A stretch of 39,568 nucleotides of DNA from Chloroflexi bacterium RBG_19FT_COMBO_62_14 (GTDB lineage Bacteria > Chloroflexota > Anaerolineae > Anaerolineales > E44-bin32), in assembly GCA_001797105.1 (NCBI GenBank), contig MGOM01000142.1, positions 55,501-95,068 of the forward strand, written 5' to 3'. Position 1 is the stretch's first letter. Each line of letters opens with the position of its first letter. Below, piece after piece: positions 1 to 39,568 of this stretch. Made by a program: the position numbers and the translations under genes. The notes under the pieces were generated by a model that saw only the letters and a program-made list of their open reading frames with translations, was not told the origin of the DNA and did no database searches.

Positions 1-95
1 CGGCGGATCGGGTTCCCTGGGCGGTCGACGACCTCGCCGGCGCTCTCCAGAGTGGTCTGCTGGGAGACAAGCGCCAACTTCTCGAAGGCATCCAT
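1..95 (-). CDS. 5' end of an unidentified CDS running off the left edge (MDAFEKLALVSQQTTLESAGEVVDRPGNPIR...)
   Basis: ATG at 95-93 is the first start after an in-frame stop at 122-120. The frame stays open to the window edge. Too short to assign a family. Confidence 0.3.
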   Translation of the reverse strand, partial: MDAFEKLALVSQQTTLESAGEVVDRPGNPIR

Positions 96-102
96 ACCTC
101 TG

Positions 103-111
103 ATAATAGCA
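103..111 (-). promoter_or_regulatory. Extended -10-like element TGcTATTAT, 7 nt upstream of the ATG at 95
   Basis: The minus strand reads TGcTATTAT-cagaggt-ATG. No properly spaced Shine-Dalgarno motif, so a leaderless-type geometry. Confidence 0.35.
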
Positions 112-457
112 CGTATGTTCTATTCCGGCAACCGGTCAACAGACGCGGGGTGGATTCCAGGGAAGTTGGCAGAGGAAGCGAGGCAATCACGCTGCCTGGG
201 CAGGCAGGCTGCTCAACTGAACACGAAATCGGAATGGACCCAACAGGGGCCATGTGGGCATAGTCGTCAAGGTCCGCTCGCCCGGTCCGACCGAACCCGG
301 CCGATCAGCGACCCCGGTCGGCGCTGAGGGTCAGGCTGGTCTTGCTGCATTCCGCGTAACAGCCCCGTAAGGAATCTCCGAGAGAGTCGGTCAGGACGGT
401 TGGCGTGAAGCGCCGAGGCCGCTCGGCCGGGACGGTCGCTCACCGGCCCTGATCGGG

Positions 458-466
458 TGCGATAAT
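458..466 (+). promoter_or_regulatory. Extended -10-like element TGcGATAAT upstream of the two-component operon
   Basis: TG-n-GATAAT read directly, about 45-55 nt upstream of the candidate starts at 511/520. Confidence 0.3.
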
Positions 467-510
467 AGGGTTCCCTCAGAACCTGGTGAACTGCGACAGG
501 GTGTTAGGCA

Positions 511-1227
511 TTGGGTCAGATGATGATGAGTGGACCTTCACGCAAGGCTGAGAAAATCCTTGTCGTCGACGATGAGGCGACGATTCGTGAGGTGATCCGT
601 CGCTACCTCGAACGGGACGGCTTTGAAGTGATGGAGGCCGCCGACGGGGATGCGGCTCTGGATGTCGTCGAAGAGGTGGAGCCTGACCTGGTCGTTCTCG
701 ATCTGATGCTGCCCGGTTTGGACGGACTCAGCCTCACGCGACGCCTACGGGAGTACAGTGCTGTACCGGTCATCATGCTTACGGCAAAAGGTGCGGTTGA
801 AGACCGCATTGAAGGCCTAGAACTTGGCGCGGATGATTACGTTGTCAAGCCGTTCGATCCCAAGGAGCTTGCCAGCCGGGTGCGGGCGGTCTTGCGGCGC
901 TCGAAAGACGATGCTCCCCTTCCCGGACAATTGTTGGAACTCGGCGGCATCAACCTGGATCCGAATGCCCGGACCGTCAGCGTCCGGCATGAGCCTGTGA
1001 GTATGACCGCCAAGGAATTCGATCTGCTCTGGTTCTTCATGCGGCATCCGCGACAGGTTTTCTCAAGAGCGCAGGTTCTGGATCACGTCTGGGGATATGA
1101 CTTCTATGGCGACCCTTCCACTGTGACCGTGCATATCCGGCGACTGCGGGAGAAGATCGAGCGCGATCCTTCGCGCCCCGACTTGCTCCAGACGGTGTGG
1201 GGGGTGGGGTACAAGTTTGAGGCCTGA
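511..1227 (+). CDS. OmpR/PhoB-family response regulator (receiver + winged-helix DNA-binding domain)
   Basis: Receiver motifs ILVVDDE, LVVLDLMLPGLDG, MLTAK. C-terminal trans_reg_C-like LTAKEFDLLWFF...VWGYDF...TVTVHIRRLREKIE...GVGYKF. The start may be ATG 520/523/526 rather than TTG 511. Confidence 0.93.
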   Translation: MGQMMMSGPSRKAEKILVVDDEATIREVIRRYLERDGFEVMEAADGDAALDVVEEVEPDLVVLDLMLPGLDGLSLTRRLREYSAVPVIMLTAKGAVEDRIEGLELGADDYVVKPFDPKELASRVRAVLRRSKDDAPLPGQLLELGGINLDPNARTVSVRHEPVSMTAKEFDLLWFFMRHPRQVFSRAQVLDHVWGYDFYGDPSTVTVHIRRLREKIERDPSRPDLLQTVWGVGYKFEA

Positions 1228-1228
1228 C

Positions 1229-2503
1229 ATGTTGTCCTCGCGGGTCAGAGCAACCTTGTTCATCGTCGGCATCCTCATCGCCCTGGCGATTACGATCGCG
1301 CTGGTCGCGATGGTCATGCGACCCCCGGCGAGCGATTTGCTCCAACTCGTGTTGATCTTCGGCGCCAGCGCGGGGATCTCGGCGCTGGTCGGTTTCATCG
1401 CTCAACGATTGGGTTGGTGGCGTAGTTTCCCGACTCTGCGGAGCTCGCTCAGCCTGGGATTTGTCGTGGCAGCCGGCCTGACGATGTTCAACGTCTGGTT
1501 GGCGGCGCGCTTGATGTTCCTCAGCCCGCACGACCTGACTCTCTCCGGCCTATTGCTCCTTTTCGCCGGTGGTATCTCGGTCTCATTTGGCTTCCTCGTC
1601 TCGAACGCCATAACACACGCCCTCGGCTCGCTGCTGGGAGCGGCTTCGAGGCTGAGTGAAGGGGATTTCTCAGCCCGGGTCACCGTGGAGGGACGTGACG
1701 AAGTGGCTCAGTTGGCCGTGGCCTTCAATACAATGGCGGACCGTCTGCAGAAGGCCGCCGAGGAAGCGCGCCGGCTTGATGCCGCCCGGCGAGACTTTGT
1801 TGCCTGGGCCTCGCACGATCTGCGTACTCCCCTGTCATCGCTTATGGTCATGATCCAGGCCATTGACGACGGCGTTGTGACGGATCCGGATACCGTCACC
1901 CGGTATCTCAGACAGAGCCGGGCCGAGATTATGCGCATGGGAGAGATGATCGATGCCTTGTTCCAATTGTCGATGCTCGATACCGGCCAACTGACACTGC
2001 AATTGGAAGCCAGCTCGCTCTCCGACCTGATCTCCGACACGCTCGAGGCGTTCGGTGCCCGAGCCCGCGCCCAGGATGTCGCCTTGAGCGGCTCGGTTGG
2101 TGAAGGTCTGGATCCAGTGTGGTTGTCGCCAAAGGAGATTGGGCGCGTCCTGCAGAACTTGCTCGACAACGCGTTGCGTCATACCCCGCCCGGCGGGCAC
2201 GTTCGGGTCCGGGCGGAATGCCGGGGATCGGATGTGGTCGTATCGGTCGAGGACAGCGGCGAAGGCATCCGGCCCGAAGACCTGCCGTTTGTCTTCGATC
2301 GGTTCTTCCGAGGCGAACAAAGCCGTTCGCGGAGTGGTTTCGACCATGGTGGTGCGGGATTGGGGCTGGCCATCGCCAAGGGGATGGTCGAAGCCCATGG
2401 GGGGCAAATCTGGGCCGATAGCTCCCCCGGCCAAGGAGCGACATTTCGATTTCGGATCGCCCGCCGGTCAGACGTTCAGGGTGAGTCAACTCACATGGTA
2501 TAG
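1229..2503 (+). CDS. Sensor histidine kinase (2 TM + HAMP + HisKA + HATPase_c)
   Basis: H-box FVAWASHDLRTPL, N-box LQNLLDNALRHTP, G1 VEDSGEGI, G2 GGAGLGLAI. ATG 1229 lies 1 nt after the regulator's stop; the ORF track starts at TTG 1217. Confidence 0.9.
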   Translation: MLSSRVRATLFIVGILIALAITIALVAMVMRPPASDLLQLVLIFGASAGISALVGFIAQRLGWWRSFPTLRSSLSLGFVVAAGLTMFNVWLAARLMFLSPHDLTLSGLLLLFAGGISVSFGFLVSNAITHALGSLLGAASRLSEGDFSARVTVEGRDEVAQLAVAFNTMADRLQKAAEEARRLDAARRDFVAWASHDLRTPLSSLMVMIQAIDDGVVTDPDTVTRYLRQSRAEIMRMGEMIDALFQLSMLDTGQLTLQLEASSLSDLISDTLEAFGARARAQDVALSGSVGEGLDPVWLSPKEIGRVLQNLLDNALRHTPPGGHVRVRAECRGSDVVVSVEDSGEGIRPEDLPFVFDRFFRGEQSRSRSGFDHGGAGLGLAIAKGMVEAHGGQIWADSSPGQGATFRFRIARRSDVQGESTHMV

Positions 2504-2532
2504 CCCGCTCGGGAAAGGACGGTGGTAATGGG

Positions 2533-4170
2533 ATGGGTGAATCTACACAGGTGCAAATGACGGAAGGCAACCGGCCCGCGATTTGGACCGGCGCGGCGTT
2601 GGGGGCGCTGACCAGCCTGCCCGTCATGGGGTTAAGCTATCTTGCCGAACGGCTGCTTCAAGTGCCCTTCGTACCTTTCGAGGTCTTCGACTGGTTGGCG
2701 CGGGTGCTGCCCGGACAAATAATCACGACGACCATCGACCTCATGGTGGCGGTGATCCGAGCGCTGCAACTCGGGCCGACGGCCTCAACCGCCAAATTGG
2801 CCGAGCAAGGACAGGCTATCGGGATATTCCTGGTCACCGGCGCCGTGCTTGGAGCCGTCCTGGCGGTCTACGCTCGTGGTTCCAAGAGCCCGGTCGGGCT
2901 GGGTTTGACAGGCGGCGCGGTGCTCTTGCTGGCGATGATCCCGGTTGAGTTGACGCTCGGGTTCCCCCAGGCCGGACCCGTTACGACCCTGATCTGGCTT
3001 GCGATTCTGTTCGGCGCATGGGGTGTGGTCCTTGTCTGGCTGACCGTCAGGGCCAGGGCTGCACTCCTCCAGGAACCGGAGGCTTCGCTCTCACGTCGAC
3101 AATTCCTGTACCTTGTCGGAGGCGGCACGATCGTAGTGACCGTCGGATCGGCCGGGTTGGCGTCGCTGCTGGAGACAGGGGAGGTGGAGGTGCAGGGGCC
3201 GCCGGCCACCCTTGCACCTAGCCTGGCTGGCACCACCGGACCGGCCTCGTCACCGCCGGATGATGTACTGGCCCAGCGGATCGCGCCGGCGCCGGGAACA
3301 CGGCCTGAGCTCACGTCGAACGAGGATTTCTACCGGATCGACATTAACACGCGACCGCCGGAGGTAGACGGAGCCGGCTGGCACCTGCAAGTGGACGGCA
3401 TGGTGGAACAGCCGCTTTCGCTGACGGTGGACGATCTCCGTGCGTTCCCCGCCGTCAGCCAGGTGATCACGTTGGAATGCATCTCGAACCCGGTGGGCGG
3501 GGACCTGATCAGCACCAGTCGCTGGACCGGGGCTCGACTGTCGGATGTGCTCCAACGGGCGGGAATGCTCCCTACAGCCGTCGAAGCTTACGTGACCGCC
3601 GCCGACGGGTTCTATGAAAGTATCGCGATGTCCGATATCACGGATCCACGGACGCTTCTGGTGTACGACATGAACGGGGAACCTCTGTCTTCGGAGCACG
3701 GATTCCCGCTCAGAGTCTACATCCCCAACCGTCATGGGATGAAGCAACCCAAATGGATCGAGCGAATCGAGATCATCGATCGGCGAGGTCCCGGCTACTG
3801 GGTTGATCGAGGCTGGGATGCTGAGGCGATCGTGCACACGACGTCCGTCGTTGATGCGGCCGACAAGGCGGAGGCTGAAGCAAGCAGCCCCACGGTCCCG
3901 GTTGGCGGGATTGCCTATGCTGGGGCACGCGAGATCAGCAAAGTCGAAGTGCAAATCGATGACGGACCCTGGGTCGAGGCGGAGTTGCGAGTGCCTACCT
4001 TGAGCCCGCTGAGTTGGGTCCAGTGGCGTTATGACTGGCCTTACACGAGCGGCCGTCATACGATCAGTGTCCGCGCCTATGATGGGAAAGGCGACTTGCA
4101 GGTAGTCGAACGGCGACCCCCGAGCCCGAGTGGTGCGACCGGAATCGACAGTTTGATTGTTGATCTGTGA
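2533..4170 (+). CDS. Molybdopterin-dependent oxidoreductase (sulfite oxidase/MsrP-YedY family) fused to an N-terminal polytopic membrane domain
   Basis: Moco-domain motifs ITLECISNPVGG (Cys ligand context), LLVYDMNGEPLSSEHGFPLRVYIPNRHGMKQPKWIERIEI, plus a C-terminal Ig-like segment. The N-terminal ~185 aa are hydrophobic helices. Confidence 0.85.
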   Translation: MGESTQVQMTEGNRPAIWTGAALGALTSLPVMGLSYLAERLLQVPFVPFEVFDWLARVLPGQIITTTIDLMVAVIRALQLGPTASTAKLAEQGQAIGIFLVTGAVLGAVLAVYARGSKSPVGLGLTGGAVLLLAMIPVELTLGFPQAGPVTTLIWLAILFGAWGVVLVWLTVRARAALLQEPEASLSRRQFLYLVGGGTIVVTVGSAGLASLLETGEVEVQGPPATLAPSLAGTTGPASSPPDDVLAQRIAPAPGTRPELTSNEDFYRIDINTRPPEVDGAGWHLQVDGMVEQPLSLTVDDLRAFPAVSQVITLECISNPVGGDLISTSRWTGARLSDVLQRAGMLPTAVEAYVTAADGFYESIAMSDITDPRTLLVYDMNGEPLSSEHGFPLRVYIPNRHGMKQPKWIERIEIIDRRGPGYWVDRGWDAEAIVHTTSVVDAADKAEAEASSPTVPVGGIAYAGAREISKVEVQIDDGPWVEAELRVPTLSPLSWVQWRYDWPYTSGRHTISVRAYDGKGDLQVVERRPPSPSGATGIDSLIVDL

Positions 4171-4216
4171 TCGAGGTCGATGAGGAGACAGAGGGTGAGG
4201 GGGAGGTTGCCGTCAT

Positions 4217-4238
4217 CCCCCACCCCTACCCCTCCCCC
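4217..4238 (-). other. Canonical G-quadruplex-forming motif GGGGGAGGGGTAGGGGTGGGGG, 3' of herA
   Basis: Plus strand reads CCCCCACCCCTACCCCTCCCCC. That gives four G-runs of 4-5 with 1-2 nt loops on the minus strand. Partly complementary to the G-rich 4193-4204 segment. Confidence 0.5.
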
Positions 4239-4296
4239 GACACCCTGCTTTGGCTTTACTCTCGTCTCGTGCGGTCGGGATCTACGGCGGTGGGCG

Positions 4297-5970
4297 TCAG
4301 TCCCCGAACAACGTCTCGGCACCGCGTTTGGCTCGAGCCTTGCGCTCCTCGCCATCCACGACCCCTATGGCGCTGTAGAAAGACTGATCGTAGTCGCGCG
4401 TGCGAACGACCACGGGCATGGGGACGGCATGGCCCATGATGAGCGCCTGCTGGCGTGTGTCGAGCCGGGCGAGCACTTCGCGCAGCGCGCCCGCCCCGCT
4501 GACGCCGGAGAAAACCGCCCGGATGTCGGCTTCATTGTCGAGCAGACACGTCACTCGAGTTCCGATCTGGCTCATGACCTCGTCATCGATCCCGCTCGGG
4601 CGCTGATCGACGATGAGCAAAGTGACGTTGTACTTGCGCAGCTCGCGGGCGATGTTCCCGAAGATCGTGTGGCCGGCGATTTGAGGATCGAGGAACTTGT
4701 GCGCCTCCTCGATGACGATCATCAGCGGCCGGGGTTCATCGGCCTGTCCGCCGGCGTGACGGTTCATTCGGTCGACATAGCGAGCGTGGATGCGCCGCGT
4801 CAGATAGTTGGCCACCAGCACGTAGGCCGCCAGTGTGTTGCCGTATCGGCCGAATTCCAGGACGATGCTCGTTCCGAGATTCAGTCGATTGAAGATATCA
4901 TCGACGGCCTCATCGCCCTTACCAGGGACAAGGAAACCCATTCGGCGGAAGAACGATTCGAACTTGCGCTGGATCGCGTCCAGCGTTCCGGGCAGGATCC
5001 GGCCGCTTAGCACCAACTCCTGAAGTTCTTCCCCCGCTTGCTCTTCTTCCAGCAGTTTGGCGATCCAGGCCGGGCCCAGCCTGCGTCGCAGGTAGTAAAG
5101 AGCCCCGGTCTGGATGTCGCTCAGCCCCATCAAGCCGGCGAGCATCTCCACATCCTCCGGCTCTATCTGCTCGTAGCCGATCTTGAGGATACGGTCGATC
5201 TTGCTACCGCGCGCTCGCGAGGTCTCCTCATCCAGCGTGACCACGTTCACTCGCCCGTCGGGGAAGAGCTGCCGCAAGCCTTTGTACTGGTGCTGACCCT
5301 CCCCCTTGACCGCCCAGCCGTAGTCGTTATGCATATCGAAGACCAGGCTTGAGGCCAATCCGGACTTGACGATGCCGGCCAAGATGGTGCGGGTGATGAA
5401 GGACTTCCCGGTGCCGCTCTTGCCGAAGACACCCGAGGAGCGCGCAACGAAACGGCCCAGGTCGAGATTTACCTGGACGAGCTCCATGTCGAGAGGCGAG
5501 CCGATGAAGAAGTGGCTCTGATCTTCACGGCCGAAGACCCGCTCGACATCCGCTGCAGTCGCTTCGTGCACGCGGCTGAAGTGGGCCGGGATCGTCTTGA
5601 TCGGGCGCGGTTCTTGGGCACCCTCATCCAGCACGAGCATCGGGGTCACCTGCATCGCCCCATAGGCGACGCTGCCACGGTAAACCTCGGCGCTAAAACT
5701 ATCGGAGGGGTCCGGGGGCCTTCGGGGAAGGTCGGGATTGGCGGCGTCCAGGAGGATGTCGGTGATGATGCCGAAGAACGTCCGTCGGCTCTGACCTTGG
5801 ATAACCACGTAGCGGCCGACGGCGAGGCGTTCGATAGACAGATGGGGGTCGAGCTTGACCCTCAAGCCGGCGGAAAGGGATCCGCCGACGACGGTCCCCA
5901 GAGGTGTCTCGCCCTGGCGTTCGCCGAAGTAGGAGTCGAGATCCGAGGCATCGGTCATCCGGCCCTCCAA
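4297..5970 (-). CDS. herA: HerA-like FtsK/HerA-superfamily ATPase (HAS-barrel + DUF87-type P-loop)
   Basis: N-terminal barrel-like LGTVVGGSLSAGLRVKLD...VGRYVVIQGQSRRTFFGIITDI. Walker A GKSGTGKS. Walker B LMIVIEEAHKFL. Also LLIVDQRPSGID. Confidence 0.85.
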   Translation of the reverse strand: MEGRMTDASDLDSYFGERQGETPLGTVVGGSLSAGLRVKLDPHLSIERLAVGRYVVIQGQSRRTFFGIITDILLDAANPDLPRRPPDPSDSFSAEVYRGSVAYGAMQVTPMLVLDEGAQEPRPIKTIPAHFSRVHEATAADVERVFGREDQSHFFIGSPLDMELVQVNLDLGRFVARSSGVFGKSGTGKSFITRTILAGIVKSGLASSLVFDMHNDYGWAVKGEGQHQYKGLRQLFPDGRVNVVTLDEETSRARGSKIDRILKIGYEQIEPEDVEMLAGLMGLSDIQTGALYYLRRRLGPAWIAKLLEEEQAGEELQELVLSGRILPGTLDAIQRKFESFFRRMGFLVPGKGDEAVDDIFNRLNLGTSIVLEFGRYGNTLAAYVLVANYLTRRIHARYVDRMNRHAGGQADEPRPLMIVIEEAHKFLDPQIAGHTIFGNIARELRKYNVTLLIVDQRPSGIDDEVMSQIGTRVTCLLDNEADIRAVFSGVSGAGALREVLARLDTRQQALIMGHAVPMPVVVRTRDYDQSFYSAIGVVDGEERKARAKRGAETLFGD

Positions 5971-6004
5971 TGCGCGGCGAAGCGCGTCCCGTCCCGGTCT
6001 TTGA

Positions 6005-6601
6005 TCATGTCTGCAGACTGCGGATGAGGTTCTCGAGGCGGTTGAGGTCGGCCGCCATGAAGCGGGCGCATTCCCGTCCGGCTTGGACCAGGTAGGGAAG
6101 GCGCTGTTTTTCGGGATAGGTCAGTGAGGCCTGCTTGAGGGCCGCCGCCAGCAAGTCGTCGACCGGAAGTCGGTCGGCGCCGAAGATCAGAGGCAGGAAG
6201 TCGAAGCGCTCGGTGAAGGAGTGGACCTCGTTCACGTCGAGGGGGTAGACCTCCGCCAGCGTGAGAGGAGGCTGTGGCGGAAGCGTGTAGTGATAGGTCC
6301 CTTCCCGAGCAAAGCCGACAGTTAGCGCACTAAATTCGAGCGGTACCTGCCGATTCGTCTGGGCATCGGCAAGCTGTTCGCGCGAGAGGTCTCCCGCACT
6401 TGCCATCTGCCGGGCGAGCTCGTCATCCTCGATGCTCAGATCGTAGATCAAGCCGATCACCCGGGCCTGCCCGTGTTGTGTCTCAACCACGCAGAACCCA
6501 CCGAATGCAGGAATGTCGGGCTCAGGCAAGCGGACGGCCCCGACGAAGCCGCGCGTGCTGCAGCGCGTGACCCTCCCAATAGGCACCTGGGTGACGACCA
6601 T
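6005..6601 (-). CDS. Hypothetical 198-aa protein, N-terminal HAS-barrel-like fold, no ATPase motifs
   Basis: PIGRVTRCSTRGFVGAVRL...FGGFCVVETQHGQARVIGLIYDLSIEDD parallels the HerA N-terminal barrel pattern. Sits between nurA (16-nt gap) and herA (34-nt gap). Confidence 0.6.
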   Translation of the reverse strand: MVVTQVPIGRVTRCSTRGFVGAVRLPEPDIPAFGGFCVVETQHGQARVIGLIYDLSIEDDELARQMASAGDLSREQLADAQTNRQVPLEFSALTVGFAREGTYHYTLPPQPPLTLAEVYPLDVNEVHSFTERFDFLPLIFGADRLPVDDLLAAALKQASLTYPEKQRLPYLVQAGRECARFMAADLNRLENLIRSLQT

Positions 6602-6617
6602 GCTTTATCTCACTCCT

Positions 6618-7799
6618 CTAGACGCGATGGCGCCGGCGCGCTCCGGTCCAGCGTTTAGTCTGTGCTTTCTGCGAGATTCGAGGCCGAAGGCCGCGGCGGA
6701 TGAGAGATTGCTCGATCATAGCCTCGAAGGCCTGCCTGTCGGCGGCGGTGACAACAGCCAGCTCATGGGCGCGGACGAGCGGATAGGGGAAACCTCCGGT
6801 GGTCTTAGACTGTTCAATGATCCCGGCGTGCACCCACTCCAGCCTCTTCGGGTCTTCGGCCACCCAACCGGGGATCTCGACGCGAGCGATGTTGTGCGCG
6901 CCTCCCGTGTTGAGATAGAAGAACTGGATCTGGTGCCCGACGGTCTCGAAGTCGCGATTCACCGGAGAACTATCCACAAAGCGCGCGCTGCGCTGGCCGG
7001 GCTCGAGGCGTTCGGCAAAGAGGGCGCGATCGGTGAGGCCCCGGTAAGGGCTGATGGCTGGTGAGGACTCCGGGTCTGGTTCGGGCGCCAGAACCAGGGC
7101 CAAGAGTGCCAGGACATCCGCGCTGCGCGGCCGATCGACCAAGCCGGCGACCGCAACCCCGCTCGCTCGAAGTCGGGTGAGATGCTGTAAGTACTCGGCC
7201 AGCAATCGGTCGACGGCCTTTCGATGCTGATCACCTGCCTGCAGGGCGAGCCAAAGAAGCAGGCCGTTGTCCAGGAGCGCCAATGTTGGCGCACCGCTGC
7301 AGCTCTCGGCCAGACGCGCCAGCGTCTCCATCTCGGCCACATCGCGCTTGCCATTGATCCAGGCCGGCGAGGCCAGGTCCCCGCTATCTCCGTAGAGGTC
7401 GGCGTCGTCATAGAACACGCCGGCCTCACTGGCCGTGCGTGGTGCGCTGCCCGTACCCTGTTCGATCAGGATGGATCCGATGTTGATCAAGAAATACAGC
7501 GCGGGTGCGTGCCGGTCGGGGAGGATCTGCGAACCGTCCGCTCCGATGACGTTGAGACGAGAGGGATGGGGGGGAAGGCCGAAAACCACATTGACGGGCT
7601 CATCCGTCGGATGTGCCCCCCGCCAACGCTCCCCGGCTCGCCGGATGCGGTTGGTCAGCTCGTCCCGGCCGATGCGCTGGGCCTCATCGATCGAGCGCAG
7701 GGCCACCGGGAGTTTGCGCGCGGCTTCGGCTGCCCGCCGGGCCGCGCTCTCTCCCAGGCCTTCAATCTGCGTCAACAGCTGAGGAAATCGGAGGCTCAT
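6618..7799 (-). CDS. nurA: NurA-domain nuclease-like protein
   Basis: Motifs in the order expected for NurA: VIGADGSQI, RDVAEMETL, LALLDNGLL, GFPYPLVRAHELAVV. Confidence 0.75.
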   Translation of the reverse strand: MSLRFPQLLTQIEGLGESAARRAAEAARKLPVALRSIDEAQRIGRDELTNRIRRAGERWRGAHPTDEPVNVVFGLPPHPSRLNVIGADGSQILPDRHAPALYFLINIGSILIEQGTGSAPRTASEAGVFYDDADLYGDSGDLASPAWINGKRDVAEMETLARLAESCSGAPTLALLDNGLLLWLALQAGDQHRKAVDRLLAEYLQHLTRLRASGVAVAGLVDRPRSADVLALLALVLAPEPDPESSPAISPYRGLTDRALFAERLEPGQRSARFVDSSPVNRDFETVGHQIQFFYLNTGGAHNIARVEIPGWVAEDPKRLEWVHAGIIEQSKTTGGFPYPLVRAHELAVVTAADRQAFEAMIEQSLIRRGLRPRISQKAQTKRWTGARRRHRV

Positions 7800-7828
7800 T
7801 GCCAGACTTGATCGAACACCTGTTCCGG

Positions 7829-7857
7829 ATTATATCCGAAGCAATCGAGTCTGCAAA
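7829..7857 (-). promoter_or_regulatory. Sigma70-like promoter for nurA-X-herA (-35 TTTGCA, 17-bp spacer, -10 TATAAT)
   Basis: Minus strand: TTTGCA (7857-7852), 17 nt, TATAAT (7834-7829). About 23-30 nt upstream of ATG 7799. Confidence 0.5.
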
Positions 7858-8020
7858 TTCGCGGCTCGCGGGTGCGGCTCCTTGAGATGAGCGCGGATAC
7901 CACCCCTTATATCGCTCCGACTGTCGGACGTTCACTCGCGAGACCGGCGCGTGACAGATGCCCCAAGTTCCATCCGATCAGCCCGGAAGTCACGCTGATA
8001 TGGCCGGTCTAAGGTGGTTG

Positions 8021-8029
8021 TGCTATACT
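8021..8029 (+). promoter_or_regulatory. Extended -10 element TGcTATACT, 7 nt upstream of ATG 8037
   Basis: Reads TGcTATACT-gcgcgaa-ATG. The -35 (TGGCCG) is weak. No Shine-Dalgarno motif fits in the 7-nt gap. Confidence 0.4.
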
Positions 8030-8036
8030 GCGCGAA

Positions 8037-8288
8037 ATGACCAGAATGCATGATCTGACCGAAGATTTGGCCCGGAAGTTGCGCCGGACCGGCATGGGTG
8101 GCGTTGCAGCAGTCCTCTTGGAGGTGGCAGGACCATTGGCCCTGATCGGTGCACAGGTGGCATACATCGTGGAACCTCTCTTCGGAGGAGAGGAGCTGCA
8201 TAGCATCGGTCGTGTGTTGGAGGATCCTAAGAAGGTTCGCCTCCTGATCGACCAACTGCGAACTGACTTGGCGGACAACGATGTTTGA
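8037..8288 (+). CDS. Small hypothetical protein (83 aa) with one hydrophobic segment
   Basis: First ORF after the promoter. Its stop overlaps the next ATG (8281) by 8 nt. An alternative ATG lies at 8046. Confidence 0.55.
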   Translation: MTRMHDLTEDLARKLRRTGMGGVAAVLLEVAGPLALIGAQVAYIVEPLFGGEELHSIGRVLEDPKKVRLLIDQLRTDLADNDV

Positions 8289-9024
8289 TCTCAGGGGTCT
8301 GCTGATCCTGGCGATCTTCCTTGCAACGCTTCTGGCTTACGCCGCGTACGGGCGTCGGAGGACGACCGTCTTTCGCAAGCTGCGCGGCTTCGAAGAACTC
8401 GGCAGATCCATCGAGCGCGCCGTTGAGGCCGGCGAGCGCGTACATCTTTCTCTAGGGACCGGATCGGTGATCGGCTCTGACAGTGGTCCGGCGCTCGCTG
8501 GATTGGCCGTGCTTTCGCGGATGGCGATGGCGACCAGCATGAGCGATAAGCCATCGGTGATCACGGCCGGGGACGGCGCCATGATGGTACTGTCGCAGGA
8601 TAGCTTGCGGACGGGGTATCAGCAGGTCGGAGAATCAACCCGCTTCCAGTTGACAGCCGGAAGAATGCTGGGTCCGACACCCTTCTCCTACGTCGCCGGT
8701 CTTCCCGCCGTTCTCGGTGGCGAGGACGTGACGGTCCACGTGATGATCGGATCGTTTGGGGCGGAAGCTGCGCTGGCGGCGGACTTTGGTGAGAGAAAGG
8801 GAATATTTGTCCTGGCCGGGACAGACGACGTTCAGGCGCAGGCACTCCTGTATGCCATCGCCTCCTATCCTCTTATCGGAGAAGAGGTGTTTGCCGGCGG
8901 TGCATACCTGAACGCGGGCCCGCTGCATCATGCCAGCCTGAGCACACAAGACCTGGTGCGGTTCCTTATCGTCGCCGCGATCCTGGTCGGGACACTGATG
9001 CGCACCTTTGGGGTCGGCCTGTGA
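8281..9024 (+). CDS. Hypothetical protein with N- and C-terminal TM anchors flanking a ~190-aa globular domain
   Basis: TM segments LLILAIFLATLLAYAAY and FLIVAAILVGTLM. Translationally coupled on both sides. No family recognised. Confidence 0.75.
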   Translation: MFDLRGLLILAIFLATLLAYAAYGRRRTTVFRKLRGFEELGRSIERAVEAGERVHLSLGTGSVIGSDSGPALAGLAVLSRMAMATSMSDKPSVITAGDGAMMVLSQDSLRTGYQQVGESTRFQLTAGRMLGPTPFSYVAGLPAVLGGEDVTVHVMIGSFGAEAALAADFGERKGIFVLAGTDDVQAQALLYAIASYPLIGEEVFAGGAYLNAGPLHHASLSTQDLVRFLIVAAILVGTLMRTFGVGL

Positions 9025-9665
9025 AGCTGGGTGCGTATATGATCTGGGCCGCCGTCGCGGTCGCAGCCGGCGCGATCGTCCTCCTCGGCTACTTCACCAA
9101 CCTCGACGTCATCATCGGGCTGCGGCTGGTCTGGCTGGTCTTGCTTCGTTGGGCGATCCTGCTTGCTGCCGGGGGACTGGGAATCGGTCTGGTGAATCTG
9201 GCGAGTGTCCACCTGGCCAAGGTCAGCGAGCAGGAGCCCGGCTGGCCGTATAGCGGCGTCCTGATCGTTTTCTTCACCTTCACCCTGGCCCTCGGGCTGT
9301 TCTTCGGCCCGGACAGCCCATGGACGCTGTTCGTCTTCAGATTCATCCACCTGCCCCTCGAATCAAGTCTCATGGCCCTCCTGGCGGTCGCCCTGGTTGT
9401 TGCCGGCGTACGCCTGGCCGGCCGGCGACGAGATCTCCTCAGTCTCGTGTTCGTGTTGACCGCCATCCTGATATTGCTGGGGACCGGGCCGTGGCTCATC
9501 GGTTCCGAAAGCGTGACCCATGAGAGGATCTTATGGGTCAGGAACTGGGTAGTCCAGGTGGCGGCGGCCGGAGGGGCAAGGGGCATCCTCCTCGGCGTGG
9601 CAATCGGTGGGATTGTCACCGGCTTGCGGGTGCTTGTGGCCGCCGACCGGCCTTACGGGAACTAG
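9021..9665 (+). CDS. Polytopic membrane protein (about 6 TM), uncharacterised
   Basis: GTGA start/stop overlap with the upstream gene. Hydrophobic throughout. Confidence 0.75.
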   Translation: MKLGAYMIWAAVAVAAGAIVLLGYFTNLDVIIGLRLVWLVLLRWAILLAAGGLGIGLVNLASVHLAKVSEQEPGWPYSGVLIVFFTFTLALGLFFGPDSPWTLFVFRFIHLPLESSLMALLAVALVVAGVRLAGRRRDLLSLVFVLTAILILLGTGPWLIGSESVTHERILWVRNWVVQVAAAGGARGILLGVAIGGIVTGLRVLVAADRPYGN

Positions 9666-9669
9666 CGGA

Positions 9670-12249
9670 ATGGCTGCCGAACTCCGTTGTCCGATGTGCA
9701 GCAAACTCAACCCTCCCGGCGCAGAGGAATGTGGGTTTTGCGGAGCTCGGCTGCGGCCTCTGGTCGTCGGAGGCGAACCGGAAGGCTCTCGCATATCGGC
9801 GGACGGGACGGATGATGGCGCAGAGGCCTCGGACTGGCTCGACAGGATGAGGGCAGGATCGGGAGCGGACGAATTCGAAGAGAATGCCCCAGAGGATGAG
9901 GCAGACTCGGCCGGCTCTCCGGACTGGCTGGGCCGCTTGCGAGAAGTGGGACCGTCGGAAGAAGGGCCACCCCCGGGTGAGGTCCCGGACTGGTTGGGCA
10001 CGCCGAAGGAGACAACGGCGGAGGCTCCGGGGGAAGAGACCGGTGGGGCCGAACTGGCAGAGGTCCCTGATTGGCTATCGCGTGTACGCGACAGGCAGGC
10101 CCAGGAAGCCGAACCGGCCTGGGGTGCAGAGCCGGAAGACGGGGGCGCGGAGGGGCAGGAGGACTGGCTCGCCCGAATACGAGATGGGGGGATACCAGCC
10201 AACGCCGGACCAGCGCTCCCTCCGCTGACACCTGACTCCGCCGTGGAAGCCCCGACACCTGGAGGGCGACCCTCGCCTGACTGGATAGAGAGGGGCGAGC
10301 GCCTCGGGGCCGGTGACTCCATTGAGCCGGTGGAAGACTCAGGCTTGGCCTGGGACATTCAATCCGGCACAGACCTGGGCTGGTTAGAAGAGGTCGCCCC
10401 CGCAGAAGGATCGGATCTCGCCCAAGCCGGCCCCGCCGCGCCGCCTCGGGAGGGGTGGCTGGCCGAGCTCGAAACACCGTCTGACGAGTTGCCCGAAGGC
10501 ACGGGCGAAGAAGCGAAGGGTGTGGAGCCTGCGGCTTCCTGGCTGGGCAACGCAGAGATCGCCGTCGAAAGGCCGTTTACAGGAGAAGACGAGGAGATCA
10601 TCCGACCGGAGACGGGCGAAGCGGATTGGCTCAAAGAGCTCGAGGTTGGAGCCGACGAGCCCTCATCCTGGGAGGACCGAGGCCAACGCAAGATCTGGGA
10701 AACTGCAGGAGAAGGCGGGCTGGGCTGGCTGGCCGAATACGATGCCTCGGTCGGAAAGAAGCCCGACGAAGCGGGGGAGCCGACCCCGGAGGGTGAACAG
10801 CTTGAGCCGGGATGGCTCTCAGAGATCAGGGCCCCGGATCAGGTCCTCCCAAGCGAGCCCGAAGCAGTCGTGCCCGCCAAATGGGAAGAGGCGGCCCAGC
10901 CTGAGCGCACGCCCGCAGGCGAGCTGCCCCACGTGGCGGCGCTGGTCTTTGGGGCACAGGAGCCGGGCGGAGGGGCGCAAACCCCAGACATCGATCTGAG
11001 CTCGCTTGAGGTCGAGTTGCCTGATTGGCTCGGTGAGCACAAAGCCGCCCCCGCAGGAGGGGAGCCGGCTGGCCCCGGCGGGGTCGATCTTGCACCGGCG
11101 ACACTCCCGGCGTGGCTCGAAGCGATGCGGCCGATCGCCACATTCCGATCGGTTGTCGAGGTTGCCGAGGAAGAAGAACAGGCCCTCGAATCGGCAGGCC
11201 CGCTGGCTGGGCTGCGCGGGGTCCTGATGGCCGAGCCAGTGGTAGCCATGCCGCGCGCGCCGACGATCGGCGCCGCCAAGCTGGAGGTTACCGAACGGCA
11301 GTACGCCCAGGCCGAGCTCTTGCACAAGATGGTCGAGGAGGAGGAGCGCGAGCTCCCATCAGCCGACAGACGCCGTTTGCGTCTGCCGCTGGTTCGCTGG
11401 GCCGTGTCCGCCGTCCTCCTCATGGCTGTCATCCTGCCGATCACGCTCGGGATCCCTTCCTTTCCTCTTCCTTCCCAGGTATCACGCGATCTTAAGCCGC
11501 TGATGGCATTGGTCAATGGATTGCCGGTTGATCGACCGTCGCTTGTCGTGTTCGATTACGATCCCGGATATTCGGGTGAGATGAACGCTGTGGCTGGAGC
11601 GTTCATCGATCAACTCATGGGAAGAGGGGTCCCGGTTGTCAGTCTCTCGACGCGCCCTTACGGGCCGGCGCTCGCCGCGGGTCTCCTGGACCGAATCGCT
11701 TCAGGACGCGGCGTCCCTGCTGGGACCGGTTATCTGCATCTCGGATATCTCTCGGGTGGGCCGACCGCTGTGCAGATCTTTGCCGCTGCGCCGCAAGATG
11801 CAGTTCGGCAAGGCTTTGATCTGCCCGCGGATGCCGAAGGTCAAGCGGTGTGTGGGGGCTGGGATTGCCCCATTCTCTCGAACGTGCACAGGCTCTCCGA
11901 CTTCAGCATGGTCGCTGTGCTCTCGAGCGGTACCGAAAACGCTCGCACGTGGGCCGAGCAGGCTCACCCCTATTTGGGCCAGGTCCCTCTGGTGATGGTC
12001 TTGAGTGCCGGCGCGGAACCGCTCATCCGGCCGTACTACGAGGCGCTCGAGCCGCAGGTGAACGGTATCCTCTCGGGTCTGCCCGCGGCGGTGGCCTATG
12101 AGCAGGCCAATCAACTCCCCGGGGAGGCGCACGCACGCTGGAATCCATTCGGGGCTGCCCTGATGGCGATCGAATTCATGTTGGCTGCAGGCGTCGTCTA
12201 TGCCCTTGCGAGACGGCTCTTGAGATCGGGCCGGGCGCAGCGTGGGTGA
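9670..12249 (+). CDS. 859-aa zinc-ribbon protein: CxxC-x12-CxxC N-terminus, ~500-aa acidic region with 14 'DWL' motifs, TM, ~270-aa domain, C-terminal TM
   Basis: CPMCSKLNPPGAEECGFCG at 9688-9741. ATG 9670 is 4 nt after the upstream stop; the track ORF start at 9607 overlaps the previous gene. TM segments VRWAVSAVLLMAVILPITLGI and ALMAIEFMLAAGVVYAL. Confidence 0.85.
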   Translation: MAAELRCPMCSKLNPPGAEECGFCGARLRPLVVGGEPEGSRISADGTDDGAEASDWLDRMRAGSGADEFEENAPEDEADSAGSPDWLGRLREVGPSEEGPPPGEVPDWLGTPKETTAEAPGEETGGAELAEVPDWLSRVRDRQAQEAEPAWGAEPEDGGAEGQEDWLARIRDGGIPANAGPALPPLTPDSAVEAPTPGGRPSPDWIERGERLGAGDSIEPVEDSGLAWDIQSGTDLGWLEEVAPAEGSDLAQAGPAAPPREGWLAELETPSDELPEGTGEEAKGVEPAASWLGNAEIAVERPFTGEDEEIIRPETGEADWLKELEVGADEPSSWEDRGQRKIWETAGEGGLGWLAEYDASVGKKPDEAGEPTPEGEQLEPGWLSEIRAPDQVLPSEPEAVVPAKWEEAAQPERTPAGELPHVAALVFGAQEPGGGAQTPDIDLSSLEVELPDWLGEHKAAPAGGEPAGPGGVDLAPATLPAWLEAMRPIATFRSVVEVAEEEEQALESAGPLAGLRGVLMAEPVVAMPRAPTIGAAKLEVTERQYAQAELLHKMVEEEERELPSADRRRLRLPLVRWAVSAVLLMAVILPITLGIPSFPLPSQVSRDLKPLMALVNGLPVDRPSLVVFDYDPGYSGEMNAVAGAFIDQLMGRGVPVVSLSTRPYGPALAAGLLDRIASGRGVPAGTGYLHLGYLSGGPTAVQIFAAAPQDAVRQGFDLPADAEGQAVCGGWDCPILSNVHRLSDFSMVAVLSSGTENARTWAEQAHPYLGQVPLVMVLSAGAEPLIRPYYEALEPQVNGILSGLPAAVAYEQANQLPGEAHARWNPFGAALMAIEFMLAAGVVYALARRLLRSGRAQRG
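9829..11124 (+). repeat. Protein-level repeat region: 14 copies of x-[DGSA]-W-[LI]-x-x-[hydrophobic or R] in an acidic, Pro/Gly-rich background
   Basis: SDWLDRM, PDWLGRL, PDWLGTP, PDWLSRV, EDWLARI, PDWIERG, LGWLEEV, EGWLAEL, ASWLGNA, ADWLKEL, LGWLAEY, PGWLSEI, PDWLGEH, PAWLEAM. Confidence 0.8.
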
Positions 12250-12962
12250 TTCGGATGCTTGAGCAAGTCGTCGGCCCCGTCCTGGCGTCTCTTCTGACGA
12301 TCATGATGCTCAGCTACATCATTGGCGACAACGCCTTCTTCCGCTTGGCATGTTTCATTTTTGTCGGAGTGGCCTCCGGTTATGCCGGCGCTATCGCCTG
12401 GCACCATGTGCTCTGGCCGGGACTGGGCGAACCGTTCGTGCAGAACGGGGTGTCAACCCTCACAGACCCCGCGTTGATTGTCACGGTAGTTGTTCCCCTG
12501 GTCTTGATTGGGCTGATGCTGTTCAAGCTCTCGGCCGCGACTGCGCCTTACGGAACCTTGCCGTTGGCCCTGATGGTCGGTATAGGGGCGGGGGTTCTCG
12601 TCGGCGGGGCGATCACCGGAACGCTCATCCCACAGTCTATGGCGGCAATGACCACCCTCGACCCACGCGCGGTCGCGCCGCAAACGGGAGAGACCGGCCT
12701 GGAGCGAGTCATCAATGTCATTATCCTCCTGGCCGGGACGTTGTCGACCTTGATGTACTTTCGCTTCACTGCCACTCGTTCCGCCAGCGGTGAAACCCGC
12801 CGGACCAGGCTCATGAGGATCGTCGCCAGTGGGGGCGGATTCTTCATTGCGCTCACATTCGGAGTCATGTACGCTGGGGCGTTAGCGGCGGCGGTAATTG
12901 TCCTGGCCGAACGGGTCCAATTCCTGGCCGAGGTGGTTGTGAACATGCTAGGCAGACTGTGA
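12246..12962 (+). CDS. Polytopic membrane protein, uncharacterised
   Basis: GTGA overlap with the upstream stop; an alternative ATG lies at 12255. Gly/Ala-rich TM helices (LMVGIGAGVLVGGAITG). Confidence 0.75.
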   Translation: MIRMLEQVVGPVLASLLTIMMLSYIIGDNAFFRLACFIFVGVASGYAGAIAWHHVLWPGLGEPFVQNGVSTLTDPALIVTVVVPLVLIGLMLFKLSAATAPYGTLPLALMVGIGAGVLVGGAITGTLIPQSMAAMTTLDPRAVAPQTGETGLERVINVIILLAGTLSTLMYFRFTATRSASGETRRTRLMRIVASGGGFFIALTFGVMYAGALAAAVIVLAERVQFLAEVVVNMLGRL

Positions 12963-12972
12963 CGGCGGTAGG

Positions 12973-14733
12973 ATGAGCACGATCGTCGATGCCGACACTC
13001 TGCTCGCCATCGATGTCGGGAGCGTGAACACGCGCGCCTCGCTGTTCGATGTCGTCGACGGCCGGTATCGTTTCGTAGCGACAGGGCGTTCTGCATCGAC
13101 GGCCGATTACCCCGTCGCCGATATCGGCGAGGGGATTCGGCTGGCACTCGAGCGGGTCCAGGGCGTCACTGGGCGGCGGCTGATCGACGAATCCGATTCG
13201 TTGATCGTCCCGGCGAGTGCCGACGGCTCGGGGACGGATGTTTTCGTCGCCACCGCCTCGGCCGGACCAAGCCTGCGCACCATCATGGTGGGGCTAATGC
13301 CGGGTGTTTCGATTGAGAGTGCACGGCGGCTGGCGACGGGTACCTATCTGAATGTGCTCGATGAGATCGGCCTGACGGATCGTCGGCGCGAAGAGGAACA
13401 GATCGACTTGCTTCTCCGGGCGAAACCCGATCTCATCCTTCTTGTCGGTGGTACGGACGGCGGGGCGAATGAATCGGTCTTGCGCATGGTCGATCTGGTG
13501 GCGGTGGCTGCCAGCCTGTTCCCCGAAGGGGAAGTCCCGCGCGTTGTCTACGCCGGCAACCGACAATTGTCGGCTGCCGTGGCGGATCGGTTGGGAGACC
13601 AGCTCCCACTGGTCTTGACGCCGAATGTACGACCGACGCTTGGAACCGAGGATCTCGCCCCCGCCCGCTTGCGCCTGGCTGAGGTCATCGGTGAGGTGCG
13701 TTCGATGCGCATCTCAGGCTTCGAGGAACTGAGGCAATGGACCGGTGGGAACCTCATGCTTACGGCGGACGCCGTCGGACGCGTTTGTCGCTACCTGAGT
13801 CAAGTATACGATCCGGAGAAGGGAGTGATGGGTGTCGACCTCGGCGCCAGTCACACGACGGTGGCCGCCGCCTTCGCCGGGGACCTCAGGCTGACGGTGT
13901 GCTCCGACTTGGGCCTCGGTGCAGCCCTCCCTGGCCTGCTCCGGCATAGCTCATTAGAGAAGGTAACCCGTTGGCTGCCGATCGACATTCCGGATGAGTA
14001 CGTTCAGGACTATGTGTACAACAAGGCCCACTATCCCCGGAGTGTGCCGGCCGAAACTGAGGAAATGCACCTCGAATACGCCCTGGCCCGCCAATTGATC
14101 CGTTCGGCATTGTTCCAGGCGAGGGCGGGGTGGCCGCAGGGGAAGGACTCCGAGTCCGTTCTCCTGATGCCTCCACTCGAGCCCATTATCGCCAGCGGAG
14201 GCGCCCTGGCACGCGCCCCTCGCCCAGGCTTGGCCACCCTGGTGCTCTTGGACGCGCTGCAGCCGACCGGGGTTTGCACTCTCATCCTGGATCCTCACAA
14301 CCTTTCGCCGGCGCTTGGTGCGGCCGCCGAACCGCTTCCTCTGGTGGCTGTCCAGGTTCTCGGTTCAGGTGGCTTTGTCAGCCTCGGCACGGTGGTTGCA
14401 CCCATCGGACGGGCGAGACAGGACAGGCCGGTCTTGAAGTTCCGGCTGGACAAGGAAGGAACGGGCGACGTCGTCGAAGACGAGGTCAGGTTCGGCCAGC
14501 TCGTCGTGCTCTCGCTCGGGCAGGGGGAGCATGGTCGGCTGACTTTGCGCCCCGAGCAGGGATTCGACCTCGGTTTCGGTGGCCCGGGAAAGGCCGGCGC
14601 CCTGCGAGTCTCGGGCGGGGCCGTGGGTCTGATCATCGACGCCCGCGGGCGGCCTCTCCAGCTCGCCAGAGATGGCGGACGTAGGCGTGAATTGAACCAG
14701 AAGTGGCTGTGGGACATCGGCGCGCTACACTGA
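12973..14733 (+). CDS. ASKHA (actin/Hsp70/sugar-kinase fold) ATPase, resembling GlmL/MutL glutamate-mutase accessory-type proteins
   Basis: Phosphate-1-like LLAIDVGSVNTRASLFD. LLVGGTDGG. Second-lobe MGVDLGASHTTVAAA. Confidence 0.7.
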   Translation: MSTIVDADTLLAIDVGSVNTRASLFDVVDGRYRFVATGRSASTADYPVADIGEGIRLALERVQGVTGRRLIDESDSLIVPASADGSGTDVFVATASAGPSLRTIMVGLMPGVSIESARRLATGTYLNVLDEIGLTDRRREEEQIDLLLRAKPDLILLVGGTDGGANESVLRMVDLVAVAASLFPEGEVPRVVYAGNRQLSAAVADRLGDQLPLVLTPNVRPTLGTEDLAPARLRLAEVIGEVRSMRISGFEELRQWTGGNLMLTADAVGRVCRYLSQVYDPEKGVMGVDLGASHTTVAAAFAGDLRLTVCSDLGLGAALPGLLRHSSLEKVTRWLPIDIPDEYVQDYVYNKAHYPRSVPAETEEMHLEYALARQLIRSALFQARAGWPQGKDSESVLLMPPLEPIIASGGALARAPRPGLATLVLLDALQPTGVCTLILDPHNLSPALGAAAEPLPLVAVQVLGSGGFVSLGTVVAPIGRARQDRPVLKFRLDKEGTGDVVEDEVRFGQLVVLSLGQGEHGRLTLRPEQGFDLGFGGPGKAGALRVSGGAVGLIIDARGRPLQLARDGGRRRELNQKWLWDIGALH

Positions 14734-14737
14734 TCGC

Positions 14738-15841
14738 TTGGCACTGCTCTTGCAACTCAAGCCAGACATGATAATGGGCTCTGCGTATCTTCCACCCGTA
14801 TCGCATGTTCTCCCGCTGGCGATCATCCGGCGAGAGCGCCGTTTGCCGCTTGCCGGGGCGGTCGCGGTCCGGATCAATCAGAAAGTTATGGCCTCGGATG
14901 TGGTCGCCGAGGGCGAGGCTCCCCCGCGCCACGTATTCCTGGATCTCGCCCGCGGCCTGGGCGTCCCCGTTCACGAGGTGGGCAGGTATCTGCGCTCCCA
15001 GCGAGGCGATGCGCTTGAAGCCGGGGAAGTTCTTGCTGGCCCGGCCGGCATGGGTAGGAGGACTGTTCGAGCCCCCTCAGATGGGATCGTGGTCAGTATC
15101 TCCAACGGCCGGTTGCTCTTTCGGATGCACTCAGGGGTCCTCGAGCTCAAGGCTGGGTTCCCGGCGACGGTCGTCGGGACCGATGGAGTTCAAACCGTCC
15201 TCCTGGAAACGACGGGGGCGTTGATCCAGGGCATGTGGGGGAACGGAAACAACGATTTCGGTGTGATGCGGGTTGTGGGAGACGGACCAGGTGACCGGTT
15301 GCAGACCGATCGCCTGGACGCCGACCTGCGCGGGGCAATTCTTGTCGCCGGCATTTGTGATCATCCGGCACCCTTGCACCAGGCGACCGGGATTTCAGCT
15401 CGCGGGATCGTCCTTGGCGGATTGGCTTCTGAGCTGATCCCGGTGGCGGCCCGCCTGCCGTATCCAGTCATCGTAACGACCGGGTTCGGCCCGCTTCCGC
15501 TGGACAATCCGACCTTCAACCTGCTCAGTAGCAACGCCGGCCGGGAAGTGGCCCTCGATGCCCGCAAGTACAATCCGTCCGACGGATCGCGGCCGGAGGT
15601 GATCATCCCCCTGCCGCCGACCTCTGAGGCGGATTTGCCCGAAGATGTTATTCCCCTGAAGGAGGGTGTGCGCGTTCGGCTGGCCCGTCCTCCTTATCAC
15701 GGGTCTGTCGGGGTTGTGCGGGAGATGCTCGCCCGGGCCGTCGACTATCCGAGCGGGATCCTTGCCCGGAGCGCCAGAGTCGACTTGGATGGGGTTGGCT
15801 TGACGATCGTCCCCGTCGATAATCTGGAGGTTCTGCAATAG
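14738..15841 (+). CDS. Hypothetical protein with an N-terminal barrel-sandwich-hybrid-like segment and a C-terminal KOW-like motif
   Basis: VVAEGEA...RTVRAPSDGIVVSISNGRLLF and LKEGVRVRLARPPYHGSVGVVREM. TTG 14738 is 4 nt after the upstream stop; alternative ATGs at 14768/14774. Confidence 0.65.
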   Translation: MALLLQLKPDMIMGSAYLPPVSHVLPLAIIRRERRLPLAGAVAVRINQKVMASDVVAEGEAPPRHVFLDLARGLGVPVHEVGRYLRSQRGDALEAGEVLAGPAGMGRRTVRAPSDGIVVSISNGRLLFRMHSGVLELKAGFPATVVGTDGVQTVLLETTGALIQGMWGNGNNDFGVMRVVGDGPGDRLQTDRLDADLRGAILVAGICDHPAPLHQATGISARGIVLGGLASELIPVAARLPYPVIVTTGFGPLPLDNPTFNLLSSNAGREVALDARKYNPSDGSRPEVIIPLPPTSEADLPEDVIPLKEGVRVRLARPPYHGSVGVVREMLARAVDYPSGILARSARVDLDGVGLTIVPVDNLEVLQ

Positions 15842-15917
15842 GTGGTGAGCTGCGGCCCAAGCTGGCGCGGCCATCCGAAAGGCCGAGGGTTGGCCGGAAT
15901 CATTAGGAGAAGTGACC

Positions 15918-16481
15918 ATGGCCGAAGACTTTGACATTGGGGGGGCACCACCCGAGGAACCGACGAATCGCACTTTCGTCATTGCGGCCGCCGGGATCGG
16001 AGGTCTGCTCATTCTGAGCATGATCTGTCTGGCGCTCTACGCTCTGGTGCTGGCGCCTGCCCAGCAGAGGAACCGCGCCGCGGAAGCGACACAGATCGCG
16101 CTTCAAAACACGGAAGTGGCCCAATCGATCACTCAGACCGTGGCGGCCGCCCGGGCGACGGCCACCCGACCGTCAACGAACACCCCTGTGCCGCCGACGG
16201 CGACTGTGACCCGAACCCAGGTGGTGGTTCTGCCCACGGACACGCCGACGGCGACCTTGCCGGCGACGACCACGTCGACTCCATTCACAAACCTGGGAAC
16301 ACAATCGGCCCAGCAGACGTTGAATGCGAGCGGCGCGACCACGCCGTCTCCCACTGCAACGGCCCTGCCGTCGACGGGTTTCGCCGATGAAGTCGGATTG
16401 CCCGGTCTCTTGGTCCTGGGCGCAGCACTCCTTGTGGTGGTCGTTGTCGCCCGCCGGTTGCGGGTCGGAACCGGCAACTGA
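15918..16481 (+). CDS. Thr/Pro-rich surface protein with a C-terminal LPXTG-type sorting signal
   Basis: AGGAGA lies 8 nt upstream of ATG 15918. N-terminal TM. LPSTG at 16365-16379, followed by a hydrophobic stretch and an RRLR tail. Confidence 0.75.
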   Translation: MAEDFDIGGAPPEEPTNRTFVIAAAGIGGLLILSMICLALYALVLAPAQQRNRAAEATQIALQNTEVAQSITQTVAAARATATRPSTNTPVPPTATVTRTQVVVLPTDTPTATLPATTTSTPFTNLGTQSAQQTLNASGATTPSPTATALPSTGFADEVGLPGLLVLGAALLVVVVVARRLRVGTGN

Positions 16482-16518
16482 GCGACTGAAAGCCCGTCAA
16501 AAGTCATTGCGGCCTGTG

Positions 16519-16551
16519 CCGACAGGGTCAAACTCAATTTGGCCCTGTCGG
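16519..16551 (+). terminator. Hairpin CCGACAGGG-N15-CCCTGTCGG followed by TTTAT
   Basis: Perfect 9-bp stem read directly. The loop is large and the U-tract short, so this is weak as an intrinsic terminator. Confidence 0.3.
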
Positions 16552-16568
16552 TTTATCATATACACACC

Positions 16569-17888
16569 ATGATGAAAACCTATCTCCCCTTCAGCAAGCT
16601 GGCGGACAAAGTCCTGGAAGATCTCTCGTATGGGTTGAGTGTGGCGATCACCGGCCTTAGCAACAGCGGCAAGTCCGATTTGATGCGCGCTCTCTCCAAC
16701 ACCGGAGTGCAGGCTGAATTCGCCGAACGTCTTGCCAAGCCGGTGGCGTTGATCTACGTCGACTGCAACCGGGCTGTGGCCATCACGGCCCAGGCCTTCT
16801 ATGAGGTGGTGTTGCGAACGATCCTCGAGTGGCTGGATAAGGTCGATGCGAATGACCTGGCAGTCACTCTCCGAACGCGCTATCAGTCGATCACCGAGGC
16901 CGAGACCGCGTTCACCGCCTCACTCTCCTTCAATCTGGCGCTCTCGGAGTTGTGCGAAGGGCTGGACACGCTCGTCGTGCTATTGTTCGATGAGTTTGAC
17001 GAAATCTACGGTGCCCTCGATGAGCGGGCGCTCCTCAATCTGCGTGCTCTGCACGATGGCTTCAGCGAGCGCCTTCGGTATGTCGCGGCAACGGTGCGCA
17101 AGTTGAGCGAGATCCGTGGGGGCGCGGTCGAGAGCGAGTTCGCCGAACTCTTCACGCGTTCAACCTATCCAATGCCTCTCCTCACCCCGGCCGAATCAGA
17201 GCATCTCATCGGGGAAATGCAATTGACGCCCCGATCGCCCCGGCTTATCGCCGCGTGCGTTGAGCTGGGCGGGGGACACCCGGGAGTGCTGGTGGCGGTG
17301 GCCGAGGCCTTTGCCAACCTCCAGTCGGATTGGAAGGGCGACCCGCTCTTGCTCGCCAGTCAGAGACCACAGGTGAGCGCGGAATGTCTCAAGATCTGGG
17401 GCCAATTGACGGCCGAAGAGCAGGCCGGGTTGGCATCGCTGGTCCTCGAGGAGGATGCCGGTCTGCCCCAACCTCTCATGCGCCACCTGGAAGGGCTGGG
17501 GCTGCTGCGGGAGGGGAAGCCCTTCTCGCTCTTGTTCGCCCAATTCGTAGGCCGGCGCGGACGGGGCAAGGACATCGAGACGGAAGGTGTCCACATGGAC
17601 CCTGACGCCGGAGATGTCTGGGTCGATGGGATTCGCATTCCGGTTCTAACCGACCTTGAGTACCGCCTTCTGGGACTCCTTTACGAGAGGCGTGACAAAC
17701 TCACGGATAAGTACCGAATCGTAACAGCCGTGTGGGGAGAGGGTTATCTTGGGGAAGTCGACGACGCACGCGTGGAGAAACTCGTGAGCCGATTGCGCAG
17801 CAAGATCGAGGCCGATCCGTCGCAACCGCGCTATCTCACCACCCAGCGTGGCCGCGGCTACAAGCTGCTTTCACGCCCGGGAGCTTGA
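16569..17888 (+). CDS. P-loop NTPase (AAA/STAND-like) fused to a C-terminal OmpR-type winged-helix DNA-binding domain
   Basis: Walker A GLSNSGKS. Walker B VVLLFDEFDE. C-terminus LTDLEYRLLGLLYERRDKLTDKYRIVTAVWGE...VEKLVSRLRSKIE...RGRGYKL. ATG 16569 is preferred over TTG 16539. Confidence 0.8.
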   Translation: MMKTYLPFSKLADKVLEDLSYGLSVAITGLSNSGKSDLMRALSNTGVQAEFAERLAKPVALIYVDCNRAVAITAQAFYEVVLRTILEWLDKVDANDLAVTLRTRYQSITEAETAFTASLSFNLALSELCEGLDTLVVLLFDEFDEIYGALDERALLNLRALHDGFSERLRYVAATVRKLSEIRGGAVESEFAELFTRSTYPMPLLTPAESEHLIGEMQLTPRSPRLIAACVELGGGHPGVLVAVAEAFANLQSDWKGDPLLLASQRPQVSAECLKIWGQLTAEEQAGLASLVLEEDAGLPQPLMRHLEGLGLLREGKPFSLLFAQFVGRRGRGKDIETEGVHMDPDAGDVWVDGIRIPVLTDLEYRLLGLLYERRDKLTDKYRIVTAVWGEGYLGEVDDARVEKLVSRLRSKIEADPSQPRYLTTQRGRGYKLLSRPGA

Positions 17889-18101
17889 GGCCGGCCCGAG
17901 GCCTCAGTCCCTTCAGCCTTATCCGATTTCGCCGCCACCCGCCCGCCTTGCCGGAGCGCCAGATGTCGCGGCGGCTGTGTTTGATACGGTACTCCCTCGC
18001 ACATTCCCCCAATCCGAGACGAGCGACAAGGAGGTCATCGAACTCACCCGAATCCGACGAGTGGCTGAGTCGGATTCGGATGAGCCAGCACAAGCGTTGG
18101 A

Positions 18102-19559
18102 CTAGGTCTCCGCCAATGAGCGGCCGTAGCTGAGGAGCGCGTCCACCATTCCCGGCTCAGGCGCCTCGGCATAGACGCGCAACACCGGTTCGGTGCCCGA
18201 AGGACGAATGAGAAGCCAAGACTCATCCTGAAGCATGTACTTGACCCCGTCGAGGCTGCTGACCGAAACTACTCCGACGCCGCCGATGGAGGCTGGGGCC
18301 TGCGTTTCCAGGCGTTCGACCATGTGCTCCTTGGAAACAGGTCGCGCCAGCCGCAGGTCGAGGCGGGCATAGTGGGCCGGACCCACCTGGGCCAGCAGAT
18401 CGGCGACAAGCTCCTCGAGGGGTGTCTTCAAGGCGGATACCATCTCGAGCATGAGCAATCCCATGAGGATCCCATCGCCCTCGGGGATGTGCCCGCGGAA
18501 AGTCATCCCGCCCGATTCCTCGCCCCCGATGAGCACATCGTCACGCAGGATGTGGTCGGCGATGTGATTGAAACCCACCGGGGTCTCAACGACCTCAAGG
18601 TCGAACTTCTTGCCCAATCGGTTGATCATCTGGGTCGTGGAAATCGTCTTGACCACCTTCCCACGCCAGCCGCGCTGTTCCACCAGGTATCTCAAGCTCA
18701 GGGCCAGGATGCGGTGTGCATCGACATACTGTCCTCGCCCGTCCATGGCCCCGATGCGATCGGCATCTCCGTCCGTCGCCAACCCAAGCTGGCCGTGTCC
18801 GGCGGCGATAGCGCCGGCCAATGGGCCAAGGTAGCGTGCGATGGGTTCAGGGTGGATCCCGCCGAAGCCCGGGTTCATCTCGGAGCGGACCTCGAGAACC
18901 TCGCAGCCTGTCCCCTGCAAGATGCCTTTGATCAGACCGCGTCCGGAGCCGAACATCGAGTCGACCACCAGGCGTAAAGGCCCGTCCGTGATGGCTTCGA
19001 AGTTGATCAGTGTGCGGAGGTGCTCGTAATAGGCCTGTGTCGGATTGATGCGCTCCAGTAAGCCGGTAGACCGCGCCTGTTCGAAGTCCATCAAATTCGG
19101 ACCCCGACCGCGAGCCTCGTTGTCGTTCAAATACACTTCGACCCGGCGGCACTGCTCGGGCAGGGCCGAGCCGCCGTACATCGATTTCAATTTCACACCG
19201 TTGTAACGCGGGGCGTTGTGAGAGGCAGTGATCATGATGCCGGCGACCGCACCCAAGTTCTTCACGGCGTGGGAGAGAGTCGGGGTTGGAACATCGGCGG
19301 TCGTCAGGAAGACTTGGTATCCGTTGGCGGCCAGTACCCGGGCTGCTTCGACGGCGTAGCGGTCGGAAAGGAAGCGCGTATCGAAGCCGACGACCATTCG
19401 TCGCCGGTCGGGTGGCTTGCCGCCAGCCGCGCCCCCGTTGAGCCATTCCTCCGAGGCTACGGCGTCAGCGATCGCCTGTGAGACAAGGCGGAGGTTGTGA
19501 AAGGTGAAGGTGTCGGAGATGACACCGCGCCATCCGTCCGTGCCGAAGTGAATTGTCAT
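18102..19559 (-). CDS. Phosphoglucomutase/phosphomannomutase-family phosphohexomutase
   Basis: Active-site ITASHNAPRYNGVKL. Metal loop ATDGDADRIG. Sugar loop IGGEESGGM. Confidence 0.92.
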   Translation of the reverse strand: MTIHFGTDGWRGVISDTFTFHNLRLVSQAIADAVASEEWLNGGAAGGKPPDRRRMVVGFDTRFLSDRYAVEAARVLAANGYQVFLTTADVPTPTLSHAVKNLGAVAGIMITASHNAPRYNGVKLKSMYGGSALPEQCRRVEVYLNDNEARGRGPNLMDFEQARSTGLLERINPTQAYYEHLRTLINFEAITDGPLRLVVDSMFGSGRGLIKGILQGTGCEVLEVRSEMNPGFGGIHPEPIARYLGPLAGAIAAGHGQLGLATDGDADRIGAMDGRGQYVDAHRILALSLRYLVEQRGWRGKVVKTISTTQMINRLGKKFDLEVVETPVGFNHIADHILRDDVLIGGEESGGMTFRGHIPEGDGILMGLLMLEMVSALKTPLEELVADLLAQVGPAHYARLDLRLARPVSKEHMVERLETQAPASIGGVGVVSVSSLDGVKYMLQDESWLLIRPSGTEPVLRVYAEAPEPGMVDALLSYGRSLAET

Positions 19560-19640
19560 GAATTGTCTCTTGGGATGGGTTGAAGGACGACATTCTATCA
19601 GTCGCGACGGGTAGGGTCAAGCCGGCGTATTCAACCATCT

Positions 19641-19689
19641 AAAATGTTACCGGCGGGGTATGGTTCCCTCATTTGAAAATGTTACCGAG
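19641..19689 (+). repeat. Left terminal inverted repeat with two AAAATGTTACCG sites 35 bp apart
   Basis: Sites at 19641-19652 and 19676-19687. Confidence 0.8.
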
Positions 19690-19695
19690 GGTGCC

Positions 19696-20949
19696 ATGGC
19701 CGCCGATGACCCGATGACCGTCGATGAGCGTCGGAAGTACCTACGGACGATGCAGAAGCGCTACCGGAAGGCCTCCCGCAAGGGGCAAAGCCAGCTGTTG
19801 GACGAGATGGAGGCGGTGACCCATCTACACCGCAAGAGTCTGAGCCGGCTGATGAACGGCGACTTGGCCCGCAAGGCCCGCTCCAGGCAGCGCGGCCGCA
19901 CCTATGGGATCGAGGTCGTTCGAGCCCTCAAGGTCATCGCCGAGAGCTTCGATTACCTGTGTGCCGAACGGCTGCAACCCAACCTGGTGTGGATGGCGGA
20001 CCATCTGGCTGCTCATGGCGAAGTCGAGCTCTCCCCTGGCCTCCTGAGCCAGCTTGGCAAGATCAGCGTTTCCACCGTCCGGCGGATCCTCGAGAAGCTT
20101 GGCCAAGACGAGCCTCGCTTACCCCGCAAAGGACCCCAAGAAGCCAATCGCTATCGTCGCAACGTCCCCGTCCGGCGCATCCCCTGGAACGAAAGCCAGC
20201 CGGGCCACTTCGAGACCGATCTGGTCCATCACTGCGGCATCTCCGCTTCCGGCCAGTACGTCCACACCCTGCAGATGGTCGACGTGGCCACCGGCTGGAG
20301 CGAGCGGGCCGCCACGCTGGGACGCAGCTACCTGGCCATCCAGGACGGCTTTCGACGCATCCTGGCCCGCCTGCCTTTCAAGGTGCTCGAGATCCACCCC
20401 GACAACGACAGCGCCTTCTTCAACGTTCACCTGGCCAAGTTCTGGAAGAACACCGCCAAGGACGTCCAGCACTCCCGCAGCCGGGAGTGGCACAAGAACG
20501 ACAATCGTTTCATTGAGCAAAAGAACTCCACCCTTGTCCGTGCCTACATTGGCCACAACCGTCTCGATACCGTCGACCAAACGGACCTGCTCAACTCGCT
20601 CTACGACAGGCTCTGGCTCTACTACAACCTTTTCCAGCCCGTGATGCGCCTGGAGGAGAAGCTTATCCTGGCCCTGGCGGATGGCCGCCGCCGCGTTCGC
20701 CGCCGCTATGACCGCGCTCGGACCCCCTTCGATCGGCTGTGCGCCACCGACGCCCTCCCCGCCGCCGCCCGTCACCAGCTCGAAGCCCTGCGCTCGGCCA
20801 CCAACCCTCGCAAGCTACGCCAGGAGATCTACGACCTCCTGGAAGCCCATCATCGCCTGCCCTGTGCCGTGGATGGCCAGACGGAGGATGTCTACCTGAC
20901 GTTGTTCGCCCCACCATTCCGCCAAGAGGAGGAGGCCCTGACTCGGTAA
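19696..20949 (+). CDS. DDE transposase (N-terminal HTH + integrase core domain)
   Basis: HFETDLVHH...VDVATGW...EIHPDNDSAFFN...NDNRFIEQKNSTLVR (D, D, E spacing). ATG 19696 is preferred; the track start at 19660 lies inside the inverted repeat. Confidence 0.85.
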   Translation: MAADDPMTVDERRKYLRTMQKRYRKASRKGQSQLLDEMEAVTHLHRKSLSRLMNGDLARKARSRQRGRTYGIEVVRALKVIAESFDYLCAERLQPNLVWMADHLAAHGEVELSPGLLSQLGKISVSTVRRILEKLGQDEPRLPRKGPQEANRYRRNVPVRRIPWNESQPGHFETDLVHHCGISASGQYVHTLQMVDVATGWSERAATLGRSYLAIQDGFRRILARLPFKVLEIHPDNDSAFFNVHLAKFWKNTAKDVQHSRSREWHKNDNRFIEQKNSTLVRAYIGHNRLDTVDQTDLLNSLYDRLWLYYNLFQPVMRLEEKLILALADGRRRVRRRYDRARTPFDRLCATDALPAAARHQLEALRSATNPRKLRQEIYDLLEAHHRLPCAVDGQTEDVYLTLFAPPFRQEEEALTR

Positions 20950-20990
20950 CATTCTCATTTGGCAGAACCATTCCCGTTCGGTAACATTTT
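20942..20990 (-). repeat. Right terminal inverted repeat with two CGGTAACATT(T/C)T sites 35 bp apart
   Basis: Sites at 20944-20955 and 20979-20990. The transposase stop TAA (20947-20949) lies in the inner site. Confidence 0.8.
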
Positions 20991-21207
20991 CATTTGGCTT
21001 GACACGGCCGGCTGCACCGCCGAAGCACTTCTCTCGGAATCAAACACTGGGCCTCCGATCGGCGTGTGGACACGAGAGGCATGGGAGAGCCCCTGTGCAC
21101 CATCGACCGGGCGCAACTCCGCGCAAAGGTCGCTGCAGAGACACAGTGCATCGCAACACGGGCGCGGGTGGTGGAACTTGAGGCGGTCAGATCAGACAAG
21201 CGGATGA

Positions 21208-22509
21208 TCAGCCGGGGTAGGCGAGTCCGACGACGAGGTCGTTGACGTTGGTCCCTGTCGGTCCGATGCGGATGAGGGCCCCCAACCGGTCCAGGGTTGG
21301 GTAGGCGTTGTTATCCACCAGGGCTGCCTCCGGGTCAAGCCCTGCCTCCCGCGCCCTGCCGGCTGTCTGACTGGTGACGACGGCGCCGGCGGCATCGGTC
21401 GGTCCATCCACCCCGTCCGTGGCCAGCGCCATCAGTGCTCTGCCGGATGATCCGTCGAGCGTCAGGGCTGCCGACAGGGCAAGTTCCTGATTCCGTCCTC
21501 CGAGCCCCTGACCGCGCACCATCACGGTCGTCTCTCCACCCATCAGCAGGCAAGCGGGCGGGGATGTACGCGTCAGGCGGGATCCGAAGAGGCCTCCTAC
21601 GATCCGGGCCTCGCCGGCCATTCGGCGACGGATCACGACCGGGGCGAAGCCTAGGCCGGATGCGGCCTGCATGGCCGCGTCCAGCGCCACGCGATTGCTA
21701 CCAATCAAGACATTTGTCGGAAGCGGCGCCGGCGCCGGAGTGGTCGGAGTGACCGTCAGTGCCTCGCGGATGCTGGGTGGGACCTGGGTCCACAGGTTGT
21801 GTTTCTCTAGGATTTGCCTGGCCAGGCGAGGCCGAGGGGAGCGCACGGCCGTCGGGCCCGAAGCGATGGACGAAAGCCGATCCCCAACGACGTCGGAGAG
21901 GATCAGGGCTACGGTCCGCGCCGGAGCCGCCAGGCGAGCCAGTCCACCGGACTTAATCCGGGAAAGCGCGCTGCGAACGATGTTGATTTCATCGATCGGC
22001 GTGCCGGATCGAAGAAGCAATCCGTTAAGCGCTTGAAGCTCCGGCAGCGCAATCCCCCCGCGAGGGATCTCGAGCATCGCCGATCCCCCGCCGGATACCA
22101 AGGCCAACAACACGTCCCCCTCGGCTGTTTCAGTCAGCATCGTCTCGACGGCTCTCCCGCCGATCAGACTGCCTTCATCCGGATGGGGATGACCGGCCGG
22201 GATGTATGTCAATCCGGCAGGAGCGGGGTCACTTGTCCAGCGTGGCACGGCGGCAATTCCCTGGTCAATCCTGCTTCCCAGTACATCGACTGCCGCCTTG
22301 CACATCGCAGGAGCGGCTTTCCCGATCGCGATGACAAACAAACGGGATTTGGGAATAAGGGAGATCGTATGGCTTCCAGCGGTGAAACCACCTGGCCGCA
22401 GCTGAAGCTGCTCGGCTACACAACGGCCGGCGTCAGCCGCCTGAAGGACGACGGTCTGGATCAATCTCAGATGAGTGAGGTAGTCGGAGAAGCGAGGACT
22501 GGTCACCAT
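21208..22509 (-). CDS. Glycerate kinase (DUF4147 + MOFRL family; glycerate 2-kinase/TtuD-like)
   Basis: VIAIGKAAPAM. LLMGGETTVMVRGQGLGGRNQELAL. LATDGVDGPTDAAGA. Confidence 0.88.
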   Translation of the reverse strand: MVTSPRFSDYLTHLRLIQTVVLQAADAGRCVAEQLQLRPGGFTAGSHTISLIPKSRLFVIAIGKAAPAMCKAAVDVLGSRIDQGIAAVPRWTSDPAPAGLTYIPAGHPHPDEGSLIGGRAVETMLTETAEGDVLLALVSGGGSAMLEIPRGGIALPELQALNGLLLRSGTPIDEINIVRSALSRIKSGGLARLAAPARTVALILSDVVGDRLSSIASGPTAVRSPRPRLARQILEKHNLWTQVPPSIREALTVTPTTPAPAPLPTNVLIGSNRVALDAAMQAASGLGFAPVVIRRRMAGEARIVGGLFGSRLTRTSPPACLLMGGETTVMVRGQGLGGRNQELALSAALTLDGSSGRALMALATDGVDGPTDAAGAVVTSQTAGRAREAGLDPEAALVDNNAYPTLDRLGALIRIGPTGTNVNDLVVGLAYPG

Positions 22510-22564
22510 CTTGCGATTTCCTGGCTCCTCCGAGCGATCGCATTCGATCTGTGGTAGAAGGAAA

Positions 22565-23839
22565 TCAGGGGGACGAAATGAGCTGGACCGCCGCCTGAGC
22601 CGCCGCGTCGGGGGTCGCGCCTCCGCTCAAGACCGCCTCGACCGCAGCTTGGAGAGGGGGACCGAAGGTGACCAGGACCTCTCCCGGCGGCGTCGGACGT
22701 GAGACGCTGACGAGACGGGAGACAATCGACCGGTCAAGCCCTCCAGGCCAGGCCCCAAGCGCCGATCTGTTCGGGGGGAGCAAGCCCAGGGCGTTGGTCC
22801 ACGGGCCGAGAAACTCCGGTTCCGATAGCCAGACGATCAACTCGGCCGAAAGCCTCTGATGCTCGGCGTCTTGGGAGACGATCGCCCAGGACCAGGTCTC
22901 GGCGAAGCAGATCCCGGCCCCGCCCTTGGTGGGCAAAGGCAAGGCGGCTTCCTTTTCCGGATCGTGTTGGCTCAGAAAGAGGCTGAGGGGCGCGGTCCCG
23001 CCTGCTGCTCGCTCACCCCGAACGGCAGCCCAGGTATCGCTGTCGGCGGCGAATTGGCGAGCTGAGAGCGGAATCACTCCCGCGGCGCGGGAAGAGGCGT
23101 AGAACGATAGGACCTCAGTCAAAATGCCAGCGTCGAGGGATGGGCGTCCGCTTTCGTCCGTGAGAGAGCCGCCCAGGGAGACGTACTCCGCCAATGTGAA
23201 CAGGGCATACGGGTCTGCGGCGGGGAAGACGAAGGGGGCTGGGCCGGCCAGGATCTCAGCCCAACTCAACGGCGGCCGCGGATAGCGTGTCAGGTCGTAG
23301 CTCAGGATCTCGGCCTCGGCGGCGAAAGGCAAACCAAAGAACTCGCCCTCGGATGACGAGACCCCGAGTGCATGTGCGTACCACTCAGGTGAGGCGGGCT
23401 CGACCACGAGCCCGTTAAGCGGCACGATCAGTCCTTTGATCGTCGCCGCGCTGAGAGCAACCGGGTCCAGGGCGATCACATCTGGGAGCACCGCCGGGGC
23501 TGCCACGGATACCGCCGCCAGTGTATCCAGCAGGCCGGCGGGTCCGCCTACATCCTTGATCCGGACCGCCAGGTCGACTCCCGGGTGTGTTTCCTCGAAT
23601 GAAGCCAGGCGATCGGCCAGCAGGCTTCCAGCCGGGGAGGGTACTTCCGGCGAGAAGGTATCGGGGACCCAGAGTGTCAGGCTTTGTCGGGAGGGCTCGC
23701 GCGTCAGCGTAGCCTCGACCGTCGGAGACGTCCCAGGCGACTGCGTAGAATCGAGGGGAGTTGCGGATGGGCCGGCGGCGCCGCATGCTGTCAGGAAGAG
23801 AGCCGCGATCACCGACCAGGTGCCGAAGCGTGATTCCAT
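22565..23839 (-). CDS. Extracellular solute-binding lipoprotein (ABC transporter family-1-like)
   Basis: Signal peptide with lipobox (VIAALFLTAC) starting at Met 23839; the track start at GTG 23935 is less likely. LTLWVPDTF...ETHPGVDLAV pattern. Confidence 0.78.
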   Translation of the reverse strand: MESRFGTWSVIAALFLTACGAAGPSATPLDSTQSPGTSPTVEATLTREPSRQSLTLWVPDTFSPEVPSPAGSLLADRLASFEETHPGVDLAVRIKDVGGPAGLLDTLAAVSVAAPAVLPDVIALDPVALSAATIKGLIVPLNGLVVEPASPEWYAHALGVSSSEGEFFGLPFAAEAEILSYDLTRYPRPPLSWAEILAGPAPFVFPAADPYALFTLAEYVSLGGSLTDESGRPSLDAGILTEVLSFYASSRAAGVIPLSARQFAADSDTWAAVRGERAAGGTAPLSLFLSQHDPEKEAALPLPTKGGAGICFAETWSWAIVSQDAEHQRLSAELIVWLSEPEFLGPWTNALGLLPPNRSALGAWPGGLDRSIVSRLVSVSRPTPPGEVLVTFGPPLQAAVEAVLSGGATPDAAAQAAVQLISSP

Positions 23840-23990
23840 TGACCGAGAATTATACAGCCCGGCCAGATTCGCGAAACGCGCGGGCCATGTATCTCCTCCC
23901 AACGAGATCGTGAGGCCTGAGGAACGTCGCCTCACGAGGGGCAGGCGGAGAGGTTTCGCGAACGCCGATGGCCTCGCCGCGTGGGGCCTA

Positions 23991-23999
23991 TGTTAGAAT
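23991..23999 (+). promoter_or_regulatory. Extended -10 element TGtTAGAAT, 6 nt upstream of the uvrC ATG
   Basis: Reads TGtTAGAAT-ccgccc-ATG (24006). No room for a Shine-Dalgarno motif. Confidence 0.4.
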
Positions 24000-24005
24000 C
24001 CGCCC

Positions 24006-25868
24006 ATGATGGCTGAGCTCGACGGGATCCAGCCGATACTGGAAGGCATTCCCTCCAAGCCTGGTTGTTATCTCATGAAAGACCGGGCGGGGAGGGTCAT
24101 TTATGTTGGTAAAGCTGTGAATCTGCGCAACAGAGTGCGCTCGTACTTTCACGCCTCGAGCGGTCACTCCCGCAAGACGGCGGAGATGGTCGGTCACATC
24201 AGTGACATCGAGTGGATCGTCGTCGATTCCGAGCTCGAGGCGCTGATCCTGGAAATGAACCTCATCAAGCGTCACCGGCCGAAATACAACATACGCTTGA
24301 AGGATGACAAGCGCTACCCGTACGTCAAAGTGCATTGGGCCGATCCATTCCCCAAGGTCACGGTTACCCGGCGGATGGAGGATGACGGGAGCCGCTATTT
24401 CGGCCCTTACACGAGCATGTGGGCCGTTCACCAGACCCTCGATGTCCTGCGCAGGATCTTCCCCTACCTGACGTGCGACCGAGTGATCACGGGCCAGGAC
24501 CCCCGGGCGTGCCTGTACCACGACATCAAGCTTTGCCTGGCGCCCTGCATCGGCGCGGTCGACCAGACGATGTATCGGGCGATGATCCATGACCTGTGTC
24601 GCTTCCTGGAAGGAAACACCGAAGCCGTCGTCGAAGGCATGCGCAGGCAGATGAATCAGGCTTCGGAGGAGATGCAGTACGAACGGGCGGCGGCCACACG
24701 CGATCAACTGACCGCTATCGAGAAGGTCGTCGAAGGGCAGAAGGTTGTCTCACAAGACAAGATCGATTCGGATGTGATCGCCTTTGCCCGGGACGACAAC
24801 GATGCATGTGTGCAGATCTTCTTCATTCGAGGGGGGAAACTGATCGGCCGCGAATACTTTGTGCTTGAGGGCACACGCCAGGCGGACGATAAGGAGGTAT
24901 TGGAAGCGTTCGTCAAGCAGTTCTACACCGAAGCAGCCCAGGTTCCGCGGCGTGTCCTTCTCCCGACGGAGATTGAGGAAAGTCGGATCATCGAGGATTG
25001 GCTCGGACGCCGCCGCGCTGACCGGAAAGTCCAGCTCGTCGTCCCCCGGCGGGGATCCAAGCGCCAGCTCATTCAGATGGCGGCGGAGAACGCCGCCGAA
25101 ACCCTGACTTCACTGCGGGCGCGCTGGGAAGCCGACCGGAGCAAGCATGTCCGGGCGCTGGCCGAGCTTCAGGATTCTCTCCGGCTCCCCGTCCCGCCCA
25201 ACCGCATCGAGTGCTACGACATCTCGAATCTGCAGGGCACAGCCGCGGCCGGCTCGATGGTGGTCTTCGAGCAGGGAAGTCCCAACCGGCGTCTCTACCG
25301 CAAGTTCACGATCAAGACCGTTCAGGGTCAGGATGATTTTGCCAGCATGGAAGAAGTGCTCCAGCGCCGACTTCGGCGCTGGCAGGTCTCTCGAGAGGAA
25401 GCGGAAAAGCCGGGCGGCAAGCTTGACCCGGCTTTTGGCATATTGCCCGAGCTGCTCATTGTCGATGGGGGGAAGGGTCAGCTGGGGCGCGCGCTGAAGG
25501 TCATTGAGTCATTCGGTTCACCCGGCTCGATGTCCGTCGCCGGCTTGGCGAAGAACCACGAAGAGATCTTCCTCCCGGATCAGCCCGATCCGGTCATCCT
25601 GCCTCGTAGCAGTGACGGTCTGTATCTCATGCAGCGCATTCGGGATGAGGCTCACCGCTTTGCCCTTCGTCAACACCAGACGCAGCGACGCATGACTGGG
25701 CTGGCTTCCCAGCTCGACTCGATCAGCGGAATCGGCCCGGCCCGACGGAAAGCGCTGATCCGGGCCTTTGGCTCGCTCGATGGGGTCAGACAGGCCCCGG
25801 TCGAAGACCTCATGAACATTCCCGGCATCACCCGCGCTCTGGCCGAACGAGTGAAAGCCGGATTGTGA
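24006..25868 (+). CDS. uvrC: Excinuclease ABC subunit C
   Basis: GIY-YIG (GCYLMKDRAGRVIYVGKAVNLRNRVRSYF). UVR domain (MQYERAAATRDQL). Endonuclease domain. C-terminal (HhH)2 (ISGIGPARRKALIRAFGS...IPGI). Confidence 0.97.
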   Translation: MMAELDGIQPILEGIPSKPGCYLMKDRAGRVIYVGKAVNLRNRVRSYFHASSGHSRKTAEMVGHISDIEWIVVDSELEALILEMNLIKRHRPKYNIRLKDDKRYPYVKVHWADPFPKVTVTRRMEDDGSRYFGPYTSMWAVHQTLDVLRRIFPYLTCDRVITGQDPRACLYHDIKLCLAPCIGAVDQTMYRAMIHDLCRFLEGNTEAVVEGMRRQMNQASEEMQYERAAATRDQLTAIEKVVEGQKVVSQDKIDSDVIAFARDDNDACVQIFFIRGGKLIGREYFVLEGTRQADDKEVLEAFVKQFYTEAAQVPRRVLLPTEIEESRIIEDWLGRRRADRKVQLVVPRRGSKRQLIQMAAENAAETLTSLRARWEADRSKHVRALAELQDSLRLPVPPNRIECYDISNLQGTAAAGSMVVFEQGSPNRRLYRKFTIKTVQGQDDFASMEEVLQRRLRRWQVSREEAEKPGGKLDPAFGILPELLIVDGGKGQLGRALKVIESFGSPGSMSVAGLAKNHEEIFLPDQPDPVILPRSSDGLYLMQRIRDEAHRFALRQHQTQRRMTGLASQLDSISGIGPARRKALIRAFGSLDGVRQAPVEDLMNIPGITRALAERVKAGL

Positions 25869-26023
25869 GGCTTCAAATGTGGATTTCGGTCGGAAGCAGG
25901 AACCGGACGAAAGCCCCATTCCCCTACGGCCCCAGCGTTGAGACAATGAAAGGGGCCGACGACCGTTAGATCGGCTGTGACGGAGAGGCCCGTCCCTGCA
26001 AGCGACCCGGGCGGGGGAGACGT

Positions 26024-26467
26024 ATGGCCACCGAGTTGCGCCCGGCTGAGCGAAGTCAAGGGTTGCCGGGACAGGCTGCATGGAGTCGGATGGCGATGCC
26101 TCAAATCTGGATTATCGACGATGATGATGAGATGATCCACGCCGTTGAGCTGATGCTCAAGCTCCTTGATTGCACGGTCTCGGCCTACCGCTCGGCCCGG
26201 ATCGCGGTCCAGGACTTGATGCAAGGGAAACGGCCGGACGTTATCCTTCTCGACATCAACATGCCGGAAGTCAGCGGGATCGACATGCTCGAATTCCTGC
26301 GACGCCAGGAGAGCTTCAAGAATATCCCGGTCGTCATGCTCTCTTCCGAAACCACCGATGTGCAGGTCGATCAAGCGATGGCCCTGGGTGCGAATGCCTT
26401 CGTCTTCAAGCCGGTGTCCATCGAAGAGTTGGAAGAGGCCCTCAAGACCGCGCTGACTCGGAATTGA
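26024..26467 (+). CDS. Single-domain CheY-like response-regulator receiver
   Basis: IWIIDDDDEM, VILLDINMPEVSG, VVMLSS, ALGANAFVFKP. The start may be 26090/26096. Confidence 0.85.
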   Translation: MATELRPAERSQGLPGQAAWSRMAMPQIWIIDDDDEMIHAVELMLKLLDCTVSAYRSARIAVQDLMQGKRPDVILLDINMPEVSGIDMLEFLRRQESFKNIPVVMLSSETTDVQVDQAMALGANAFVFKPVSIEELEEALKTALTRN

Positions 26468-26608
26468 CTGCAAGAGTCTGAGTCCACGTGATCACTCGCC
26501 GCGCCAGTCGCAAGGCCGTTCCACCGCCACTCTGACACCGTGTCTAAGGCCATTCCATACCGGGAGGCTCACCCGCAGCACAAGCGGGGGTCATTGCCCG
26601 CGTTTCGG

Positions 26609-28360
26609 CTACGGAGCTTCGCCGGAGCTGTGGCCGGGGGGCTCGATAAGGATCCCCAGGCGGGCAGCCGCCTCACACAGCTTGCGCCAGTCGCGTTCGG
26701 CGACGCAGGCGCTCGTTGGCCCGAGGACCTCGCGCACAAAGCGGTTGGTAGCCCGATTCGTGCGAAGCTCCTCCAGAACAGCGGCTTGGCCGACTCTGAA
26801 CACCAGCAGGCGCTCGAGACGAGCCTCGGTGCCCCTTTCGGCCCAACGATCTAGGGCCCGGGATAGAGACTGAGGAAGCTCAGTTTCGGAGGCACTAGAG
26901 AGGATCGCTCGTGCATGACCGACCTGCAGCCCTTGCTCCGAGGCGGCCCGCAGGCTGTCCGGTGTCAGCCGGTATTGGTACACCTCGGATCCTCTGGCCT
27001 CCCAGGCGCAAAAGCGGGCGATCTGGTAACGCACAACGGGGGGCGCCAAGCGCGGAACCGTAATCAGCCCGTCAGGTCTCAAGATGACCTGTGCTCCAAT
27101 CTCGGGGGTGCTCGGAGGCGAGAACGAGACAGGTCTCGACAAGGCCGCGAACGCCGGCGTCAGACGGAAGGCGACGATCGGGCCATCGGAACCGGTGCTA
27201 CCCAGATCGGCCATCCCAAGCCAGTGGAGGGGACCGGTGATCAAACCGTGGATGAGAGCGCCTTCGACGGCATGCCAGTGGCCCAGCCCGCGCAGGAATG
27301 CCCCGGTCCGCGTATCCTGCAAGTACCATGAGTCGAAGGCCCCCGCTGGTCTCTGAAAGAATGGGCGGATATCCTCCACCGATTGAATGAAGCCAGCCAG
27401 GTCCCACCATTCGCCGGGGGCTACCTGTCCCAGGAACTCGAGGATAGCCTGCCGTGAAACCAGAGGATCATTGGGCCAGCCCCCTTGAGCCACTCGAAGA
27501 TGGGGGATATGGGCGAGATCGTTCCACCTCTTCGTTCCAGTCCAGGTGCGTCGCAGCCGGTCCAGGATGTCACATCGGTTGGAATCGAGCAGCTCCCGGA
27601 CGGCCTCGGGATCGGGTTTGAGCTTGTCGCCGGGGAGAACACCTTTTTCAACGAGGCAGGACACCAGAAGCTGGATCGATGTTGGTTGGTGGAGAAAGGG
27701 TACCAGGCCCTCCACCCGCTCCGCCGACAGACTGTTGGCGGCGGGCGGTCGGCGGCGCAGCGCCGCCAGGAGGGTGACCAGGTCGTCGACCGCCCAATCG
27801 GCCGTGGGCCAGACTTGCTCGAGCTGGGTGGCAGGCTTCGGGGTGATCGTCTCGGGGCCTGCCTCGGTTGCAGGGAGCTGGGCCAGGAGATCGTCCGGGA
27901 TGTATCCGAACTCCTGAGGTCCAGCCGGGGTGTCGAGAAACGACCGCGCGATCAAGCCGCGATACCACAGGGCCTCGAGCGCCGACGGGCCGTTGCGCCA
28001 TGGTTGCTCCCGGTCGCGCCGGCCGGGCCCCATCTGGCGGAGAGGTCCGTACTTCCGGGTCAGATCGGCGAGGGGCAGACGACCTTCGTTACGCTGGACT
28101 GCCTCCAGCGCCGCATAGGCGAGGGGCGGGAGCCCGTCAATGATTTCGGACAGCAGTCCGGGATCGAGCATAGCCCGTGAGAGCTCGCCGGCGAGCATTG
28201 CGGCACTCCCGCGTCGGAGATCGAGACCCCACAGGGCGGCGACGATGCGCAGATATCCGGGGTCCTGGTCTTGGAGCGCGACGGCTAGAGTTGGCATGCG
28301 ATGAGCGGGATGGTCCTGATCGCCCGTCGATCCGTGGACGAAGCCCGGCCAGGCGGTCAA
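26609..28360 (-). CDS. Uncharacterised protein whose C-terminal ~120 aa resemble the XPB N-terminal damage-recognition (Helicase_C_3-type) module
   Basis: YQYRLTPDSLRAASEQGLQVGHARAILSS...LPQSL...LDRWAERG...LVFRV...AVLEEL. From memory, this follows the pattern of the bacterial XPB N-terminus (YRITPLALWNA...G...L...S...VPQPL...). Start uncertain: TTG 28360 or ATG 28297. Confidence 0.55.
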   Translation of the reverse strand: MTAWPGFVHGSTGDQDHPAHRMPTLAVALQDQDPGYLRIVAALWGLDLRRGSAAMLAGELSRAMLDPGLLSEIIDGLPPLAYAALEAVQRNEGRLPLADLTRKYGPLRQMGPGRRDREQPWRNGPSALEALWYRGLIARSFLDTPAGPQEFGYIPDDLLAQLPATEAGPETITPKPATQLEQVWPTADWAVDDLVTLLAALRRRPPAANSLSAERVEGLVPFLHQPTSIQLLVSCLVEKGVLPGDKLKPDPEAVRELLDSNRCDILDRLRRTWTGTKRWNDLAHIPHLRVAQGGWPNDPLVSRQAILEFLGQVAPGEWWDLAGFIQSVEDIRPFFQRPAGAFDSWYLQDTRTGAFLRGLGHWHAVEGALIHGLITGPLHWLGMADLGSTGSDGPIVAFRLTPAFAALSRPVSFSPPSTPEIGAQVILRPDGLITVPRLAPPVVRYQIARFCAWEARGSEVYQYRLTPDSLRAASEQGLQVGHARAILSSASETELPQSLSRALDRWAERGTEARLERLLVFRVGQAAVLEELRTNRATNRFVREVLGPTSACVAERDWRKLCEAAARLGILIEPPGHSSGEAP

Positions 28361-28369
28361 CCGGACGAT

Positions 28370-29281
28370 TCAGACGATCACTCGAAGCGCGGCAGGCATG
28401 ATCTCGACCTCGATGTCGCGCACCTTCGAAGTCAGCCCGGCGAACATCTCGCCGTCGGTGTGGATGGGCAACGGGGCTTCCGAGCTGAGCTGCATCCGGC
28501 GGAAACTGCCCAGGTGTACCGGTTTGAAACGACCGTGGGTACCCTTCATCACTTCGGGGATCAGACGGAACATCATCAGGCGCGACACCCGCTCAATCAT
28601 GGCGTAGTGCAGCAGTCCATCATCCGGCTTCGCCTCGGGTGCGACAAAGAACCCGCCTCCCTCACGTGGCCCGTTGCACAACGCCAACATCAGGACCTCC
28701 TTCTCGATCGTCTCCTCGTCCGTGACGATTCTCATCCGAGGGGCGTTATGGTTCCGCAGGATCGTTTGAATGACCGCCCACAGGTACATGCTGAACCCTT
28801 GCAGGCGGGTGATCTGGTAGGAATAGTGGGTGACGGTTGCGTCGAAGCCGATTCCCATCGTGTTGTCCCAGTACACTACCCGGCCATCCGCGTCACTGAG
28901 TTTACCGATATCGATCGCTCTTGTCTCTCCGGCGAAGACCCTCTGCATGGCGACTTCTGGGTCCGCCTGAATACCGACGTTCGAGCAGAAGTCGTTTCCA
29001 GAACCGATGGGCACCGCCGCCATCTTCGGCCGCCGATTGGGTGGGACACGCATGAGGCCGTTTGTCACTTCGTGCACCGTCCCATCCCCGCCTAGAGCGG
29101 CAACGACATCAAAACCCTGACGGGCGGCCTCCTCGGCCAGATCGGTCGCGTGGGCCGGGTATTCCGTCGGCGCCCAGTCGACGTTGCTGTGCTGCGTAAT
29201 GACGGATTGTAGGGAAGAGGCGATGTCCCAAGCCCGGCCGCGGTCTGCGTGTGCATTGAAGATAAGTCTAATGCGGGTCAT
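28370..29281 (-). CDS. Diacylglycerol-kinase-family lipid kinase (DAGK_cat; YegS/BmrU-like)
   Basis: VVAALGGDGTVHEVTNGL. GGAGG lies 9 nt upstream of ATG 29281. The longer track ORF has an Arg-rich, non-protein-like extension. Confidence 0.88.
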   Translation of the reverse strand: MTRIRLIFNAHADRGRAWDIASSLQSVITQHSNVDWAPTEYPAHATDLAEEAARQGFDVVAALGGDGTVHEVTNGLMRVPPNRRPKMAAVPIGSGNDFCSNVGIQADPEVAMQRVFAGETRAIDIGKLSDADGRVVYWDNTMGIGFDATVTHYSYQITRLQGFSMYLWAVIQTILRNHNAPRMRIVTDEETIEKEVLMLALCNGPREGGGFFVAPEAKPDDGLLHYAMIERVSRLMMFRLIPEVMKGTHGRFKPVHLGSFRRMQLSSEAPLPIHTDGEMFAGLTSKVRDIEVEIMPAALRVIV

Positions 29282-29545
29282 GTTGCGGCCTCCGAGGCGT
29301 CGAGTCCTGCGTCGTGGAGTTTGGTGCGGCGCGGTGTCCGCGACCCATTCCGATGTATGCGAACCGAGCGATGCGGAAGTTGTTTCTCGATCTTGAGTTC
29401 GTGCCTGGCTTCGCCGCCGAGGGACTGCGCTCCGGCACAATGGTCCACCGGCGATGCGATACGGCCCAGATCCGTTCGGGTGTCACGCAAGGCGGGCGCA
29501 GGCGGCCCATCCCCACTAATCCCACCTGACTTGGAACGTAATTCA

Positions 29546-29551
29546 ATTATA
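29546..29551 (-). promoter_or_regulatory. Perfect TATAAT hexamer on the minus strand, in an AT-rich patch upstream of the lipid-kinase gene
   Basis: Minus strand reads TTGACTATAAT. It would give a ~260-nt 5' UTR. No good -35 at 17 bp. Confidence 0.3.
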
Positions 29552-29622
29552 GTCAAAACCTCGAGGCGATTAGAAGTCGATGTTTGAGTCGAGTGTTAGT
29601 ACCTTTTTTAAGCGTGCCGCGC

Positions 29623-29651
29623 TTGACTTGCGACATGGAGACCGCTAAAGT
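29623..29651 (+). promoter_or_regulatory. Sigma70-like promoter (-35 TTGACT, 17-bp spacer, -10 TAAAGT)
   Basis: TTGACT 29623-29628, 17 nt, TAAAGT 29646-29651. Predicted TSS around 29658. Confidence 0.55.
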
Positions 29652-29657
29652 GTGTGC

Positions 29658-29922
29658 AATAGAGCCTCAGGCCACCAAAGGACTGCATGGCCCGCGTAGT
29701 CCGTGGCTAACCTCCGGCCAACCTGCCCGCACTCCCGCCCGGGAGTTGCTCGGGAAAAGAATGCGCCGACCGGCTGGAGTGACGCCCTTCCGTACTGTGT
29801 GACGACGCGGAGCCCTTCCGGCAAGAGCGGCAGTGCCGGCCGTCCTGCGGATGACAGGAGGCTCTCTCCTAATGATCATGGAGAGCTCCATTCGACCGGC
29901 CCTTGGGTCGGTCGTTTCTTTT
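29658..29922 (+). ncRNA. Candidate ~265-nt structured RNA (class unassigned), bounded by a promoter and an intrinsic terminator
   Basis: Nested long-range helices: 29661-29668/29858-29865 (8 bp), 29692-29701/29801-29810 (10 bp, 1 mismatch), 29712-29719/29772-29779 (8 bp, 1 G-U), plus local hairpins. No credible ORF and no downstream same-strand gene. Confidence 0.5.
29893..29922 (+). terminator. Rho-independent terminator (9-bp GC-rich stem, CTTG loop, TTTCTTTT tail)
   Basis: CGACCGGCC-cttg-GGTCGGTCG followed by TTTCTTTT, read directly. Confidence 0.75.
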
Positions 29923-30013
29923 CCAGCCAGTCCGGGCGACCTGCGCTCCCCTGAGCGCTGCAGGAGAAGACCGGACGGCCACCCGGCCTGCGCCGACAAG
30001 GCACAGACGCCCC

Positions 30014-31267
30014 TCACCCCGTCGTCGCCTTGAGATCCCCTTTTTCGCCACCTCTAGGTCCCTTCGGCACGACCAGCTTGAACCAGGCCGGGACGACCGC
30101 CAGGCTGCCCAGGGCCACTGTGAACAGGAACGGCGCCTGCGGGCCGAACAGCTTCCAGAGCTGTCCTCCGATCCATGGCGAGGGCAGAGAGAGAATTCCG
30201 GTGCTGGTCGTGATGAGTGCATAGGATATCCCCCGAAGTGACTGGGGGACCCCTTTCGAGATCAGGGACTGAATCGGTGGATCCATCAAGGCAACTCCGA
30301 TGGCCAGCATCGACCACGACAGGGTAAACCCCCAGAAGCCTTGGGCGAAGGCGAAGGCCAGGCGTGAGCTCAGGACCATGAAGAGACCGGAGATCAACCC
30401 GACCCTGTCGCTTGTCTTATCGGCGAACCAGCCGGCCGGGAAGCCGAAGGCGACGAGGACGATCCCGAACATCCCATCCAGAAGGCCGATCTGTTGGATG
30501 GTCAGGCCGCCGATATCGCTGAGATAAACCGGCATCAGATCGAACGAGAGCCTGAAAGCGACATCGCGCACGCCGTCTGTGATCAGAAGCCATGTCACCA
30601 GGCCGCCGGAGAAAACGAGAGCCGCCATCTGGACCATGGAAGTCCGCATCGACGCCCATGTTGGTGCGGGACGGGCCGTAGCTCGGGAGGGGCGACGGCT
30701 GAGGTGATCGAGAATGAGGAAGACGTCGGCGGCCAGGGCGAAGAGCATTGCCGCGCCGACAAACATGAATCGAAAGCCAAGGTTCTGGGCCAGGAAGCCC
30801 CCGATGGGTGCGCCGAAGATCCAGGCCAGGTTCACCGCCGATTCCGAGATCCCAAAAACCCGCCCCCGGTATTTCTCACTCGTGTAGTCGGCGACGTAGG
30901 CCTTGTACGAGGGCCAGGTCAATGCGACGGAAAGAGCAAGGAAGGCCGCACCAATGAGGGCCAGTGGCCAGATCCGGACCAGGGCGAAGGCGGCGAAAGC
31001 AAACACACCTGCAGCGCTGCCCAGGGCTAGAGCGCGTAAGCGGCCAAGGGCATCCGACAGCCAGCCGCCGACGATGCCCAGGGCGAGCACAAGCCCGCCG
31101 GAAATCGTGAAGAAGAACCCGATCTGTCCAACGTCTGCGCCAAGCGATAGCAGGAAGACGGGGATCTGGATCGCCGTCATCGTACGCGCCGTCTCCGCAA
31201 GTGCCATCGCCGCCAGGAAGACGCCGAGGCGTTTGGACACAAACGGCGGCAAGCTGTTATTGCCCAT
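30014..31267 (-). CDS. MFS transporter (12 TM)
   Basis: Motif-A-like GGWLSDALGRLRAL. Hydrophobic periodicity throughout. Start ATG 31267 is preferred; the track start is 31405. Confidence 0.85.
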   Translation of the reverse strand: MGNNSLPPFVSKRLGVFLAAMALAETARTMTAIQIPVFLLSLGADVGQIGFFFTISGGLVLALGIVGGWLSDALGRLRALALGSAAGVFAFAAFALVRIWPLALIGAAFLALSVALTWPSYKAYVADYTSEKYRGRVFGISESAVNLAWIFGAPIGGFLAQNLGFRFMFVGAAMLFALAADVFLILDHLSRRPSRATARPAPTWASMRTSMVQMAALVFSGGLVTWLLITDGVRDVAFRLSFDLMPVYLSDIGGLTIQQIGLLDGMFGIVLVAFGFPAGWFADKTSDRVGLISGLFMVLSSRLAFAFAQGFWGFTLSWSMLAIGVALMDPPIQSLISKGVPQSLRGISYALITTSTGILSLPSPWIGGQLWKLFGPQAPFLFTVALGSLAVVPAWFKLVVPKGPRGGEKGDLKATTG

Positions 31268-31507
31268 GACTACGGCACTGCCCCCATCGTGAATTGTGGC
31301 GCGAGGCCCAAGCCGGGGAGAAAGACCGCTGGGCGAAGGAGGACTCGTCCAGCCAGTTGATCTGAAGCCAGGTGCTATTGTGCCACCTTCAAGACGCAGA
31401 TGCAACCATGCTCTGGCACGAATGAGTGACCATTGCCGACCGAGTTCAATTCAATGCAGCATTGGCGAGCGGGGAGCGACATTGCGGGGGTGGAAAGCAG
31501 AACCGGC

Positions 31508-32137
31508 CTAAGACGGCTCGGCCAGGAAAGAGCGGACTGCTTCGATGGCTTGCTTCGGGGTCTGGAACAACACGCCGCGCAGCCCCAGAGTCTGCGCGGC
31601 CATCACATTCTCTTGCATGTCATCTACAAACACTGTCTCTTCTGCTCGCACGCCGAGCTGCCGCAGGGCCAGGTCGAAGATGGCCGGGTCCGGTTTTGCC
31701 ATTCCAACCTCGGCAGAGATCACGATCGCATCGAAGGCGTCGGCGATCTTCCATTCAACCTCAAGAAAATGCCGCAGATCCGTCCACGCGTTGGAGAGAA
31801 GACCGGTCAGATACCTGGGCCTTAGGCTTCGAATATAACCGACCAGATCGCCGTCGACTCGATCGCCGGCCCAGAAGTCCTCCTCAAGGCGCATTCGCTC
31901 TTCAGGAGGCAATCCGAGCTGGCCGAGGATCCAGGTCCAAACCTCTTCGGGTCCGATCTTTCCGAGGGCAGCCTTCTCACCGGCTTCGCCGCGGAAGACC
32001 ATCCCCTCTAACGCGTTCGGGGAAAGACCGAGGCGGGCCTCCCACCGGGATCGCCGGCTGTGGTCGTGGGTGCGAACGATCACGCCGCCCATGTCCCATA
32101 TGACGGCGCGCAGGGTCATTGGAGTGCTCGCCAGCAA
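31508..32137 (-). CDS. HAD-superfamily hydrolase (subfamily IA-like)
   Basis: Motif I AVIWDMGGVIV. LLSNA. Motif IV VFVDDMQENV. Confidence 0.85.
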   Translation of the reverse strand: MLASTPMTLRAVIWDMGGVIVRTHDHSRRSRWEARLGLSPNALEGMVFRGEAGEKAALGKIGPEEVWTWILGQLGLPPEERMRLEEDFWAGDRVDGDLVGYIRSLRPRYLTGLLSNAWTDLRHFLEVEWKIADAFDAIVISAEVGMAKPDPAIFDLALRQLGVRAEETVFVDDMQENVMAAQTLGLRGVLFQTPKQAIEAVRSFLAEPS

Positions 32138-32325
32138 GGATGTATTTCCCCTCCGGCTGGGACCGAATCTCCGCCCGAACCGCCCGCGCGCATGCTTCCT
32201 GCCTGCCTGACTCGCAGCTGATGATCGCCGGGCCTTCGGCGAGTTGCCGAGTCGAAAGGCGATCGGTGTGGCTGCCGATTCGTTCGCGCCGCGCTGTCAG
32301 CGAGCACCGCCGCGCCCAGACCCGG

Positions 32326-33351
32326 TCAGCGCCTTACGGCGTTCAGGAGATCGGCCAGCAAGCCGTAGGCGGTGGTTCTGGGGCCGGGGCTCTCTTCGGT
32401 GATCGTCAGCGGTCCCAGGGCGTCGCTGAGGAACGTGACCGAGGAGGAGGTTCCGGTGACATTGAATAGGGTATCCCGAGGCTCGATGAGTTGCGGGCCG
32501 ACGGAAGCCTGCACGCGATCCCCCTCTCGGGTGGCGCTGCAGATGAGCCTCCATCGCTTCCCCTGACGTCGGGCATCCTCGATCATCTCCGAGGTGATTC
32601 CCTCGATCCCACGGCGGTCTACCTCGTCGGGCGCGAGTGAGGTATCCATGAGCACCGTCACCAAAGCGGCGATCTTGACCGCCGCGTCCCAGCCGAGAAT
32701 ATCGCCGCTCGGGTCGGTTTCGGCGATGCCGATCGATCGACAATGGTCGAGGGCATCATCGAAGCTCTTGCCGTCTTCCATCAAGGTCAGGATCATGTTG
32801 GTCGTCGAGTTGAGGATCCCTCGGAAGGAACGGAGCTCGCAACCGGGGAGGGCTTCGCGCCAGAGCGAGAAGATGGGGGCGCCGTCCATCACGGCTGATT
32901 CAAAGTAAAACCGGCGGTTCTTCTCGTGGGCGAGATCCGTCAGGCGCCGATAGGCGTGAACGACTGCGCCTTTGTTGGCAGTAATGGCGTGCATCCCTCC
33001 CCGGAGCGCGGCCTCCAGGTGGTCGATCGCGGGCTGGCCCGTCTCGTAGTTAACGGGCGTGGTTTCGAACAGCAGATCAGCCTTGCACTCACGGATAAAG
33101 GCAACGCCCTCGGGAGTCGGTCTCGATGACAGAACGTCCAGCGCCTCACCCGCTTCGGCGAGCTCAAGCGCCCGCTCGAGATCGATCCCATCAGGATTGA
33201 AAGCGCGACCGTGCGAGCTCGTGGCGATGGCCGTCACTCGCCAGGAGAGATCGTAGCGCCGCTGTAGCTCGGCGCGCTTCTCGATGAGCAATCGCCCGAG
33301 CCCGCGCCCGACGTTGCCAAAGCCCATCAGGGCTAGATTCAATGAGGGCAT
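32326..33351 (-). CDS. hom: Homoserine dehydrogenase (no ACT domain)
   Basis: N-terminal Rossmann LALMGFGNVGRG. Central homoserine_dh-like region (ITANKGAV..., ILNSTTNMIL). Confidence 0.85.
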   Translation of the reverse strand: MPSLNLALMGFGNVGRGLGRLLIEKRAELQRRYDLSWRVTAIATSSHGRAFNPDGIDLERALELAEAGEALDVLSSRPTPEGVAFIRECKADLLFETTPVNYETGQPAIDHLEAALRGGMHAITANKGAVVHAYRRLTDLAHEKNRRFYFESAVMDGAPIFSLWREALPGCELRSFRGILNSTTNMILTLMEDGKSFDDALDHCRSIGIAETDPSGDILGWDAAVKIAALVTVLMDTSLAPDEVDRRGIEGITSEMIEDARRQGKRWRLICSATREGDRVQASVGPQLIEPRDTLFNVTGTSSSVTFLSDALGPLTITEESPGPRTTAYGLLADLLNAVRR

Positions 33352-33694
33352 CCTTGTTCCTTAACTGCTGGCTCCTCGCCGCCAAGATAGGGCCCTTGGT
33401 TGAGCGGGTGGCACGCACAGCGCCCCAGGCGCTTGCTTTCGAGCCCAGGGTGATGAGGAGGCAACAAGGACTGGGCACAACACCGGCGTGCGTGCGAGGA
33501 TGGTCTTCCCGAATGGGAATATTACTGGAGAACGCCTGGAGAGGTCAATCGGGAAAAGGCCCTTCCCTGGCGGCCCGAATCCTCGGGGGGCGTGACCCGC
33601 CAAACGGCTCGCCCCCGGCCACGCCGAATCGCACTGGAACTCGCCTGGCGGAGCCGGTAACCTGTGTCCAGATCGATTCGAGCGGAGATCGAGG

Positions 33695-34186
33695 ATGAAC
33701 ATCTCTTCAAAACGGTATATCCCTCCCCTTCTGGCTGGAGTTCTTGGCGCGGCGCTCCTCGCCGCCCTCTACCTCGGCATCGTTTCGCTGGCGGAGTCGC
33801 CTGAGCACGCGATCGATCTGTTTTGGCAAGACAAGGCTTTCGTCATCCCGATCCTGATAGGCTTCGGGACGCAGGTCGGGCTGTATACGCTCTTGAAGAA
33901 GGGCCTGTATGCCCCCATGCATGCCCCGGCAGCCAGCGCAACGACGGCCGCCGGGGGAGGGATGTCCACAGTGGCAATGGTCGCCTGCTGTGCCCACCAC
34001 GTCGCCGACGTTCTCCCGCTGATCGGACTGACCGCCGCAGCCACCTTCCTCGCCAATTGGAAGGGGCCGTTCATGGCTGTCGGGCTCACCATGAACCTCG
34101 TCGGGATCATCGTCATGCTCCGCGAAATCCGGAAGGCCAGGGGACACGCTGTCCATCAGGCACTGTCGGCGGAGGTGGCTGCATGA
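33695..34186 (+). CDS. Membrane protein with an intramembrane vicinal-Cys/His motif (VACCAHHVADVLP)
   Basis: 4-5 TM. CC-x-HH sits inside a hydrophobic helix. GGAG..GAGG lies upstream of the ATG. Confidence 0.7.
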   Translation: MNISSKRYIPPLLAGVLGAALLAALYLGIVSLAESPEHAIDLFWQDKAFVIPILIGFGTQVGLYTLLKKGLYAPMHAPAASATTAAGGGMSTVAMVACCAHHVADVLPLIGLTAAATFLANWKGPFMAVGLTMNLVGIIVMLREIRKARGHAVHQALSAEVAA

Positions 34187-34665
34187 CACGCAGGTCACTC
34201 CTCCTTGCCGCGTTTCTGGTTCTCGCCCTTGGACTGGCGGCGTGCTCATCCCCGGCCGTACCCATAAGCCCCACATCGGGCGAGGATCCGAGCCTGGCGC
34301 CGGCCACGAAGGTCGGAGACGCCGTGGCGGTCAGTGATTCACAAGGCGAGGTGGAATTCGTGGTGACACCGCTCAACCTCACCTCTCCCGGCGCGACGAT
34401 TGACTTCCAGGTTTCGATGAACACCCACTCCGTCGACCTGGGGTGGGATCTGGCGGCTCAGTCCACGCTCACCGCCGATACAGGTCTGGTGGCGAACGGC
34501 CAGACTTGGCCGGTGGGCAGCAGTCATCACTACGAAGGCATCCTTTCATTTCCGGCCAGGACGCTGGACGGCAAGTCGTTGGTGGAAGGCGCAACGACTC
34601 TGAGGCTTGTCATCCGGGACACGGACGTTGCGGAGCGCGTGTTCACATGGGAGTTGTCACGATGA
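34183..34665 (+). CDS. Lipoprotein of unknown function (probable beta-sandwich)
   Basis: ATGA overlap with the upstream stop. Lipobox LGLAAC. SSHHYEG and MNTHSVD are possible metal ligands. Confidence 0.7.
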   Translation: MTRRSLLLAAFLVLALGLAACSSPAVPISPTSGEDPSLAPATKVGDAVAVSDSQGEVEFVVTPLNLTSPGATIDFQVSMNTHSVDLGWDLAAQSTLTADTGLVANGQTWPVGSSHHYEGILSFPARTLDGKSLVEGATTLRLVIRDTDVAERVFTWELSR

Positions 34666-34895
34666 AGAAGTCGCATGTCCTACTGATGCTGGCTTGCTGC
34701 CTGATTCCAATCGCAGCCTTGGGGGCAGTGTTCCTCTTCAACGTCCCTGTCAACACCGTCATCCTCGCTGGGGTGGCGCTGTTCTGCCCGATCTCACATC
34801 TGCTGATGATGAGATTCATGCCAGGTGAGCATGGCGCTCACAGCCACGAAGCGCGGCCTACTCAATCGAGGCCATTTCCCGCCAAGGACCTGTGA
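34662..34895 (+). CDS. DUF2933-like small membrane protein
   Basis: ATGA overlap with the upstream stop. LLMLACCLIP...LFCPISHLLMMRFMPGEHGAHSH matches my recollection of the DUF2933 pattern (not verified). Confidence 0.6.
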   Translation: MKKSHVLLMLACCLIPIAALGAVFLFNVPVNTVILAGVALFCPISHLLMMRFMPGEHGAHSHEARPTQSRPFPAKDL

Positions 34896-35220
34896 ACAGC
34901 CGGGAACATCGGAGTGAGCGGTCTGAGGCGCAGGCATAGGCCTGATCAGAAGACCTGGTTGAGGTGTGTTGGCAGCACTGGCCGGAGGGGGTGACTGTCG
35001 ACGCCGCTGGGGGTCTCTAGCCGGTCGCCCTAGTTGCTCATGACGGGCATGGGGAGATTACTTCTCCGGGAAGCTTCGACGACTGAGCCAGATAGCCGCG
35101 ACCACCCGCAACGTAGTCGCAGCTTAGCAGCTTTCTGTTCAGTTTTCCGCCGGGAAATCTGGCTGCCAGGATGGGCCTCCAGCGGGTGCGGCGCAGGCCG
35201 AAATCCGTGGAGATTGAGCG

Positions 35221-35808
35221 ATGACGCACAGCCGACTTCTCTTCACCATGATGAACAACCCGATACGAGCCTGGAGCCAACGCCTGCTCGAAACGCCGCT
35301 GCTCATCGGCCCCCGAGGAGCCCTCGCCGGCCAACGCGTGCTGGAGATTGGTTGCGGGCGGGGTGTGGGCGTCGAGATCCTGCTCGGATTGGGAGCAAGG
35401 CATGTCGTTGGATTAGACCTCGACCCACAGATGATCTCCCTCGCCCAGAAACGCCTCGGGTCCATGGCTGACCAGACAGAAGTCTTTGTGGGCGACGCCC
35501 AGGCGATCGACGCTCCCGACGGCGCGTTCGACGTGGTGGTGGGTTACGGTGTGATCCACCATATCCCCGACTGGCGCGCGGCCCTCAAGGAGGTCGGTCG
35601 CGTCCTTAGGTCGGGTGGGAGGTATTACTTCGAAGAGTGGCTTAGGGGGTTTACCTCTGCCCGGGCCATCCGTGCTCTGTTCGGTCAGCCCCAGGTCGCA
35701 GTCTTCTCTGGCCAGGAGTTCCGGAGCGGATTGGAGTCTTCCGGTCTGCGCGTCTCGGTATGGCGGGAGTGGGGCGAATTGGGTGTCGTGGGATGCGCTG
35801 ATAAATGA
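35221..35808 (+). CDS. Class I SAM-dependent methyltransferase
   Basis: Motif I VLEIGCGRGVG. Post-I GLDLD. FDVVVGYGVIHHI. Confidence 0.8.
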   Translation: MTHSRLLFTMMNNPIRAWSQRLLETPLLIGPRGALAGQRVLEIGCGRGVGVEILLGLGARHVVGLDLDPQMISLAQKRLGSMADQTEVFVGDAQAIDAPDGAFDVVVGYGVIHHIPDWRAALKEVGRVLRSGGRYYFEEWLRGFTSARAIRALFGQPQVAVFSGQEFRSGLESSGLRVSVWREWGELGVVGCADK

Positions 35809-35953
35809 GTTGGGAGCAGGGCTGCGGATATCCGCGTGGCCGCAGTTGGGAAGCGGTTCAACCTGACGGCGAGTTCATCTGAGGAAGGAGCCTGCCCTTA
35901 GAGCCCGGCCGGCGATCGAGGAAGAGAAGACACTTCACAAGGAGGATGCCCTT

Positions 35954-36148
35954 ATGGTCAAAGATCCAGTATGCGGCAAGCGCATGAACCGTGGAAGAGC
36001 GCACGCCGTCGTTGAGTATCAACATGTGGCCTACTTCCTGTGTTGTCCGCTGTGCCAGGCTCAATTCGAAAGCGCCCCCCAGGTGTATGCCAAGCCGGGG
36101 TTGGGCAAGAAGACGAAGGAGTCGCATCGTCTGGCGTACCGCAGGTAG
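35954..36148 (+). CDS. YHS-domain (TRASH-like) metal-binding protein
   Basis: DPVCGKRM...YFLCCPLCQAQF. AGGAGG lies 8 nt upstream. Confidence 0.8.
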   Translation: MVKDPVCGKRMNRGRAHAVVEYQHVAYFLCCPLCQAQFESAPQVYAKPGLGKKTKESHRLAYRR

Positions 36149-36275
36149 CGCGACCGGGATCGTTAAGAGGATCGCGCCCAACAAGCGGCCAGAAGAACCC
36201 GCCAAATGGCGTATTGATAGGCGGGAAGGGGGATCGTAATATCACCCTGGTTAGTCCGATTTCACAGGGAATGAC

Positions 36276-36707
36276 ATGAAACACATCCTGCTCCCACTTC
36301 TAACGCTTGGTTTGGCCCTCCTGACCGCATGCTCGAGCCTGATAGCTCCGAGTCGCCCTTTGGAGATCACCCTGGAGTCGACCGGGATGCACTACCAACC
36401 CTCGACGTTTGAGGTGACAGCCGGTGAACCGGTAAAGTTGACACTCCGCAACAGCGACTCGGTCGATCACGATTTCAGCATCATGGAAATCCCGCTGATG
36501 TCGATGGGGGCAACGGGTGAACCGATGGCGGGGCACGAGATGGGCGAAATGGCCGTCGACCCGCAGCTTCACATGGCGGCAGCCATGAATGCCTCCAATT
36601 CTTTCGAGTTCACGCCGACGAAGGCGGGAACGTACGAGTTCTTCTGCACAGTGCCCGGGCACAAAGAGGCCGGAATGGTGGGGACCATGATCGTTCGTGC
36701 CCCGTAA
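36276..36707 (+). CDS. Cupredoxin-fold type-1 copper lipoprotein (plastocyanin/azurin/amicyanin-like)
   Basis: Lipobox LLTAC. Ligand pattern SVDHDF ... FFCTVPGHKEAGM. Confidence 0.88.
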   Translation: MKHILLPLLTLGLALLTACSSLIAPSRPLEITLESTGMHYQPSTFEVTAGEPVKLTLRNSDSVDHDFSIMEIPLMSMGATGEPMAGHEMGEMAVDPQLHMAAAMNASNSFEFTPTKAGTYEFFCTVPGHKEAGMVGTMIVRAP

Positions 36708-36926
36708 GTCGGTCTGAGCCACCCCGACCTGTTCATACGGGCAGTCTCAAGCCGGTCGATGGGTCGAGCCAACGCCACGACGACAGATCATCAGCCAGGA
36801 GCCGCCGCGACAGAACGCCCGGCAACACTGTTACCCGGAGCCCCTCGGATTGAAAGGTCACGAACCCTCGACTGACGGCCTGTGTGGGGTGGATTCCGGT
36901 CTGTAATGGTGGGAGGCATTTCGATC

Positions 36927-37547
36927 ATGACGCTGGATACTGTCCGCAAGACGTTTACCGATTGGGCTCCTGTTTATGATGCAACACACTCGTGGTCTCT
37001 GCCGTTACGACGCACGGCGCGCCTGGCACTGGGGGTTCAGCGCGGTGAACGTATCCTTGACCTCGGCTGTGGCACGGGCCTGAACCTCCCACACCTGCGT
37101 AAGTTGGTTGGGAAAGAAGGCCTCGTGATCGGCGCGGACCTGACGCCGGCCATGCTGGACATGGCCCGCCGGCGCATCGCCCAGCACGCATGGGAGAATG
37201 TCGAAGCCCGTGAGGCGGACGCGGCGCACCTGCCTTTCGCCGACGCTTCGTTTGACAGGGCGATATGTTCGTATTCGCTAAACATCATCCCGGACTACGT
37301 GCGGGGGATCGAGGAGGTCAAACGCGTGCTGGTACCCGGTGGGCGATTCGTCTCCCTCGAGATGCGGTCAAGCCTGCATGCTCTGCCAGGATTCCTTCAG
37401 TTTCTGCCACACATCTGTGGTGTGGAGATGAGCCACCAATCGCTTGACGAGATACGCCGCGCCTTTGGCGAGGTGCAGGTGCACCACTATCTGCTGGGAC
37501 TCGTCTTTATCGCCGTCGCAACGAGGGAGGCAGCTCCCCTGGCGTAG
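36927..37547 (+). CDS. Class I SAM-dependent methyltransferase (UbiE/COQ5-like)
   Basis: ILDLGCGTGLN, GADLTPAML, FDRAICSYSL. GGGAGG lies 10 nt upstream of ATG 36927. Confidence 0.82.
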   Translation: MTLDTVRKTFTDWAPVYDATHSWSLPLRRTARLALGVQRGERILDLGCGTGLNLPHLRKLVGKEGLVIGADLTPAMLDMARRRIAQHAWENVEAREADAAHLPFADASFDRAICSYSLNIIPDYVRGIEEVKRVLVPGGRFVSLEMRSSLHALPGFLQFLPHICGVEMSHQSLDEIRRAFGEVQVHHYLLGLVFIAVATREAAPLA

Positions 37548-37781
37548 GTTAGATGGCCAGTTCAGCGCAGGGCGCGGCAAGTTACTCAACGACGACGACG
37601 ATCATTCGTCCCACGCATCAGGCGGTGAGCCATGCGCGGGGAGATCCACCTGGGGCGTGGACTTGTGAAGCGCTGCCGTGGGCCGGCTTGGAACAGGGGC
37701 ATGGCGGCAGGAGGCGACCGGCAAACGTGAAAGGGCCGGAGCATCTCGCCTCCGGCCCGCTTGTGTTGCGATGGAGCTCCC

Positions 37782-38168
37782 TCAGGCCACTTTCTCGCCG
37801 CAGTAGGGGCAGGCCTTCCAGCCGGCCTGAAGCGGGCTGCCGCAGTGTCGGCAGGCTTCCGCCGCGCTGGCAGCGGGCAGCCTGGGGGCCACCGGCGGGG
37901 TCAGGCTCCGTGCCAGCCAGAGTACCCCCACGACGATAAGTCCGACCACCAGCACCGGCCCGAGCAACATCCCCAGTCCTAAGAAAGGCATCATCCCGAA
38001 TCCACCCATTGTGGCTCTTCCTCCAAACATATGATTTGGCCCCATCATCCCCGCCCAGCCACCCCAGCCAATCTGGGGAGCCAAGAATGGAAGGACCGTT
38101 GAAGCGACAACGGTCAGGGCGATTAGGGTGACGCTGATCCCGACGATCCACTGTAGTCCTTTGTTCAT
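37782..38168 (-). CDS. Two-TM membrane protein with a Met/Gly-rich loop and a C-terminal zinc ribbon
   Basis: WAGMMGPNHMFGGRATMGGFGMMPF between TM helices. C-terminal CRHCGSPLQAGWKACPYCG. Confidence 0.7.
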   Translation of the reverse strand: MNKGLQWIVGISVTLIALTVVASTVLPFLAPQIGWGGWAGMMGPNHMFGGRATMGGFGMMPFLGLGMLLGPVLVVGLIVVGVLWLARSLTPPVAPRLPAASAAEACRHCGSPLQAGWKACPYCGEKVA

Positions 38169-38266
38169 CCATGCCTCCGTAGAAGAACTCTACCGACTAG
38201 CTTAACCTTGCCCCATGAAGAACCTGTGAAGACCGACAGTGGATAGTGTGAAAACGCGGGGGAACG

Positions 38267-38449
38267 CTAGTGATGCCTGGCGTGTTCCCCGCCGTGGGGC
38301 TGCGCTCCTCGGACGTACTTCTCCGGTTCCTTGTCGAATGACCTTTTACAGCCGGGCGAACAGAAGTAGTACGTCTCTCCCTTATATTCCGAGTTGCCGG
38401 CGGCCGTCTTCTCGTCCACCTGCATTCGGCATACCGGATCTACTTTCAT
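38267..38449 (-). CDS. YHS-domain metal-binding protein
   Basis: MKVDPVCRMQVD...YYFCSPGCKRSF. Confidence 0.85.
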   Translation of the reverse strand: MKVDPVCRMQVDEKTAAGNSEYKGETYYFCSPGCKRSFDKEPEKYVRGAQPHGGEHARHH

Positions 38450-38464
38450 GGTGGTACACCTCCT

Positions 38465-38686
38465 TCACTGATTTCTCTTCATCTCGGAATTATCATGTCT
38501 CATCTTCCAGCCGCACGCGCCCCAGCAGATCGCCATCAGGATGATCAAGACACCTAGCGCAACGCCCCCAGCCGTCCCCAGGCCAAACAGCGGGATGACC
38601 AAGAACGCAATGAGGGGGAGACTGCAGAGCCAGACGGCGAACGCCAGCAGCATCTCATCCGCGTGAATGTTGAACCCCTTAATCAC
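38465..38686 (-). CDS. Small two-TM membrane protein (73 aa)
   Basis: The GTG start immediately abuts the upstream TAG. Hydrophobic, with ICWGACGW. Confidence 0.5.
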   Translation of the reverse strand: MIKGFNIHADEMLLAFAVWLCSLPLIAFLVIPLFGLGTAGGVALGVLIILMAICWGACGWKMRHDNSEMKRNQ

Positions 38687-38839
38687 CTAACAGCCTGTGG
38701 CCTGCCGAAGATGTTCCGTCATTTCCAGGGACCCGGCATGGAGGGGGTCATTCTCCGTCGTCTCGTGGGCAGGGAAATGGCGCGGCGGCGCGCCATGCAT
38801 CGCCAACACGATCGCAGTCTTCATCGGGGCTTGTCTCAT
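38687..38839 (-). CDS. Candidate 50-aa His-rich micro-ORF (MRQAPMKTAIVLAMHGAPPRHFPAHETTENDPLHAGSLEMTEHLRQATGC)
   Basis: Its ATG overlaps the upstream TGA (ATGA), and its TAG is followed directly by the next GTG start. It exactly fills an otherwise non-coding gap. Confidence 0.35.
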   Translation of the reverse strand: MRQAPMKTAIVLAMHGAPPRHFPAHETTENDPLHAGSLEMTEHLRQATGC

Positions 38840-39063
38840 GATTTGTTTCGCCAGCGTTTCTTGACGCGCGAGGTGACGATCGGCATCGAGACGATCAGGC
38901 TGAGAATCCCGACCCAGATGGCGCCACCGACCTTCGCCACCGGTGGGTAGTTCCCGGCCAGGGTGGCCGCCAGTAGGAATGTTAACCCTGCGCCCAGCGA
39001 AATCGGGATGTAGATTGCTGCGCTCCAATTCGCGACTGCTTTTTCGACTTCTCGATGGTCCAT
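38836..39063 (-). CDS. Small two-TM membrane protein (75 aa) immediately downstream of the P-type ATPase
   Basis: ATG 39063 is 17 nt after the ATPase stop. Hydrophobic segments IYIPISLGAGLTFLLAATLAG and AIWVGILSLIVSMPIV. Confidence 0.5.
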   Translation of the reverse strand: MDHREVEKAVANWSAAIYIPISLGAGLTFLLAATLAGNYPPVAKVGGAIWVGILSLIVSMPIVTSRVKKRWRNKS

Positions 39064-39079
39064 GCTCGGACGTCCTTTC

Positions 39080-39568
39080 TCAGTCCGCACCGGCGCCGGC
39101 TGGGGCAAGCCTGAGTTGTGGTTCGGCCGTGCCGGCGCGGACGGAGGGCTTGAAGCCCCTGAGGAGCAGTGTGTTGAGGGTGACGGAGATGGAACTGACT
39201 GCCATCATCAATCCGGCCAGCTCCGGGCTGATGATCAGCGAAACTAACGGGTAGAACAGGCCTGCGCCGAGTGGAATGCCGAGCGTGTTGTAGACGAAGG
39301 CCCAGAACAGGTTCTGCTTTACCTTGCGCATCGTGGCCCGCGCCACTTCGAGCGCGACGATAACATCCCGGACGTCGTCCTTGATCAGGATCACATCTCC
39401 GGTTTCCTTGGCGACATCGGTACCGGAGCCGATCGCCATCCCGACATCGGCCTGGGCCAGCGCCGGCGCATCGTTTACCCCGTCGCCTACCATGCCCACG
39501 AATACCGGCTTCGGCCCGCCTCCTGACTGCAATCGCCTGATTTCGGCAGCCTTGTCCTGAGGCAAGAC
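39080..39568 (-). CDS. C-terminal part of a P1B-type (CopA-like) heavy-metal-translocating P-type ATPase, truncated by the window edge
   Basis: Hinge motif [30 protein letters not shown]-terminal TM pair ending [17 protein letters not shown]. Confidence 0.92.

Follow-up and report, generated by a model that had tools for sequence, protein, structure and literature searches.

Organization of the locus

The locus lies in a 39,568-nucleotide stretch of DNA (hereafter the window), in which nurA, a middle gene and herA are all encoded on the minus strand of an Anaerolineales (Chloroflexota) chromosome. The genes and their accompanying elements, with the product of the middle gene called Mid, are as follows:

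6618..7799, minus strand: nurA, NurA-family nuclease of 393 aa, with an N-terminal extension of ~82 aa and a basic C-terminal tail
6005..6601, minus strand: mid, 198 aa, predicted stand-alone HAS-barrel protein with no ATPase domain
4297..5958, minus strand: herA, predicted HerA/FtsK-type hexameric DNA translocase of 553 aa, itself bearing an N-terminal HAS barrel
5963..5968, minus strand: Shine-Dalgarno element GGAGGG of herA, seen directly in the sequence, 4 nt ahead of the start codon at 5958
7852..7857, minus strand: -35 hexamer TTTGCA, from a promoter scan (10/12 matches, 17-nt spacer)
7829..7834, minus strand: -10 hexamer TATAAT, from the promoter scan; invariant in alignment A9
7814..7825, no strand assigned: palindromic operator GAACAGGTGTTC (GAAC-N4-GTTC), putative LexA/SOS box, 3 nt downstream of the -10 hexamer and 14 nt upstream of the nurA ATG

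The spacing is that given in the preliminary description: 16 nt separate the nurA stop from the ATG of mid, and 34 nt separate the mid stop from a TTG from which herA would span 4297-5970. The ATG at 5958, which widens the second gap to 46 nt and gives a HerA of 553 aa, is the more likely start, because it has GGAGGG 4 nt ahead of it and homologues share an MxExSxLD N-terminus. The promoter named in the same description, TTTGCA-17-TATAAT, is the best of three promoter-like sites between 3800 and 8600 (shuffles give 1.0) and is retained in orthologous loci: in alignment A9, which sets the window beside six orthologous loci (seven sequences), the TTGC core of the -35 element is invariant, as is the -10, and this core is visible in most of 41 upstream regions. 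Three tightly spaced genes behind a single conserved promoter constitute one operon.

The operon sits among a molybdopterin oxidoreductase, a two-component system and a cluster of DUF6754 genes, the last being divergently adjacent in 39 loci, which indicates stable chromosomal synteny. The rest of the window consists of ordinary genes, e.g. uvrC, pgm and homoserine dehydrogenase. The flanking ORFs scanned to either side of the operon carry regulatory, metabolic or unassigned Pfam domains and nothing defence-like, and neither the Rfam nor the tRNA scan gave a hit in the window. The absence of mre11 and rad50, also claimed earlier, holds among the scanned window ORFs, in which no Mre11, Rad50 or SbcCD domains were detected.

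The NurA and HerA components

The identities and motifs previously proposed for both proteins are borne out by Pfam matches and by conservation across about 44 orthologues. NurA matches PF09376 over model positions 2-254 of 254 (E 9.6e-25; 87.9 bits, cut-off 21). Its D88 (DGS), E156, D177 (LDNG) and H345 (RAHE) are conserved in 44-45 of the 47 aligned sequences, the remaining rows having another character at these columns, and the D-E-D-H nuclease site is intact. The basic tail, SQKAxTKRWTGxRRRHRL, is kept within Anaerolineales. PDB searches with the NurA sequence and with its profile gave no meaningful match to any chain, and searches against a plasmid collection, viral structures and PHROGs, and PADLOC returned no match.

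HerA matches the Pfam DUF87 model (E 2.4e-26), and 40-42 of 44 sequences retain its GKSGTGKS (Walker A, K185) and IVIEEAH (Walker B, E417/E418) motifs. The N-terminus falls below the cut-off of the Pfam HAS-barrel model in the window copy (E 3.8e-4; 20.9 bits, cut-off 25.2), rises above it in orthologues (35.7 bits in L049; also L081) and aligns throughout the orthologues. HerA has intact Walker A and B motifs together with an N-terminal HAS barrel of its own. In profile searches of the PDB it recovers Sulfolobus HerA (4d2i, E 1.5e-24) and Thermococcus kodakarensis HerA (9x1l, 4.1e-21). It also matches HerA proteins of defence systems (in a PDB sequence search, 8wiv at 8.6e-26 vs 4d2i at 1.8e-17), while its similarity to TdpA is weak (E 7e-8 in the same search). 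Its PADLOC match (PDLC04105, 7.6e-37) is partial and to generic HerA models only. Among NCBIfam models, HerA_antiphage (2.6e-24) and HerA_Thermprot (2.9e-23) score about equally, so that anti-phage and repair models do not separate it, and the anti-phage matches are partial and far under the family cut-offs.

Mid as a stand-alone HAS-barrel protein

The middle ORF represents a genuine gene. We found 289 homologues, the family comprises 691 clusters at 50% identity, and the protein is 50-85% identical across 44 genomes with no disruption. For the window copy, Pfam, NCBIfam and PADLOC gave no significant match, and its hit to the Pfam HAS-barrel model PF09378 lies below threshold (E 0.097; 13.2 bits); the same model is precomputed on many family members and exceeds its threshold in the L075 homologue (25.5 bits). 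The AlphaFold (AF2) model (pLDDT 80.4, pTM 0.76) comprises a beta-barrel (~9-120) bearing an acidic helical insert (58-85), followed by a C-terminal helical bundle (123-197), and in Foldseek searches of the PDB its top 50 matches are all HerA chains (probability 1.00; E 5e-6 to 9e-4). These matches span 120-166 aligned columns, involve HerA N-terminal regions only and include the archaeal HerA-NurA complex 9x1m and Sulfolobus HerA 4d2i. Direct comparison of the Mid family with the HerA N-terminus is marginal (hhalign E 0.005, probability 7%), and the Mid profile retrieved nothing meaningful from PDB sequences; the putative paralogy of Mid and HerA is drawn from the fold match. On the strength of the model, Mid is predicted to be a copy of the N-terminal HAS-barrel region of HerA, conserved as a stand-alone protein that lacks the ATPase and carries an added helical tail. 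No relatives were recovered from the plasmid collection, or from the viral structure library and PHROGs, and the literature we searched describes no stand-alone HAS-barrel partner of NurA-HerA.

Linkage of Mid to NurA and HerA

A survey seeded on Mid, and so covering genomes that carry mid, recovered 44 Anaerolineales genomes, all 44 with the gene order nurA-mid-herA. Wherever it was recovered in this order of bacteria, the extra middle gene remarked upon in the preliminary description thus lies between nurA and herA, with other arrangements elsewhere in Chloroflexota and in Chlorobiota relatives. In a metagenome scan seeded with a narrow alignment, mid adjoins herA in nearly all contigs of sufficient length, with nurA upstream in 10; here the mid and herA ORFs overlap or abut, the tightest coupling seen for Mid. 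Full triplets also occur in L078 and L081. NurA and Mid are encoded without a nearby HerA in Herpetosiphonaceae, Chloroflexaceae and, with other sequence between them, in Chloroherpeton (Chlorobiota), whereas Mid and HerA lack a nearby NurA in L049 and L050; solitary homologues are found in Roseiflexus and one other genome. That Mid pairs with NurA alone, HerA alone, both or neither suggests a bridging or accessory subunit, and its linkage to one or the other alone in different lineages fits a partner of both proteins.

Two candidate observations were set aside. Apparent NurA::Mid fusions (P0238, P0257, P0260) look like frameshifted read-throughs rather than genuine fusions and are excluded as evidence. 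The gene of 682-758 aa between NurA and Mid in Chloroherpetonaceae, considered as a HerA substitute, encodes a TPR/thioredoxin-like lipoprotein that lacks any ATPase motif. Separately, a patatin-like phospholipase gene comes after Mid-HerA in L049, L050 and L081.

A putative LexA-type operator

The inverted repeat GAAC-N4-GTTC is present in 39 of 41 Anaerolineales loci (36 exact, three with one mismatch), always 2-3 nt past the -10 box, amid otherwise unalignable intergenic DNA; a TAnAAT hexamer precedes it at that distance in all 39 box-bearing loci. In the 39.5-kb window the exact repeat occurs once. It is the LexA box of Bacillus subtilis, other Gram-positives (Firmicutes) and Actinobacteria (PMC3323433). 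Several orthologous loci carry the perfect Cheo box CGAACAGTTGTTCG (CGAAC-N4-GTTCG), the LexA (DinR) operator of Gram-positives, whereas the window copy, GGAAC...GTTCG, is one mismatch from this 14-mer, and its role as a LexA site is putative. Reportedly, Fernandez de Henestrosa et al. (J Bacteriol, 2002) described the same LexA motif in a member of Chloroflexota, Dehalococcoides ethenogenes. As with repressor operators generally, the repeat overlaps the region of the transcription start, just past the -10. Going by the motif, we infer that the LexA of Anaerolineales would bind it, and that DNA damage most likely induces the operon; such an SOS-like switch points to DNA repair over phage defence. 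To our knowledge, NurA-HerA has not been reported as a member of an SOS regulon. Outside Anaerolineales, the regions ahead of nurA showed no such box; a search for further SOS boxes in the window and the loci gave only chance-level or intragenic matches, and neither lexA nor recA is among the scanned window ORFs.

Comparison with known HerA systems

The closest parallel is the tandem of nurA and herA (hepA) in Deinococcus radiodurans and Thermus: there too nurA comes first, a HAS-barrel HerA follows, mre11 and rad50 are lacking, and NurA has an N-terminal extension ahead of its Pfam domain. Feeding of DNA from a HerA hexamer to a NurA dimer would be expected in both (PMC9960219, PMC5448004). 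Whereas nurA and herA abut or overlap in that tandem (PMC5448004, PMC9960219), a conserved 198-aa HAS-barrel gene intervenes here; the host is a member of Chloroflexota, a LexA-type operator is present and sequence similarity is low. The cited literature describes bacterial herA-nurA from Deinococcus-Thermus only, and agrees with the earlier description of the studied bacterial version as a pair of genes (PMC9960219, PMC5448004).

With the archaeal HerA-NurA-Mre11-Rad50 operon the locus shares the NurA and HerA families, and the Mid model additionally matches archaeal HerA N-termini; in contrast to that operon, mre11 and rad50 are absent from the scanned window ORFs, a further HAS-barrel gene is present and the promoter and operator are of bacterial sigma-70-type architecture. 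A similar pairing, in which an effector docks on the HAS-barrel side of a HerA-type ATPase, is seen in the anti-phage systems SIR2-HerA/Nezha, DUF4297-HerA and TdpAB, whose structures are matched by both HerA and the Mid model. Unlike in SIR2-HerA and DUF4297-HerA, the effector here is NurA by Pfam rather than SIR2 or DUF4297, and in contrast to these HerA-effector systems the locus is syntenic, chromosomal and outside a defence island.

Mechanistic interpretation and alternatives

The above observations lead to the proposal, which we regard as probable though by a modest measure, that the chromosomal operon encodes an SOS-controlled NurA-HerA DNA-end-processing machine with a previously uncharacterised third component. 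In such a system LexA would bind the palindrome and repress the operon; upon DNA damage, RecA-stimulated cleavage of LexA would derepress it. The HerA hexamer is then predicted to translocate duplex DNA to a NurA dimer docked on its HAS-barrel face, which is the arrangement of the Deinococcus and archaeal complexes. Broken ends would then be resected or degraded by the NurA dimer. The HerA HAS barrel is the docking surface for NurA in D. radiodurans (PMC9960219). We infer that Mid physically assembles with NurA-HerA: it could join their interface through its HAS barrel, acting either as an adaptor ring or platform between the HerA barrel crown and NurA, or as a factor for assembly or gating of the nuclease. 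A broader version, which we offer tentatively as a possibility short of even odds, holds that the free HAS-barrel protein would be an obligatory third subunit of a distinct LexA-controlled NurA-HerA class extending from Chloroflexota to Chlorobiota (Chloroherpeton), whose ring or platform couples the NurA dimer to HerA, and that in the NurA-Mid-only lineages this subunit would let NurA act with no motor encoded beside it.

Among end-resection machines, NurA-HerA is the most poorly understood, and whether it serves repair or the destruction of foreign DNA is disputed: a recent archaeal study doubts its role in end resection and suggests foreign-DNA degradation or an antiviral role (PMC12977600). 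If the broader version is true, no NurA-HerA system would have had a known accessory subunit before Mid. A conserved extra component resembling the docking domain of HerA itself could account for the coupling or restraint of nuclease and motor in a large, little-studied phylum. The conserved LexA-type operator predicts damage-inducible expression and bears on the repair-versus-defence question; a true SOS link would be direct genomic evidence for bacterial NurA-HerA acting in damage repair and not defence.

Three other readings were weighed against the proposed end-processing machine. That the middle ORF is spurious, or an unrelated passenger in an ordinary nurA-herA pair, could draw on the lack of significant Pfam, NCBIfam or PADLOC matches for the window copy and on the solitary homologues; we consider it highly improbable given the conservation over 44 undisrupted genomes, the 691 clusters, the confident HerA-like fold and the recurrence of linkage to NurA and/or HerA in several classes and a second phylum, and the suspicion of a spurious ORF raised earlier is effectively refuted by these data. 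A less remote but still unlikely reading casts Mid not as a structural bridge but as a HerA mimic that would bind NurA via its HAS barrel, either holding the nuclease inactive until HerA displaces Mid or supporting a HerA-independent NurA nuclease. NurA does dock on the HerA HAS barrel and the Deinococcus nuclease has almost no activity by itself (PMC9960219, PMC12977600), and the NurA-Mid pairs of Chloroflexaceae, Herpetosiphonaceae and Chloroherpeton lack a nearby herA. The Mid-HerA pairs without a nearby nurA (L049, L050) speak against this, as does the overlap or abutment of mid with herA in the metagenome contigs; and the complementarity between the basic NurA tail of Anaerolineales and the acidic Mid insert, which would suit a mimic, is a mere impression from sequence.

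The remaining reading, a cassette against phages or foreign DNA with HerA as motor or sensor, NurA as effector nuclease and Mid as adaptor, follows by analogy with SIR2-HerA, DUF4297-HerA and TdpAB, and we hold it to be quite improbable. In its favor are the anti-phage proteins among the best HerA matches in PADLOC, NCBIfam and the PDB (PDLC04105, HerA_antiphage, 8wiv), the phospholipase gene that follows Mid-HerA in L049, L050 and L081, and the antiviral role proposed for archaeal HerA-NurA (PMC12977600). Those HerA matches are, however, partial, far under cut-offs and equalled by repair models (HerA_Thermprot, 4d2i), and the PADLOC comparison, which had been suggested as a check, gave nothing for NurA or Mid. 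A LexA-type operator suits a damage response better, although SOS control also extends to some defence and prophage genes. Of the two options that the preliminary description had left side by side, the end-resection machine with a new subunit is favored by the conserved, HAS-barrel-like Mid, the LexA-type box and the synteny, whereas the defence cassette finds little support: plasmid, phage or PHROG relatives were not recovered, the scanned flanking ORFs are not defence-like, and the same divergent neighbor cluster recurs in 39 loci across an order, unlike the setting of mobile defence islands.

A third conserved gene between nurA and herA

The module comprises co-oriented genes laid out behind a promoter as follows:

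7857-7829, minus strand: promoter TTTGCA-17-TATAAT, recovered by a promoter scan
7799-6618, minus strand: nurA, 393 aa
6601-6005, minus strand: middle ORF, 198 aa
5958 (ATG, preferred) or 5970 (TTG), minus strand: start of herA, 553 aa from the ATG

This layout bears out the preliminary description, including its promoter and its gaps of 16 and 34 nt, the latter given the TTG at 5970 as the herA start; with the ATG at 5958 the second gap is 46 nt. On sequence grounds the ATG appears to be the better start, since GGAGGG lies 4 nt before it and a common MxExSxLD N-terminus is found in all orthologues. Judged by its components and gene order, the module is a NurA-HerA machine: NurA matches its Pfam model over the full length (E 9.6e-25), while HerA matches DUF87 (E 2.4e-26) and, more weakly, the HAS-barrel. 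The motifs by which both proteins were initially recognized are present and conserved, with D88, E156, D177 and H345 of NurA and the Walker A K185 and Walker B E417/E418 of HerA kept across about 44 orthologues.

In the literature consulted, bacterial nurA-herA is described only from Deinococcus-Thermus, where the two genes form an abutting tandem (PMC5448004, PMC9960219, PMC12977600), whereas the Anaerolineales module adds a middle gene. The literature found, which did not cover the comparative genomics of Iyer 2004, makes no mention of a free HAS-barrel partner of NurA-HerA. The NurA and HerA enzymes are already known, as is the HAS-barrel label that automated annotation places on some homologues of the middle protein (hereafter Mid); as far as we can tell, no description exists of the third conserved component, of its distribution across Chloroflexota and Chlorobiota or of the SOS-type operator.

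Mid is an additional copy of the HerA docking domain

The initial concern that the middle ORF might be spurious is countered by 289 homologues in a 90%-clustered database, each about 198 aa long and, wherever the source names the organism, from Chloroflexota, by 691 clusters at 50% identity in a profile search of a representative library (372 of them below 1e-10), and by 38 invariant positions, the LPPQPP motif among them, in an alignment of 20 sequences. By this sequence conservation it is a real gene. An AlphaFold model built on the same 20-sequence alignment is confident (pLDDT 80.4, pTM 0.76) and displays an N-terminal beta-barrel, with an acidic, poorly ordered helical hairpin inserted at residues 58-85, and after the barrel a five-helix C-terminal bundle. 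The best 50 matches of this model in a Foldseek search against the PDB are all HerA chains (E 5e-6 to 9e-4 over 120-166 columns), among them those of archaeal HerA-NurA, Sulfolobus HerA, TdpA, SIR2-HerA and DUF4297-HerA. The sequence evidence is weaker than that from the fold: the window Mid falls under the Pfam HAS-barrel threshold (E 0.097) and its similarity to the HerA N-terminus in profile-profile comparison is marginal; distant relatives lie above that threshold, and some are annotated by NCBI as 'HAS-barrel domain-containing protein'. Mid has no P-loop. The HerA of the module retains its own HAS barrel; hence, Mid is an additional copy of the docking domain and not the product of a split gene.

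Linkage of Mid to nurA and herA across genomes

All linkage surveys were seeded on Mid, and the frequency of Mid-less nurA-herA pairs lies outside such counts. A scan of a genome collection returned 44 Anaerolineales-type loci, each with the order nurA-mid-herA (44/44, one cut by a contig end), in which identity to the window ranges over 66-91% for HerA, 49-84% for Mid and 42-78% for NurA. In a metagenome scan seeded on a distant Mid subfamily, herA directly follows Mid in almost all contigs extending far enough and nurA lies upstream of Mid in 10; two long contigs (L049, L050) carry Mid-HerA and lack a nurA to a distance of about 7 kb. Herpetosiphonaceae and Chloroflexaceae (Chloroflexales) show nurA-mid with no herA nearby, and a solitary Mid copy occurs in Roseiflexus and one other genome. 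Beyond Chloroflexota, the family is found in Chloroherpetonaceae and Chlorobiales, including the cultured Chloroherpeton thalassium, in which nurA is followed first by an unrelated lipoprotein-like gene and then by mid; the family is probably present in Latescibacterota too. Full triplets recur in L078 and L081. Mid is thus linked to NurA alone, to HerA alone and to both, as expected of a protein working with both.

Several loci show further associations. A patatin-like phospholipase gene directly follows the Mid-HerA pair in the distant loci L049 (7220-9626), L050 and L081 (6001-9061), with nurA absent nearby in the first two, and could reflect either lineage synteny or another effector pairing. 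In the Chloroherpetonaceae loci L079 (2780-6597; C. thalassium CP001100.1) and L075 (3571-7570), the gene that separates nurA from the HAS-barrel gene codes for a TPR-like protein of 682-758 aa whose C-terminal domain is of the AhpC/redoxin type; no herA is found within 6 kb. In L047 (3755-6421), a solitary Mid homologue sits directly 3' of an AAA_15/SMC_N-type ATPase and a DUF4276 gene, a pair that looks like a nuclease-ATPase module. Three Anaerolineales-type triplet contigs (L009, L026, L039; 49-59% Mid identity), probably binning contaminants, lie within MAGs named Phycisphaera mikurensis, Methanosarcinales archaeon and Thermoanaerobaculia.

A putative LexA box downstream of the -10 element

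The DNA upstream of nurA is unalignable except for three conserved elements, namely a -35 TTGC, a -10 TATAAT and, directly thereafter, CGGAACAGGTGTTCGA. The palindrome GAAC-N4-GTTC is exact in 36 of the 41 loci with upstream sequence and has one mismatch in 3, always 2-3 nt 3' of the -10 box, with the start codon following 10-14 nt later; several of the 41 have the perfect 14-mer CGAACAGTTGTTCG. None of the non-Anaerolineales loci examined has the palindrome upstream of nurA. The copy at 7814-7825 is the sole exact one in the 39.5-kb window, where 0.61 are expected by chance and a single copy alone is not significant; the weight of the operator evidence lies in the phylogenetic footprint, not in the window count.

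Repression usually involves an operator that overlaps the transcription start. The LexA of Dehalococcoides ethenogenes, a member of Chloroflexota, reportedly uses a GAAC-N4-GTTC motif. In Bacillus subtilis, GAAC-N4-GTTC is the motif that LexA binds, and it has been extended to Actinobacteria and to Gram-positives generally (PMC3323433). From the shared motif and its placement over the transcription start, we infer that the operon is under SOS control through a putative LexA-type box.

DNA-end processing, defence and the role of Mid

It had been suggested that the module could be either a resection machine with a new subunit or a defence cassette. HerA does match generic anti-phage HerA models from PADLOC and NCBIfam, but these matches are partial, score well under the cut-offs and do not surpass those to repair HerA models; moreover, neither NurA nor Mid has plasmid, PHROG or PADLOC matches, Mid has no match among viral structures, and no recognisable defence domains occur among the scanned window ORFs. 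Thus, a defence function appears unlikely. A DNA-damage function, in line with the first suggestion, is instead favoured by the stable synteny, by conservation that appears vertical and by the LexA-type box, and we regard it as reasonably probable that the module is an end-processing machine, inducible by the SOS response, in which Mid serves as an accessory subunit.

It is established for the Deinococcus and archaeal complexes that a NurA dimer docks on the HAS-barrel face of a HerA hexamer, which drives duplex DNA along its channel to the nuclease (PMC9960219, PMC5448004, PMC12977600). By analogy, the natural model here would have a HerA hexamer driving duplex DNA to a HAS-barrel-docked NurA dimer. 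Since Mid duplicates the domain on which NurA docks, three roles are conceivable: it could be an adaptor stacked on or intercalated with the barrel crown of HerA, a platform for NurA where herA is not adjacent, or a HerA mimic restraining NurA.

The Anaerolineales NurA has a conserved, very basic C-terminal tail, SQKAxTKRWTGxRRRHRL (6618-6680), which is shorter or absent in other lineages, and the insert in the Mid barrel (residues 56-86; 6344-6436) is acidic in Anaerolineales, with a net charge of -4 to -6. Together these sequence features hint at a contact between NurA and Mid, and are only suggestive.

Genomic neighbourhood

The scanned window ORFs belong to ordinary chromosomal families, such as a two-component system, molybdopterin oxidoreductase, uvrC, phosphoglucomutase, homoserine dehydrogenase, transporters and one rve-type integrase; as initially stated, no mre11 or rad50 is found among them. 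In 39 of the 44 loci, a divergent cluster whose first gene encodes a DUF6754 membrane protein lies about 450-650 bp upstream of nurA, and the herA-distal flank varies. The neighbouring features in the window are:

8037-15841, plus strand: divergent cluster beside nurA
8281-9024, plus strand: DUF6754 gene of the cluster
9607-12249, plus strand: 880-aa protein of the cluster, no Pfam match
12973-14733, plus strand: MutL-like PF13941 actin-fold ATPase of the cluster
19660-20949, plus strand: 429-aa ORF, weak rve integrase core (under the Pfam cut-off, E 3.3e-6)

The rest of the cluster comprises an 83-aa membrane-like ORF and ORFs of 214, 238 and 367 aa; the DUF6754, 214-aa and 238-aa genes hold position in 24-39 of the 44 Anaerolineales loci, the count varying with the gene and with the coverage filter. 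The 880-aa protein starts with a zinc ribbon (CPMC...CGFC) at its N-terminus, continues with roughly twelve acidic repeats that share a PDWL/GWL..R core motif and ends in a hydrophobic/globular part, and its gene is probably the source of the local peak in AT-skew (0.29) and GC (0.676) at 10-11 kb. The 429-aa rve ORF, which may be an IS element or a remnant thereof, lies where the GC-skew falls sharply, to -0.185 at 20-21 kb.

Follow-up and report, generated by a model that had tools for sequence, protein, structure and literature searches.

Abundant stand-alone structured RNAs of bacteria, among them the 6S, SRP, Y, OLE and CsrB-type RNAs, form the basis of the analogy drawn here for a protein-bound RNA. 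It is rare for a new class of structured RNA, about 200 nt long and strongly covarying, to come to light, and 6S, OLE, raiA, HEARO/omega RNA and ROOL/GOLLD each opened new biology. The raiA motif RNA of Firmicutes and Actinobacteria (about 200 nt) is transcribed separately between its own promoter and terminator, combines several helices with invariant unpaired nucleotides and variable peripheral hairpins, and is abundant, with no cis target and with a function that cannot be deduced from its sequence. Bacterial SRP RNA (4.5S; RF00169, RF01854) is a housekeeping-style promoter-to-terminator RNA whose two ends make up a long irregular helix, and 6S RNA (RF00013) is of similar size, with its ends paired in a long stem, a strong promoter and ready detection. 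The cobalamin riboswitch (RF00174) shares size, complex junctions and a GGGAA look-alike with the RNA described below, and Rli55 and EutX, small RNAs built on a cobalamin riboswitch, join an aptamer-like fold to a terminator with no gene downstream. Each of these likenesses recurs at a locus of the Anaerolineales, uncultured and globally abundant bacteria that rank with the most frequent inhabitants of sediments, soils and digesters; to our knowledge, almost nothing is known about regulation in this Anaerolineales lineage.

We analysed a window of 39,568 nt from contig MGOM01000142.1 of Chloroflexi bacterium RBG_19FT_COMBO_62_14. Positions 29597–29922 on the + strand are almost certainly a stand-alone gene for a real non-coding structured RNA, and we lean towards reading the whole as a new trans-acting RNA family of uncultured Anaerolineales that is most likely protein-bound. 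The conserved and expressed unit lies at about 29659–29868 (+) and measures about 205–210 nt with approximate ends, as delimited by metatranscriptome contigs and by nhmmer, BLAST and covariance-model homology, which spans 29595–29871. An earlier note made from the letters of the window had described a structured RNA of about 265 nt; the structure holds up and the length is revised to that of this shorter unit. Sequence and structure, whose absence from relatives the note had said would count against its proposal, are kept across 71 distinct homologues, a set gathered mostly with one exact 20-mer, so that the breadth of the family is the reach of that word; 10 of 100 metagenome matches to the 20-mer were chance matches in unrelated DNA. 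The covariance model scores 186 bits on the + strand versus 11.6 on the − strand, and the other strand is disfavoured because many G-U pairs of the fold would become C-A there. A conserved promoter, a covarying fold, discrete metatranscriptome transcripts and a variable downstream gene together agree with the note's stand-alone structured small RNA transcribed from its own promoter.

The sigma-70-type promoter named in the note, identified by a scan at 29623–29651 (+), consists of a −35 TTGACT (29623–29628), a 17-nt spacer and a −10 TAAAGT (29646–29651), and the predicted transcription start at about 29658–29660 falls 1–4 nt ahead of the closing stem. Promoter-like sites number three in this region against 0.2 expected. 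Conservation of the promoter extends to all 71 distinct homologues: each has the −35 TTGAC[T/C] and a spacing of 16–18 nt, 68 of the 71 have a TAnnnT-type −10 placed 8–11 nt 5′ of the first helix, and the spacer sequence is not conserved while the hexamers are. Further upstream, the block TAGTACC-TTTTTTAAG at 29597–29612 (+) is nearly invariant in all 71 homologues and occurs once in the window (0.01 expected). Its T-tract lies about 46–55 nt 5′ of the predicted start, the position of an UP element, and position and composition point to a putative UP-like element; the GTAC part could alternatively be a regulator site common to the divergent DAGK gene.

Many environmental RNA data sets contain this RNA as a separate species. 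Each of the 12 metatranscriptome runs that we examined, whose sources include sediment, soil, river, salt marsh, estuary and fish gut, yielded contigs of 150–192 nt that cover the RNA and nothing else, bearing out the discrete transcript on which the note's proposal had been made to depend. For the window itself, metatranscriptome contigs cover 29670–29860 in 8 of 8 runs and leave the flanks empty, and separate studies supplied runs that match the equivalent RNA of homologous locus L023 (5249–5441) at 100% identity. The RNA ends inferred from these contigs, which carry no strand information, lie within a few nucleotides of one another, with empty flanks even at 100% identity. The fold of the RNA has been tested through compensatory change, its promoter is defined and its transcription is directly evidenced in many habitats; this short, very conserved and well-expressed transcript offers a practical marker for tracking active Anaerolineales in metatranscriptomes.

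The evidence for the fold is comparative, because a minimum free energy z-score of −1.3 for the region on either strand means that folding energy alone proves nothing. Across five helices with compensatory changes, 94.6% of pair cells are paired, a share that drops to 29–48% once partners are slid; both sides have changed in 21 pairs (175 cells), and none of 500 shuffles gave support for the fold as good. Default RNAalifold runs on MAFFT alignments returned only part of the fold, and P4 and P8/P9 required partner-permutation tests, which revealed partner-specific complementarity for P4 and for P8 together with P9. The resulting architecture is a closing stem of about 25 bp leading to a three-way junction, one branch of which is a short sequence-invariant hairpin, P7, and the other a long branch formed in order by P4, P5, a large asymmetric loop with GCCCUUCC, P6 and an apical junction with a variable hairpin. 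Pseudoknots among the junction segments gave no partner-specific signal apart from the two strands of the apical junction, whose slight signal (−0.75 kcal/mol) fits a short helix in some clades. All three nested long-range helices that the note had drawn are real by compensatory change and partner permutation, and covariation does not reject them.

The closing stem P1–P3 pairs 29662–29686 with 29839–29864 (+), and the proposed helix AGAGCCUC/GAGGCUCU (29661–68/29858–65) is its outer end. Over its 21 pairs 92% of cells are paired and eight pairs changed on both sides; a tandem A.G/G.A mismatch (29669–70/29856–57) is replaced in the alignment by A-U/G-C in L020 and L073. The second proposed helix, CCGCGUAGUC/GACGACGCGG (29692–701/29801–10), corresponds to the partner-specific P4, in which GGCCCGCGU (29689–29697, +) pairs with ACGCGGAGCC (29805–29814, +) around a bulged A29811; P4 can be extended by GUC/GAC (29699–701/29801–03) in the window and in L057. 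Every 5′ strand of P4 matches its own partner (−15.3 kcal/mol) better than permuted ones (−10.9 kcal/mol), a result equalled in 0 of 1,000 permutations; examples are the variants UUUCUCAUCG/CGAUGAGAAA of L078 and GCUCCGUCG/CGACGGAGC of L086. All three pairs of the compensatory core changed on both sides. P5 joins UCCGU (29700–29704, +) to ACUGU (29794–29798, +) with 95.6% of cells paired and four of five pairs changed on both sides (for example G-C 32, A-U 23). It is weakened in the window by U29700 and U29796, and variants in the RNA runs have G at 29700 and, at 29796, G in most cases and A in one run. P6, the third proposed helix, pairs CUCCGGCC (29712–29719, +) with GGCUGGAG (29772–29779, +), with 98.5% of cells paired and six of seven pairs changed on both sides.

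At the apex (29726–29754, +), P8 (CCCG 29726–29/CGGG 29751–54) encloses the variable stem P9 (ACUCCC 29731–36/GGGAGU 29741–46). Single-sequence folds place a hairpin of this type in nearly all of 55 distinct apical segments with unrelated stem sequences, and the halves pair at −17.2 kcal/mol with their own partner versus −12.8 when permuted (0 of 1,000 as good). Of the two mutually exclusive apical hairpins suggested earlier, 29732–36/41–45 is P9 and stands, and 29738–43/49–54 falls because 29751–54 pair with 29726–29 in P8. The suggested local hairpins divide in the same way: 29818–22/29835–39 is P7, and 29670–74/29688–92 lacks conservation and is incompatible with the closing stem, which covaries. 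P7 (29819–29838, +), at the three-way junction, is formed by CGGCA and UGCCG around the loop AGAGCGGCAG. The 24-nt CCGGCAAGAGCGGCAGUGCCGGCC of the P7 region is identical in the window and in L001, L003, L004 and L013, four loci fetched through the lipid kinase gene in which the RNA homology was detected beside that gene, while the invariance of P7 in the other 66 sequences is forced by the search word used. The octamer GCCCUUCC (29784–29791, +), which occupies the 3′ side of the large, asymmetric internal loop separating P5 from P6, is nearly invariant, kept in 69 of 71 homologues; it is repeated at 29812–29819 in the window, and a search for a covarying partner found none.

An intrinsic terminator follows at 29893–29922 (+), where CGACCGGCCC-UUGG-GGGUCGGUCG and the adjoining UUUCUUUU make up a 9-bp stem, a tetraloop and TTTCTTTT. 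Terminator-like sites number two against 1.3 expected, so that a single site is not beyond chance; in the closest relatives L057, L013 and L022, the hairpin is kept with changed stems (GUGACCGG/CCGGUCAC). The textbook terminator of the earlier note is therefore real, with covarying stems, but it is restricted to the sub-lineage of the window and absent from the rest of the family, in most of which a U-tract directly follows the closing stem. A run of at least three T residues is present in 58 of 69 homologues and in nearly all starts 4–6 nt 3′ of the closing stem. In most members the closing stem and this U-tract would end transcription, and in the window's sub-lineage the separate hairpin 30 nt further on would do so, giving a predicted primary transcript of about 265 nt in the window.

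Neighbouring genes bear on whether the RNA acts in cis. The RNA gene is always divergent from DAGK-type lipid kinase and Helicase_C_3 genes, and the first gene downstream is an MFS gene in only about 18 of 71 loci and otherwise a HAD hydrolase on the − strand, a CAP/LysM-type protein on the + strand or another gene. Because the downstream gene and its strand vary, the RNA is very probably neither a cis-regulator of the MFS gene nor antisense against it. A cis-antisense regulator of the convergent MFS gene was considered and rejected, since the arrangement is not conserved and the contigs stop at the closing stem. The same variability, with the U-tract that mostly follows the closing stem, tells against the note's alternative of a riboswitch-like element whose read-through is antisense to MFS, and terminator signals precede the neighbouring gene. 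We conclude that the RNA very probably acts in trans and not on the MFS gene. A broader ligand-binding, riboswitch-type RNA, acting as a small RNA or controlling its own termination with read-through into downstream DNA that in the window would be antisense to MFS, is quite unlikely. Its aptamer-like conserved junction nucleotides, covarying stems and variable peripheral hairpin would suit such an RNA, the position of the U-tract directly after the closing stem means that stabilisation of the stem could favour termination, and a + strand gene follows in about 14 loci. Against it, neither the downstream gene nor its strand is conserved, the secreted CAP/LysM-type protein encoded next to it on the + strand suggests no evident ligand logic, no covarying alternative (anti-terminator) pairing was found, and the terminator of the window's sub-lineage is a separate hairpin outside the aptamer-like fold. 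The search also gave no match to riboswitch families and no B12 box.

The cobalamin riboswitch deserved separate attention because the earlier note had seen a resemblance to its core. We tried and rejected this class (RF00174, RF01482, RF01689): no model matched at E ≤ 10, there is no B12 box and the structural context is another. The stretch GCCCUUCCGUACUGU resembles the GCCCCCGCUACUGU-type stretch of cobalamin riboswitches, but instead of forming a local C-rich hairpin loop such as L5 it occupies one strand of an internal loop and runs on into the 3′ strand of P5, a long-range helix. The B12 box has the consensus AGYCMGGAGACCKGCC; allowing up to three mismatches, the window holds 10 matches versus 4.6 expected, none of them within 29597–29922. 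No cobalamin-related genes lie near the RNA loci, whose downstream genes are MFS (−), HAD (−) and CAP/LysM (+). The resemblance is thus superficial.

A search of Rfam 15 at gathering thresholds over the window, 16 kinase-gene loci and 11 long homologous loci returned nothing at the RNA, and at E ≤ 10 no family matched the 218-nt RNA, 601 nt around it or seven divergent members, so that the note was right to leave the class open. Weak Rfam matches to Flavi_CRE, sR30, sbcD and IRE_II lay away from the RNA and were set aside as noise. RNase P RNA, tmRNA and tRNA gave neither a model match nor an ARAGORN detection at the RNA. In the literature, the invariant word of the RNA was not found, and searches on 6S RNA in Chloroflexi and on structured RNAs in Anaerolineae returned nothing relevant. 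The raiA motif RNA differs in phylum, helix topology and gene neighbourhood and gives no match in sequence or structure, as Rfam 15 includes raiA and yielded nothing at E ≤ 10. The 3′ strand UGGCAGGG resembles helix 5 of E. coli 4.5S RNA in its distal portion. The SRP models (RF00169, RF01854) did not match, no hairpin with a GNRA tetraloop of the SRP helix-8 (domain IV) type was seen by eye in the consensus, the apical loop being variable and the P7 loop being the 10-nt AGAGCGGCAG.

Comparison with 6S RNA is closer in outline. The expected size of about 180–200 nt and high abundance are matched by an RNA of about 205–210 nt that assembled, apart from its flanks, in 12 of 12 runs; contig depth gauges abundance poorly. 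A functional analogue of 6S RNA, which would mimic a promoter to bind RNA polymerase holoenzyme in a lineage missed by the standard 6S model, would account for a length of about 200 nt, for 5′ and 3′ ends paired in a long closing stem and for a strong promoter of its own with a product readily seen in metatranscriptomes; 6S RNAs that escape the general model occur in several lineages. Canonical 6S was not seen in 270 kb of related DNA, which is weak evidence because the DNA scanned covers only local context. We nevertheless regard such an analogue as improbable: the Rfam 6S covariance model (RF00013) did not match the RNA at E ≤ 10, and the large two-sided central bubble of 6S RNA is absent, with a three-way junction and side hairpin in its place. 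Only 2–4 nt are unpaired on the 5′ strand of the junction before the covarying P4, which closes the would-be bubble, and the largest internal loop measures about 7 × 14 nt. The RNA also has long invariant stretches, whereas 6S RNAs conserve shape and not sequence.

Our judgement tilts towards an undescribed class of abundant structured RNA specific to uncultured Anaerolineales, a new ribonucleoprotein, ligand-sensing or catalytic RNA and no disguised 6S, SRP or riboswitch, in which the invariant P7 and the GCCCUUCC loop would be active or contact sites. The more specific step to a ribonucleoprotein, drawn by analogy, is tentative: the RNA may be the RNA part of a particle, serving as scaffold or decoy for a conserved protein, and P7 and the GCCCUUCC loop may be its protein contact sites. 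This arrangement is suggested by unpaired nucleotides that stay invariant, helices that covary and an apical hairpin that varies freely. Metabolite-binding aptamers and ribozymes combine invariant junction nucleotides, covarying stems and a variable hairpin just as typically. The locus has no linked gene for an RNA-binding protein. If the RNA is the 6S-type or another housekeeping RNA of the lineage, thousands of metagenome-assembled genomes gain a missing annotation; otherwise a new RNA function awaits discovery.

The octamer invites another explanation. RsaE/RoxS and the 6C RNA of Gram-positive bacteria pair through C-rich seeds, and a trans base-pairing regulator could use the unpaired C/U-rich GCCCUUCC to seed pairing at G/A-rich mRNA sites such as ribosome-binding sites, with the fold protecting and presenting the seed. 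Its retention in 69 of 71 members, in an internal loop and with no covarying partner, agrees with this, as do a second CCUUCC adjoining P7 and a U-tract 3′ of a stable stem, as in many small RNAs. We consider a regulator of this kind unlikely, because a covarying multi-helix fold of about 200 nt with an invariant P7 far exceeds the needs of seed presentation and no target emerged: GGAAGGGC is not enriched in the window, where it occurs five times versus 2.9 expected and the RNA itself accounts for two of those occurrences. Least probable, with only a very slight chance of being right, is a new catalytic RNA or RNA subunit of an enzyme. Unpaired nucleotides strongly conserved at two junctions of a compact multi-helix fold would be in keeping with catalysis, but the contigs are uninterrupted, with no joints or internal ends reported that would mark an internal processing site, the context is neither repeated nor mobile, and the prior probability is low.

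A small protein gene was rejected in favour of the non-coding RNA. Stop-free frames exist because the sequence is G+C-rich, and the longest open frame differs from homologue to homologue; variability by codon phase (0.226/0.230/0.231) shows no 3-nt periodicity. With open frames unshared, the note's statement that the region holds no credible open reading frame stands. One candidate, an AGGAGG-ATG frame at 29872–30033, was dropped as not conserved, its AGGAGG being GGGGG in most members.

On present sequence matches, the RNA family appears confined so far to uncultured Anaerolineales (Chloroflexota). DNA adjoining DAGK homologues of 35–59% identity (Promineifilaceae, other Chloroflexota and Planctomycetaceae) gave no covariance-model match with filters on or off, and a candidate distant member at L035:3708–3878 (13.9 bits) was discarded as spurious, lying inside a coding region. 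No cultured host emerged: among the best 120 DAGK homologues (at least 63% identity), those with a named source belong to uncultured Anaerolineales or Chloroflexota metagenome-assembled genomes.

The structured RNA, at about 29659-29868 on the + strand, is encoded in a 573-nt gap (29441-30013) flanked by two minus-strand genes, a lipid kinase of the DAGK/YegS type (listed as a 356-aa ORF with a TTG start, 28370-29440, − strand) and an MFS transporter (30014-31405, − strand). The listed kinase ORF is probably too long, since database proteins that match it exactly or almost exactly have 303 aa, and its true start would be near 29281, leaving about 315 nt between the kinase and the upstream block of the RNA gene. 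Further along on the kinase side lie a Helicase_C_3 protein and then uvrC; past the MFS gene lie a HAD hydrolase and homoserine dehydrogenase. Judged by relatives of the kinase gene, among which no cultured host is known, the window is from an uncultured member of the Anaerolineales/Anaerolineae, phylum Chloroflexota.

Using the kinase protein we retrieved sixteen loci, four of which (L013, L003, L001 and L004) carry DNA upstream of the kinase gene homologous to window 29594-29871. Metagenome contigs scanned with an invariant 20-mer taken from this first alignment yielded 100 loci; about ten were chance matches in unrelated DNA and the remainder showed homology across the entire RNA at 68-93% identity, giving 71 distinct RNA sequences. 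In nearly all loci on contigs that are long enough, the RNA gene and the kinase and Helicase_C_3 genes are transcribed divergently, and the RNA was not found beside more distant kinase homologues. The gene 3′ of the RNA varies among loci and includes MFS (−), HAD hydrolase (−), CAP/LysM-type protein (+) and other genes, which argues against any connection with the MFS gene, in cis or by antisense RNA, the latter being one of two options in the earlier note, and against a classical riboswitch; we therefore drop the antisense idea. One full-length but weak covariance-model match (L035:3708-3878, − strand, 13.9 bits) lies inside an apparent coding region, on a contig where a genuine copy is also present, and we take it to be spurious.

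Transcription signals are conserved upstream of the fold. The predicted promoter TTGACT-17-TAAAGT is present at 29623-29651 (+) and kept in relatives: TTGAC(T/C) with a 16-18-nt spacer occurs in 71/71 sequences and a TAnnnT-type −10 element in 68/71, with a freely varying spacer sequence. The region contains more promoter-like sites than expected (3 vs 0.2). The −10 element ends 8-11 nt from the first helix, which puts the predicted start at about 29658-60, 1-4 nt ahead of the fold. Further upstream, the block (G/T)TAGTACC-TTTTTT-AAG (29597-29612, +) is nearly invariant and occurs once in the window; its T-tract is positioned as an UP element would be. Across all homologous loci the GTAGTACC part of this block (29597-29604), which includes the palindrome GTAC, equals the promoter hexamers in conservation. 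Because it separates the RNA gene from the divergently transcribed lipid kinase gene, it may serve both genes as a regulator site instead of belonging to an UP element.

The 3′ end differs among members. A run of at least three T is present in 58 of 69 members and starts 4-6 nt past the closing stem in nearly all, suggesting that the closing stem itself probably doubles as the terminator stem in these members. The window, L057, L013 and L022 are without this T run and have instead a hairpin of their own some 30 nt further on (29893-29914 plus TTTCTTTT, +), whose stem shows a compensatory change (CGACCGG/CCGGUCG vs GUGACCGG/CCGGUCAC). The terminator described from the window sequence is thus real and correctly placed, and is specific to this sub-lineage; terminator-like sites in the region are not enriched (2 found vs 1.3 expected). 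The primary transcript of the window would be about 265 nt, with a conserved unit of about 205-210 nt.

Words of the RNA occur in thirty-seven metatranscriptome runs, and every one of the twelve runs examined yielded one or more 150-192-nt contigs on the RNA. These contigs cover window 29670-29860, mostly at 95-99% identity (90-95% in one run), with empty flanks, and one is a single library insert between adapters. Contigs from separate studies match the L023-type member at 100% identity, start at 5249-5251 and stop at 5440-5441, again with empty flanks; they fall 6-8 nt short of the predicted ends, as contigs from random-primed libraries should. A discrete, comparatively abundant RNA exists, with approximate ends taken from contigs that carry no strand information and whose depth is a rough guide to abundance.

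We assign the RNA to the + strand because R1, a covariance model of the RNA, scores 186 bits on + vs 11.6 on −, and because many G-U pairs would become C-A on the opposite strand. Its open frame differs among members and sequence variation shows no 3-nt periodicity, a pattern indicating that the RNA is non-coding, in agreement with the first reading of the window. In the window, AGGAGG is followed after 10 nt by the ATG of a 53-codon frame (29856-30033 with the motif; frame 29872-30033, +) that crosses the terminator and reaches 20 nt into the MFS gene end. We rejected this ORF as a gene: its AGGAGG forms the 3′ strand of P1, most relatives have GGGGG there, and the ORF is confined to the window.

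On neither strand does folding energy stand out (z about −1.3), so a single sequence cannot establish a structured RNA and the argument is a comparative one. In A2, the alignment of 71 sequences, RNAalifold and pair counting support five helices: 94.6% of pair cells hold standard pairs vs 29-48% with the 3′ partners slid 1-3 columns, 21 pairs (175 cells) are changed on both sides, and 0/500 shuffles reach the observed values. A closing stem P1-P3 (29662-29686 with 29839-29864, +) contains a tandem A·G/G·A that is A-U/G-C in L020 and L073, and leads to a three-way junction with side hairpin P7 (29819-29838, +) as one branch. Beyond it lie P4 (29689-97 with 29805-14, +), P5 (29700-04 with 29794-98, +), an asymmetric internal loop whose 3′ strand contains GCCCUUCC (29784-91, +), kept in 69/71 sequences, P6 (29712-19 with 29772-79, +) and an apical junction with P8 (29726-29 with 29751-54, +) enclosing the variable hairpin P9 (29731-36 with 29741-46, +). 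In the MAFFT alignment most of P4 and the whole of P8/P9 were misplaced, and these were therefore tested by partner permutation; own-partner pairing is stronger than pairing with other members' strands for P4 (−15.3 vs −10.9 kcal/mol) and P8/P9 (−17.2 vs −12.8 kcal/mol), with 0/1000 permutations as good in each case. Of the pairings named in the earlier note, all three long-range helices and two of the local hairpins are borne out; the comparison does not confirm its hairpin 29670-74/29688-92 or its alternative apex hairpin. A search for a covarying pseudoknot among the junction strands found none. Most sequences were found with the 20-mer itself, which forces their P7 invariance; the unforced test is confined to the window and the four homologous loci reached through the kinase, all of which share one 24-nt stretch without change.

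In the window, two uncompensated G-to-U changes (U29700 and U29796) break 2/5 pairs of P5; in the RNA runs examined, expressed variants from other populations carry G at the first position and mostly G, in one run A, at the second. A GUC/GAC extension of P4 (29699-701/29801-03) in the window and L057 may replace P5 by a register shift. The RNA contains two copies of GCCCTTCC at a distance of 28 nt, one in the internal loop (29784-29791) and one running from the last bases of P4 into P7 (29812-29819); most relatives read GGCCUUCC at the latter.

Together, these data identify a conserved, separately transcribed, non-coding and highly structured RNA. Rfam 15 searched with the RNA and divergent members at thresholds up to E=10 returned no family; SRP RNA, RNase P RNA and tmRNA do not match, and a literature search for the invariant word found no paper containing it. 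The RNA is a new family with strong comparative and expression support. In kind it comes closest to orphan structured RNAs that stand alone, raiA among them, though it is unrelated to these. The suggested cobalamin-riboswitch resemblance falls away, as there is no model match, B12 box or cobalamin-related gene and the look-alike stretch occupies a different structural position; a ligand-binding sRNA is improbable. We infer that the RNA acts in trans. Analogy with other abundant stand-alone structured RNAs makes a protein-bound RNA the leading, though tentative, reading. As a special case of protein binding, a 6S analogue would fit in size and abundance, but the three-way junction, the covarying P4 in place of the central bubble and the un-6S-like sequence conservation make this very unlikely. 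The invariant unpaired nucleotides fall at two sites, P7 with the junction and the GCCCUUCC loop with the apical junction, and the variable hairpin is dispensable; a base-pairing regulator acting through the C/U-rich loop is an unlikely explanation, if a better one than ligand binding, and a ribozyme is the least credible of all.

No known RNA family was found near the RNA gene in the window or related loci, no tRNA was found in window 1-39568 (40 kb), and about 310 kb in all (the window, L001-L016 and 11 further loci) held no Rfam family at the gathering threshold, a rather long bacterial stretch to hold none. The order uvrC, Helicase_C_3 protein, lipid kinase, RNA (window 24006-29440; L001-L116) is kept in most loci reaching that far, about ten of which have a response regulator between uvrC and the Helicase_C_3 protein, and rearrangements are confined to the side of the RNA away from the kinase.
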